Positions 1 to 64,000 of a stretch of 64,000 nt of DNA are shown piece after piece. The stretch spans positions 24,418,213-24,482,212 of the forward strand of contig OZ234493.1 of assembly GCA_965153455.1 (NCBI GenBank), given 5' to 3'. The stretch's first letter is position 1; each line of letters starts with the position of its first letter. Position numbers and translations under genes: made by a program. The notes under the pieces were generated by a model, which did not search any database, was not told the DNA's origin, and was given only the letters and a program-made list of their open reading frames with translations. The stretch comes from Sphagnum compactum. Taxonomy: Eukaryota.

Positions 1-601
1 CATGGGACATAGAAATGGAAAAAACAGAATCAAATATGTAACTACAAAGTTGTGTGGTTACATGAGAACCGCATATAGCAAAGTCTCTCTCTCTTGCAGC
101 AGTTGCATGATCATCAACATCAAGAGCAACAGCTGCAAGGATCATCAACAGCAACATCTGTGGTACCATCAACTGGACTTCATTGTCAGCTGGCACTTAG
201 AGATCATTGTCAGACATGAACCCAACAGACTCAGTTCCCATTACTGAGGGGTAAAACAAACAAGCCAAAACCATGATGCCTGGCTAGCTTGATGAACCAA
301 GGAGAAATTCATGAACTTGGTAATCAGAAGAAACTTGAAGCTCAACACTGCAGAAGAGGAAGAGAAAAAGAGAGAGGGAGAGATAGGGACCACAATGTTA
401 TAAAAAGTTAGAGGAGGGACTACACTGATATTTACAATCTACTATAGTGGCAATGAGAGCAAAGGACCTCATAATCCAGACAGGAGGGAATTACTACTTT
501 GCAATAATCCTAAATCACTCTTGAATTTTGAGTGATTTTGTACATATGAGATCTGTGATTCTGGTTTAGTATATGGTCAGAGGGACACTTGTAATGTGAG
601 A

Positions 602-3600
602 TCACAGTTTGGAGGGTGGCTGTTGTGTTAGCTCTCTCCGAAGAATTTTCCCAGATGATGTCCTGGGTATGGCATCTATGATTGTTACCCTCCGCAGCTT
701 TTTGTAAGGTGCCACCTGCACAAATGATGCATCCAGTTGCAGACAGCATCATCATCAGTAAATTGATCAGGCTCTCTCTCTCTCCAGAAACATGGCTTCC
801 TGACAATAGCTAGGAACAAAAATGCCATCAATTGTCACCAAGATTCCTACTGAGTACTGTGCTTTTGGAACTAATCTCCAGTTGCTCAAGAAGACTTTCC
901 AGAATGTGTACCATTGACAGTAATTCAGAGAATCGTTAATGAGATTACATGAGGAAGGGAAAAGGTTGTTAGAGAGGAATCATCAATGAGCTGATAGGCT
1001 GTCCTGCAATAGGTTTGTGGAGACCCGCAGGCAGGGAATCTAGAAAGAGATACAGACCACTCATGCATGAAGCCTGTCCAGAGATTTTAAGGGATGTTGA
1101 AAAAAGTCTAGAACCTGTTCAGCAACAAAGTCCAAAACGTCTTTCTCTGTAACAGATTGATGTGGCTTGCAAACAATGTATGCAACTGGTACTTGCCCAG
1201 CTTCTTTATCTGCAAGTCTGGACATTGAAAAAAACAAAAAGTCAAATTTAACATGTACAAGTGCTCAGATTGCTACCAGAGTGCACACGACTCTTCCTTG
1301 TTGTAACAATCCTCCATCTTGACCTAATTCTGGAAAACCCCAGAAAGCATTAGCTCACAAATCTCTTGGGGCCTTGCTTTATCATCACTCTCATGAGTTC
1401 AGAGGACTCCAGAAAATGAAACTTGGTGTATGTGAAGGTTTTACTCGTAACACAACTGGTCAAGCGGATCTGAGTCATTGGGGACATCAAGTCTGTGTCA
1501 AAAAAAAAAATGGGTCATGTGGAAAAGGTTTAGACAACTCACGGGACAACTGCTGCATCATGGATTGAAGGATGGGAGGTCAATATCCCCTCCAATTCAG
1601 CTGGTGCAACCTGTGCAAAATGAGCATATGTAAGCTCCATTCAAAGACTTCAAGCTCATGCTGCACTCAAATCAACTTTGTTCTGAAAACCTTCTAGTTT
1701 AGAAAAGCAAATTATCCTTCTCCAGAAATGCTCTCAGCTTCTGGCTCCTTGATCCTCTTAAGATCGATAATGTATAACTAGGATACAGCTTTTAATTGCA
1801 GGATTTTAGGAACTCTGGATGACAAACCAACAAAATCGCAAACTCTGGAAGTGTACACTTGAACTGGAAACATGTCCAGCACTTTGGTATACCTCACCTG
1901 GAAACCCTTGTATTTGATGAGTTCTTTGATGCGATCCACGACAAAGAGGCAGCCACTGTCATCAATGTAGACCAAGTCTCCTGTATGTAGCCATCCGTCT
2001 TTGTCCAATGTTGCTGCTGTTGCTTCCACATTGTTCAAATAACCTGAACTTCTAACACAATAAATCCAAGTACTGTAACCAAGAGTTGAATGAAGACACA
2101 AACTTTCAGCTCTTCACCATGCCACCAGCTTCAAGGTTCTTTCGAAGAAGGTGGTGGTGGTGGTGCTCATTACAGCACAGTGCAAAAAGCTTCAACAATT
2201 CAAGTTCTTCATGTATGATGATCATCTCTTTGTAACCAACCCTGAATGGCTCCAAGCCAACAGCACCCATGGCAGCAGCAGCAGCAACAGAAGACTTTCT
2301 CGTCTCACACAATGATCAATTCCTCCATCATGAGGAGTTCAGTCCTTACAATTTCAGAACTCGTAAGATCTGATCATATACTTTTCTTGATCAGAAATCG
2401 TTGCGAGGACCATGAATGCAACAGAAAGAAGATCTAGGACAGAATTGCAATTGGTAGTCTAATAGGGTTTGTAGAGGAGGAGGGAAGAAGAATCAAGCGC
2501 AGAAGGGGGGGGGGGGCAGCAGTTTTGCAACAGAAAAAAAAGGTTTGATAGAAATGTGATGAGGAGCAGCAGAGGGTGCTAGGGTTTGTACTCGTGAGGG
2601 CAAACCCTAGCATCCTCTGAAATCCAGTAGCAACAGCAGCAGCAGGAGCAGCAAGAGCTTGTACCTTGCATGAGAGAAGGACCACGCATCCAAAGCTCGC
2701 CAATCTGGTTAGGAGGAAGAGAGCGACCAGTCTGCACATCCACAACCCTTGCCTCAATCGTGTTCATCAGCCAGCCAGCAGAGCCATAGTGTGCCTTCAA
2801 GTCTTGTTGCTTCATATCATGGCTCAATAGCACTGTGCTTGTCCCGATGGATGTCGACTCTGTGAGCCCATATCCCTACAAAACCCACGAGACAGACATC
2901 CAACCCCATGCACGATGAGTTTGTTTAGCTAAGACCCATTGCACAAAAGAGCTCCATGCTCACAGATCCACCATCACAAGAGAGCAGAGCTACAAGAACG
3001 AGCTGCAATGGGTACTTTACCTGGTCGACAGTGGCATTGGGTATCTTCTGGTTACAACGTTCAGTGAGCTCCTTACTGAGAGGAGCAGCACCACAGCCGA
3101 TGCAGAGGACGGAGCTCAAGTCGTAAGGATCCGTCACACCGGGGCTACAGAGAGCCATGACAATGGGAGGAACCACAGGAAGATACGTGACTTTGTACTT
3201 CTGCACAGTTTCCAGCAGATCCGCGACACCGCCGAACTTGGACATGACGACGACGGTGACGCCCCGTCGCAGCTCCGCACATGCCACTAACCCTAATCCA
3301 AACACATGGAAGAAAGGAACCAAGCCCAGGAAGACCTCGCTTACACCGGGCGGAACTCGAGGAGCTCGGAACTGACTCATGTGACCCACTATGATCTGAG
3401 CTGCAATGAAGCTCCTGTGTGGAATGATCACGCCTTTGCTTGCTCCCGTAGTTCCGGAAGAATACAACAAAGCTGCAGTGTCCGTCTGTCGAATGCACAC
3501 TCCCCTTGGTGCTTTGTCTGGATCCGTCGTCAACAGCTTCGAGAAAGGAGTGACAGACAAGAAGGAACTCCGATTGTTGTTGTTGTTGTTCTTAACTGAC

Positions 3601-4097
3601 AATGGGTTGTTGTTGCCCAAAAGAACCAGAGAAAGACTCTCCTCGACGGCGCCCTCGACTTTGTGTGCCAACTCTGGAACAGTGATCACAAACCGTGCAC
3701 CGGAGTCTTGCATCTGCTTTGCGATCTCGTGTCGCGTGTTCACTGGGTTCATGGTCGTGATGATCGCGCCGATGGAAGTGATGGCCATGAAGAGAGGTGG
3801 GAAGTAGATGGAGTTTCCCATCAGAACTAGCACCACGCTTCCCTTCCGCACTCCGAGCTCGGCAAGACCGGCGGCTATGGAGCGCACCAGAACACGAAGC
3901 TCCCCGAACGTGATCTTCTGCCCTGTCTCCGCATCTACCAACGCCGCAACGTTTGCAAAACTGGGATTCCCCGCATTTCCTGAAAAAAAAACCGTCACCA
4001 AATCCATCTCCTCTTCTTCCAGCATTTGCACCGGCGGCCGCAAGCACCGATAAATCCCATCACTCCCATACCCACTCCTCAAATCCATGATCTCCCC

Positions 4098-4100
<3 letters not shown>
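602..4100 (-). CDS. 4CLL7: 4-coumarate--CoA ligase-like acyl-activating enzyme (peroxisomal, 4CL-like 7 type), 6 exons
   Basis: GT-AG exons in phase: 4100-3021, 2875-2665, 2043-1898, 1610-1543, 1217-1115, 715-602. AMP-binding motifs [67 protein letters not shown]-terminus [10 protein letters not shown] resembles plant 4CL-like 7 (from memory). C-terminus PPSKL* is a PTS1. Confidence 0.92.

Positions 4101-4102
<2 letters not shown>

Positions 4103-4140
<38 letters not shown>
4103..4140. repeat. (CT)n/(GA)n microsatellite directly upstream of the 4CL-like start codon
   Basis: Uninterrupted ctct run. Confidence 0.95.
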
Positions 4141-4145
<5 letters not shown>

Positions 4146-4771
4146 GCCTGTCTGTGTATGTGCTCCAACTCCAAGACCACTTCTTCTGCAATTTCTAGCA
4201 CTACAAAAAAATTCCGGAATCTCTCTGCAATTCCAAAAGCACCTCCTCCTCCTCCTCTTCTTCTGCTGCTGCTAGTTCTGGTTGTAGAATTTCTAGTACT
4301 GTGAACACTTTGAAATCATCATCATCAGTTTTGCTTTTTGGTTTGTTTTTTCTCAATCCAGACTTTCTTGCACAGATTGTAACTAAAGTCTTGTACTGTG
4401 CTAATGTTTGGTTTGCTTTCTTTCTTCAGATGCTCATCTAATTTGTTCTCTTGTTGTTGTTGGTTTTCTTCTTGTGTTTTCTAGCCAAATGTTTGTTGTT
4501 GCTGTTTGCTCTTGAGACTGGAAAACAAGCTGCTGGTCCCACAACAACAACAGCAAAAACAACTGTAGTCTAGCTCCAGTACTCTACTTTGCTCTGAAAA
4601 ACATTCATTGCTTGATAATCTGAGCTTTTTGCTTCATTACTTGATTGTTAATCTGGGTTTTTTGCTAATTGCTTTGATTAATCCATGGATGCTAATCTGG
4701 GTTTTTTAATTGCTTGTTTGCTTCATTGATGATTTCCTGGGTCTGCTTGCTTTACTGACTGATGATCTTCT

Positions 4772-5010
4772 CATGGGTTTGCTTGATTGATTTATGAATT
4801 TTATGGTCTGGGTTTGCTTGCTTAATTGATCCCATGATCTCATGGGTTTGCTTGATTGATTGATATATGGATTTTATGATCTGGGTTTGTTTTGCTTTAA
4901 TTGATCCCATGATCTCATGGGTTTGCTTGATTGATTGATATATGGATTTTATGATCTGGGTTTGCTTTGCTTTATTTGATCCCATGATCTCATGGGTTTG
5001 CTTAATTAAT
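4772..5010. repeat. 75-bp tandem repeat (about 3.5 copies) within a wider degenerate ATCTGGGTTT-rich tract (~4620-5460)
   Basis: catgggtttgctt recurs at 4772, 4841, 4916 and 4991; this produces the 25-aa repeat in spurious ORF 4752-5021. Confidence 0.9.
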
Positions 5011-6599
5011 TGACTAATCACTTAATCTGGTTTTTACTTGCTTGCTTGCTTGATTGATTGATGATCTGGGTTTTCTTTGATTGATTGATTGATAGTCTGG
5101 GTTTGCTTGACTACATAATTAATGATTTGGGGTTTCTGAAATTTTTCTTTCTTGATTGATTCCTGGATTGATGATCTGGGTTTGCCTGATTAATTAGTCA
5201 ATGACCTAATTTGGGTTTTGCTTTGATTGATTAATTCATAAATCTGGGGTTTTGCTTCCTTGATTGTGAATCTTGATCTAGGTTTACTTGAGCTTGATTG
5301 ATTCATTGATGAAGGATTTGCTAACTTTGCTAGGCTGATTCACTTTTCTAATCTGGGTTTTGCTTTGATTGACTATTGATCTGGTTTTTCTGGCTTGAAT
5401 TAGTGTTGATAATTTAATTTAATTAATTTTTTTGGGGAGATGATCTTTGGTTGCTTGATTGACATCATTGCATGTTATTAAAATAGCTGAGTGTTTTTCA
5501 CAAAATGAGGAGGCCCTTTTTTCTTTTTTTTTGGTCTACACTCCAAAATGTGGAGCCTAGTGTATGCCTGCTTGAAGAGCTTAGATACTATTCTAGAAAA
5601 TTACAGACTTTCTTGAGTACTAGAATATTTTCAGGCCAATCTTCCGACCATTGAAAATTGGCACCTGAAAAACATGGTCATTGTTGTGGGACCGGGGGAC
5701 GGGGGTAGAATGTACCATGGAATGGTTCCCATTACACCTCGGAATGTGGGAAGCTTGTTATGGTGAGTGACATTCCGTAGTGTGGAGGTACCTCTACAAC
5801 AAGAGGGCTTGTTCTCGAAGGATGCTTCCCCTCTCCCCCTTGAAATTAAACGGTGGAGAACAAACACTGATTATGCATAGTTGCAAACGACATTTTTTAA
5901 TTCTAAACAAATTTTCCCTGAAACCCTAAAACTCTCTCAGAATTTGTCATACATGTCAACCAACCCTAGAACTCCCTGTTGTGACAAACATATATGGTTG
6001 GTTCAGCACAAAAATTGTGTCAAAACATCAGAGCATCTGATGTACCCCACAAACAAATTCGGATGAAGCTCTGCCCACACCGTGTGTGGCATTTTTGTGG
6101 GTTTTGACTTGCCAAAGGGTCACATTACTTACGGTGTGCCTGAAATAGGCACATGATGCTAAAATGACCGGGTTTTCATTGGCTGCTTGCAATGATTGGC
6201 TCTTCGTTAAAGCATTTAAAGAGTGTCTTATCTTATGGTGTCTTGCTTTTCAAGGTTAGCCTACGAGTGGGGAGCAGCCCTTTTTTCCTTTGTTTTGGGT
6301 CATTTTTAGGTTGTGGCAAAGGTGGCAAAAGAAATTTGTTACTTGATACACATGTGGTGAACACCCAACAATGATTCAAAAATCCTCTGGCTGTTGCCAT
6401 TGTGCAATCAAGGTGCTTTTAGGAGGTGATTGAACAAAACAATACATACTTCATTCAGTGTGGCGATGGTATTTGGAGCTCTATCTATATATGAGGTGGC
6501 TACAAAAGCAGCCTCACTTGTATTGTTGCTTGGTTATGGATGCTCGTGATCTACAATCAATCTGGCAATAAGCCTAAGTTGTTCATAGTTATCTAACAA

Positions 6600-7155
6600 C
6601 ATGCCATGAAACAAAGGAGCGCAAAAGTAGCTTGAATTCAGAATTCAAGCATACCGGCCTCTACCAGTTGCTGCTTGAACATCTGACCACATTTTATAAG
6701 TAGCCTCCTCATAGGGTAAAATATCATCACATTAACCTTGTCAGTTGCAAGGGCGACCATTTCAGCCATGGCTTGAGCAGAGTTCGACTTCATTCTCAAC
6801 TTAAAAAGAGCTTGTGGAGCATCAAAATCCCATACTGAAAGAATTACAGCAACAATAAGAGAGAGCATATTGATTTCCCCCCTTTGATTGTCCATGTGGT
6901 TGTGGGCTGCAATAAAATCCTTTCAATACCTCCAAGTGTCAAGGAAAAGGTCACCTCTGCATCTGCCTATAGCCAATATTGCGAATAGATAATTCCCATG
7001 GCATCCATAACTAATTGCTCAACAGGGAGTCGAGCATCCAACTCAAGAATTAGGCTTTGAGTAGCCTCTGCCATGATCCCAACACAACACAAAATACCAG
7101 TAGCATTTTTTGCGTTAAGAAACAATGCATAAGTAAACCTTGCACAAATAAGCAT
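6600..7155 (-). mobile_element. Decayed hAT-type (ZNF862-like) transposase, C-terminal part
   Basis: Translations LILELDARLP..MDAMGIIYSQYWL and LFKLRMKSNSAQAM resemble moss DNA-transposon transposase C-terminal regions (from memory); frames are broken. Confidence 0.55.
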
Positions 7156-7199
7156 GAAAAAGAGAATTGAACTTTGTGTATTCTACCTCACTTCCTAAA

Positions 7200-7900
7200 T
7201 CAAGGAACTGACCACCTTTAGATATGAAAAAGGATTCTATAGAAGGTCTACAACTTCATTACTACCCAAGAGTCCATAGATAAAATGACCATAACTTAAC
7301 CATGAAAAGGAACATTGGACTTGACAGATTCCACTTCACCTACTCATTGAGTATTCAGTTAAAGAATTAACCACCTCTGAAAACGAAAAAGAGGTTTGCA
7401 AAACCTTTGCAACTTCATTTCTAGTCACCCTCAATTTACAAACTGAACATCCCTGAAGCATGGTCTACCCATTATCAAACAAGTTTTGCCGTCTAATCAT
7501 AAAAGAACTAACCACCTTTAGAGTTGGGCTATGAAAAATAAGCCTGCAGAACCTGTGCAGCTTCATTTCCAATCACCCCATGAGCCCATATACAAACTAA
7601 ACTTCCTTTGAGCATGAATTATACTTCTGCCTCACTTAAATGAAAGAACTAACATACCCTCTAGAATTTAGAAATGAGAAATCGATGTATAAAACACTTG
7701 CAACTTCATTTCCAATTTATCCATGAACCCAATACAAATTCTAACAAGTAGTTGCTACATTCATAACGTCACACCACATCTATAATTATCCAGACATACA
7801 TTTACAAACTTGCTCCATCTACCAACCACCTCTACAAATAAAAAAACCATTATCGACCACCTATAGCTTCATTTGCAGTCATCCCATGAAGCCACAAAAG
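7200..7900. repeat. Degenerate ~150-bp tandem repeat
   Basis: (a/g)cttcatt core followed by ca(c/t)cca(t)ga-like sequence recurs near 7252, 7411, 7560, 7702 and 7866, often preceded by aagaa(c/t)taaccac. Confidence 0.6.
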
Positions 7901-8063
7901 TAGAAGGAAATGAAGCATTGCAAGTGGATGAACTTACCAACTCTACCAGTATTGAAGTTCAACAATTTATACCCAAAGTTCAAGATTTGACCACATTTAC
8001 AAATTAAAATGCATCTAATAACCATTGGCATTTCAAGTGGTTATGAAAAATTAGGGCCAAAAG

Positions 8064-10061
8064 CATTACAAGAAATCACGATTTTTTCAACCAAGAATTT
8101 TGGTCAAAAAAACCCCCCTAGTGGTTTTTTTGCCCTCATATCCAACTTGACCAAAGTGTCATTTTGGACAAGTGGATTTGGACCCGACTGTTTTGACTAG
8201 GTCTTTTTGGTTGGTTTTGCAAGACTGAGTTCTTTTTATTAGGTTTTTTTATCGAATCACTATGACAATAATATAATGTGGGCAACAACTAGAAATATAT
8301 ATTATTTAAATTATTTTATTTATAATTAATATGAAAATGTTGATTAATTAATTACCCTACCTACTTACCTAATTAATAAACTTAATAATTAATGCCAAAA
8401 AATTTATTTATTTACCTACCAACCTTATGTCCTAGGCCTAGGCTAGGCCACCTAACTTAACCACTTAGGTTAAGCCAAGCCCCCTAAGCTAACCCAAATA
8501 ACCTAGGCTAGGTGATCTAGTAGGCTTTGCAATCTAAGCTACCTAATTAGGTCACCTAAGTAGCCAAGGCAGCCTAAGTTGCAAGTGTGGGGACTTGAAT
8601 TCCTCACCTCCACATTGAATAATCAAGTCATTAACCATTGCACCACCACCCCATAAGGTGATTTTTTGAACAACATAATTGTAATGAACATGATTTTGAA
8701 CTAACATATTTTAATCAACTTTCATGAAATTTTTTTCAACATATTGCACTAAATGAATTTGAATTTTTTCATGTACTACTGACATAAATAGGTAGGTTAT
8801 AGGTAGGTTAGCCTAGGTAGGTAGGAGGTACCTATTAATAAATGCATATACTTAGGTGACTTGTAGGTTATAGTCTACTAAGCCTTATAGGTACTTACTA
8901 CGTCTATGCTTATACCTACCTAATAAACTACCTATGCTTTAAATGTTATATAGTAAGTTATGTAGGTACCTATTAGCCTATTAATAAATCTAGTTTAAGC
9001 ATACTAGGGAGGTAGCCTAGCCTATTAGGTAGGCTTAAACTACCTACCTAATAGGCTAGGCTACCTACCTTGTAAACCTAGGTGGCTTAAGTTAGACTAT
9101 TTACCTTGTAGGCTTAAATGGCCTAAGCTAGGCTACATACATGTAGTAAACCTAAGTGGTTTAGGTTAAGCTACATACCTTGTAGGCTTAAATGGTTTAA
9201 ATTAAACTATATACTTAGTAGTCGTAAATGGCCTAGGTTAGGATACCTACCTTATAGGCTTAGGTGGCTTACGTTATGTACATAGTTACCAAGTAAACCT
9301 CAATAACCTAGGTTAGGTTAACTACTTAGTAAGTCTAGGTGGCCTAGGCTACTTACTAGCTAGCTAATTTGATAAATTACCTACCTACTAGGCCTAGGTG
9401 GCTTATGTTATTTTATACCTAGTACGCTTAAGTTATGTACCTATAATAGGCTTAGGCTAATAGGCTACCTACTTGGCTAATAGGTCTACCTAATAAGCCT
9501 AGGTCACCTATGATACCTATCTAAAAGGTTTACATTACCTAATTATAGGTTATTTAGTAATCCTAAGTTATGTCTTAGGTAACCTACTAAGTAGGTCTAA
9601 ACTAGGCTACCTAACTCGACTACTAGCTAGGTTATTACTTGACAAGTAACTTACTAACATATTAATTATGCTAAGTTAGATAGGTAATTTAAGCTAGCCT
9701 AACCTACTAGTTATGTTAGGTTAAGTAGGTAGCATAGGCTTAACAAGTAGGCTAAGTCATCAAATGAATATGGCTCATTTCACTAAGTGTCAAATCATAA
9801 TCATCAATTTGATTAAACCCTATCCATTCAATATGGCCAATTTGATTAAGTCATGGCCATTTTGATGGATGTTTGTTCATTTTGACCAAATTTTGGGCTT
9901 GACCCTTGGTCAAATATGTCACTTTAGTCAAATGTATTAATAAAATGTAACATATGTTTTTCATGCCCCAAACTTTTAATCACAATGGACATACCTTTTG
10001 GTCAATGTGAACATTTTGGTCTTCTAGAAAACCTTTTAAAAAACTATGATTTTTTATAGTG
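8064..10061. mobile_element. Non-autonomous CACTA (En/Spm) element
   Basis: Left end CATTACAAGAAATCACGATTTTT; right end reverse-complement CACTATAAAAAATCATAGTTTTT; 3-bp TSD AAG at 8061-8063 and 10062-10064; TTGACCAA/TTGGTCAA subterminal motifs at both ends; non-coding CCTAGG/TAGGT low-complexity interior. Confidence 0.82.
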
Positions 10062-10064
10062 AAG

Positions 10065-10428
10065 CTTATGTTTGCAATCAACTTTCACAAGTTGTACAAC
10101 ATGTGAAAATGTTGTTTGAATCACATGTAACAAATGACCATAATTTGGGCAGACTTCACTCTAATGAACCCAGGTTTTCTTGCCATTTAGAACAAATGCA
10201 AGATGTTCAATGTTGTTTGTATTGTAATTAGTGATCCATTTTAAATGAATATGTTCATGGTCACTTTGTGATAGTCCATGAAAAAACCAATATTCATCAC
10301 CTTTAAAGGTTGTACAAGTTATTTGAACATACCTTCACTATTGCAATGAAGTTGCAAATGAATATATCCCTTTTTTGAACAAATTTTAGGAAGGACTGCA
10401 TGCTTTCCATCAATGGCAAAACATAAGC
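10065..10428 (-). mobile_element. hAT-type transposase fragment, continuation across the Gypsy insertion
   Basis: Reads VLPLMESMQSFLKFVQKRDIFICNFIAIVKVC, homologous to ILPFLKCVHTLIKFAQGKGVFVYNFVNTIK in ORF 62039-62302. Confidence 0.75.
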
Positions 10429-11230
10429 TGACGCGCTCCTAAGTCCCTTGTTGAACCCACTTGAGGGTTCAACTATGTAGAGTTGCGGAAAGTTGGGACT
10501 TCCAGCACTAAAGAGGGGTAGAAGGGCGTGCTAGAAGTCCCGGGATTAGACTAGGAAGAGGACAAGCGTTTCACCTACTCAAATTTGCATCAAAACTAAC
10601 CCCAAGTTGGTTAGAACTCATTCTGCACCCTTTTGGTGTTGGGACAAGCCACGGGCTAACTCGGACTCACCTGACTCACCACGGCCCGGACTTGGGGGAA
10701 GCCACCACCTTCCCCCATATAGTATACTATGCGTCTCACCGCGGAGGCTACATCCGAATGGCTCTTTTTCCCGGGACTCTCAAGTTGGAGTCCCGAAACT
10801 GTCCCGGGTTGGAGTCTCGGGACTTTGGGAGCGTGTATCTCCCGGCTTTGACCTTCGATTGGAGCGAGGTCTCGACCAAAGTTGTAGCTCTCCTCGAGAG
10901 CTTTCCAACGCCATGTCGCACTCTTGAAGGCAACGTCGGGAAAAGGTCGATTCCTGACTTTTAGTGGTCGGGAGTCAAACTGCGAGTTTGACTCCTGGCC
11001 CTTCTTTTGCCCATAACTTGGGCTGTAGATGTCCAAATTGCCAATGCGAGGGCATTTTAGACATCTACACTTCAAGACCTTTCCAATGATATAAAGAACA
11101 TCGCAAGGCGAGGTCTTTATGACCCCCTGTAATTGCTTCTGAGGTTTTGGGAGTCCCGAAGGACTCCAACTTCCCACTTTTGGGAGTGTGGGCTTCACCC
11201 TCACACTTAGCCCAAAGTGGGGTTGCGACA
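10429..11230 (-). repeat. 3' LTR (802 bp)
   Basis: Direct repeat of 16579-17398; about 15 substitutions plus one 18-bp deletion by manual count; polypurine tract AGTGGGGGAGAG adjacent at 11231-11242. Confidence 0.96.
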
Positions 11231-12030
11231 CTCTCCCCCACTAGAAGAAAAGGTCAATGTCCTCATTGACACTTAGAATTTTCTCTTACAATTGCAATTG
11301 CTTTCATTTAGATCCTTGGCCATTTTTGCCGACTTTTGCGGCTTGGACCTTGTCTCAAGCTAACTTAGGCGTCCCCAAGTTTCCAACACTTTCTTGACAA
11401 GTCCAAGAGGGTCCTATAGAAAACCCTCTTCCCAAGCTTCGTCAAAAGAGGACTAAACTAGCCTAATTTGACGAAGCTCCTCATTTGGGAGGAACTTTTT
11501 CATTCTTCCCCTCATGAGGAATTTAAATCAAGTCTACTCTTGACCTAAGCTACTTGACATGACTCCTTTCCCTATCTCGCGCCTTGGTCACAACAACCAA
11601 GCCTTAACAAAAAGGTTTGCTTATCAAGGTACGAAAAGCAACACTTGGGTCTTGCCAAGACCCAAGTCCCAAAATACACGATTAAAGTACGCAAGCGGGG
11701 TCATGACTTCCCGTGTTGGCCGCCACTACCAACCAACCTTTTGGGATGCACTTAAAGCATGTGCATGTCCCCGCAAGCTCACCTTGCTTGCCTTCTCTTT
11801 TGGGGCCAAGTTTTCTTAACCCCAAAGTAGGAGTCCGATTTTGATTTGGGCCTACGCAAGAAAGTTCCATTTGTCCAATGCCATTTGACAACCTTATTTG
11901 CACTTATACAAAATTTCTCGTGATGCAATCTCTTGGAAGTTTATATTTTTGCCTTTATTTCCTTTGCAACTTGATGTGGTACATTTTTATGTGACACTCT
12001 GCCCCACTAAAAGAAAAGGTGATGTCCTCA

Positions 12031-15000
12031 TCATGTCCTACGTCTTTTCTTCTTTGCCGGTCTAGTGTGGAATTCTTCTATTGCTTCTTGGGCATGTTCC
12101 ATATCGGATTTGGTCACCCAAGAAGCCTCTATTGCAGATATCCTTTCCACTTAACTAGGTATTCCCGCTCTCTTCCCCTAAGTTGCCTTGACTTGAGCAC
12201 GGCCTCCACCTCAAACTCTGGTTCATTATGAACCAAGTCGGGTGGGGGCCTTGAGTTTTGCTCTCGATTAGGCCTTGAGGCATCACGGGAGACCGGCTTC
12301 AAAAGAGAGACATGAAATGTGGGATGAACTTTAAAAAATTTCGGCAATTCTAACTTATAAGTGTCGGAAAGTTTCTTTTCCAACACTTTGAATGGGCCCG
12401 CATATGAGCCCAAAAACTTATGACTTAATCCTTCGGCCAACCGGAAGTTCTTGATGTTCAACCACACTTCATCCCCTTCTTGAAATTTCACCTCTCGTCG
12501 GGACTTGTCTGCAAAATCCTTGTACCTTTGTGTGCCTTTTCCAAATTGGCCTTGACCAACTCCCACAAGCGCCGTCTTTCTTCATCAAGTTGTTGAACCA
12601 TCGGCACTTCCTCACTTGCATCACTCAGGGTGTGTCCTTGTGCTGCCCAAGTCATGGGCATAATTGGTGACTTGCCCGTCACCATTTGGAATGGGGTGGA
12701 CCCAGTTGCGAAGTGTGCCGAGTTGTTGTAACAAAACTCGGCTAACTCCAAATGATCCACCCAATCTTGTTGATCCGCCGCAACATAATTCCTTAGGAAT
12801 TGTTGGATCACCAAGTTCACCCTCTCGGTTTGTCCATCGGTTTGGGGGCGGAATGAAGTACTCGTCTTGAATTCCGACCCTATTCGCTTCCACAAGGCCC
12901 GCCAAAACTTACTCGTAAACTTCGGGTCTCGGTCCGACACTATCTCCTTTGGAAAGCCATGATGCTTGAAAATGTGGGAGAAGAACAACCTTCCCGTCTC
13001 TTGAGCCGTGGCTTCATCCTTTGTGGGAATGAAGTGTGCCATTTTGCTAAATCGATCCACCACAACCATGATGGCATCAAACCCCTTTGAAGGGGGGCAA
13101 ACTTACCATGAAGTCCATTGACACACTTTCCCACGGCCCTTCGAGAATTGGCAAAGGTTGCAACAAACCCGCTTGCTTCTTGTTGAGGGTCCGGTTTTGT
13201 TGACAAGTTAAACAAGTCTTCACATATTCTTCCGCACAATCCTTCAAGTTGAGCCAATAGTAGGACTTCTTTAGGAATGTTGTGGTGCACTTTGCACCAC
13301 CATGGCCCGCAAGCGGTCCATCATGACATTCCTTCAAAAGTGTGTCCCTTATCTTCCCTTCCGGCACATAGAGGCGATTTTGCTTGTACCACAATAATCC
13401 ATTTCGCAAATGGAAGTGGGACTTGGCTCCATTTTGGATGTTTTGCCTTATCTCCTTGGCAAAGGCATTCCGACGGCTCGCTAGTATAACTTCCTTTTGA
13501 AGTTCCGACTCTCCCACATACACCACTCTAAGTTGGTGTTTCCGGCTCAAGGCATCAGGGACTATGTTCTCCTTTCCCGGCTTGTGCCGGATGTCCACAT
13601 TGAACAAGGCCAATGTGTCTTGCCACCTTACTTGTTTTGATGACAACTTGGGTTGAGTGGAGAAGTACTTCAAGGTCACATTATCGGTCCAAACCACCAC
13701 ATCTTTGGAGCATATGTAGTGGCCCCAAGTCTTGAGACAATGTATGACCGCCCACATTTCCTTCTCGTGGGTTGGCCACCTTCTCTCCGTCTCACTCAAC
13801 TTCTTGCTTTCAAAGGCCACCGGTCTTCTTTCTTGCACTATGACACCTCCAATTGCAAAGTCGGAGGCGTCGGAATGGATTTCAAAATCCTTGTCAAAAT
13901 CGGGCAACTTCAACACCGGCGCCTTCACCAAAATGCCCTTCAATGTTTCAAAGGCTTCGTCGCATGCTTCATCCCAATCATAAGTGATGGCGAACTTCTT
14001 CAAGAGGTTTGTCAAAGGGGCTGCTATTCTCGCAAAGTTCTTTATGAACTTGCGATAATAGAAGGCCAATCCCAAAAAGGATTTCAAGGCGGGAACCGAC
14101 TTAGGCGGTTCCCAATCCAATATTGCCTTGACCTTATGATCATCCATCATCAAACCCTCTTGAGTTATCCTATGTCCAAGGAAGTCTACTTCCGTCACCC
14201 CAAATTCGCACTTCTCAAGTTTGGCATACAACTTGTTTTCCCTTAGCCTTTGGAACACCTTGCGAAGGTGCTCCGCATGCTCCTCCATGGAGCTACTATA
14301 AATCAAAATGTCGTCTATGTAGACGACCACAAAATCATTAAGCCATTCGCAGAAAATGTCATTTATGAGAGTGCAAAATGTGGCGGGTGCCTTGGTGAGC
14401 CCAAAGGGCATCACCAAAAACTCATATGAGCCATACCTTGTGCGACAAGCGGTCTTTTCTTCGTCCCCTTCCGCGATCCTTATTTGGTAATATCCTGAAC
14501 GTAGATCAATTCTACTAAAAACCTTGGCTCCCGAGAGACGATCAAATAGATCATCGATGCGAGGTAAAGGATACAAATTTTTCACCGTTGCCTTGTTGAG
14601 TGCTCTATAATCAACACACATCCTCAAAGTCCCATCCTTCTTGTGAACAAAAAGGACGGGTGCCCCATATGGTGACTTGCTTGGTTTAATATAACCTTTC
14701 GCGAGGAGTTCTTCAAGTTGAACCTTGAGTTCTTTCAACTCTTCGTGGCTCATTCTATATGGGGCCTTGGCGGGAGGTTCCACTCCCGGTATCACTTCAA
14801 TCGCATGATCAACTCGTCTTCTCGGGGGCAAGTTTTTGGGCAACTCTTCGGGCAACTCTTCGGGCATCACATCTGGAAACTCTTCCAAAACTTGCTTTAT
14901 GCACTTGGCGCAAGTCACCAACTTGGTGGCTTCCTTGGGCTCATATTCATCCAACACCCGCATGACACACATCATGCCAAAACCTCCCACGCATTCTCTT

Positions 15001-15545
15001 TCCCAAGCTTTTCCTAACATAAAGTGGATGGTTGGACCACCCACACAAGGCAACTCATGTGCCTTGACTCGCACAATCCCACTTTTAGATGGGATTCTAA
15101 CTAACCTATTGTGCCCTTCTATGAGCACATTGTTTTGGGTGATAAACTCCATCCCCAAAATGCAATCCATTCCACCCAAGGTGGAAACTAACAAGTCCAC
15201 CTTTCCTCTCCAATTTCCCAATTGGAGAGGCACTCCCTTTGCTTGTAAAGTAGTTGGATGGGGAACCCCATCCGCGAAGTGCACTTCGATGGGTGCCTTG
15301 AGCTCCTCCAAGTGGAGCTCCATCCTTTCGGTGCTTTCCCGAGTTATGAAGTTGTGTGAGGCCCTTGTGTCCAAAAGACATAAAATATCCCGCTTAGCAA
15401 TCTTCCCCTTCAAGAAGATAAGTCGATTGCATTCCGGTTGGGCTAAATTGGCATTGAGAGCAAGTACCTTAGAGCTCTCACTCCCCGGTTTGGATTTGGG
15501 ACAATCTTTGGAGTAATGCCCCACCTCGTTGCAATTAAAACATGC
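12031..15545 (-). pseudogene. pol: Gypsy pol region: zinc knuckle, protease, RT, RNase H, integrase, chromodomain
   Basis: [20 protein letters not shown] (DTG motif altered); YIDD; integrase HHCC, VVVDRFSK, SDRD, QTDGQTERVN; GPF; chromodomain FEVEAVLKSR..YLVKWKGY..EASWV ending KKKRRRT*. Frameshifts near 13083, 12535 and 12137. Confidence 0.95.
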
Positions 15546-16527
15546 TCCTTGGGTTTTGTTCCAAAATCTCCCTTGGGTTGGCTCCCTTTGAAAGGAGCCC
15601 CCTTCTTCACAAAACTCCCTTTTGGTTTGAACCCCGAGCCTTGGAATTGTTTGGCCTTATCCTTGGTTGGGCTACCTTGCCCCCGGTTCCATTCCCCCTC
15701 ATGCCTTGGTTTCTTGTGAAGGAACTTGTTGTCCTTCTTGAACCCGGATTTGTCGCTCCGCCCCACATCCGAGAAGTTCTCCACTTTCGTGATGGCCTCG
15801 GATAATGAGATGGGCCAATTCTCTTCAAGCTTTCGCTTGGCCCAAGTTGGAAGCCCCATCACAAATTGGCACACGCGGTCCAACTCATGCATGTGCCGGA
15901 TCTCAAGCATGAGCTCGGAATAAGCCCTCACATATTGCCTCAAATTTTCATTTGTGGCATTCACAAGGTCACGGAGTTTGCACCGCGAGATGTAGTCAAA
16001 ATTCCTTGGAACAAATTCTGACTCAAGGCGTTCCTTAAAGAACTCCCAAGTATACCCATGGTTCTTCCCTTCCTCTTGTCTCACCGTCCGCCACCATGTG
16101 GCGACATAGCCTTTCAAGTAGGATTGGGCAAGCTCCACGGCGGAATGTCGTCCAACCTTGGCGGCATGTATATAGTCATCCATCTCCGAAGCCAAGCATC
16201 CACAATCTTTCGGTCGCGGGCACCATCGAAGTTCCCGGGCTTGGCCGGTTGAAACCTTTCACCCTTGGCGGTCCCCGTTTTGAGGGCCGCCACCAACTCA
16301 CCAAAGTCGGGCCTATTCATCTTGAGGAGGACTTCAAGTTGCTCCGGGGTGAATAGAACCGAGCTCCGTTGTTCCTCCTCACTCTCGGGTTTCACTTCGG
16401 GCTCGTCTTGGTCCTCCCGGAAATTTGGTTCCTCCTCCCCAATTGATTCCGGCGGGGCTACTAGGTCTTCGACGTGTTCCTCGGACCTAGGCTCTGGAGC
16501 TTGCTTCCGGTTCTTCTTGGGTGCCAT
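15546..16527 (-). pseudogene. gag: Gypsy gag
   Basis: ORFs 16114-16527 and 15443-16195 join through a frameshift near 16190 (KPGNFDGARD..DAWL/EMDDY..ATWW..TWEFFKERLESEF). Confidence 0.9.
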
Positions 16528-16562
16528 CCCAAACTCCCAAGAAGTAAGTCGAGCTTCACCTT

Positions 16563-16576
16563 GAGCTCTAATACCA
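16563..16576 (-). other. Primer-binding site (tRNA-iMet type)
   Basis: TGGTATTAGAGCTC, 2 nt from the 5' LTR; one mismatch to canonical TGGTATCAGAGC. Confidence 0.88.
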
Positions 16577-16578
16577 CG

Positions 16579-17398
16579 TGACGCGCTCCTAAGTCCCTTG
16601 TTGAACCCACTTGAGGGTTCAACTATGTAGAGTTGCGGAAAGTTGGGACTTGGGGGCCGTTCCCGACTTCCAGCACTAAAGAGGGGTAGAAGGGCGTGCT
16701 AGAAGTCCCGGGATTAGACTAGGAAGAGGACAAGCGTTTCACCTACTCAAATTTGCATCAAAACTAACCCCAAGTTGGTTAGAACTCATTCTGCACCCTT
16801 TTGGTGTTGGGACAAGCCACGGGCTAACTCGGACTCACTTGACTCACCACGGCCCAGACTCGGGGTAAGCCACCACCTTCCCCCATATAGTATACTATGC
16901 GTCTCACCGCGGAGGCTACATCCGAATGGCTCTTTTTCCCGGGACTCTCAAGTTGGAGTCCCGAAATTGTCCCGGGTTGGAGTCTCGGGACTTTGGGAGC
17001 GTGTATCTCCCGGCTCTGACCTTTGATTGGAGCGAGGTCTAGACCAAAGTTGTAGCTCTCCTCGAGAGCTTTCCAACGCCATGTTGCACTCTTGAAGGCA
17101 ACGTTGGGAAGAGGTTGATTCCTGACTTTTAGTGGTCGGGAGTCAAACTGCGAGTTTGACTCCTGGCCCTTCTTTTGCCCATAACTTGGGCTGTAGATGT
17201 CCAAATTGCCAATGCGAGGGCATTTTAGACATCTACACTTCAAGACCTTTCCAATGATATAAAGAACACCACAAGGCGAGGTCTTTATGACCCCCTATAA
17301 TTGCTTCTGAGGTTTTGGGAGTCCCGAAGGACTCCAACTTCCCACTTTTGGGAGTGTGGGCTTCACCCTCACACTTAGCCCAAAGTGGGGTTGCGACA
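16579..17398 (-). repeat. 5' LTR (820 bp)
   Basis: Direct repeat of 10429-11230; PBS adjacent. Confidence 0.96.
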
Positions 17399-17403
17399 TA
17401 AGC

Positions 17404-19270
17404 CAACCCAAACAACAAGTGTATGTTTGGCAAAAGGCCCAAGTTTGCCTACCACAACCAAAAAGCTTAGAAAAGCGTAATGCATATCTAGTGCAACTTG
17501 TAAATATGAAAGGATAAGGAAAAAAAACTCACCTTTGCCACCTAGTTGGAATTATAATCTATTTGCATCACTGCAAACAATGGACGATATTATGCCATAA
17601 TTCTCTTTAAATACTCCAACATTGACATCCACATGTTTTAACATTTTTAGAAATCTTATTCCCAGGTTTGTCTCTGAGGTTTGAGCTAATTTCTAAAATT
17701 TCAAGTGCCTTTTTGGATTGTGGCTGAAATAATTATACGTGTTCATCATGAAGTTTTTGTTCTGCCCAATGAAGGTCAAATTCCCCAAGGATTGGATTAC
17801 CAAGTTTGCCCTATGGGCAACACAATGAACACCCATAAATATTGGTGCCTAGGAATCCTTGATTTGTTTTGTGATTTTTGTTTTCCTACCTTGAAACACA
17901 TTCACCTTGTTCACTCCAAAACATAATAATTTTTTTGCCAAATTTTCCTTAATTAACCCCCCACTCTTAGTAATGCATTCATTATAACTTTAATGAGGTT
18001 GTTGGGTGAAAACATGGTAAAGTATACAATTCAGTTACCTTGGTAGACTACTTGTCAAGCTAACAAGAAGTAGGACTAAAACCCATCATAAAATTATTAT
18101 ACATTAGTATTTTTATTTAAATGATGAAAAAAAGATACTTCTTCACTATTATGAATTAATTTTTAAAGTTATGTTGTAAATGTAAGTTTCAAGTAGACTT
18201 TTCTAAATGTAAGTAGCTTTTGAAGCCTACTTTTTGTAGTGTAACATTTGTTTCAAGTATGTGTCAAATATATTTTACCAAAGAGAAAATAAATTTTATT
18301 TATTTATTTTCCTTTGAATATATAATGATCTTTATGTTATAACTTCACACAGATTTATTTCATTAAATTTTCTAATGAAAAAGTATTATCGAACACCATA
18401 TTGGCGAATTAAATTCAAAAGTACTTGTTCCCTACTTTATTATTCCAAAAAATTTCAAATTTTGTAATCAACTTAATATAAACCAAATAAAAAGCACCAT
18501 CGTTTCAAAATGAAATTTAAGTAAAAAGTAAATCTACTTTCTTGTCGTCAACTGTTTTTTAATAAAATACCATGCTTTCACCTTGTTAGAATTTGATCCA
18601 CCTATCATCCTAGCAACACACACCAAAATTGGTACCCTAATCCAACAATTAACAACATAAACATGAACACATATCCACAACCCATTGTTTATGGTTGTAA
18701 TTTCATCACAAGACAAGGCAATGAATTGGGCAATTTGTATAGCTTTAAGAATGGCACTTTCAGTTTGGGTGTGCATGAATTTAGCAAATATCCAACTTGC
18801 AAAATTTGATTAGTGCATGGTTACATGTTTGGGACACCTAAATTAGCAAACAATTCATACCAAGGTCTTGTATTCCAACATTGGATGGCCATGGGTAAGA
18901 ACATGAAACAAAGTTTTGATTTGAACCATTTTTTATTACTTTCACCCATTGTTTGTTTACTTGAGTCAAAACTAACTTGGGACCCCTTAGGGCATACAAT
19001 CTCATATTTTTCAAATGGGCACAATTTGTAACAATGTAGGTCTCACCCCTTTTCACCCCAAGCCTCGACAAGTCTCACACAACAATCCTGCAACTTGCAT
19101 GTTTTGTGAGTGTATCCCACTTACACCCAACAATCTTGTCGGTGCTTTTAATTGAAGAACAAATAGTGCATTTCATGCTTTGAATAAACCCCCTTTCACT
19201 CATTAAACCTTTTGCCCATGGTGGGTTGGTTGCCCACTTTGCCTAGAACTTCTTGGTGTTATCATAAGAT
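17404..19270 (-). mobile_element. Decayed hAT-type (ZNF862-like) transposase, N-terminal and catalytic part
   Basis: IALSCDEITTINNGLWICVHVYVVNCWIRVPIL (first catalytic Asp region); GVHCVAHRANL (CxxH motif) near 17800; many stops; homologous to 60900-62300; AT-rich interruption at ~17990-18560. Confidence 0.8.
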
Positions 19271-19779
19271 TTTTTCTATTTTTTCTTAACCCCAACTACA
19301 TCTTGTTTTTTTAAAGGTAATTCAAATTGAAAAAGGTTAGATTGGGAGTTTGACCAATCCACAATCTCTTTAGGATCTACAGACTTAAAAGGGATTTCAA
19401 AAATAACATTAAAGATTTTAAGAATGACATCAAACATTACAAAACTTGAATTCGAGTTGTGCAAATTTGGTGGGCTCTGGAAATATGGTGTAAGAAGGCC
19501 TTCAAGTGGGTTGATAACAATTTCATGAAACCATGCTTCATTCATAGGTGATTTTGGGCCACTAGAAGAATTAAACAACCTAGGAAACATGTTGGAATCA
19601 TTCACAAGGCACGATGGCATGGTAAGCTTAGGGATTATAAATAAATTAAAGTATTGGAATATTAAAGAAGACATGAATGAAGTTGATTGTTGTGTGCATC
19701 AAGTTCAAATAGAAGTTTTGCAGGTTTTTGAGGTAACAATGAACATATAATGTGGATTTTACAGTATGCGTATGAACAT

Positions 19780-21330
19780 CAAACAACTACCAATAATAAT
19801 TGAAAAAGGAAATCGATAGACAATGATTAAAGGAAGAGGGAAATTGATAGACATAATTTGAAGAGGGAAATTGACAACAATTATTAGAAACACACTCAAG
19901 AAATGCATTAAAAAATTGCAACAATTAACATGGATAATCAAAAAAGGAATGTGACAAACATTGGATAGACATAAAACAAATAATGATGGAAAGGAATAAA
20001 TAGTAAAATTAAGGACATTGATTGAAAAGGGAAATCCATAGACAACAATTGAATGGAATCAACAGTATAACTTAGGAAACACATTTAAGAAATGCATTTA
20101 GGAATGAGAATAGCTAGCATGGACGATCGAAGACAAAAATTGAAATTAGATAGACATTGGACAAACATTGGACAAACACTAATTAAAGAAGGAAATTGAT
20201 AGACATTGATTGAAGGGAATTGACGGTAGTATTAGGAATGTCGCAACCCTAGCTTTGGGCTTGCGACCAAAGCGAGGGCTTGCAAGGGTGCGGGCCAAGA
20301 GGACGCTCGGGAGTCACATTTCATGCTCCCGGGAGTGCAGGAGAATGTGAGGGAATGTTCCCTCACAGTCCCAAGGGAACTCCCACTTTGGGAGTTGGAG
20401 TCCCGGTGGACTTTTGAATTTTTAGAGAGCAATTGCAGGGGACAAAACCTAATGGATTGAAGAGTTCTTCATATCATGAAAAAACTTTTAGTACGTAGAT
20501 GTCCAAAATGGGCTCACATGACCCATTTGGACACTTATAACACAAGTTATAGTCAAAAGAAGGGCCGGGAGTCAAATTGGTAGTTTTGATTCCCGACCAC
20601 CAAAAGTCAAGAATCAACCCAATTCCCTTGCATGCAGGTGGCGTGCGACATACCGTTGAAAAGCTCTCAACGAGGGCTACAATTTTGCTTTAGACCTCAT
20701 CTCAATCGAAGGTTTGCACGTAAAGTTATGGGCCTTCAAAGTCGTGAAAGTCTAAGCCGTGGGAATTTCGGGATTCCCACTTGGGAGTCCCGGGACAAAA
20801 AGCGATTTGGGTGCAGGCCTTGTGACCAGGCACGAAGTTTACTATATGGGGGAAGGTGGTGGCTTCCCCCGAATCCGAGCCGTGGTGAGTCTTGTGAGTC
20901 CAAGTTACCCGTGGCTCATCCTAGCACCAAAAGTGCTTTCACTATGCACTAACCAACTTCTTGTTTGGTTTGTGCAGATCTATGTGAGTGATTGATTACT
21001 TGTCGATTCATTCTAGTTTCATCCCAGAGCTCCAGCATGCCCTTCAACCCCCTCCAAAAGTGTTGTGAGCTAGAGAGTGTGGCCCAACTCCTTACCTTTT
21101 TGTTGTTTTCAAACCAGACTCACATTTGAGTTTCTCAAGAAGTTTGGGAGCACGTCAAGGAAGCACATTCAAGAATTGGAATAGTTGGCATGGATGATTG
21201 AAAAGGGAAATTGACATTGCATAGACACTAGGTTTAAGGGAATTGATAGTAAATGTAAAAAGCACATTCAGGAAGCGTGTTTAGGAATTGCAACATCCAT
21301 TGATGATTGAAGAGGGAAATCAACACAACC
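19780..21330. repeat. Degenerate GA-rich tandem repeat interrupted by the solo LTR
   Basis: Repeated (a/g)gggaaattga(ta)gaca and aaacac..aagaaatgcatt units on both sides of 20239-21157. Confidence 0.6.
20239..21157 (+). mobile_element. Solo LTR related to the Gypsy LTR family
   Basis: TGTCGCAACCC...GCACGTCA ends; 5-bp TSD AGGAA (20234-20238, 21158-21162); internal similarity to the reverse complement of the 16579-17398 LTR (e.g. tactatatgggggaaggtggtggctt); no PBS or PPT. Confidence 0.93.
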
Positions 21331-22232
21331 TTAAATTGCAACCCAACAAAACTCAGAGCCTACAATAGATTGGAGATAACACTTTTAAGAATCTAAAAGG
21401 TAGACAAAAATAAATTAAGGTTTTGAGGAGGATTCATGAATGTCAACCCTTGAAGTATGAACACATTATTTGTGGCTTGTTAAAGTGTTGTCAACCCCCA
21501 ACTCCAAATCACCCCCACACAATCCCAAAAAAAAACATCTTGCCTTTCTTCAAAGCTCAAATAACAATTCCATCAAGTTTGCAATGTGCACAAATCCACA
21601 AGGGTTCAACACAGAAAATGTACAAAGGTTTTACAAACTCATGAAGTTCTAAACCTAAATAGTAAAAAACCAAGTTTTGCATTGCATAATGGGATGGGAT
21701 GAAGACTTGAACTTTAGAAAAATAGCTGTTTTAATTTTCAAGGACTACAAAATGAATGAAGCTCCAACATCTTGTCATTTGCAAATGTATGCCATCTGAA
21801 TTTTGATGATCCCAATCACTAAAGAAAAGAAAATCTGGCAATACGAGTTCATGATGGTAAACAACTTTTTGATGGAAAATTTGCACTTAGTGATGTGCGA
21901 GACGACAATGGTGACAAGCATCTTGAAGCCAACTAGCTTCTCACACCAAGGCTTAAACTACTAGCCGATGATGGTGGCTAGGGTTTAGGGTACGATTGGT
22001 TGTTTCTCTCAAATAATACCCGGGCTCAATGCTTGTTTGATTGTGGACATATTCAAATACCCGAGAACCAGCGGGTATCACGAAGTTATACTGCATTTAC
22101 TGTAGATTGTATAACTACAGTATAGTCAGCGACAGCCGTATTGTATTTTGTATCACTACGGAACATGTACGTATAGTCAACAGCGCCGTTATTGTGACCG
22201 GAGACCGGATACATCGGTCGCCGCTCTGCGTC

Positions 22233-22276
<44 letters not shown>

Positions 22277-22863
22277 GAAGCCGCTGTACTCTAGCTGCCT
22301 GCGCGCACGATCGATCTCGTTAGATGCAAAGAGCTTTTGCATCGCGCTGCGAGAATCACTGGATTCTTGAGCTGCGGGAACGCCATTTACAAAGAATAGT
22401 CTCTTTGTATTGATTTACAGTTTTGCAGAAGATAGTCTGAAACGAATTTGAGTTTAGGGCTTCTAGTCTTGGTTGCATAGCTGTTTCTTCTCTGGGAGAA
22501 GAGGTTCTCGGAAGAGAGAGAGAGAGAGATCTCTTTGTGGAAGCTCGTATTTCATTTGCGATTGGGGTTTTTCTTTTTTTTTTCCCCCCTCCCATTCCAA
22601 AATGGGAGTTCTTGGACCTGTGGTGTTGTGATGAATCATGTGGTGAGTTGGAAGCTGGAAGAAGACGGGGGCAAGACAGACAGATCTGGCGTCTGATGGT
22701 TGCAAGGGACAGTTTTGGGTTTGTTTGTGTTTGTGTTTTTTTGGGGGGAGGGCGGGGGGGTTTTGTGGGTCGAGAGGGAATCACTTTGCTTGCAGGAAGG
22801 ATAGTGGGTACGTATAGAAAATAAGACATCTAGTGTTTAGGGTCGCAAACTGAGGCTGCAAGT

Positions 22864-25800
22864 ATGCAGATACTGAATAAGCTGAAGCAACTGGACGCAT
22901 ATCCGAAGGTCAATGAAGATTTCTACAGCCGTACTCTTTCGGGCGGTCTTATCACTGTCATTTCTTCAGTTTTTATGGCTCTCCTTTTCATCACAGAGCT
23001 ACGTATGTATGCTTCGTTTCATACTCTTGATTCGCTCCTTCCCCCCCCCCCCCCCCAACCTCTCTTCTTGCTAGAGCCTTGGTCTTTCTCTGTCTTTTTC
23101 AACGAAGTAGGGTAGATCTATCGAGAGAAATGACAAAAAAATGTAGCTAATTCTTGAGGTTTTGGTTCCAGGATTATTTTTCTATCCACAAACAACAAAT
23201 CAGCTTGTAGTAGACACTGCCAGAGGAGAGACTCTTACCATCAATGTAAGTTGTGTGGCCCCCCCCCCCCCCATCCCCATTGACCTCAGATTTGTTTTAA
23301 CAACTCCCAAACCTTTTCTTTAGAAAATTCTCAACATCTGATCTGTGCACCTAGAAATCATTTTGAAGAATTTCCCAACATTAGATTGTGTGCATTGCCA
23401 ATTGCGCAAAAAATTCATTTCAATTTGCAGCCCAAAACTAAGAAAGCACAACATAGTTCTGCAAATTTTAGGGTTTTTCTGAATTTAGGGTTTTGATGGT
23501 GATACTGTCTCTTTGGGATCCCCCCATTCGAGCTTTTTTTGTGTCCTTCATTGGCATGTTGTGAAGTTTGATTTGTTAGTCATTTGGGAACTTTTATTGA
23601 TTTGTGCACAATATTATCTTGTGTGAAGCTCGATATTACATTTCCATCTCTAGCATGTTCTGCTGTCAGTTTAGATGCTCTGGACATCAGTGGAGAGCAA
23701 CACCATGATATTGTAAGTTTTTTCTCCTCCATTGGATCTATTGTTGGTTTTGCTCTCCTCCGTTGCTCAGTGTCCATTATAAGTTCTGCTCTCCTCTGTT
23801 GTCCATTGTCCATTGTAAGTTTGCTCTCCTCCAAATTGTCCATTGTTGCAAATGGCGGTGTGCTATAAGTATTTTTTTAAAGGGAATTCTGGACAAAACC
23901 AATTGTCTAACCGAGTGTTTTTCATGAAACAGAGGCACAACATTTTCAAGAAGAGACTGGATCCATCCGGCAAGGAGATTGCAGCCCCAAAAGCAGATAC
24001 TATCAACAGGCCCAAGGTATCATTTATCTTGTCCGTGAGAACTGTAGTTTGATTAGAAATTGAAATCTCCAGTAGTAGCCTTACATGCTATAGGTTTTTC
24101 GGGTGGAACATGAATTCTGGAAGCTGTGTAGGTTCATTGTTTTTGTGCTGAAAGTGCATTGTTTCTAATCTTTTTTATGTTTTTTTGAAAAAAATGATCA
24201 ATAGATTGGGAAGCCTTTGCAAAGGCATGGAGGCAGCCTTGAAGAAAATGAGAAATACTGTGGTTCTTGCTATGGTGCAGAAATGGTGAACATTCTCTGA
24301 CAGCTTTTTTTTCATTACCACTGTTAATATCATGATTGTCCTAGTTTTCATTTTTATTAGCTGTTGCACACGCTTTCTAAGTGATGCTAAAAGTTCATTT
24401 GCTGAGAGAATGGAACTCAGAATTTTTTTCTTTCGGAATGGGATGGATGGTGGGTTGCAGTCAGATGACCAATGTTGCAACTCATGTGAAGATGTGCGAG
24501 AGGCATATCGCCAAAAGGGTTGGGCTATAGGAGATCCTGAGATCATTGATCAGGTTTTTATGATAAGATCTGCTTCTGGTTACTGGAGCTTTTTATCCAC
24601 AACATTTGCACATTTCCTCCTTGTTGGAGATAAATTAAATTTGGTGATCATGTTATTGTCTCCATCTTGCAAATACTCAAAAGTTGGATGTGTTGGGTGG
24701 CAGTGCAAAAGGGAGGGATTTTTGCAGAAAATCAAAGAGGAGGATGGTGAGGGATGTAATGTGTATGGACACTTGGAGGTCAACAAAGTTGCTGGAAACT
24801 TTCACTTTGTATCTGTGAATTCCTTTCAGCAAGTGAACATGCTTCTCCTTGGCTTCCTGGAGTTCCAGATGGAAAGCTTCAATGTACTACTCCCTTGTCA
24901 CTTTTGTTTTCCTCTTTCTCTAAGTGTTGAGAAACTTCAAAAAACCAAGTAGGTATAACAAAATGTGCAGGAGCTAGTAGTAGCTAACCATGAGAAACAG
25001 CTGGTACCAATAGGGCAGTTGATGAAATTCTACTCGACTATGTATCAGAGGAATGCTGTCAAATTTTGAACACTACTTCATTGTGGGATGTGCTTCTCTG
25101 TGTTGTGAAATTATTGCACATTATGCACTGAGCACAATGGCTTTTTTAGTATCAAATGTCCTTTCTGAAGTACAATTTTGTTGTTCTTATCATTGATGTT
25201 ATCATGGCAGGTCAGCCATAAAATTAATGAGCTCAGTTTTGGTGCTCACTTTCCTGGAGTGGTGAATCCACTGGATGGGTACATTCTGCTCACATTTGTC
25301 TCTCATATCTCTTCACTGGCATTTCAAAGTTTGTTCATATTGAGTGCTCTCTGCTGCTGGTGGAGCAGATATTATCCTCCTAGGGCATCAACTTCTCAAG
25401 TGTTCTACCTAAGGCCTGAAGCCTAAACAGCAAGCATGCATACAGCCAGAAAACAAAAAATATCCTAATTCTGTGACCTGCTCTGCTAGGAAATGACTAC
25501 CCGAATGTGTTGATGAGGTACCCTACAGTATAGTAGCAAGGATAAACTCAGTAAAAAACTAACAGAAATGTAACACAATTCACAAGAAAGCTTGCTTGTT
25601 TGTGAAATCATTGTGACATATTAACTTGTGTGGATGAATGGAGGAACAGGGTGGTGAACATTCAGAAATCAGCTCATGGCATGTATCAGTATTTCATCAA
25701 GGTGAAATTGTCATCTGCTTGCTAGCTTGCTCCTTTGAAGACCATTTTTCTTACATTCTGGTCGCCCTAAGTTTTGAGCATATTATCATATACTACTCTA

Positions 25801-26950
25801 CACCCATGGTTGGCAGCTGATGAAATTTTGTTTAAACCATTGAGTAATTCCGAAGTATTCAGTTCAGGGTTCAGGGTTTAGGGTCTGGGGGACAGAGGGT
25901 CTTGGGGGCTTTTAATTCTCTAGGATCCTATGGCTTGACAAAGTAACAGACAACCAGGGGATGATTTTGTTCACTTTCTGAAGCAGGTGGTACCAACACT
26001 GTACACTGACATCCGAGGTCACAAAATTGCAACAAATCAGGTGTGCCAAAGTACTTCTAGCCCAGAACTTAAGACATCTTCAAATGGCAGTTGATTTCGT
26101 GACAGTGTTGTAAAAGGAAGATCAACTAAGTCTATGTTAATGGAGGGAGAAGAATCTTTGAGTGCTGTTTGAAGATTAGCTAAGAAGAAAGTTCAGGAAA
26201 GTTTTTCTGATTCTGGCTTGGTTTTGCAGTTCTCAGTGACAGAGCATTTCATTAAAGGAGGATCTGGCTCCCGGTATGTACCTGGGCTTTTCTTTATCTA
26301 CGATTTGTCACCCATCAAGGTAAGATATCCATTTTATTCCCTTCATATTTCTCATCTGATAGTGAAACAATTGGGTCAATTGCTCCCCACCTGAATCTTG
26401 CTGTTCCATGCTCTGCTAGAGAACAGTTTTTGCCACCATTGCCATCATCATGCTGCAAGACTGAACAATTCTCACTAGAGAAATCATCACCAATGACAAA
26501 CAGTTGTCAATTAACTTGAGCTGTGGATAATGATTTATGGCAGGTGAAATTTGTGGAGGAAAGGGTGTCTTTTTTGCATTTTCTCACAAATGTGTGTGCG
26601 ATAGTGGGAGGTAATTATTCTCCCCTTTTTGCATTTAGTAGCACTTAGGTGCTGGTTATGGTTTCTCCTGTGAAGACTACACTTTCTCCCAAATTACAAA
26701 AATTAGTGCATATTTTCTGCCTTTAGCACACGTTTTGTGCAGATGGTGAAATTTCCACTTTCAGCAATTTCATATGCCTTTTTTTACAATTATCAACACC
26801 ATAGATAACACATGTAGATTTCATACACTGTAGATAACACATGGCTTCTGTGATGCAGGAATATTTACAGTTTCAGGCATCATTGACTCATTTATATACC
26901 ATGGTCATCGTGCAATTAAGAAAAAGGTCGAGTTAGGAAAGTTGAGCTGA
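22864..26950 (+). CDS. ERGIC3: ER-Golgi intermediate compartment protein 3 (Erv46 family), 13 exons
   Basis: Exons 22864-23002, 23172-23245, 23629-23712, 23933-24016, 24205-24285, 24461-24553, 24704-24883, 25211-25278, 25650-25701, 25987-26040, 26230-26319, 26544-26610, 26859-26950, all GT-AG and in phase. Motifs LDAYPKVNEDF, YCGSCYGA, CCNSCEDVREAY, EGCNVYG..VNKVAGNFHF, YQYFIKVVPT, YDLSPIKV, FLTNVCAIVGG, KKVELGKLS*. Confidence 0.96.
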
Positions 26951-28234
26951 ATAGACTCAGCAGGTACTGAAGCATTTTGAACATTTAGCTAGCTAGTCCA
27001 TCCTTGTGAAAGAACCAAGGAGCCTCAAATTCTGGGCCCTAATTGTTCCCCATCTTGTTGAAGAATGTTAGTTATCCATATGGGAATTTTTCCTCAATAG
27101 GGTAGTTCTCATTTGGGCCTTTAGTTTCACTGAAATTCAAACTTGTTGACACTACTTATCCATAGTGTTTGCAGCAGCTGCTGCACCAGCAGCTCTTCCC
27201 CACCTAAAATCATTTTAGCTGTTAGCTCAACAATTTTCAGCAGAAAGATGACAGTACGGAGTCTAGAGCTTGTTGTCTGGATACATCAAGCCGATTGTTC
27301 CAAGAAAAGCTTGGGGTATCGTCCCCCTTGTTACAGTCAAATTGAGGACTGGAAGTAAAAAGAGGTGGCCGCCAGACCCAGCATTCTCTCCAGGAAGAAG
27401 TGGTTCTTTATTGGACCTGGAATTTGATTCACACAAATTGCAATTGTGCTGTTCTTGTGGGTTGTCTCCATGGCTCCACCCTCAGATGAATTGTTGGATG
27501 AAGTATCCTTCTTCCCTTTCTTTTGGACAAGATAATATAGTTCCATGTGTACTGAGATTAGATGATAGGTTCCATTTCTGTGTACCAAAGTTGGAAGCAG
27601 GAATTTCACTTTTGAATTTTTTACACAAGAAAACCTTAAACTCTCCTGAAGAAGGGCACAAAAAATTTGAAACCAAATTTTCCTCTGAAGATGGGTGATT
27701 CTTATTTCATACCGGTAAGGTCGGTTGATTACCTCAGTGTTGGAATTGCTGCGTCTCTGAGTCACATAAACTTGAAGTGGTCTTGATCATCAAGAGGTGT
27801 AGGCTGGTGTAGTATCATCCTGTCCAAGGGAGCTCTGTTTCAAGTTTGTAGATCACGCAATTTCTAGGACTTTGAATTGTGTTTTAGAGTTTCAGAATTA
27901 TAATCATATATTACCATAATTCCAAAACATGTCGGTACAAGATAACCTTGTACTCTTAAGAATTTCAAGGGGTTTAATAATATTGAAAGGTCCATAACAA
28001 CTGAACATTTTTTTGTTTTAAGGGGATTTGCCGAAGGTTTTGGAATGACAATATACAGAATCAAGGAAAAGAAATAGAAGATCAGCAAATTGATCAATTT
28101 TCCAAAACCAAGAATACCCGAAGAAAGAAAAAGATCATAGCTTTGATGTATTTCTATTGTGGTACTAAATCGTTTCCTTAAAAATTAGTAGTTTGTAATG
28201 TTAAACAAGTGTTTGTCATTGAAAATGGTAACGG

Positions 28235-29695
28235 TAGTGAACACTAACTGCATTTCAGGATGAGACTGCTGCATGTAGGAGTTGACGCATATTGCAAACA
28301 CAAAGTTGTATGCAATGAGGATAGTTGCGTTTTCACCTGACTCATTCAACTCCAGTCTCCAAAGATGCCTGGCATATCAAGCAACAACCCGAGCGGCAAG
28401 TACTGTCACTCAAATCAAAGGAGAAATTCCTGTACTGCCAAACCAAAAAGCAAGTTCAAGGTAACAAGGCAATCAGATACCAAGACTGCTGGCCACTTTT
28501 CAATTTGTCCTAGAAACAGACCTTTTCTTCAGTTAGGTTGGTGATGTCTGTCGAGTCTTGTCATTGCCAGGAAAGAAGGGATGAACAAAACATAGATATC
28601 TGAGGGTGTTGAGACCAAGAACTATTAAGTGGGCATAGAAAAGCTGCCCAATTAAGATTGAGAATCCTTTAAAACCATCATTTGAAGATTCCAATTGCAG
28701 AATCAGACATAATAAGACGATCCAAAAAATCAAACTCACAGGAGAGAACCAACGATAACTTACATAGAAAAACTGGAGAGAAATCAGACTTTTTAAGACA
28801 AACCAAAAAATCAAGCTCAAAAAAGGAAGAGCTAAAAGTTAGCTAAAAGGACTGCACAAATAGTACTCATTGAGACGTCAATTGATTCCTTAAAGCTTGA
28901 GTGAACAAACAAGAGGAACAAGCTATCTACCAAGAAATAGGCAAGAAAACAAAACTGCAGAAATACTACCATTAAGCTATGAAGAAACTCCATGGACGTA
29001 ATCTCATTCACATTGTTCAACCAGACATATTTGAAGACTGATGTCAAGGTGACAGTCCATCAAAACTGCAGACAACTCACTAAAGGTCCAACCTTGTCCT
29101 CATGCATCTGGCTACAATGCTTCCACTGTACTGGCAGAGGGCACACCTTGCCATATGTACCAATGGCTTAAGAGCCATCAAAGAAGCTATGGTTGCACAC
29201 ACTTTAGTCCATGTTCAATGATGGCATCAAGTGCCAACAATTTGCTCAAAATGACAATATATACCTACCTACTTGCAATACCTTGGGTTCTTGTGGATTA
29301 AATCCCCAAGCATAAACAGTTTGCCTGCATCCTCAGTGCAAGCATGGTACATAATGAAAATGATGATGCTACCGGTTGAGACACCTCTTGCACTTCATTC
29401 AGCTATTGAGTAAAGAAAGCCAGTTAGAGAGAACACAAACCCATCCAGTGTGTTTTAAAGACCTCCAAAGCCTCAAAATCTGGCAAGCAAGAAGTGCAAT
29501 GCAATCTTGCAACAGAGTCACAACTTACTGGGTTTTGAACCGCATCTTCCTTTCCTCAAATGAGCTGACATTGTGAAGCACAGAGTAAAGATAATCTGTA
29601 GTATTAAAGCAGGAGACAGCCATCAGACAACCAGACTCAAGACCCCTAAGAAAAAAAACAAAACAAAAACTGCTACCATACAAGAGCATAGGAAC
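28235..29695 (-). pseudogene. Inverted, internally deleted, unprocessed RBR pseudogene fragment
   Basis: Reverse complement aligns by eye to the neighbouring RBR gene in three colinear blocks: 29695-29225 to ~32805-33250 (intron 6 to exon 8), 29225-29060 to ~36715-36880 (intron 15), 28560-28235 to ~37972-38310 (exon 17 end, intron 17, exon 18). Example: ATGTACCATGCTTGCACTGAGGATG versus ATGTACTATGCATGCACAGAGGATG. Confidence 0.88.
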
Positions 29696-29965
29696 CAGGT
29701 TTAGGGTTTAATGGGGTTCTATTTCTATTTCCTTTGTGTTTGCTCCATTGCAGGACTTCCTGAAGATAGAAACACGAGTCCTGGACAAGACAACCCTCAA
29801 AGGTGATGTTGGCAAGCAAGAGTATAGGACTCAGGTTTAGGGTTTAGGGTTTAATGGGGTTCTATTTCCTTTGTGCTTGCTCTTTTGCAGGACTTGCTTA
29901 AAATAGAAACAGGAGTCCTCCTGGACAAGACAACACTCAAAGAAGATGTTAGCAAGCAAGCAAGA
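29690..29965. repeat. ~140-bp tandem duplication starting with telomere-like TTTAGGG
   Basis: caggtttagggttt..aatggggttctatttc...cctggacaagacaac.ctcaaag..gatgtt.gcaagcaag occurs twice. Confidence 0.85.
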
Positions 29966-30093
29966 GTGAGACTTGCTACCTTTGAAATAACAGTGTGGAG
30001 CTCGGGCAATATATTTTGTCTCAATAAGACAAAAAAGCCAACCACCTGCCAAGAGAATCCGCACAGTGCATACTAGGTATCAAACTCAGAAAG

Positions 30094-30149
30094 GCGGGAA
30101 ACCCATCCCTTCGTCGTCCGCAACACAGTTCTCGCTGGTTTTTTCCCGC
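30094..30149. promoter_or_regulatory. Two oppositely oriented E2F sites upstream of RBR
   Basis: GCGGGAAA at 30094-30101 and TTTCCCGC at 30142-30149, both matching the E2F consensus TTTCCCGC, 330-390 bp before the RBR ATG. Confidence 0.75.
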
Positions 30150-30480
30150 GCATTTGTGCAAGTTTTGATACCGAACCGAATCAATCAGGTCTCGCGAATC
30201 TGCCCACAATGATCAGATCTGTTGCACCAATGATCGATCACAGAGACCGGCGAGCAAGGAACGAGTGTGCATCGCATTGCAGTTTGGAGTCTGCAATCGG
30301 GCGTCCGATGACCGTCCCCTCCCCAACTGCCATAGTGCCTTTCTGCCTTCCCTTGAGTAGAAGGAAACACGGCTTCAAAACAAAGGGAAGAAGCAAACGA
30401 GGAGTAGCAGCTTCTTCTTCTTCTTCTTCTAAAGAGATGTGGACTTCAGCAACAGAAGTAGGAATAGCAGCAGCAGGAGG

Positions 30481-30821
30481 ATGGCGAACAACAACAAGTC
30501 TGCGGAAATGGATGTCGCGGGTGGAGGAGTTATGAGGAATGGTGGAGGAGACTTGAATCGGTCTTTGAGAAGGGCAGCTTCGCAAGCTTTCTGGGACGGA
30601 ATGGAAGCGCGCTTCATGGAGCGCTGTGAGGTAAGTACCTTACTTTAGGTGTTTCGCAATCAGCAGATTGCGATGAAGAATCAATCTCTAGTGCGTCAGG
30701 TGCATATCGCTGGATGCATCGCAGCGAGTAATCCTTTTTGTCGAGAAGAAAACCTCTCCCTCCCTTAAGCACTGTTGCTCTCTCTCTCTCTCTCTCCTCA
30801 TTTTCCTCGTTTTCTTTCTGC

Positions 30822-30880
<59 letters not shown>

Positions 30881-33800
30881 TCTGTGTGTGTGATAGATAC
30901 TAGCGTGGCTTTCTTGTCAGGTTGGCCTTGGTCTGGGTGAGAAAATGTTGCTGCGAGTTTCACGTTTCTTCGAAGACAGCAAGCCACTCCTGCTCGCCAA
31001 CATAGAGACCTTTGGAACTGGCTCAGTAAGTGTATCTATGTGTGTGTTTCCGTTTGTGTGCACCGTGTTGTTCTTTGGACTAGCTTGATTTTGTGTTCTC
31101 GCCAGATGTTGTTTGCTAGTAGTTTCACGGAGCAGTTTTTGCGGCAAATGATAAAGCGGCACCTTGGGCAGAAAAGAATGCTTATATTCCTTGGTGTGCA
31201 TTTTGTTGTGCATTTTGTAGACTTTTGAAGAAGAGATTTGGTTTTTCCTCTGCCTCTTATGTTCCTATTTATCTTCATAACCGAATTCCAGTATCACCTG
31301 ATTGTTTAGTGTGTTTTTGTCAATGACCAGATTGAGGAGGCAGAGCGATTATGGAATGCATGTACTTTGTATGCTGTGAAGATGTTGAGCAGTGCAACAT
31401 GTGTTGGAGAGGATGCTGACGCTGTTGAAGGTGGTGCAGCAGCAGGATTTACACTTACTCAACTTCTGCGAGTGACCAAGATTAGGTTTGTGTTGTGGGT
31501 TGTTTTGGCTCCTGTGTGTCTACAACATACCTCACTCATGTTCATGCCTTTGAATCTTCACACATGAATAGTTACTATTGTTGGGAGTTGATAGGTGCAC
31601 TTTGAGAGGTCATTCCATGCCCCATGTGTGTTTGTGTGTGTTTCTCTAATTTGTTCTGTGACTTGATCTGTTGTGAACATCAGTGCAATGGATCTTTTCA
31701 AGGAGCTTCCACAGTTTCTTGTGAAAGCAGCCCCAACTCTTGAAGCTTTGTATGGAGATAGCTGGGAAAAGCATCTTCAGGTGAGGTTCTTGTCAAGTGG
31801 TTCTTGTGGTTCAATGAAAGTGATTCTACCTTGGATAAATGGTTTTGAAATCACTACATGTATTTTGCCTGTTGGTGCTGGACCAGGTGAAGGAAGTGCA
31901 AGCCAATATTGTCCATGTGACAGTTCTCTTCAAGTAAGGAAGTCAATTGACCTACATTCATGTTCTGTATTTAGTTGCACAGAAGCTATGCATGTCTTGA
32001 AGAAGAAGAAGAAGAAGAAGCTGAGAGTTCCATTTACCTTTTTAGTCCAAGCTCTTGATTGTTTCTGACAATAGATTGGTTTGTTTCTGGCAGCTACTAC
32101 AATCGAGTGTATAAGGAACTTTTCTTCTCTTCAGAATATTCTGTTGGAAATGTGAATGGGTCTCCATCAAATGTCAAGGGTGGCTTTTCTCCTCACATGC
32201 AATTTGGGTGGATGCTTTTCCTGGCACTACGGATGCATGTCCTCAATCAGTTCACTGACCTGGTGACTTGCACCAATGGACTTCTGGCTATTATTGTACG
32301 CAGCCATTCCCTTGTAATGTGTTTCTTCAACATGCTAGGTACATATTAAGGGCTACTTTCACAGATGTAATTGCTTTCTCACCAGCAATGTGCTTAAACG
32401 ATATGTTCAGGGTGTAAGAGGTCCCAGCCAATACCACCTATGTAGAGGGAAGTAATGGCAGAGTAATCACTGCCATTCATGGTGAAGGTGATGGTCTGAT
32501 ACTTTGTGGGTGACTCTCACAAGATCATGACTGCAATCATGCTTGTTGTATGTGTTTTGGTGTGGATGGAACTGACACAACAGTTGCCTTCAAAGTGTTA
32601 TTTTGCAGTTATCTCTGTAATCTCATAGATAAGTCTTGATTACTTTCTCCTATCATTTGAAGTGGAATAGCTCTTGGTCATAATTTATCGTGTCCAGCAG
32701 ATCTAGCTATCTAAGCATGTGGTGCCTTACTTTCAGAAACAACATGTGACTTGGCATCCAGAAACTGGCACCCTTTCTGATGATTTGAGTGTAGCTTAAA
32801 GCCTTATGTTCCTAATCTTGTATGGTAATTGTTTTTTTCTTGAGTCTGATTGTCTATGGATGTCAATGGCTGTAATGATACAGGTTATCTTGATGCTTCA
32901 CATGCCACCTCATTTGAGGAAAGTCTGTGTCAAAGATGCTTCAAAATTTGGTAAGTAGTGACTCTTTTTCAGGATTGCGTGCACCTGCTTGCCAAGTTGT
33001 GAGGCTTAGGAGCCCTTGAATACATGATGCTCGTGTACTGCAAACACCTAACTGGCTTTCATGCTGACCAGCTAAGCGAGGTCCAAAAGGTGTCAATTTG
33101 GTTGCATCCTTCTGCAACATGTACTATGCATGCACAGAGGATGTGTCTTGCATGGTGGAGAAGGCAAACAGCATGATTGTGGATTTATTTAAGAAGAAGC
33201 CAAGTGATGAAAGCATATCTTGTCATCCAAAGCAAATAGCTGGCATTGATTTAGGTCAGACTGTCAGTTCACATCATCCCTGCCACCTTCAATATATATT
33301 GCAACGTTTGCCATTTTTTGCCAGATTCATCAATCATGTGCATACACCTCTGAAGGGGGAGACATGTCATTTGTTCTACTGTTGACAGATGGTCTTGCTT
33401 ACTTTGAGGGCTTGATGGAGAATGGTTGCATAACATCAAATTTATACATTTTGGAAAAGGATTATGAAGAGGCTTACCAGAGTCGTGGGGAGCTAGATGA
33501 ACGGATATTCATCAATGGAGAAGTGAGCTTGATGGGCTGTGTCTCTTGTGACTCACCAGATATTTCTGCTTATAAGGTGCAAACTTTGCCCCAATTCTCC
33601 TTTCCTCCAGACCTTCTTTCCTGTGATGAAGACTTCTGTGACAATCCGATAACCTTGCCTGTCATGGACAGATGCCAGGTATCTTGTCATGAGTTTGTTC
33701 AATCACTAATTGACTTTGATTAATATTGGTTCCTGTCTTTCAATTCCAGCGCAAGTATGACACAATATCATCACCCGTGCGGGGTTCAGCAGTTTCAACA

Positions 33801-36800
33801 GGGGTGCTGCTGTCATCAGTAAATGCTTCACCTTGTTCATCACCAGTCAAGATGGGAGGATCTTCGACAGCCAATAGCAACAAGATAGCCCCGCCTACTC
33901 CAGTTAGTATCACTATGACCACTGCTAAGTGGCTCCGTGATGTCATAACCCCACTCCCAGCAGAGCCTTCCCTGGAGCTGCAGCTTTTCTTTCGGACATG
34001 TGACAGGGACATCTCCTGTGATGTGAGGAACAGAGCACAGGTTTTGCTGGAATCAATCTTTCCCAGCAATGGTGTGGGGAACTGGCGAGGGGTGCAGGGA
34101 AGTTGCCTAGAGGACACGATCTGGGTGGAGCAACGTAGACTTGAAGCCTTGAAGCTGTACTACAGAGTCATAGGGGCCATGTGCCGGTCTGAGGCACAAA
34201 GACTGCAAAACAGCAACCTTACTTCTCTCCTTTCCAATGAGCGGTTCCACCGCTGCATGATTGCCTGCTCAGCTGAGCTTGTCCTTGCCACACACAAGAC
34301 AGTAACCATGACTTTCCCAGCAGTTTTAGAGCCAGCAGGAATAACAGCCTTTGACTTAAGTAAAGTAATTGAGTACTTTGTGCGGCATGAGGATACTCTG
34401 CCACGGGAGTTGAAGAGGCACCTCAACTCAATAGAAGAGAGACTTCTAGAGAGCATGGCTTGGGAGAAGGGATCATCAATGTATACATCCCTCATTTTTG
34501 CAAAGCCAAACCTTGCAGCAGAAATTAACCGCTTATGTCTGATGGCTGATCCAATGCCATCACTGGACAATCTTGGCTCAGAAGAGGGTCCAACACCAGC
34601 AACTACACAATGCTTGGCTGGAGGTATGCTCAGTTCCTGAGAGTATTATTTATCAAAAGTCCTGCTACTCATAGTTTTCCATGGCCAGAGGAGGTCTTTA
34701 ACTACTGCCCTGTATCAAAGATAATCATGCTGGAGTCCATTCTCAACACTTGACGAGTTGAAGTAGCACAGATGGATTTGTCAGATTAGTTAATGTGATC
34801 CATTGGTTCATGAATAGAGATTCAAGCACATCCTCTTGCCTTTCATTTGTGCATTGTGTGGAGCAGCTTGAGTCTGTGAGGATACAAGACAAGAACATGA
34901 ATCTGGCCTGCAGTTTTTTGTTCACTAGTGAAAAAAAGAGAAACTCTACTTTTTGCAGGGGAAATGTCAGGAGCTTTGTTTTCAACACAGAAGGCAGTTT
35001 CAGCATCCCCTGCCCGAAATGGAGGAGCTGCAGGTTCATATGGAAGTGCTGAGCAAGTGGGACCTGCATGTTTTAATTCACCAGTGAAAGAACGGCTGTC
35101 AGCATTCTCTACCTTCGTCTCTCCTTTGAGAAACCGCTTGAGAGCTCCACTGCAATCAGCCTTTGCCAGGTGTGCACATTTATGTGAGGTTGAACTGCAC
35201 AAATAAGCTGATTTTTTTTTTTTTTTTAATGTCACTTTTTCATTATTGTTACCCTTGAAACTTCAAGCAACATGAGAATGTTTCTTTGTTTGCACTGTTT
35301 AGCCCACAGAGACCAAGCCCACTCGGTGGCGGGGAGACTTGTGCAGAGACAGTCATCAATGTTTTCTTTCAGAAGGTGACATTGAGCTCAGAAATTTCTT
35401 GGGTTCTCTTTGTTTTGCATGTTCATACATACACCCCTGTGTATGGATCAAGCCTTATCTCTGCTTTCTAATTGGGAAGGGATTTCACTGAATTATGTGG
35501 CTTCTGCAATGAATTTTGTGCAATGGTCCTTGCCATTGCTCTAAACCTCCTTCAAGCTTGCAATAAGTCTGATCTCTTCTTTCTTCTCTTTTTTCTTTCC
35601 AGGGGTTAACAAGGAAATTTTATCTTGTGGTTACTGTACACAAAGTATTAAACTACCTGCATCTATCAGGCTATGTCTATCATCATCTTCCAATCTGTCA
35701 TCGGATTGGCCTCAAGTGGTGATGAGTTAATGTGCAGGTACTTATTCTTGCAGCTGTAAGAATACGAAATTTATGTGAACACCTTGGGCAGTCACAGCAG
35801 TTAGTTGAGCATGTGTACCGAGTGTTCCAGCACACACTGCAACGTGAGACTAGTTTATTTTTCAATCGACACATTGATCAACTCATACTCTGCTCAATCT
35901 ATGGTGTCTGCAAGGTCAGCCCACCACCATGATTTTATCACATCCTTGTTGGGCACTTAATTCTTGTCTTCACTGTATCCCATTCTGAGCAGAAGGGAAA
36001 GTCTGAGTTCAATAGAGCTTCTTTGAGTTGTCCCACTGTTAGTCCTCTGAATAGAAGAAGCACATATACTCAACAAAGAGACATGCCCCAGCACAGTGTA
36101 ATTGCCAGCTTGTGACAAGTGTTGTTGGTTTACTGGCACAGGTTAGCAAAGTAACAGTTACATTTCGTGACATTATACATCAGTACCGAATGCAGCCACA
36201 GTGCAAATTTCATGTATTTCGCAATGTCTTCATTGACTTACCTCCCTGGCGGAGAAATGGGGTATGTACTCTGCAGCCTTATGAAATGAAGTATATTTTG
36301 CAGTTAGAGGGTTAGTGTCAGGTGCAATCTGCTTCACTGTGTTTGCATAGACTTTCCTATTTGTTATTACATAGCAGTTTTAACCTTGTTCTGATTGCAG
36401 AAGGGAGGAGGACAGGAGACAGGTGATATCATCAAGTTCTACAATGAAATTTTTGTACATTCCACCAAAACATTTTTGCTGCACATAGGTTCTGCACCTG
36501 TTTCAAGCAACACCCATGGTTCAGATGAAGGAAATTGTCCCAACAGTAAGGGATCTTGGCCTTTCTGAAGGTTTTGATGGGGCTGTCCATGTGAAGCTGT
36601 AGATATGGTCTGGCTGTGTGTTTGTTATGCACATCTGGTAGGAAGATGTGTCCAGGCTTTTGGACCTGCATTCTTTCAAATGAATGTTTTAAATCTCAGC
36701 TGTTGATGACGTTGGACTCATCAGTGAAAACAGGCTAAATAAAGAGTGTTAGACAGCAGTTTCTTTTCTGGTTCTTCAGTAATTGTGCGTTTTGCAAGGT

Positions 36801-38215
36801 GTACCTGTTGCCAGTATAATGGAAGGGTTGAAGCCAGATCTATGAGGGAAAGATTGGACTTCTTGTGAGTTAGTTTTGCTGGTATACTTGTAGAGCAAAT
36901 AAATAGCAAAATTATCAGTGAACGGAAACATTTTTGAACCATGTTTTCAAACCTGCAGCCCAATGGTGCAGTCACTTGTTTCTTCCTGTTATTTTCTTCT
37001 CCTAATTTTAGGACAGTGCAATTGTATGATGCAGGTGAGTCACCTGCCTCTCCAAGATGCCCTGCTTTTCCAGTGCTTCCAGACATGTCTCCCAAAAAAG
37101 TGTCAGCCATGCACAATGTGTATGTATCACCACTTCGGGCTAGCAAGGTATGTCGTCCAGAAATACAACCCAACTTAAAAGGTAAATAATGTGCGCCTGT
37201 TCTGTTGGTCACCTTTGCTGTTTTCTATTATTGATTGATCTGTAATGAAGGGGAGCACCTGCTCTGTCCTTTTCTGTCCAAACTTTCCATGAGCATTGAC
37301 TTCTTAAAGAGGGCTCAACTAGTTGTAAGGTGTATCAAATTGCAGCCCTGGCATGTATATATTTGGTCTGATGTCTTGAGTGCTAGCCAACATTATATCT
37401 TCCCCTTGTTTGATACATTAGGAACTCAGTACAGAGATATTTATGCAATGGTTTGCCCAAAATTTTGGGCAGATTTCTGTGTACCCACCATTGGCAGCTG
37501 ATGAAGTTAGTGGATGGTCATGGCAGCTGATCCCTTCTATTCATGATGAAGGTGCTGGTCTGAAACTTTATGAGTGACACTCATGAGGTTATGACTGCAT
37601 TCATTCTCATTGTGTTAGTTTCTGTTTCACTGTACCTTACTGTGCAGTTGCATTCAAAGTGTTGTTGTGGAGTTCTCTCTGCAATCTCAGTAATGTGATT
37701 TTTTTGTATTGTGCTAATAATCAATCAGTCATGCTCTTTTCCCAAGACCAATTGAGTTCATGTCCTGCCTTTGTTTGCCAAGTGCATGCAACTCCAGGAT
37801 CTTGTTCCCTTACTAGGGCTAGCAGTGAGTCAATTTCCTGTGTTTGTATGGGCTACAGCAACAGAACTGATATCTGAAGATGATATTGCAGGCAGATTCT
37901 CTGGCGTCACCACACATGCACAGTCTATATGCATGTGTTGGAGAGAGTGCATATGCATATCAAAGCCCTTCAAAGGACTTGACAGCTATCAACAACCAAC
38001 TGAAGAAAAGGTCTGGTTCTGGAGCTAACCAAAGCATAAGTAGGTGTGGCCATGGGTCTTAGTATCTGATTAGCCTTATTCTTGCTTTGAACTTGTTCTA
38101 TGGTTCAACAGCTCCAGAAATACTATCTGATTCAAATGACAGTATGTGGGATGTTTGGGATGGCAGGCGCTTGGGGAGACTGAATTTCAGTGAGGCAGCC
38201 TTGGTAAGTGACTAA
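30481..38215 (+). CDS. RBR: Retinoblastoma-related protein, 18 exons
   Basis: Exons 30481-30630, 30921-31025, 31331-31485, 31684-31780, 31887-31933, 32094-32295, 32884-32950, 33072-33254, 33389-33576, 33750-34623, 34959-35169, 35303-35375, 35738-35914, 36142-36261, 36401-36545, 37035-37147, 37892-38010, 38167-38215. Pocket [41 protein letters not shown]. Pocket [34 protein letters not shown]-terminus: [29 protein letters not shown]. The exact start and final exon are less certain. Confidence 0.96.
30826..30878. repeat. (GA)n microsatellite in RBR intron 1
   Basis: Long gaga run; a shorter (CT)n lies at ~30778-30796. Confidence 0.95.
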
Positions 38216-40220
38216 ATGGTGGCAACTACCCTCCTTTCCATGCAACAACCTGTGTACAAAATGTGTTGACTCCTGTTTGCAGCATCCTGAAGTGTAGAAG
38301 TATATTCACTGGCACTGCCCTTGTGTGCTCTCCAGGTCTTGGAGAAATCTTGACTTTTGTCAATCTTCTGTAGATTGTAACTGTTAAAAAAACAGGTAGG
38401 TGTATACATAATCAGGCGGTTGTGACTAGCAGACACAGCTACAGGTGAAAAGAGCAGCAGATGGTTTGTTTTATTTGTTTACCTTAGGTGGCAACCATTG
38501 CCTGCCCACAATTTACTTCACAGTAGGGGAATCAACAGGAAGTAAATCACTCAGGTGTGGTCCTAAAGAGCCCCTGTTAACTGACCCTGCACTCTACACA
38601 ATATTAGCTTTGTGGAGGAGGTTACATTACATATGTTTATGTGTTCACATCAAAGTGTAGTTGGGGCGGGGGGGAGAAGGGGGTTAGTCTCTCTCCCCAT
38701 TCACAGGTTGGCTGCGTGAGTGCAGTTGAATGTGTTGTCACCCTTGTCTGGAGTTTGATTGTGAGCATTCATACGAAGGTCTGGTTCATCTACCCTTTTC
38801 TTTCGTCAACTGGGCAAATGCAAGTCTAGAGGTATGTTGAGTTCTTACCGACAAATGGTTGCACACTGAAAGAAAGAGGGCTTACTTTATCAGCGCAAGA
38901 TCAGGTCCACTGGCAGCAGTAAAATGGCCTGTACACTGGACTTTGGATGAAGTACATCCTTCAAATAGAAAGGGTTTGAATTAGTGTTGGGTAGGTACAA
39001 TGCTGAAACCCTGGTATAATAGACTGATAGGTGTCTTGGTATCGAAGAACAGACTAGATTGGTAAGACTTGAGGCAGTACCAGCATCGGACCAGGACACG
39101 AGGTAATACCAGCCTTGTAGTAGTATTTTGAGCATGCCCCCAACATTGCGAACTTCAGACTTTTTCCCTATACTTTTTCTTGTATAGTGATATGTTGCTG
39201 GGTCTCGACCTCTCAAGTCACTTATCACTAGGTTATATCTTTCAAGTTGGTTTAAATCAAGTATGGAGAAGTTCTCATTACTTATGAAGATCCACTTTTG
39301 TTGCGAGTGGAGCACTATTGGAGGTTAATCATTTGTTAATGAATTTTAATGTTTTTCTTCTTATCATGTATGTTAAAGAGTTATATAATTAGGCTTTCAT
39401 TCACATCATTTTTATTAGTTGATTAACCATCTTTAATCCCCCATTTAAAGAATGATATCACAATAAAGAATGATATTACAATTTTCACACTATCAAATGG
39501 ACTTTTTATAAATTTTTCATCTGTTGGAGTTGATTCACGGTATCTTGCAACGACCTTATTTTCCGACAAAGAAATTGATTTTTTTTTAAAGTGTAAATTC
39601 AACCAACGTTTATATTGTTTGTTAAATTTAACCAAAAACTTGAATAATTTTTTTAAAAAAAAACTGGTTGCTACCAATGTTGGGTGGGTATCAACTTTTG
39701 GGCATACTTATCAAAAAAATGTATCAAAAAGAAATCCAAATGTGAAACCTAGTAGGCCCAAGCCTAGAAGTGTTTTTAGCAAACTTAAAATTGACGAGCA
39801 TAGACATGTGTACATTATATCTTTGTAGAAGGGCATGAATAATGGGTATGGAAAAAGGTGATGCCCATTGGACATAAACATGGGCATGTGCATTAACAAG
39901 CGACCATAATTAACATGGTTTTGAAGGAAAAAAAAAAAAATCAATTTACAAATAAATTTTAGTGTGAAGTTGTCAACCACAATTTATAAAAATTGTTCTA
40001 ATAGAAAGTTACATCTATATTCTAAGTTTACTTCCAAAACTAAATGTTTATAACTACTAGAATTGCCTTGTACATAATTACATAATTATAGTTGAGGTGG
40101 TGAAAAACTCTAGCAAGTTGGAATTGCTAATGCAATGTGCCACATATAACTATTGCTTTCGGTTACAAACTTACAAATTTGATCCAAAGATGTGGTGGGT
40201 GTAAAGTGCATTCTCAGATA

Positions 40221-40843
40221 CAGTAAACTCTTTCTAAACTAATACTGTGTAAACTAATATTCTCTCTAAACTAATATGTGAGCACAGGCCCGTGGCGGGC
40301 CTCATACTTAATCTAATAATTCTCCATAAACTGATATTCAATATTTTTTTCCGGTCCCATAGCATTTTATAAACTAATACATCATACATATGGCACCAAA
40401 AAAACGATGAAATCAGAGGAAACACCTTCGAAAGTATAGAGCTAGATGCGCTGGAAGAAGCTATCTGCTCCTGCTTTTGGGGAAAGGGTTTGGACAAGAC
40501 TGACCAGCTGACTGCCCACAGCCCTTTTTATAGAGAGAAGGAGGGTATTCTGAGAGTACCCACAGTGCAGCTTTCCACAACCTCACTTTTTGCCAAGATT
40601 TCTACCATTCATGTCATATGATCTTCTACGTGCTTCTTTGATCCTCCACCAAGCTCCACAAGGTTCCGTTACCTTCCCCAATGATCCATGACCTTCTACT
40701 AACCTCCATGACCTTCCATGCTGCTCTGGCAGGTTCCGGAATGATTTTTGTTACCCCCCATATAATTTGTGTAAACTAATATCCTCCATAAACTAATATC
40801 TTTCGGCCGGTCCCAAGGATATTAGTTTAGAGAGAGTTTACTG
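40221..40843. mobile_element. Tc1/mariner (pogo-like) MITE
   Basis: TIR CAGTAAACTCT(T/C)TCTAAACTAATA at both ends; TA TSD at 40219-40220 and 40844-40845; several internal TAAACTAATA subterminal repeats; no ORF. Confidence 0.9.
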
Positions 40844-42199
40844 TACTCTCAAACCATGCACATGCAAGCAAAACCAGTCAATTAACAAACATACATATTG
40901 ATTCAAACTATTGATGATGCATTCATTCATTCAACACAATTGCATCAACTAGATTGTTCATTATTTTGTGACTTGACAAATAACTATGTGTCAAATAACA
41001 TGGTATAATTAATTTCACAAAGCACACACCAATTACATTTAGTTTCACCAAAGTAACATCCAAATTCCACCATGACATTGCACACCCCATACAAGTTGCA
41101 TTCGTCTTTAACCCTAAGTAGATGACACTTGGACCCCTTTCAAAAACATTGACACAATGTCATCTAAAAATTGACACAAAGATGCATAAATAAACACATA
41201 GGGGTAAAAACATATTATAGTGGATTTGTTTGGATGTCACAAAGGTAGAATTTTCTGGGTTTGACAACCCATATGCAAGTTGGAAATTCCAACAAAATGG
41301 ATTCAAATAAGTGAAATTAATTTCATTATCCTTCTTAGTTTCAAATAATTACACCAAAAAAATTAATTTTCAATGAAATATGGACTTTGCAATCTAGGTA
41401 ATTTGGGTCACTATCCACAACTTTTTTTGTTATTGAGTCATTACTTATAATGGAATTGAATATTTTTCCACAATTTTGGGACATGTTATAGTCTTAAAGG
41501 TTATGACACTTAAAAGTAAAAAGTTTGGAAAAATGAAGTATGTGATGGACTTTATAGTTTTTTATTATGTGTTAATAAAAGTAAATAAAATTCAAAGTCC
41601 ATCACATATCGAAAATAATGTTCTTCGTGTGTTCTTCATGACCAATAGTATTTAATAAAGGTGTTCAAAAAGGTTGAAAGTAGGGCACCATTAATTTGGA
41701 CATGGAAAAAGATGTCAACTTCAACATCGTTTCAAAGTTTGTGTTTTTGTCTAGTTTTTTACATTTAAAAATATGAAAAGCTTTCAAAATGGACTTTGTA
41801 GTGGCCATTTTGGGTAGATCCTAATGTGCTTTCACCCATAAACCCCTCACATACTTGTAACATTGGAAACACACATAGTTCAAGAAACATTGACATCACA
41901 TAGACCCTCAAACCTATTGTGGAGCTTAAAAAATTTCAAGGTGTTACACATTGTTCTTTTGTTCATCATTGAGACACTTTACACTAGGGTTTGGGTACCT
42001 ACAACCAACAAATCACAAAACACAATCAATATGCCCTCAGGGTTAATATACCATCAACCAACAAATTAAAGTAGCTCCAAACTCCAAACCATATCCATTT
42101 TTGCACTTCAAAATAACACATAATGTTGATCTTTTTAAAACAAATCAAAATCAACAATGAGATGGATTTTTTAGATCCGGAACCCTAAACTTGGATCTG

Positions 42200-44600
42200 A
42201 TACCATGTTGTTTGTAGTTTTGATGTATTCCTCAATTGATTCAAGCCCAATTGTGTACCCAAATTTGGGATCATTTGGCTATTCTTCATAACAAGAACCA
42301 ATTTGTCCAAATTGTTAATCCCAAGTCAGCAATGTTTTAAGCTTGTGATGACCCTTACCATATTGAAAATTCTTTCAGTTTTGATTTGTGAATCAACAAT
42401 GCCCATGAAATGTTGTGCAAGATGTGAGATGTTAGGAAATTATTGTTCATGTTCTACCCACCAAATTAAATTAAGGATTGAAAACATTTGCAAGTATTAC
42501 AATTTTCTTGAAAAGTGATAATTCAACTTTGAAGAATCTTAATGCAACCTTTTTAGTTGAAATTAGAGCTCCAAATACACCTAGCTCATACTACAAACTT
42601 AACAACTTCAACATTGACAAAAATTGGTGCTAAGTAATGGCATAAAAATTTTATGGTCATATTTTACAATAACATGTACGGCCAATTCAATCAGGCCCAC
42701 ATAATCTCAAATGAGATATAGATTTTTAAATTGTAGGTCAAGCATAAGAATTATCATGTTGTGACGGCATGAGGTCGAAATGCTGATGCAAAGGCCAAAA
42801 TTGGCTTTAACACACCAATAACTTCAACTTGCATGCAATGCCCAAGATTCATTAACTTATCATCAAAATCTTTAGCCTATAATCAACAAATAAAATCCAT
42901 TAATTAGAGCCTTAAATAAAAAACCAAATTTAATTGAAAAATACCCTTAAATAATAAATTAGAACCTTGTTGGCCCACATACTTACATTACATCATTTGC
43001 AACAAAATTGATGCTACACATCATAATACACATGGATACAATAACATGATTGCATTAGAAAATAACCAATACCCTCGGGATTGGTTCAAAACATGGGTTA
43101 CCATTGGAATCCAAACTTTTGATGCCACAACCCATGTCTAAATAGTAGGAATTTTACTTTGCAAAGAAATTACTTGCCTTGAATAACACAAATTTATGGC
43201 ATCTTTAAATTCCAGGGTTTCTCTAAATAAAACAACTTTGGATGCAAATCGAGTTTTGATAGTAGTCTTTATTTTTCAAGGTTGAAAAGATGCATTTTGC
43301 AAGTTTTAACCCATTCCACATTTCTTCATTTAAATAATAGTAGACTAAACATCCTTAATTGAAACCTCTCACATTCCACCACATACCTTGAGGTTATTAG
43401 TAGCATACTAATAACATTTTGATGTGGCATGCACATGATAATTGGCCCAACAAAAGGCTATGACAACTGCAATGGAACACAAGATACAATATTTATTAAG
43501 GCTATTGTGAGGGTGTTCAAATTGACACCTTCATCTTTGATGTATGCATCATCTTATTTAACAACTCATATTTTGCATAGCCATGGCAACCCTTGTTGTT
43601 TCATGAACATAAAAAATTCCAATAGTGATATGACATGTTTCCCATTTTTTGTTGATGTAATTTACAACCAACACAAAAATATCAAAACCTCTTTGGGACG
43701 TACACAAGTCAATAGTGGTAGTAATTGTGGTTGCTTCAATAAGGGTATGAAGCACGTACCATTCCATGGTTTTATTAATCATGTTTGGGTTAACCTAATC
43801 GGTGAGATGTTGTATACGAAAAAACACAATTGGGATTATGGCAATTGGGTAGACCAATTTGCCACAAAACCAAAGTCCCTATTTACTCAAAATTTTGGAA
43901 ATTACAATTAGTTTACACTTCTACATTAATTTCTTCCATATTTTTCCCATGTCATTAATGGCACATCTAAAGTTTTTATTTCTTTAAACATCTAAGCAAA
44001 AAAATCATAAAATATTTTTTCCTTTGATAAGATTTATGAAAAAATGTTCTTGATTAGCTCATTCAAAAGTCCATAAGTATACTTTTAAAATTCAACTCAT
44101 TATTTATTTTGTTCTTGCACTTATTTGATATGATATTTTACTAATTCCAAGTCCTTAACACACACCCCATCAATCAATGGACCATAGCATAATCCACATA
44201 GAAATGGCAGTTATTAGTAAAATATTCCAACATTGAAAAAATGAACAATCAAGCCTGTGGCTGGTTTCTTCCTTTTCTTAGCACTTTGATGAACATCAAA
44301 TGGTGTGGCAACATTAAAACATTGTGTTTTGTATAAATTTGAAGTTGTAGAATGTTTAGAATTATTTTTGATGACTCATGGTAGTTGGACCATTGACCTT
44401 GTTGTACAGAACCAAGCTTTTATAGCTTTGGGTAGAATTCTAATTTAGTTTTTCTTGCTACACACTATGGCACATAATGCATCTCATTCTTTGAGACTTA
44501 GAGACATTCACAACACATTAAGGTCATTGAATTTGGAAAATGCCCACATACTTGATGACCTTTGCCATGCGAGTTAGAACTTATGGTTGAGTTCCAATTA
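42200..44600 (-). mobile_element. Decayed hAT transposase (Ac-like, different from the ZNF862-like relics)
   Basis: TTTIDLCTSQRGFDIFVLVVNYINKKWETCHITIGIF (catalytic D-L-W-like region) at 43558-43782; FPNISHLAQHFMGIVDSQIKTERIFNMV (hAT dimerisation-domain-like ERxF) at ~42340-42440; many stops. Confidence 0.78.
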
Positions 44601-46451
44601 AAGAAGCAATTGCTCTTGTTGTGCTTGAGTTTCGATTGTCAGAATCCTTGGAATCATTCTCATTGAACTTTGTTTCAACAATTATAGTAGGACGCAATTC
44701 AAATCCAAAGCCACTCCCAACCTCATCTTCATCAATGCCAACACCAGAATTACCTAGATCTTTTGCCATTCCATTCATAAACACATTAGATTGGTTCACA
44801 ACCATATTGAAAACAATTAGATGCTGAAAACTCAAGGTGATATGGAAATGCACAAGTGAAATTTACCCTAACCACTAGCACCAAACACAAAACCAAAAAC
44901 CAAATCAAATTGAATCTTCTTGAACATAGGAGGTTTTCAAGCTTGAAATTGTGTCTTCTTGAAAACAACTATTTTCAGGTTTTTGACAAATACATAAAAA
45001 AAAGCACTTGCAATGAATGATGAACCACTAGTAGAACACCAAAGCATTTGAGCTCTTTGGTAGAACAACAAATAAGAAACTTGGGTCTTAGTTGCAGTGT
45101 CAAAGAACATCAACACAAAAGGCTCTACAACAAGAACGCTCATTGCCAAGGACATCAAGAAACAAATGTGTCACAACTTCAGCACTTCTTTTCATTGTAC
45201 CTTGACTTTGACACTTCTTTCCATTGCATCGTCGTTGTCTCCATCATGATGAAGCTTTTGCTTCATCAAACGAACGCACATCAATAGCTCTCAAACCTCA
45301 AAACGACTTCTATTTATTTAGTTATTTACTTCTAACTTCTAACCCTAAACATGTCAATGCCATGCACATGTTAGACTATGAGATGCCCATCCCATTGATG
45401 CATCTCATGGGTTTTGTGAAACAAGATACCCGGTCGCATGCCCTAGTTGATACCCGTCCATCACCTTGATACCCGCCCAACACGGGGTTGCAACACGGGA
45501 ACTTCTGTAGTCTCTCCCCTCCCTCCTCCCCTCCCTTGCAACTGCGAAAGGGAGGGGAGTGTGCGTGGGTGGCCCAGGCTTTTGGCCCGACAAGGCCCGC
45601 CAGCCCCCAAATATAGAGTAAAGCATGGCGCGACTTACAGATCACAATTTTCCTCTTTCTGAGAATGGATTCCTCGTGGGTGTTTCTCATGGATTCCTGA
45701 TCTGAGGTACCCACTTTGAAAGTAAGTAGACAAGTCTCTCACAAATGCGCAACGCCGTCTGCTAAGTACTTCCTCTTCAGCAGCAGCAGAGCAGACTCGC
45801 AGAGTAGCAGCAGCTTTCTCGAGGATGTTTCGGACTCGGCTGATCATCTCACAGGAGTGGATTCACATGAGATAATATGGAGTCGTCCCAGGGTTCAACA
45901 AGTACGGTGCGTTGCTCATCCATGCAAATACCCACCACCCATCACCCCATTTCTTCGTCCCTTATCCATTTGCAAAAGAAATCTCGTCAACTTTGCTGCA
46001 TATCTGAGTTTTTAGTTTTTTCTCTCCCCCCCCCTTTTTGGTTTTGTGTGTGCGAAGAATAATTGGAAATCTGTGATGATCCTGCTGCGTTTTCCTTGAG
46101 TACTACTTTCCTTGTTTCTTGAGAAATCATTTTCCAGATAGCAATGAATGATCATTGAAATTGGGGCACATTACAGGATATTTGATTGATCCACTCAAAC
46201 GCTCATGAATCGCTATGTTCTCTTGGAGCTGAATCTTAAGACTCCATCAATACAGTTTTTGAAAGGATTTTGCACCATCTGTGTGTATTCTTGACAATAA
46301 GTAGCCTTGAATTTCCTTTGATATGTTATGGGAAATTTCTTCTCTATATTTTGGTGGGTCCAGTTTGCAGAGTGGGTAGAGAGAAGAAGTCTTCCCATAA
46401 TGTGTCAGCCAGGACAGAGTTGTCATTGGAAATCATGGGAGTTGTAATTAG

Positions 46452-47255
46452 ACTCTATTGAAGCTTCCCCAACATGTTGATGATCGGATAATTGTAAACT
46501 ATGTGCAGGAATCTGGAGATCATGCAGGGCCTTCGAATATTGAGCTGGTGATCAGTGGTGACATGCTCAATGGTATTGATGAAGAGTGCCAAATAATATT
46601 TACTGCGGTGCCGCATCCTTTGGAGCAGGCAGATATGGACCAACCTGTGCATTGCCCTCCACCAGAACCATGCATAGTCCATGTACATAGAACATTTTCA
46701 CAGCTCTTAAAACCAGTGCTTGCTATTTAGGTTCTTTCATGTTTGGAAAGAAGTCTGTTGAACCTTCTTCTTAATTTTCTGTTGAAGAAGTTCTTGCAGT
46801 TTTACTGGGAAAAAAACTTGGAGGTGCTGTTGTTTGTTTCAGGAGGTACATGAATGATCGTGTTTTGAAGCTCATTAAGCCTTCATTCATAAACCATGAT
46901 CTGCATTCCAGGACCTCCTGATGCTTACAATGTCATTCAAAGCATTTTTTGTTGACTTGCCAGCTTGAATGATCTGTGCAGGATTAGCATCAGACTTCAT
47001 GCTACCATCGATCAGTGTTAGGTCTAGATTCATTGTGGTGATTTGATTTTGCAGGATGGAAAGGCATGGAAGGAAAGGCTAGTTGCTAGCATGAGGCGGA
47101 GAGGTGAAATTGCCAGAGCAATGCAGGAAACTGATCATATTGAGTATTACAGCAGCAGTACAAAACATAGTCGACGCCGAAGTCACTCCAATGAGAGCTC
47201 TCAATTTCCACCACTCACTGCCCCTGAGTTTGTAGTCTCCAAAATTGTAGATTGA
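46452..47255 (+). CDS. Partial gene for an uncharacterised plant protein (5' end unresolved, possibly damaged)
   Basis: An exon ending at 46682 (CAT|GT) joins in phase to 47055-47255 (AG|GAT), giving PHPLEQADMDQPVHCPPPEPCIVH-DGKAWKERLVASMRRRGE, which resembles a conserved plant PVxCPxPEP..DG..WKER motif (from memory). A GC-rich promoter-like region with GGCCC motifs lies at ~45570-45620. Confidence 0.6.
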
Positions 47256-48539
47256 ATCCTTAGAAGTACTCACATGTCCTGCACATTGCTTGCTCTATTT
47301 CCAATTTGATCAGTTGTAAATGTCTTCATGTCTGCAAATGATCACTTTTCTCAACAAGGTCACACAACCCATAAACTTGCTGCAGCATGATTATGAGCAT
47401 CTTGGATTTTCTGTGCCCTTGTATATAAATCAATTCTTTGGAAGATGATTCATTTGGTTAATTGTTCCAAGCTGCCTGTATGTTAATTGATGTTCTTGCA
47501 CAGCTCTAGAAGCTACTCATGAGTGTGTCGTTTGAGATGACACATTTACCTTCAACCACATATTATGATTGAGGATGAAATGATTCAAGCTTTTTCTGGT
47601 GTCTTCAACCCTGCATTGAGCTTCAGTGAAGTCATTTGGTGCTGCAGTTGCCATTCATGTCTATGCTTGATGTTTTGCATTTGCTTTTATGGTTAATTTG
47701 GTGATGTGTGTACACATTGATCAAAAGAAGAAGAACAATTGGTAAAGGGCTCCCTTTCGAGATTCAAATGTAGTAGGGCAAGAGTGGTACTTGAGATCCA
47801 GTCCTGGTGTGCTGTGGATGTGTCTAGTGTAGGGCAAAGCCCAAGGGTGAGGGCATTCCCAAAATAAGGGTGCAAGGTGAAAACCAAGTGCAAGCCTGAA
47901 TTCAGTAATGCTCTCACCCAGGGCTTTATGTGGCATAAAAATCGGTGCAACCTTCAGAGTGGGAGAACAGTGGGGGCTTTACATTTTTTGTAAAGCCCGC
48001 TGTGAAAAAAGAACACCCACTCACAGGGTGGAGGAATAATTGTGGACTATAATGTGTACTCCAGTTACACTACAAAACTTCTAAGAGGATTTTTTGTGTT
48101 TGAACTTTGAACCACCTGATGGCATTGGCCTTTAGTTTCACTGGGACTGATTCCACTCACAAGGAAGGTGATCAAGATCATACAGTTGCTTATATCTGAT
48201 TTTTGTATAAATGTTTGCAAACTTTGCATTTGTACATACATAATTTCGAAGATTTTACCGAATGGCAAGTGTCTCCACCTACATCATCTTGTATGATTTT
48301 TATCTTCTTGCACAAGATTCTAGTCTCTTTCAATGACAATGACTAACTGATTTGATTTAGTCCAATCATTGTTCATTATGACTCTTGAAGGGAGATGGTA
48401 GGTTGTGACATCACACATACTCCAATATGGATCACCAAGGTCAATGGTCATTCAACTCCTGATTCAATCCCATCTTTTAATCACCATGTGATGTCTTAGG
48501 AATCAATAAGGAAAAATATTTTGCATTCGTTTGTCATTC

Positions 48540-49420
48540 ATTTGTACCTTGTGACAAAGGAGGAAATACGAGGTCCTACAATCAACAATCTGATGTCGTT
48601 CTCAGATTGGAACAACTTTGTTTTCAAGCATTGGTGAGAGAAACTTTTGATGACAACTCCTTTCTTGGAGCAAAGTGTGAAAACTTGATGCATGATTCTG
48701 ACAATGTTGCTATTGCCTTCAAATGGCAGCACCTAAACGAAATTGGATGCTGTGAGATTTTTATATATTGATTACAACAAATTGTATTCAAGCATGGGAA
48801 ATTGTGCCATCATACAGTAATATATGGTGTGATCCAAATGGTCTAATTCAGCTCTATGTTTTTCAAGCAAAGCATGATGCACAAGTTGTTGGTCATTTTG
48901 GGTTCAACAAATCCCAAGGATACAAATGGCACTAATGTCCGAAATTATTGTTGAGCAAAACTTATCCAACCATTGGCAATCCAAACATTACCTTGGTGTT
49001 CGATTTCCAAGGTTTCATTATTGACCTTCCACCCTTTGATTCACTCAATTCAATGTTGGTGATCTTGTAGGTTGATTACGTAAAGTGGTCCATTTTGTTC
49101 CACAATGCAGAAGATTACTTGATAAACATACAACCAAATAGTTCCTTTCTCATATTATGGGGTATTGTGAACTCTGTAGTGAGGTAATTCTAATTGTTGA
49201 ACTTAGATTTTATCCAAATCTTTGAACACTTATTTGGGGAACTAGACGTCAAGGTAGATTGGCAACAATCAAAGTCTTTGAAAAAATGACAAATTGTTAT
49301 TGAACGAATTTGTTAGACTTCATATTGGTAAGAAAATTTGATTATAACATGATATCATGATGCAAGCGTCAACATTGCAAACACCTTTATATGTAAGTCA
49401 TGGTGTTTGACGTCAAAGGG
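48540..49420 (+). mobile_element. Highly decayed Gypsy integrase relic
   Basis: Broken-frame remnants KHDAQVVGHFGFNK, QPLAIQTLPWCSIS, FIIDLPP and KVVHFVP parallel the integrase of the 10-17 kb element. Confidence 0.65.
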
Positions 49421-52195
49421 TGGAAAAGGTCATGAAATCTATTAATGAAGATGGAATAGGATATTATTGGATATTTAACAAAAATACTACCATTTAATGA
49501 ACAAGTGTTTATTGGCAAGGTTATAGTGTTAACCATCATATAGATGTGGAATGATATGACGCCCTTAAAATCCCTAATATAGTCTACACTCTGAATACAC
49601 TAAAAGAACCACATGGGGTGTGTACAATGCTCAAAATTGTATTTTTTGTATTTTTGAAAAAAAAACCCAAAAGCACAGTAATTTGGATTAGCAATTTAAA
49701 AAAAAAGGAAGTTCCATTAAAATTGCAAAGTTTCAATGCTTAATATTTGATTCAAATTGATGACCTTTTAGAAGTTTTTAAATTACATATTCAAAGTAAT
49801 TATGGATAGTGTTTTTTTTTCCAATTTTTTTTTCAAAATTGGAAAATATATTAATATTGATGATTCAAAGAACAACATTAGTTGAAATTGATGAAATTCA
49901 TTTTTTAACACATTTGAATGTTTTTGGTTCAAAAGTGTTTTTGACTATATGAATTTTTAGGACTTTGAGTTTTCAATATAACTTATTCATTTTATGTGGT
50001 GAAGAATGTGTAAATGCATAATATACATGATAAAGGATGAAGATGTAGTTGAAAATAATTTATATTTAACACACCATTGTAAATTGGGAACACATGATTA
50101 CAACATGTTAAATGTAATCCTTGAAAAAAAACTTCGACATTGATGTTCATAGGTCCTTTTAATGTGCTTGAACCTCTTAGGAAAGGGTTGTTAATGTCAC
50201 AAAAATAATTAAATTAGGCTCAAAATATAACTTTGATTGGAGCTCATCAAAAGAAAAAGAACATCATCAAGTGCAACATTATCCACCTCATTAATGATGT
50301 CAAATATATAAACCATAAATAAAACTCATGTGAAGGTTTAGATTATTCATAATTGTTACATAGGTCAAACAAATATATCATAATTTGTAAATATCATGGA
50401 TGTAATCCAATATGGATGAATAACTTGTTCATTACCATCTTTTTTCTTCATTTAAAATGAATAGACAATAAAATCGGTAGAAAGGTTTTATGTGTTTCAT
50501 GTTTCCTTTTTGTTCATGTTCAAACCCTTTTTGTTTTGGGTGCATAAGAGTTCAAATGAACCAAAATTGATGTCAAAAAGTTTATTTTTTTGTAATTCTT
50601 GTTACATTTGTTTATGTGGTGCCACTTTAATGGCATGTGAATCATGGAAAGTTGTGCTTATTGAATAATATGGATATTGAAAAGTTTAAAATGAATCAAA
50701 CAAAACTCCAATATCAAAGTTTGATTTGAATAAAGGATGTTTAACAACTTCATTCAATGACACTACTTTTATAAAAGGCTCTTTAATTTTCATAATACAA
50801 TTTATTTCATCCTGGGTCTAAATTCTTTAAGGTGTACCAAAATTTTGTCACAACATCACCTTTTTTTGTCTTTTTTACTTAGTTTTTTTTTACCATGTAA
50901 AGATACATTTATTGATGATTATGATGGAATTTAGAATTGTAATGGTTCAAAATATAGTCCTTTTAAAAAAATTGACAACTTTTGACTCATTATTTTTTAT
51001 GGGGATCAAAATATAGGGTAAAAAAGGATTGCAGTAAGGACTAGGCCCTTTTTCATCCTGTGTGGTACACTTTAAAGGATTTTCACCCCCCTTAATTTTT
51101 TTATAGTAATAGCGTATTATTAGACACATAAAAAAAACACTTAAATTTTCATATTTTTTTGATTTTGTGTTTATTAAAAATTAAGGTTTAAGAAAAGTTC
51201 ATGAGTCCTTTTCAACATGAAAAAATGTGATGCAATGTATACGTTGTTTAGAAAAAACTTGTAACTTATAACATAAAAGAATAGACTTGAAAATGTTAAC
51301 ATGTTTTGGTATGATTTGAAATTACATGACAAATTTTCAAGACGAAACACAAAATCTGGCAAAATCTATGCACTTTCAAAAATTCATATTTCTCCAAATT
51401 TGATTATAAAAAAACATATTACATATTGAGGCAACTATAAATGCAAAATATATAAAGTTCAAAACATTTCATTTGAAAATTCCTCTTGAAGAAAACATGT
51501 TTTTTGGGAAAAAGGACCCCAAAAGGACAATAGTCCTAAATGCAAAGTAAACACATTGGCTCATTATATGTTGTTTGGACCCTTTTGGTTTGTCATAATT
51601 TTGATGCCCATGAAACTGCCCTTTAATCAAACATACAACCATAATAATTTGGAAAAGAATTATGAGGATGGAACAACACCACTCAAACTAAGGTTTGGAT
51701 TTGCATGTTTTTGTTTTGTAAGGGAAGAAGACCATATATGAAACTGATTTCATTTCTCAATGCTTTGTTTATGTGCTTACCATAACTAGGTTCACAAATA
51801 TGTTTCTTGAGCAAGTTTGATTTGAATTTACACATACATAACTATTTAGTGCATTTGTTTAGGTACATGTTTTTATTTCTAAATCTTGTTTCCTTAGATG
51901 CTGAAAATTTTGTTTGAAAATAAATTGATTTAGTTTCAATTTGTATTGACTTTAAATCAATAAACCAAACAAATAACCCATGGCCATAGATAATTGAATG
52001 GCCATATGACAAGCAAACAAAACCATAAAGTACCATCTAGGGTGAATAGGTTACATAACAGCCTAGTTCAAAGGAATTATGTATAATCTTCTATTTTATT
52101 TTTGGTCATGAAGCCACTTTGTAATAATTAGAATTGAGAACATAGGTTAATGGTATGATTGTGGTTATGATTTATATAAAATGAGAAAGCATATT

Positions 52196-53179
52196 ACATA
52201 TAGTAAAGGAACAATGAAGCTTCCCCTGAAGCCGGACGGATAGTCGCCTCTTTGACCTTCCTTACTATTCTATTCACAAAGAGAACAGACACACGTGCAG
52301 GCGTGCACGCAAGAGAGCAGATTATCAAGAAAGACGGCGAGCGAGACAGTAAGGATGGCAATTCCGACTATTTAGATTCTCAAAGAAAATAGACAGACGT
52401 GCATGCACGCACACACACACACACAAAAACACATATTGAAAAGGTCACGAGAGGTTGTCGTCTGCTGCATTTGTGGCACACGTCTGATAGGGCTAGCAGC
52501 AGTGTGTACAAGTGTGGTGGGATGGTGCACTTGATGATGCAACCCTGCACTTACACTTTGTAGAAGCTATATATTAAGCACTTACACTTTGTAGAAGCTA
52601 TATATTAAGAGGAACTTGCACATGGCTTTCGCAACGCCAACCTGAGATCTTACTGTTTTGCAGGCCCCGTGTTGCAAGCAGCAGCAACAGCAACTTCTGC
52701 ACGTCCGCACGCCAACCTGAGATCTTAGTGTTTCGGTACTTTCACAACCTTTCTCTATGATGCCGTTGGTGTGAGCTTTTGGTACAACTTTGTTGCGATG
52801 CATGGCTGCTTTTAATTATTTCACGTTTTTTTGTTTTCTTTTTGTTTTGTTGTCATTATCGTCGCCTACAGATTACAGAATCAGGTTCGGCGATGTAATT
52901 TTCGAGATTCATGACAACTATCGATCGACTCTTTCGACCCATCACTGTCTCCGCGTGGATCCATCGACGGATCTTGGCCTGCAAGGTCCGGTGTTGCAAG
53001 CAGCAGCAACAGCAACTTCTGCACGTCCGCACGCCAACCTGATAAGTCCATTCTCATCTTTATGCAGTAGATGTGTGGTTGTTCATACCTTCTGCAGAGA
53101 AGCATGTGTTATTAATCTGTGTTCGGGATGCTTTTGTTTTGCAGTGTGACAAGTGTGGTGACATTGCAGACCTAGGAGC
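52196..53179 (+). repeat. Left arm of ~1-kb inverted repeat
   Basis: Reverse complement of 57250-58244; roughly 17 substitutions and an 11-bp indel by manual count; mirrored ORFs in the track (52790-53149 + versus 57291-57650 -). Confidence 0.97.
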
Positions 53180-55326
53180 CATCAGCATCAGATTGTCTGA
53201 GGGTTGGAATCCCTGTACCTGCTGCCCAATCTTGCCCTGACCTGAATTGTCATTGGCACATGTTAGATTTGCTACACATTAAAAGCCTCTGATACATTAT
53301 TCCTTTGCTATCACTAATGGTTGTTTATCATGTCATTCAAACCTTGCTAATCCTACATTTTACCAATTCTTTCTTGATTTGCAGAGCTTGAGAACCAGAT
53401 TATGTGACAAGAATTCATTGAATTAGGAACTGCATACGAAGGCAATGTTAGGTCCTCAGTCTACTTGCTTTTGCTGTCATTGGTTGTGTAGGCATGAAGC
53501 TAAGTGTGGAGGAGCTTATCAGAAGACTCCTGAACCTGCAGCATGCACAGGAACACACAAGCATTGTCCTAAAAGTCCAGGTAGAAATGATTTTGCAGTT
53601 GAGTTTAAGGGGAGTTTGATTTTGGGCCTACACACGGGTTTTAGTCTTCTGTCTTTGTTTTGTTTGTCCATATGCTTATCACCCAGTTGGTCATTTGGTG
53701 AAATATTTGAGTTTCCGTAATTCTTCTTTTGCTAGAATATTATAAGTTTATAATATGGTGAAGGATTTTGGATTTCTTTTAGAGCGATGGTGCTCCCCCA
53801 TGTAATGGCCTAAATAATGAAGAAATAGCTGCTGCCATGGTTTCTCCACATGGCTGCTCTGTGGCAGCTGATGCCCCCCTTGCCCCCCCAAGCCTAAGTG
53901 TCTGTTTTAAAATATCTCAAAAAGAGGTCATATATATATATATATATATAATATTTTCATTCAAGTTTAGAAAAAAGTTGATATTGAGAATTTGGAAAAT
54001 TTTCCAAAAACTTAACAAATTTAGTCAAGACAGTAGAAAAGCTGAAATTTGTGTTTTCAAGAGTTTGGTGAATTTTTGTAATCTTTTGTCAAAATTTTCC
54101 AAATTTGCAGTAACAAAACAGAACTTTCCAATTCTTTCAAAGTTTGATGAAAATTTCCAACTTTTTTGTCATTTTTTTTTCTGAATTTGCAGTAAAAGAA
54201 TAGGGTTTTTCAAGTCTTTAATTTTCAGTTAGAATTTTCCAATTTTGTGGTTCCAAGAGTTTGGTGAAATTCCCCAATTCTTTGGTCAATTCTTCCCCAA
54301 ATTTGCATCTATTAAAAAAATCCACTTCTCTCAAGATTTGTGGTTTCAGTAGTTTGGCGATTATTTCCAAATTTTTGTCATTATTTCCCAAATTTGCAGT
54401 AAAAAAATGATATTTCCCAATTCTGCCAATTTTGTGCTTTTGAGAGTTTGGTGAATTTTCCAATTTTGTTTTCAAATTTTTTTGAATTTCCAGTATTAAA
54501 AAAACAAAAAACCAGAAATTCCCCCCTCCTGCCCCACTCCACACCACCCAAGAAGAAGGAGCCATTCCCAGATTCTCCCCCATGCATGAAATGTGGAGGA
54601 TGAATTTCAGACTTAAAAAGCTTCTCCACAGACGGCAGGAAAATGGCCTGTAGTTAGTAGTTTTGAATGAAGTACAGTCTTTAAGCACTAGGTTTGGAGT
54701 TTGGACCTTGGACCTGAAAATACGCACTATATGAAAATCTTTCACTTAGTACTCTCCAACTTTTCATGCTTATGTGCGGGTATTGAGAAATAATTAACAC
54801 TCAATGTTGTATGTGGTAAACACTCATAGACACACAACATGTGAGGGAGGGGTTCTACTTGGGTCTATTCCAATGCATGACCTGCAGCTCCACACTATTG
54901 ATTCACAGTACTTGGGATGGCCAGGAGCTCCTGGAGAGATGGTTCTCAATTTAGTGCTGGGCATCTACCAAAATCAGACCAATCTTTTGTTTTTGGCAAA
55001 ACTTTGCCAAATTTCAACCTGAAAAATATGATTTTGACCTATACAGAAGATTTTTCATGGAAAAAATGACCCAAATTCGCCAGATTTCCAAAAACTAAAA
55101 TCCAAATCTCAAGGTTTTTATGATAAGTTCCAGTAGGTAGGCAAGAATATAGAGGATTTTTTTGAAGATTATATTTTGGCATGGTGAAATATTTGAGTTT
55201 CCGTAATTCTTCTTTTGCCAGAATATTATAGTGTATAACATGGTGAAGGATTTTGGATTTATTTTAGAGGATTTTTTTGAAGATTATATTCTGCCATTTT
55301 TCTTACCAGATTTGGTGCCTTTTTTT

Positions 55327-55739
55327 TATTACATATAGTAAAGGAACAATGAAGCTTCCCTTTAATCTGGACAGACAATAGCATTAGGCCTTTCTTACTA
55401 TTCTATTCACAAAGAGAACAGACACACGTGCAGGCGCGCACGCAAGAGAGCAGATGATCAAGAAAGATGGCGAGCGAGACAGTAAGGATGGCAATTCCGG
55501 CTATTTAGATTCTCAAAGAAAACAAACAGACGTGCATGCACGCACACACACACACACACACAAAAACACAGATTGAAAAGGTTGCGAGAGGTTGTCGTCT
55601 GCTGCATCTGTGGCACACGTCTGATAGGGCTAGCAACAATGTGTACAAGTGTGGTGGGATGGTGCACTTGATGATGCAACCCTGCACTTACACTTTGTAG
55701 AAGCTATATTAAGAGGAACTTGCACATGGCTTTCGCAAC
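55327..55739 (+). repeat. Third, partial direct copy of the outer part of the inverted-repeat arm
   Basis: Matches 52192-52636 but is more diverged and has one copy of the 32-bp unit that is tandemly doubled in both arms. Confidence 0.93.
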
Positions 55740-56274
55740 TCATTATTTTCCAAGACGATGCGGCTCTGCTTCAATATAGTCCAATTGTGTGATTCTAAAC
55801 TTTTTATCCAATTTAATTCAATTAACAATAAGAAGAAAAAAATGTAAAATTGGTGGTGTGATCAATTAGTTATAATCAATGTCCAAATTGAAGTTTAGGC
55901 TTTAGTCAAATGGGTGTTTGCACACTATGGTGACCTTATATGGACGTCATAAGGGTAGGTTTTCTATATTCCCTACATAGAAGAAAATAAATAAAATAAA
56001 ATTCATTGAAATAAGAGAAAAAGGGACTCACTTATTTAAAAATATCATAATCAACCTTCCAAGAATGAAAAAATCAATCAAAATCGTGGATAACCAATAA
56101 GTAATGAACTTTTGAATTTTTGCCCACACTTTTTGTCACACTTGCAAAACTCATGGATATGACCTTTTATCTTACAATGTGTTAGTTTTATGTGTTTGGA
56201 ATTTTGGGATATTGGATGAATCATGTTTTAAAAATTAAAGATCCATTGAATGAATGGAATGTGATTTTAATTTA

Positions 56275-56303
56275 CTAGGTTGAGCCCCGTGCATAATGCA
56301 CAG
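56275..56303 (-). mobile_element. Helitron-like 3' terminus
   Basis: Minus strand reads CCTGTGCA-TTA-TGCACGGG hairpin, short spacer, then CTAG followed by T. Confidence 0.6.
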
Positions 56304-57249
56304 GTGTGTGTATTTGACGGTACATATTACAAAATGATGCTCAATGATATTGGTGTCGCAGTTACTTTGTTTATTTTAAATAAAAAATCTAGTAAGATAA
56401 TTTAGCCAAATTTGTGAGTTGATATGCTTTGGAGTGGTCTGGATCTTTATCCTGTCCTCTTTTTTTGCTTCTCATGTATGCCCTATGTTTTAGTTTACAG
56501 CTATCATTGCTGATGAGGACATTTTATCATGGTTTGTGTTGCTTATGTGGTGTGCACTGTGCACATGCTTCAGTGGACAAAGGAGGCTCTGGATATTGCT
56601 GAAGCATGCACATAATTACAACAGAAGGGTAACTATTCAACTCAAAAAATACAGAAACTCTTGAGGAAGGAGGTCAGTTTGTAATGCACTTACAGCAAGA
56701 GCTGAAGTCAGCAAAAGCTGCACTAGAAGGAGAGCAAGCCTGTAGAAGAGAATTGGAAGAAAAAATTGATTGTTTTAGAAGTGATCCAACAAATAGAGAA
56801 AACATGCATCATGAGACAAAAATTGGGTCTAAAGCATTGAGTCCGGTGACAAAAATTAGCGATCATCACCCCACCTGCTATCGATCATGTGGAGGTAAAC
56901 TATAGGATAGCTACCAAGAAGTCGGAAGCTGCTACTGTAGCGGCAGCAACCGTAACATCTCTTGGAACTCTTTTAAAGGGTACTATTGCAGGATCACATG
57001 ATGAATCTGCACCAGGATCAAATGGATCGACATTTGAACACACTGCAAAGCCACAAGTAAACTACTCATTAACTTGTCGACGTAAGAATAATTATCCAGT
57101 TGCTGTAGCAGTAGCAGCGGGTAGATCAAAGTTCGCCCTCAACAGCCAGTTTGCAAAAGGAACCATAGGTCCAGGATTCAAAACCTCATCCCCAGGCCAG
57201 AATAGCATACGTGTGAAAATGAAGGGAAGATGGCAGTGATCATTTGAAA

Positions 57250-58244
57250 GCTCCTGGGTCCTTGATCTGTCTGCAATGTCACCACACTTGTCACACTGCA
57301 AAACAAAAGCATCCCGAACACAGATTAATAACACATGCTTCTCTGCAGAAGGTATGAACAACCACACATCTACTGCATAAAGATGAGAATGGACTTATCA
57401 GGTTGGCGTGCGGACGTGCAGAAGTTGCTGTTGCTGCTGCTTGCAACACCGGACCTTGCAGGCCAAGATCCGTCGATGGATCCATGCGGAGACAGTGATG
57501 GGTCGAGAGAGTCGATTGATAGTTGTCGTGAATCCCGAAAATTACATCGACGAACTTGATTCTGTAATCTGTAGGCGACGATAATGACAACAAAACAAAA
57601 AGAAAACAAAAAAACGTGAAATAATTAAAAGCAGCCATGCATCGCAACAAAGTTGTACCAAAAGCTCACACCAACGGCATCATAGAGAAAGGTTGTGAAA
57701 GTACCGAAACACTAAGATCTCAGGTTGGCGTGCGGACGTGCAGAAGTTGCTGTTGCTGCTGCTTGCAACACGGGGCCTGTAAAACAGTAAGATCTCAGGT
57801 TGGTGTTGCGAAAGCCATGTGCAAGTTCCTCTTAATATATAGCTTCTACAAAGTGTAAGTGCTTAATATATAGCTTCTACAAAGTGTAAGTGCAGGGTTG
57901 CATCATCAAGTGCACCATCCCACCACACTTGTACACACTGCTGCTAGCCCTATCAGACGTGTGCCACAAATGCAGCAGACGACAACCTCTCGTGACCTTT
58001 TCAATCTGTGTTTTTGTGTGTGTGTGTGTGTGTGCATGCACGTCTGTCTGTTTTCTTTGAGAATCTAAATAGCCGGAATTGCCATCCTTACTGTCTCGCT
58101 CGCCGTCTTTCTTGATAATCTGCTCTCTTGCGTGCACGCCTGCACGTGTGTCTGTTCTCTTTGTGAATAGAATAGTAAGGAAGGTCAAAGAGGCGACTGT
58201 CCGTCTGGCTTCAGGGGAGGCTTCATTGTTCCTTTACTATATGT
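57250..58244 (-). repeat. Right arm of ~1-kb inverted repeat
   Basis: Reverse complement of 52196-53179. Confidence 0.97.
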
Positions 58245-60899
58245 CATTATGTTATGGACTTTTTAAAATCCCAAAAATTGTAATTATTTAAAAAGCTCTT
58301 TTAAGTATTTAAAAATAATTATTTAAAAGGAATTGTGATATTTTTTATGTCTTATAACATCCTGATTTGAAATTGAAAATTGAAAAAAATGTTACTTTCA
58401 ATATCATCTAAAGATTCATATTTTAAGCCAATTTACAACTACATTAGAAAAGGACTTTGAAAAGGGATTCTAATTGGCTGAAATTGTGACACCCTAATGT
58501 ACTTTCGCCCAAATTTTGGGCTTCTACGCTTGTCCATATTAAGTAAAAAAAATTAGGATTAACGAATGGGTTTGTGATGGTTCATGTTTAAAGTATGGAA
58601 CACAAGATTAATGGGTCATGTGTAACCTTGTTTTTGGCCAAAAATAACCAAAAGGCAACATTGCTAATGATCATGTGACTTGTCCATTTAAAAATTAGGG
58701 CCGTAAAAATGACGGACCATTGGCTAATCCTCCTAGCACCACATGGCACCATTGCCCCCCAAAACCTTAACGTGTAGGTTTTATCATTCTCATTATACCT
58801 AATAATTCCTTTTTGCTAACAACTTTGCCTGGTTAAGGAACTTTTTACCACTTAGCTTTCCATTGTGCATAGGTTAGTTTGCTAATAATAGGCAATATAA
58901 GTTCATTGCTTGTCATTAACACTCTAACACTGTTAAGTTATTTGACTTGCATGATTTAGGTATTAGAGGCTAGAGCGATGGTTTATAGATTGCAAAATTT
59001 AACTTTCATAAATCTTTGATTTTGGCGATTTGGATACTAAGAACTTATGGTTGATTAATAAACAGTCAGGACTTGGAAAGCCTCTTGAGTCTAGGGTAGC
59101 AAAGGTGTCTAGTTTGGTGGTGTATCCTAGGAAGCTTAAAGGTGGTGGTGCACATCACAATAGTTTATCAAAAAAGAGCCATTCAGTTAGAGTTTCATCA
59201 ATCGTTCAATGTGGGAGTGTTTTCTTCTTGAAAAGGTTGAATAAACATTCTATGGTTTGTACATACACTTGAAGTTCAAATATAATTTCATGTAAAATCA
59301 AGACATTGGGATTGGTGTGTGCAATTTACAAAGATGTACCTATTGGTTTTTAGTTCTTTGTGTGAAGAACTTTTGTTTATCAGAAAATATTTGTGGCCAT
59401 AGCTAGACCTTCATTTGTTGTATCTTATAACTAGGTAGCAAAGGCAGTGCCACATATTCCTTGGACTTGTTGATCATGGTTTGTTAACATTTGTAGGGCT
59501 TAATGTTTTAAAGGTTTAGGTGCCACGTCCTATTACAACCTACTAAAGTTTCTAGGTTTTATAATAGTTAATCCTAAATCCTAAGTCTCAATTCTTGATT
59601 ATTCAATGTTGAATGTTTGTTGTTGAGTTTTAAATCTTTGTAATTGTCATGTGTTGTAAATTTGTAGATCCATATAAATTTTGTGGGTGAAATACAATCT
59701 ACATTCTGAAGATACAAAAATTTTAAAGCACCATGTTGATCTTGTTTAATAGCTTACATTTGAATTATGAGATTATATGTTGTCATGTGTTGTAAATTTC
59801 GAAGTTCAAAAATCCAAATTCTAATTTTCAACTTCCAAGCTTTTGATTACATGATTCTAGTTTGTTATAAGTGTTTTGACCCTAGCTACTCAATGGTTCA
59901 TATCTTCATTTTTTATGGTCATTGAGTATATAATGGTTTAACAAATCTGGATTTTGAATTCAAGATGATTCTTAAAACTTGAAGGCTTCACTTTTAGGTG
60001 CCTAATTCCTTAGAACTTCCAAAATCCAAGATCATGAATCTTGAATCCTTGATCATGATTTGTTATTTCTTTGCATTCGTACTTCAAAAGGCTTCACTTT
60101 TCAAATTTTTATACCAAAATTTTTACAAATGAAAATGTTCTAGAATCTAAGTTCCTAAGTCTAGCCTACTATTTTTGATGCTGTTGTAAATTCCTTGATC
60201 CTTATTTGTTTATTTTCATAGCATAAACATGGCATTGTTTTAGATATTAGTAAAAAATACCATGTTTTCATTCCTTTTTATGCACTAGGAAATGCACCAA
60301 AAAAAGGCCTTATCATTGTTTACATGGTGTTCAAGTAGTATTTGTGATTTTACTACATTTTTAGTACTTGATTCTTAAGAAAGATCTGGAAGTTCTTGAG
60401 TCTTGGATCCTTGTTATTGATTGTCATTTGTTATAATACCTTTCATGACCATTTCAATGTTTCACGTATTGATTCTTGAATCTAATTGATGTTCATTGCT
60501 TGCATTGTGTTTTAACATATTTGGATTTTGGACTTTGGGACTTGGGTATTTTTATTTTTGGAAGGCCTCATCTTTTGTATCTATTTTTTAAGAATTTCAG
60601 AATTAAGCTCCTAAGTTGTGATGATGATGATTAGTTCTTGTTTCCTTCATAATCATATGCTGTTGCTTGAAAGTTGAAAGTATTTCAAATTTTTATCATC
60701 TAAAAGGCATTTACTTTCGAATTTTGATGATTAATCATTGTTTTGTTGAAATGTATAGCCACCATGGCCCCCTTACAAATTCTCAAAAAGTTCAAGTTCC
60801 AACTTATCCATCTTTTGTTTTCATTAGATTAAAATGGGACTAGTCCATCTTTTTCATTAGGACATTGTGCTTCTATTTCTTTTAATGAAATATCTCCAA

Positions 60900-62302
60900 T
60901 GGCAATGTGTAATGAAGTTTGTGAAGAACTATCTAAGCATAATGTTAAGAAGAAGAAAAACTATATGATGGGTCAAGGAAATTTTAGGATGCTTGGACAT
61001 TGTGCCTACCATGGGTTGAATCCATGATCAATGAGAAGGATGGTGTAATCCACCAAGACAAATGTAAAATTTGCACACCTGTTGAAGGAAAAGAAAATCT
61101 TCTAGTTCTAAAGTTAAACAACTTGTTGAACATGCTAGATGTTGAAATATGCTTAATGTCTTAGCTAGGTGTTGATGTTGGAACTTGGTTCATACCATTT
61201 CAGCAAGAATTTAATGCATATGAAAATTGGGTGTGTACACACTATTGGTTCCCACCCTTCCATCCTAGACTAACTCCAAATTGATGTCCCTTTTGACCAA
61301 AAATGGACATATGTACGAAACTTTACTACAATCTATCAGATGCTAGCCCATGGGTGGCCTATGATTGATTATGAAGGCTTCCAAGCCTTATTCCAAATGC
61401 TTAAAATTAAAAAAATTGTGTTTAGAAAAATTTGGTTTGATATGTAAGGTTGGTGCATGGTAAATTTCATGCATATTGTTTTTTTGGAAGCTACTAATGA
61501 TGCATTTATTGAACTACCACTTTTATTGCCATTAATGCATATGAAGTTACAGCAATTCACAACACTCCAGTGGATTTCAATCCATTTATATGTGATACAA
61601 TGGTGGTAGAGGATTCCCATCCTCCTTTGTGTTGAAACAATTGATATGCCTTTCACAATTTATACTATTTTTGTTTTGATGGTTAAATCTTTGCATGACT
61701 TTCGTGGATTAAGACTAGAAGATTTGGGAGGAAAGATGGTCAATATGGGTTGCAATAGTAGCAACATCTTCTAAGGCAATCGAACTAGTGTCACATTGCA
61801 ATTTATAGAAAGTTGTTTTTTTTCTAATGGAGTTCATTGTTTTGCCCACAAAACAAATATGGCTATGTTCATTATTTTAGAACTAGATTTGGTATGTCAA
61901 CTTGAATCTCTATTGCAAAATTTGTATGCATTTTTGGTATATAACTTGAAGAAGTTTTTGGAATGTTAGAAGCTTGTTGACCTTATCAATGTTAAAGGCA
62001 ACAATTTATTGTGAAATGTCAAAACTTAATGGATTTCCATGCTCTTTCTAGCAAAGAAGGTGTATGCTAAATATTGCCCTTTGGTTGTCAAAATTCATCT
62101 TAAATCTACAGAGAGTGAGATTGCTTTGAAAAACCTAAATGCATTATGTGATGTTGGGTTCATTTTGGGGTTACCTTGTATCCTACCTTTCCTTAAGTGT
62201 GTGCATACATTGATAAAATTTGCACAAGGTAAGGGTGTGTTTGTTTATAATTTTGTGAACACTATCAAGTTGGCCCAGCAAGAGTTGTTTGAACTTTATT
62301 AA
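60900..62302 (+). mobile_element. Decayed hAT-type (ZNF862-like) transposase
   Basis: LPWVES..KCKIC..VEGKENLL; AYEVTA..QWISIHLYVIQWW*RIPILLCVE; GVHCFAHKTN (CxxH motif); LCDVGFILGLPCILP; colinear with the minus-strand relic at 19270-10065. Confidence 0.8.
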
Positions 62303-64000
62303 GACTCCTTTATTAAGTATGAATATCCAACAAATTATATTTTTTCCCAAGTTGATATACTCATCTATTTTTACCTTTTGTGGATCAAATTCTAAATTTT
62401 TAAGGTCATGGTAGGATTCTAGAATCATGGCACATGGTCTAGAATCTAAATGTTTCTTTATGTTTGTTGCAAAAAAAGGCCAATACTTTCATTTTGTTTC
62501 TAAATGATGATTTTGCAATTGATGAAGAAGAGGAATCAGAATTCGATTGATGCAAAGAATAGCAATGATGACTCATGAAGATTCAGGAAGCCAAAGCAAA
62601 GAATTTTTTATTAACCTTTATTTTTTATAAATGTGTTTTTTGCCCCACTCGGAGTCCAAAAGTTTTTGAATTTTTATGTTTTTGTTTGTTTTTGAACATG
62701 TGTGTTGATTGTGTTTCTAAGAATGATAATGCAACCAAAATATAAAATAGTAAGGTTTATTTTTCCTTTTCTTTTCATGGTTATGGTTTTACCCAAATTT
62801 TGAGGTGCATTATCTCTTTAGGGTGCAAGAAAGGCTTGAACTACAATGGGTAGCACACGCTTGGTGGTTGGGGTTCAAATCCCCTTCACTCAATTTAGGA
62901 TTTACATCGTCTTCATTCATGTATAGTTCTTATGATTAATAAGTCTAGTTAGAAGATTATTTTTTCAATTTCTCCTTTCCATCCATATGCCTTCTAGGTG
63001 AAAGCATGCTAAAGGTCTGCCACTTTTCACCAAAAAGGGTGATGTATAATGAATATCATAGTATGTAATAAATTAAAATCTTGATGACATCCTTTGGTTA
63101 CTCTAAACATAAGCAAAGAACTTTGGAATTTGCATGACAACATTTTAGAACTTAAAGTTCATTTTGAGTCAATTCTAATGGTTAGATGAAGAGGATTAGA
63201 TGAAATCAATGTGCATAAAATGCATAATTTACATTTTTTTGATGTCCATAAGGCCTCATGTTTGTGATTCATGAAACATTATCAAACAAAAGAAAATTGA
63301 AAAATAATGCAAAGCCATCTATAAAATCTCCACTTCATTCATATGGTAATTTTTTTTCTTTTAAAAAAAGATTATTATGCATTTATTGCTAAAAATGAAA
63401 AAAAAACACATTAAAAAACTTTCAATTTTTAAATGGTCCTAGATTTAATTGATGTATATCAATACCATTGACTATAAAAAAAAATTAATCCAAAAATTTC
63501 ACCTACAATCTAATTTTGAAATATACATGCAATTTTTCAAACTTTATGACGTGCATTATTTTGTTGAACAATTATATTCCATACATTCAAAATTTTCAAT
63601 GTTTTTTAGATTTAAAAAAAAATAATGGACTAACTTAAGTTTAAAGCTAATCAAATATATATAAAATTAAAAGAAATTTCAAAATGTGATATCCATATGT
63701 TACCAAAAAAAATAATTACAAAAATATTTGAACTTGTGACTACAATTTTGGAGGGACTTAATGTGCTTCCACCCTTCCATCCATATGCAATTGTAAAGTT
63801 TATTTTCTATTCCTAAACTTGTAAATTGTGACTTGTATCTTATATTAAGTGGTCACTAGTGAGGCTTACTCAAGTTTACGGTTGCAAAAAGTTTTGCTTG
63901 TATTAGCCTCTAGTTTGTGTTATATACCAAATCTACTCTTTGCAATAACCTTGTAGCCAAATATATGCAGTCTCATGCCAACTCACATGTCATCAATGTT

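Follow-up and report, generated by a model that had tools for sequence, protein, structure and literature searches.

This locus raises the question of what occupies the apparently intergenic DNA between an ERGIC3 gene and a retinoblastoma-related (RBR) gene in the 64,000 nt of Sphagnum compactum DNA analysed here ("the window"): whether it holds a displaced copy of part of RBR, and, if so, where that copy came from and whether it does anything. The features needed to answer it, in window coordinates, are as follows.

22864-26950, plus strand: ERGIC3 (ER-Golgi intermediate compartment protein 3), CDS 22864-26947, stop codon 26948-26950
28224-28563, minus strand: block 3 of the copy, from late in exon 17 through intron 17, exon 18 and its stop region into ~107 nt of 3'UTR (parent 37970-38322)
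28564-29057, no strand assigned: spacer, 494 bp with no detectable RBR similarity, standing in place of exon 16 and its flanking introns
29058-29233, minus strand: block 2, 172 bp from within RBR intron 15 (36546-37034; parent 36710-36881)
29234-29695, minus strand: block 1, with the last 76 nt of intron 6, then exons 7 and 8 with intron 7 between them (parent 32808-33254)
29681-29960, plus strand: tandem duplication with a unit of ~137-143 bp, adjoining the copy (repeat families D1, D2, D4 and D5)
30508-38215, plus strand: RBR (retinoblastoma-related protein), the parent gene, with 18 coding exons and 1013 codons, from a tblastn exon map with refined splice junctions

The reference for the RBR exon map was the 1013-aa RBR of Sphagnum tenellum (P0001), in which the Pfam domains are RB_A (aa 439-637), RB_B (aa 758-885) and DUF3452. 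The parent model is intact, running from an ATG at 30508 to a TAA at 38213-38215 with no internal stop; it is 99% identical to P0001 in pocket A, and 923/1013 residues matched over the full length in a draft made before exon 7 was corrected. In the refined map exon 7 is 32884-32950 and exon 8 is 33072-33254. The upstream neighbour was identified as ERGIC3 from Pfam ERGIC_N and COPIIcoated_ERV matches in colinear plus-strand ORFs, the last of which ends in ...KKKVELGKLS and a stop, and from 12 colinear tblastn HSPs that span aa 1-385 of S. balticum ERGIC3 (P0124, 385 aa); the 120 matches listed included no S. magellanicum ERGIC3 record. The intergenic space is 3557 bp, and the copy begins 1273 bp after the ERGIC3 stop. 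Both gene models thus place the copy where the first-pass annotation of this DNA had put it, head-to-head with RBR in the gap from the 3' end of ERGIC3 to the RBR promoter.

That annotation had described the interval as the reverse complement of three colinear blocks of RBR, introns included, and had suggested a BLASTN comparison with the gene as a check. When 28000-29900 was compared with the window (blastn, word size 7), we obtained three significant minus-strand HSPs: 29328-29642 to 33143-32838 (69.9% over 329 columns, E 2e-29), 29074-29206 to 36871-36740 (72.9% over 133 columns, E 3e-15) and 28401-28557 to 38144-37976 (69.6% over 171 columns, E 2e-11). A profile search (nhmmer --max, E<=1) with 27500-30400 as query and the rest of the window as target gave exactly three matches, all on the minus strand and colinear with the gene: 29139-29695 to 33313-32808 (E 4.7e-39), 29058-29233 to 36881-36710 (E 6.3e-14) and 28224-28563 to 38322-37970 (E 4.5e-27); no further RBR pieces were found in the window at this threshold. 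At the protein level, tblastn with P0001 (E<1) gave a single minus-strand match in the interval, aa 282-323 to 29352-29233, with 40% identity. The annotated bounds, 28235-29695, agree with the nhmmer outer limits of 28224-29695, and the exon assignment (exons 7-8, part of intron 15, and the stretch from late exon 17 to exon 18) is identical on the refined map.

The three blocks have diverged from the gene to a similar extent. Block 1 is 70% identical in its 227 exon-derived columns and 68% in its 227 intron-derived columns, block 2 matches at 129/184 aligned columns (70%), and block 3, in a MAFFT pair alignment, is ~70% identical in exon-derived and 66% in intron/UTR-derived columns. A weak nhmmer extension of block 1 to 29139 overlaps block 2, placing the junction between the two at ~29206-29240. 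The 494-bp spacer has a parental counterpart of 1088 bp (36882-37969), and is not a recognisably diverged intron 16 or exon 16: its Smith-Waterman score against that interval was 13, compared with 13.4 +/- 1.4 for shuffled sequence (142/200 shuffles reach 13), and against the whole RBR gene 16, compared with 15.4 +/- 1.1 (60 shuffles). The spacer is A-rich on the plus strand (AT skew 0.31) and holds an internal 38-nt direct repeat (28701-28738 and 28782-28819).

The coding content of the copy is heavily damaged. Exons 1-6 and 9-16 are missing, pocket A and pocket B included, such that only ~aa 244-327 and 970-1013 of the protein are represented; the earlier claim that the pocket exons are deleted and no RBR ORF is left is therefore borne out. 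The exon-derived parts carry 11 indels and four in-frame stops, made up of seven indels (one a 17-nt deletion) and two stops in block 1 and four indels and two stops in block 3; 21/128 codons are hit by gaps and just 50/128 keep the parental residue. Introns 7, 17 and part of 15 are nonetheless present, which indicates a copy made at the DNA level and rules out a processed pseudogene.

Divergence is also spread as would be expected of non-coding DNA. Identity is 71.7% in exon-derived sequence (n=300, Jukes-Cantor (JC) distance 0.356 +/- 0.042) and 69.5% in intron/UTR-derived sequence (n=590, JC 0.392 +/- 0.032), and the differences at codon positions 1, 2 and 3 are 29.7%, 26.0% and 29.3%. In a protein tree the end branch of the copy is 0.97, compared with 0.004 for the parent. 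Since identity is equal in exon- and intron-derived parts and flat across codon positions, the alignments indicate neutral decay, with no apparent sign of coding constraint since the copy died. As a counterpoint, exon-derived identity is only marginally above intron-derived identity, whereas a larger gap would be expected if the copy alone had drifted and the parent's exons had been under constraint; we attribute the small gap to a putative ascertainment effect, in which only the best-preserved intron pieces can still be aligned. We conclude, with a probability of roughly 85%, that 28224-29695 is a non-processed pseudogene relic, a truncated, internally deleted and inverted partial duplicate of the adjacent RBR gene.

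The tandem duplication that abuts the copy offers a relative date. Its two units, 29681-29820 and 29817-29960, are 82% identical (blastn E 6e-36), and the first ~15 nt of the unit are the end of block 1, so the duplication is later than the copy's 5' breakpoint. It also carries three telo-box-like AAACCCTAA matches (29701-29709, 29837-29845 and 29844-29852), half of the six AAACCCTAA matches in the window, with 0.85 expected.

From these observations we infer the following order of events. A segment of the ancestral RBR locus, introns included, would have been copied, inverted, to a site immediately 5' of the gene; the copy may never have had a promoter and exons 1-6, or may have lost them early. 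A single deletion of ~3.4 kb would then have fused exon 8 to mid-intron 15, with the loss of exons 9-15 and both pocket domains, and the exon 16 region would have been lost, or replaced by the 494 bp of unrelated A-rich sequence. What was left would have drifted neutrally to ~70% identity, over a time on the scale of the Sphagnum whole-genome duplications (~10^8 years), and a later tandem duplication, its units now 82% identical, would have doubled the boundary where the relic meets the RBR upstream region.

The direction of copying is probably from RBR to the relic, because the exon-derived parts of the copy match RBR protein segments conserved across land plants. Which RBR lineage it came from is a finer question. 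The first-pass annotation had read the copy as an old local inverted duplication, to be tested by a tree with the other RBR paralogues; its inversion and its age (~70% identity, JC 0.36-0.39) stand, and copying from the adjacent gene's own lineage is the favoured reading. In a protein tree of 118 columns the copy falls inside Sphagnum (support 97/97) and groups with the local RBR paralogue lineage (91/96, not starred); the pseudo-translation used for it came from aligning the copy with the adjacent gene, and the placement may therefore lean slightly towards that gene. The two S. magellanicum RBR models carry locus tags of chromosomes 08 and 02, and Sphagnum chromosomes 1, 2, 5 and 8 are described as descending from a single ancestral chromosome in extracts of one genome study (PMC9946827). 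The copy might be older than the divergence of the two Sphagnum RBR paralogues, or derive from the chromosome 02 paralogue. Indeed, an AU test rejects neither placement with the other paralogue (p-AU 0.109) nor placement outside both (p-AU 0.145), and the copy shares the S in 'KRS' and the H in 'MYH' with the other paralogue and outgroups. Its distance of 0.36-0.39, probably an underestimate, overlaps the range of the Sphagnum paralogue Ks peaks at 0.406 and 0.643, dated to 102-122 and 189-247 Ma in the same extracts (PMC9946827). Nonetheless, the best tree joins the copy to the local lineage, it carries that lineage's derived residues (T in 'ACTED' and H in 'PxHLRK'), and it aligns to the adjacent gene equally well in its intron-derived and its exon-derived blocks. 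We consider either non-local origin unlikely. Wherever it arose, comparison of JC distance with the Ks peaks suggests an age of the order of the Sphagnum genome duplications.

A relic in this position could in principle act on its parent, and the first-pass annotation had suggested that it modulates RBR dosage, through ERGIC3 read-through that yields antisense-like RNA or through divergent activity of the RBR promoter that yields a sense-like lncRNA; such RNA might form duplexes, give rise to siRNAs or interfere with transcription at the RBR promoter. As to strands, the proposal is right, since ERGIC3 is on the plus strand and its read-through would be antisense-like to RBR, while transcription leftward from the RBR promoter would be sense-like. 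The geometry is also permissive: ERGIC3 ends 1273 bp upstream, and the other end of the copy is ~400 bp from two E2F-type sites and a CpG-richer RBR upstream region. A precedent would be rice, for which extracts of one study document antisense small RNAs from pseudogenes paired with a neighbouring parent gene (PMC2708354).

The regulatory role itself finds no support in the sequence, and we regard it as very improbable. With ~70% identity and frequent indels, the copy and RBR have no perfect 21-mer in common, the longest exact match being 18 nt. There is a 21-mer with a single mismatch to RBR (three such 21-mers overlap at one site, copy ~28514-28534), and at <=3 mismatches per 21-mer the copy matches the mRNA in just three short clusters. 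However, the strongest of these lies across the paralogue-type exon 17 donor (between 38010 and 38011), a probable splice donor, and if that donor is used the mature mRNA lacks part of this match. A folding scan of 78 windows of 160 nt on both strands was flat, with a minimum z-score of -1.54 and no hairpin; we found no internal inverted repeat in the copy and, inside 28224-29695, no Rfam match at E<=1 (none in the whole window at the gathering score). Nor does CpG content set the copy apart: observed/expected CpG is 0.20 in the copy, 0.26 in the flank and 0.22-0.23 in gene bodies, such that its CpG depletion, as a methylation footprint, is no different from that of its surroundings. In RBR intron 1, a (CT)n/(GA)n simple repeat at 30748-30901 accounts for all 20 Rfam matches at E<=1 over 27000-31000, every one of them far below the gathering score.

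The splice signals point only faintly the other way. Five of the six splice-site dinucleotides within the blocks are intact in the copy, and intron 7 keeps an identical CTAAC branch-point-like patch, but at 70% per-base identity the retention of at least five of six has P 0.10, which is not significant; we rejected it as evidence of selection, and it fits, weakly, with a putative transcript having been spliced in the past or still being spliced. The neutral pattern of decay likewise argues against a conserved function. Thus the reading that the annotation had kept in reserve, a dead relic, best fits the sequence evidence, and the copy most likely does nothing sequence-specific today, forming spacer DNA that separates the RBR promoter from the 3' end of ERGIC3. 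It is a long shot that transcription is what has preserved the relic, whether divergent transcription from the E2F-controlled RBR promoter or ERGIC3 read-through, with a non-coding RNA, spliced or antisense, or transcription itself tuning the RBR promoter. If true, it would be a ~100-million-year-old self-derived cis-regulator of a dosage-sensitive cell-cycle gene, whose footprints would be the five retained dinucleotides, the identical branch-point-like patch and the near-perfect 21-mer.

Discontinuous pieces of one gene with unrelated sequence between them are a pattern known from captured gene fragments. The copy consists of three discontinuous genomic RBR pieces, introns included, two of them separated by unrelated sequence, and the window has further LTR-like and inverted repeats elsewhere (10-21 kb and 52-58 kb), so a gene-capturing transposon of the Pack-MULE or Helitron kind could be imagined to have taken the pieces and inserted them beside the gene. 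However, a search for terminal inverted repeats flanking 28224-29695 gave none, and the only inverted pair that brackets the copy is a 23-nt polypurine/polypyrimidine match whose members are 2.85 kb apart; with no convincing terminal inverted repeats to define an element, we rejected transposon capture. None of the 38 ORFs of at least 45 aa in 26950-30400 reaches the Pfam cut-off, none has a transposase, helicase or reverse-transcriptase domain, and the seven with a single sub-threshold match (E 0.023-0.082) match nothing transposon-related. Self-BLAST revealed no second copy in the 64-kb window. Moreover, the pieces keep the strict order of the gene, share one orientation and lie directly next to their source, which makes duplication followed by deletions the simpler account, and we consider capture scarcely credible.

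An inverted duplicate that has decayed in place has practical consequences. It would best be masked, or marked as a fragment of an RBR pseudogene, to avoid its being mistaken for a gene, a lncRNA with 'RBR homology' or an assembly error, and reads or small RNAs that map to it need to be interpreted with the parent gene in mind. The relic would be an old snapshot of RBR exon and intron sequence, and its survival suggests that the ERGIC3-RBR intergenic region has been structurally stable over a time comparable with that of the Sphagnum genome duplications, which fits the stability of Sphagnum genomes reported in extracts of the genome study (PMC9946827). Were the copy transcribed and shown to affect RBR, it would be a natural case of a decayed inverted copy that regulates the gene it came from.

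Among known systems, inverted-repeat silencers such as Arabidopsis PAI1-PAI4 have long, nearly identical arms that give rise to dsRNA and DNA methylation. The locus described here resembles them in being an inverted duplication that involves a functional gene, with read-through from an upstream promoter possible, but the RBR arms are fragmentary and 30% diverged, without a perfect 21-mer, and CpG depletion is not above that of the flanks; as the arms share ~70% identity, are broken by indels and lie at least 3.1 kb from each other, we rejected a hairpin silencer of the PAI type. In the inverted-duplication model of MIRNA origin, two facing arms of a target gene lie in one short transcript that folds into a hairpin with near-perfect complementarity to the target. 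The RBR copy is likewise an inverted partial gene duplicate that could in principle yield RNA complementary to the gene. Unlike the loci of that model, which exists for the birth of plant MIRNA genes (extracts of PMC3237417), it is a single arm with no internal inverted repeat and no stable fold, and the other 'arm' is the RBR gene itself, at least 3.1 kb away and 70% identical. A proto-MIRNA locus was rejected on the lack of a facing-arm hairpin (no inverted repeat, minimum z -1.54, no Rfam match). With processed pseudogenes the copy shares the state of a dead gene copy without a promoter, but such retrocopies are intronless and end in a poly(A) tract, whereas introns 7, 17 and part of 15 are kept here.

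The closest likeness is to the duplicated pseudogenes and gene fragments that lie beside their parents in plants and have been catalogued across whole genomes, for example in rice (PMC2708354). Like them, the RBR copy was made at the DNA level, has introns, truncation, frameshifts and stops, adjoins its parent and shows neutral decay. Two features set the RBR copy apart from typical members of that class: it is inverted head-to-head directly before its parent's promoter, and at ~70% identity it is unusually old for a recognisable relic, with a divergence comparable to the Ks of the Sphagnum duplications. The titles and opening lines of the abstracts found on Sphagnum and retinoblastoma-related contain nothing on this locus. 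With intron homology, lesions, a lack of coding constraint and an intact parent, the copy has the marks of a non-processed pseudogene fragment, and our verdict is that it is in all probability a real, ordinary and previously undescribed relic of that kind.

The interval 28224-29695, between ERGIC3 and RBR, is best read as an ancient partial duplicate of the adjacent RBR gene, inverted and under neutral decay, a reading to which we assign a probability of about 0.85. Three minus-strand blastn HSPs (69.6-72.9% identity) link it to RBR, and nhmmer at E<=1 returned exactly three matches, all colinear and all on the minus strand.

Features of the ERGIC3-RBR neighbourhood, with domain positions in P0001, a 1013-aa S. 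tenellum RBR
22864-26950, plus strand (as RBR) and upstream of it: ERGIC3, with ERGIC_N and COPIIcoated_ERV matches in colinear ORFs
28224-28563, minus, to parent 38322-37970: block 3, nhmmer E 4.5e-27
29058-29233, minus, to parent 36881-36710: block 2, nhmmer E 6.3e-14
29139-29695, minus, to parent 33313-32808: block 1 match, nhmmer E 4.7e-39
30508-38215, plus: RBR, encoding a retinoblastoma-related protein
aa 114-249: DUF3452 (Pfam)
aa 439-637: RB_A (Pfam)
aa 758-885: RB_B (Pfam)

On the refined exon map, block 1 derives from the end of intron 6, exon 7, intron 7 and exon 8, block 2 from within intron 15, and block 3 from the end of exon 17, intron 17, exon 18 and 107 nt of 3'UTR. The first-pass annotation had described a reverse complement of three colinear RBR blocks, from exons 7-8, part of intron 15, and the end of exon 17 through exon 18; the feature is real and was accurately described, one of its bounds (28235-29695) lying 11 bases from ours. 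Of the copy's 1472 bp, about 978 can be aligned to the parent. The A-rich 494-bp spacer (28564-29057) sits where exon 16 would be expected and has no similarity to the parent beyond that of shuffled sequence (score 13 versus 13.4 +/- 1.4; 142 of 200 shuffles reach 13).

The introns retained in the copy indicate a DNA-level duplicate and rule out a retrocopy, and since its exon-derived parts match stretches of the RBR protein that land plants conserve, copying ran from the gene to the intergenic region. Exons 1-6 and 9-16 are missing, so that both pocket domains are absent; with 11 indels in exon-derived sequence and four stops in the conceptual reading, the claimed loss of the pocket A/B exons and of any RBR ORF is borne out. 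Only 50 of 128 codons still encode the parental residue. Blocks 2 and 1 meet at about 29206-29240, suggesting that one event joined exon 8 to intron 15; this could have been a single deletion of ~3.4 kb or a template switch during duplication.

The parent itself is intact. In its pocket-A exon, identity is 99% to P0001, 98% to S. magellanicum CY35_08G098100 and 88% to the second Sphagnum paralogue (S. jensenii P0004, S. magellanicum CY35_02G093600), which marks the window as nuclear DNA of a peat moss. Mapping P0001 by tblastn, followed by junction refinement, gave 18 coding exons and 1013 codons, ending in TAA at 38213-38215 without an internal stop. Two donor sites are plausible for exon 17 within 37998-38045: 38010/38011 gives ...KKR/RLGRL..., as found in the second Sphagnum paralogue and in further land plants, and 38043/38044 gives a form 11 codons longer, similar to the S. 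tenellum model. Exon 8 (33072-33254; 61 codons, in frame) is skipped in both S. magellanicum models; these variations may reflect either alternative isoforms or differing annotation. A 174-bp direct repeat (75% identity, E 3e-26) in introns 6 (32452-32625) and 16 (37517-37689), which could represent either a small repeat element of introns or an old duplication within the gene, lies outside the copy's content. ERGIC3, whose last exon ends in ...KKKVELGKLS and a stop, is covered from 22864 to 26947 by 12 colinear tblastn HSPs of its 385-aa S. balticum orthologue (P0124), and its stop lies 3557 bp from the RBR ATG. Between that stop and the relic, overlapping frames of 143 aa (+) and 149 aa (-) at 27267-27786 have no Pfam match above cut-off; they may be part of the ERGIC3 3'UTR or chance ORFs.

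Decay of the copy follows the prediction of neutral drift. Identity is 71.7% in exon-derived columns (n=300; JC 0.356 +/- 0.042) and 69.5% in intron- and UTR-derived columns (n=590; JC 0.392 +/- 0.032), as expected of the old duplication proposed, and differences are flat across codon positions 1, 2 and 3 (29.7, 26.0 and 29.3%). The exon-intron gap is smaller than expected were the parent's introns also drifting freely, which we ascribe to all but the best-preserved intron pieces having dropped out of the alignment; intron distance is thus probably underestimated. Healey et al. (2023; PMC9946827) describe two Sphagnum genome duplications with Ks peaks at 0.406 and 0.643, dated to 102-122 and 189-247 Ma, and descent of chromosomes 1, 2, 5 and 8 from a single ancestral chromosome, which fits RBR paralogues on 08 and 02. 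On these dates, and provided that introns and synonymous sites diverge at similar rates, the relic's age would be on the order of 10^8 years. ERGIC3 also has Sphagnum paralogues (P0126, P0127 and P0143; 85-86% and 76% identity across the exon used as query), so the ERGIC3-RBR pair may have been duplicated jointly in these genome duplications.

We placed the copy in a protein tree using a codon-wise reading guided by the parent alignment, which may bias the tree slightly towards the adjacent gene. Its 11 partners (118 of 136 columns kept) were the window's own translation, S. tenellum of the local lineage A, S. jensenii and S. magellanicum of paralogue B, two Physcomitrium, Ceratodon, Marchantia, Calypogeia, Diphasiastrum and Amborella; the S. 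magellanicum A model, in which these regions are missing, was omitted. The copy is placed within Sphagnum (97/97), with an end branch of 0.97 versus 0.004 for the parent, and groups with A (91/96, not starred). Constraining it with B costs 5.8 lnL (p-AU 0.109), and a topology uniting A and B to its exclusion costs 5.3 lnL (p-AU 0.145); the AU test rejects neither. Diagnostic residues are likewise divided: the copy shares H and a derived T ('ACTED') with A, and S and H with both B and the outgroups. The claimed local origin, after the A/B split, is therefore favoured by these sequences, not proven.

The RBR upstream region (29696-30507) has a CpG o/e of 0.61, versus 0.20-0.26 around it, and is the sole CpG-richer stretch of the neighbourhood. 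It contains two facing E2F-type TTTCCCGC sites, at 30094-30101 (-) and 30142-30149 (+), ~360-410 bp upstream of the start codon; these are two of eight TTTSSCGS matches in the window (5.4 expected). Judged by composition and motifs, the region probably represents the core promoter of RBR, as would be in keeping with an E2F-targeted gene. A tandem duplication (29681-29820/29817-29960; unit ~137-143 bp, 82% identity) holds three of the window's six telo-box-like AAACCCTAA matches (0.85 expected). Its opening ~15 nt are the end of block 1, indicating that the copy's 5' breakpoint is older than the tandem.

Could the relic regulate RBR through RNA or transcription? The strand logic proposed earlier is correct: ERGIC3 read-through would yield antisense RNA, and bidirectional RBR promoter activity a sense-like lncRNA. 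The idea is legitimate, given the siRNA pairs of pseudogene and parent described for rice (PMC2708354); five of six splice dinucleotides are intact (P 0.10, not significant), and a branch-point-like CTAAC patch is identical, also not significantly. However, the longest exact match to RBR is 18 nt, no 21-mer is perfect, and the three 21-mers with one mismatch fall at one site, which straddles donor 38010/38011 of the other paralogue and other land plants and may be split in mature mRNA. Twenty 21-mers match the mRNA with <=3 mismatches, in three clusters (shuffled copies, 0 to 0.15). Across 78 segments of 160 nt, taken from both strands, folding was never more stable than in shuffled sequence (minimum z -1.54), the copy interval has no Rfam match or internal inverted repeat, and its CpG o/e (0.20) resembles the flank (0.26) and gene bodies (0.22-0.23). 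The sequence thus lends the regulatory claim no support, and we consider such a role very improbable. Separately, a (CT)n-(GA)n foldback in RBR intron 1 (30748-30901) draws 20 sub-threshold Rfam miRNA-family matches (best 38 bits versus a gathering score of 90), which we judge a simple-repeat artefact.

Mobile-element capture is very unlikely: no terminal inverted repeats bracket 28224-29695. None of 38 ORFs (>=45 aa) in 26950-30400 reached the Pfam cut-off, none of their seven weak matches is transposon-related, and the relic has no second copy within the 64-kb window. Other repeats occur elsewhere: LTR-like direct repeats of 0.8 kb (10429-11230/16579-17398; 6 kb apart, 96% identity) with a diverged third copy (20464-21051, 73%), and an inverted pair (52193-53171/58247-57269; 979 bp, 98%) with a partial third copy (55328-55709, 92%). 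Both sets are probably transposable elements and have no connection with the RBR relic.

Compared with known systems, the inverted partial duplicate differs from a retrocopy, from a hairpin-type proto-MIRNA locus (inverted-duplication model; cf. PMC3237417) and from a PAI-type inverted-repeat silencer, the last two comparisons drawing partly on general background. By contrast, it agrees in every respect tested with a non-processed pseudogene fragment. Judging by titles and the beginnings of abstracts, no paper found on Sphagnum and retinoblastoma-related proteins is about this locus, and we treat the relic as an undescribed member of that well-known class.
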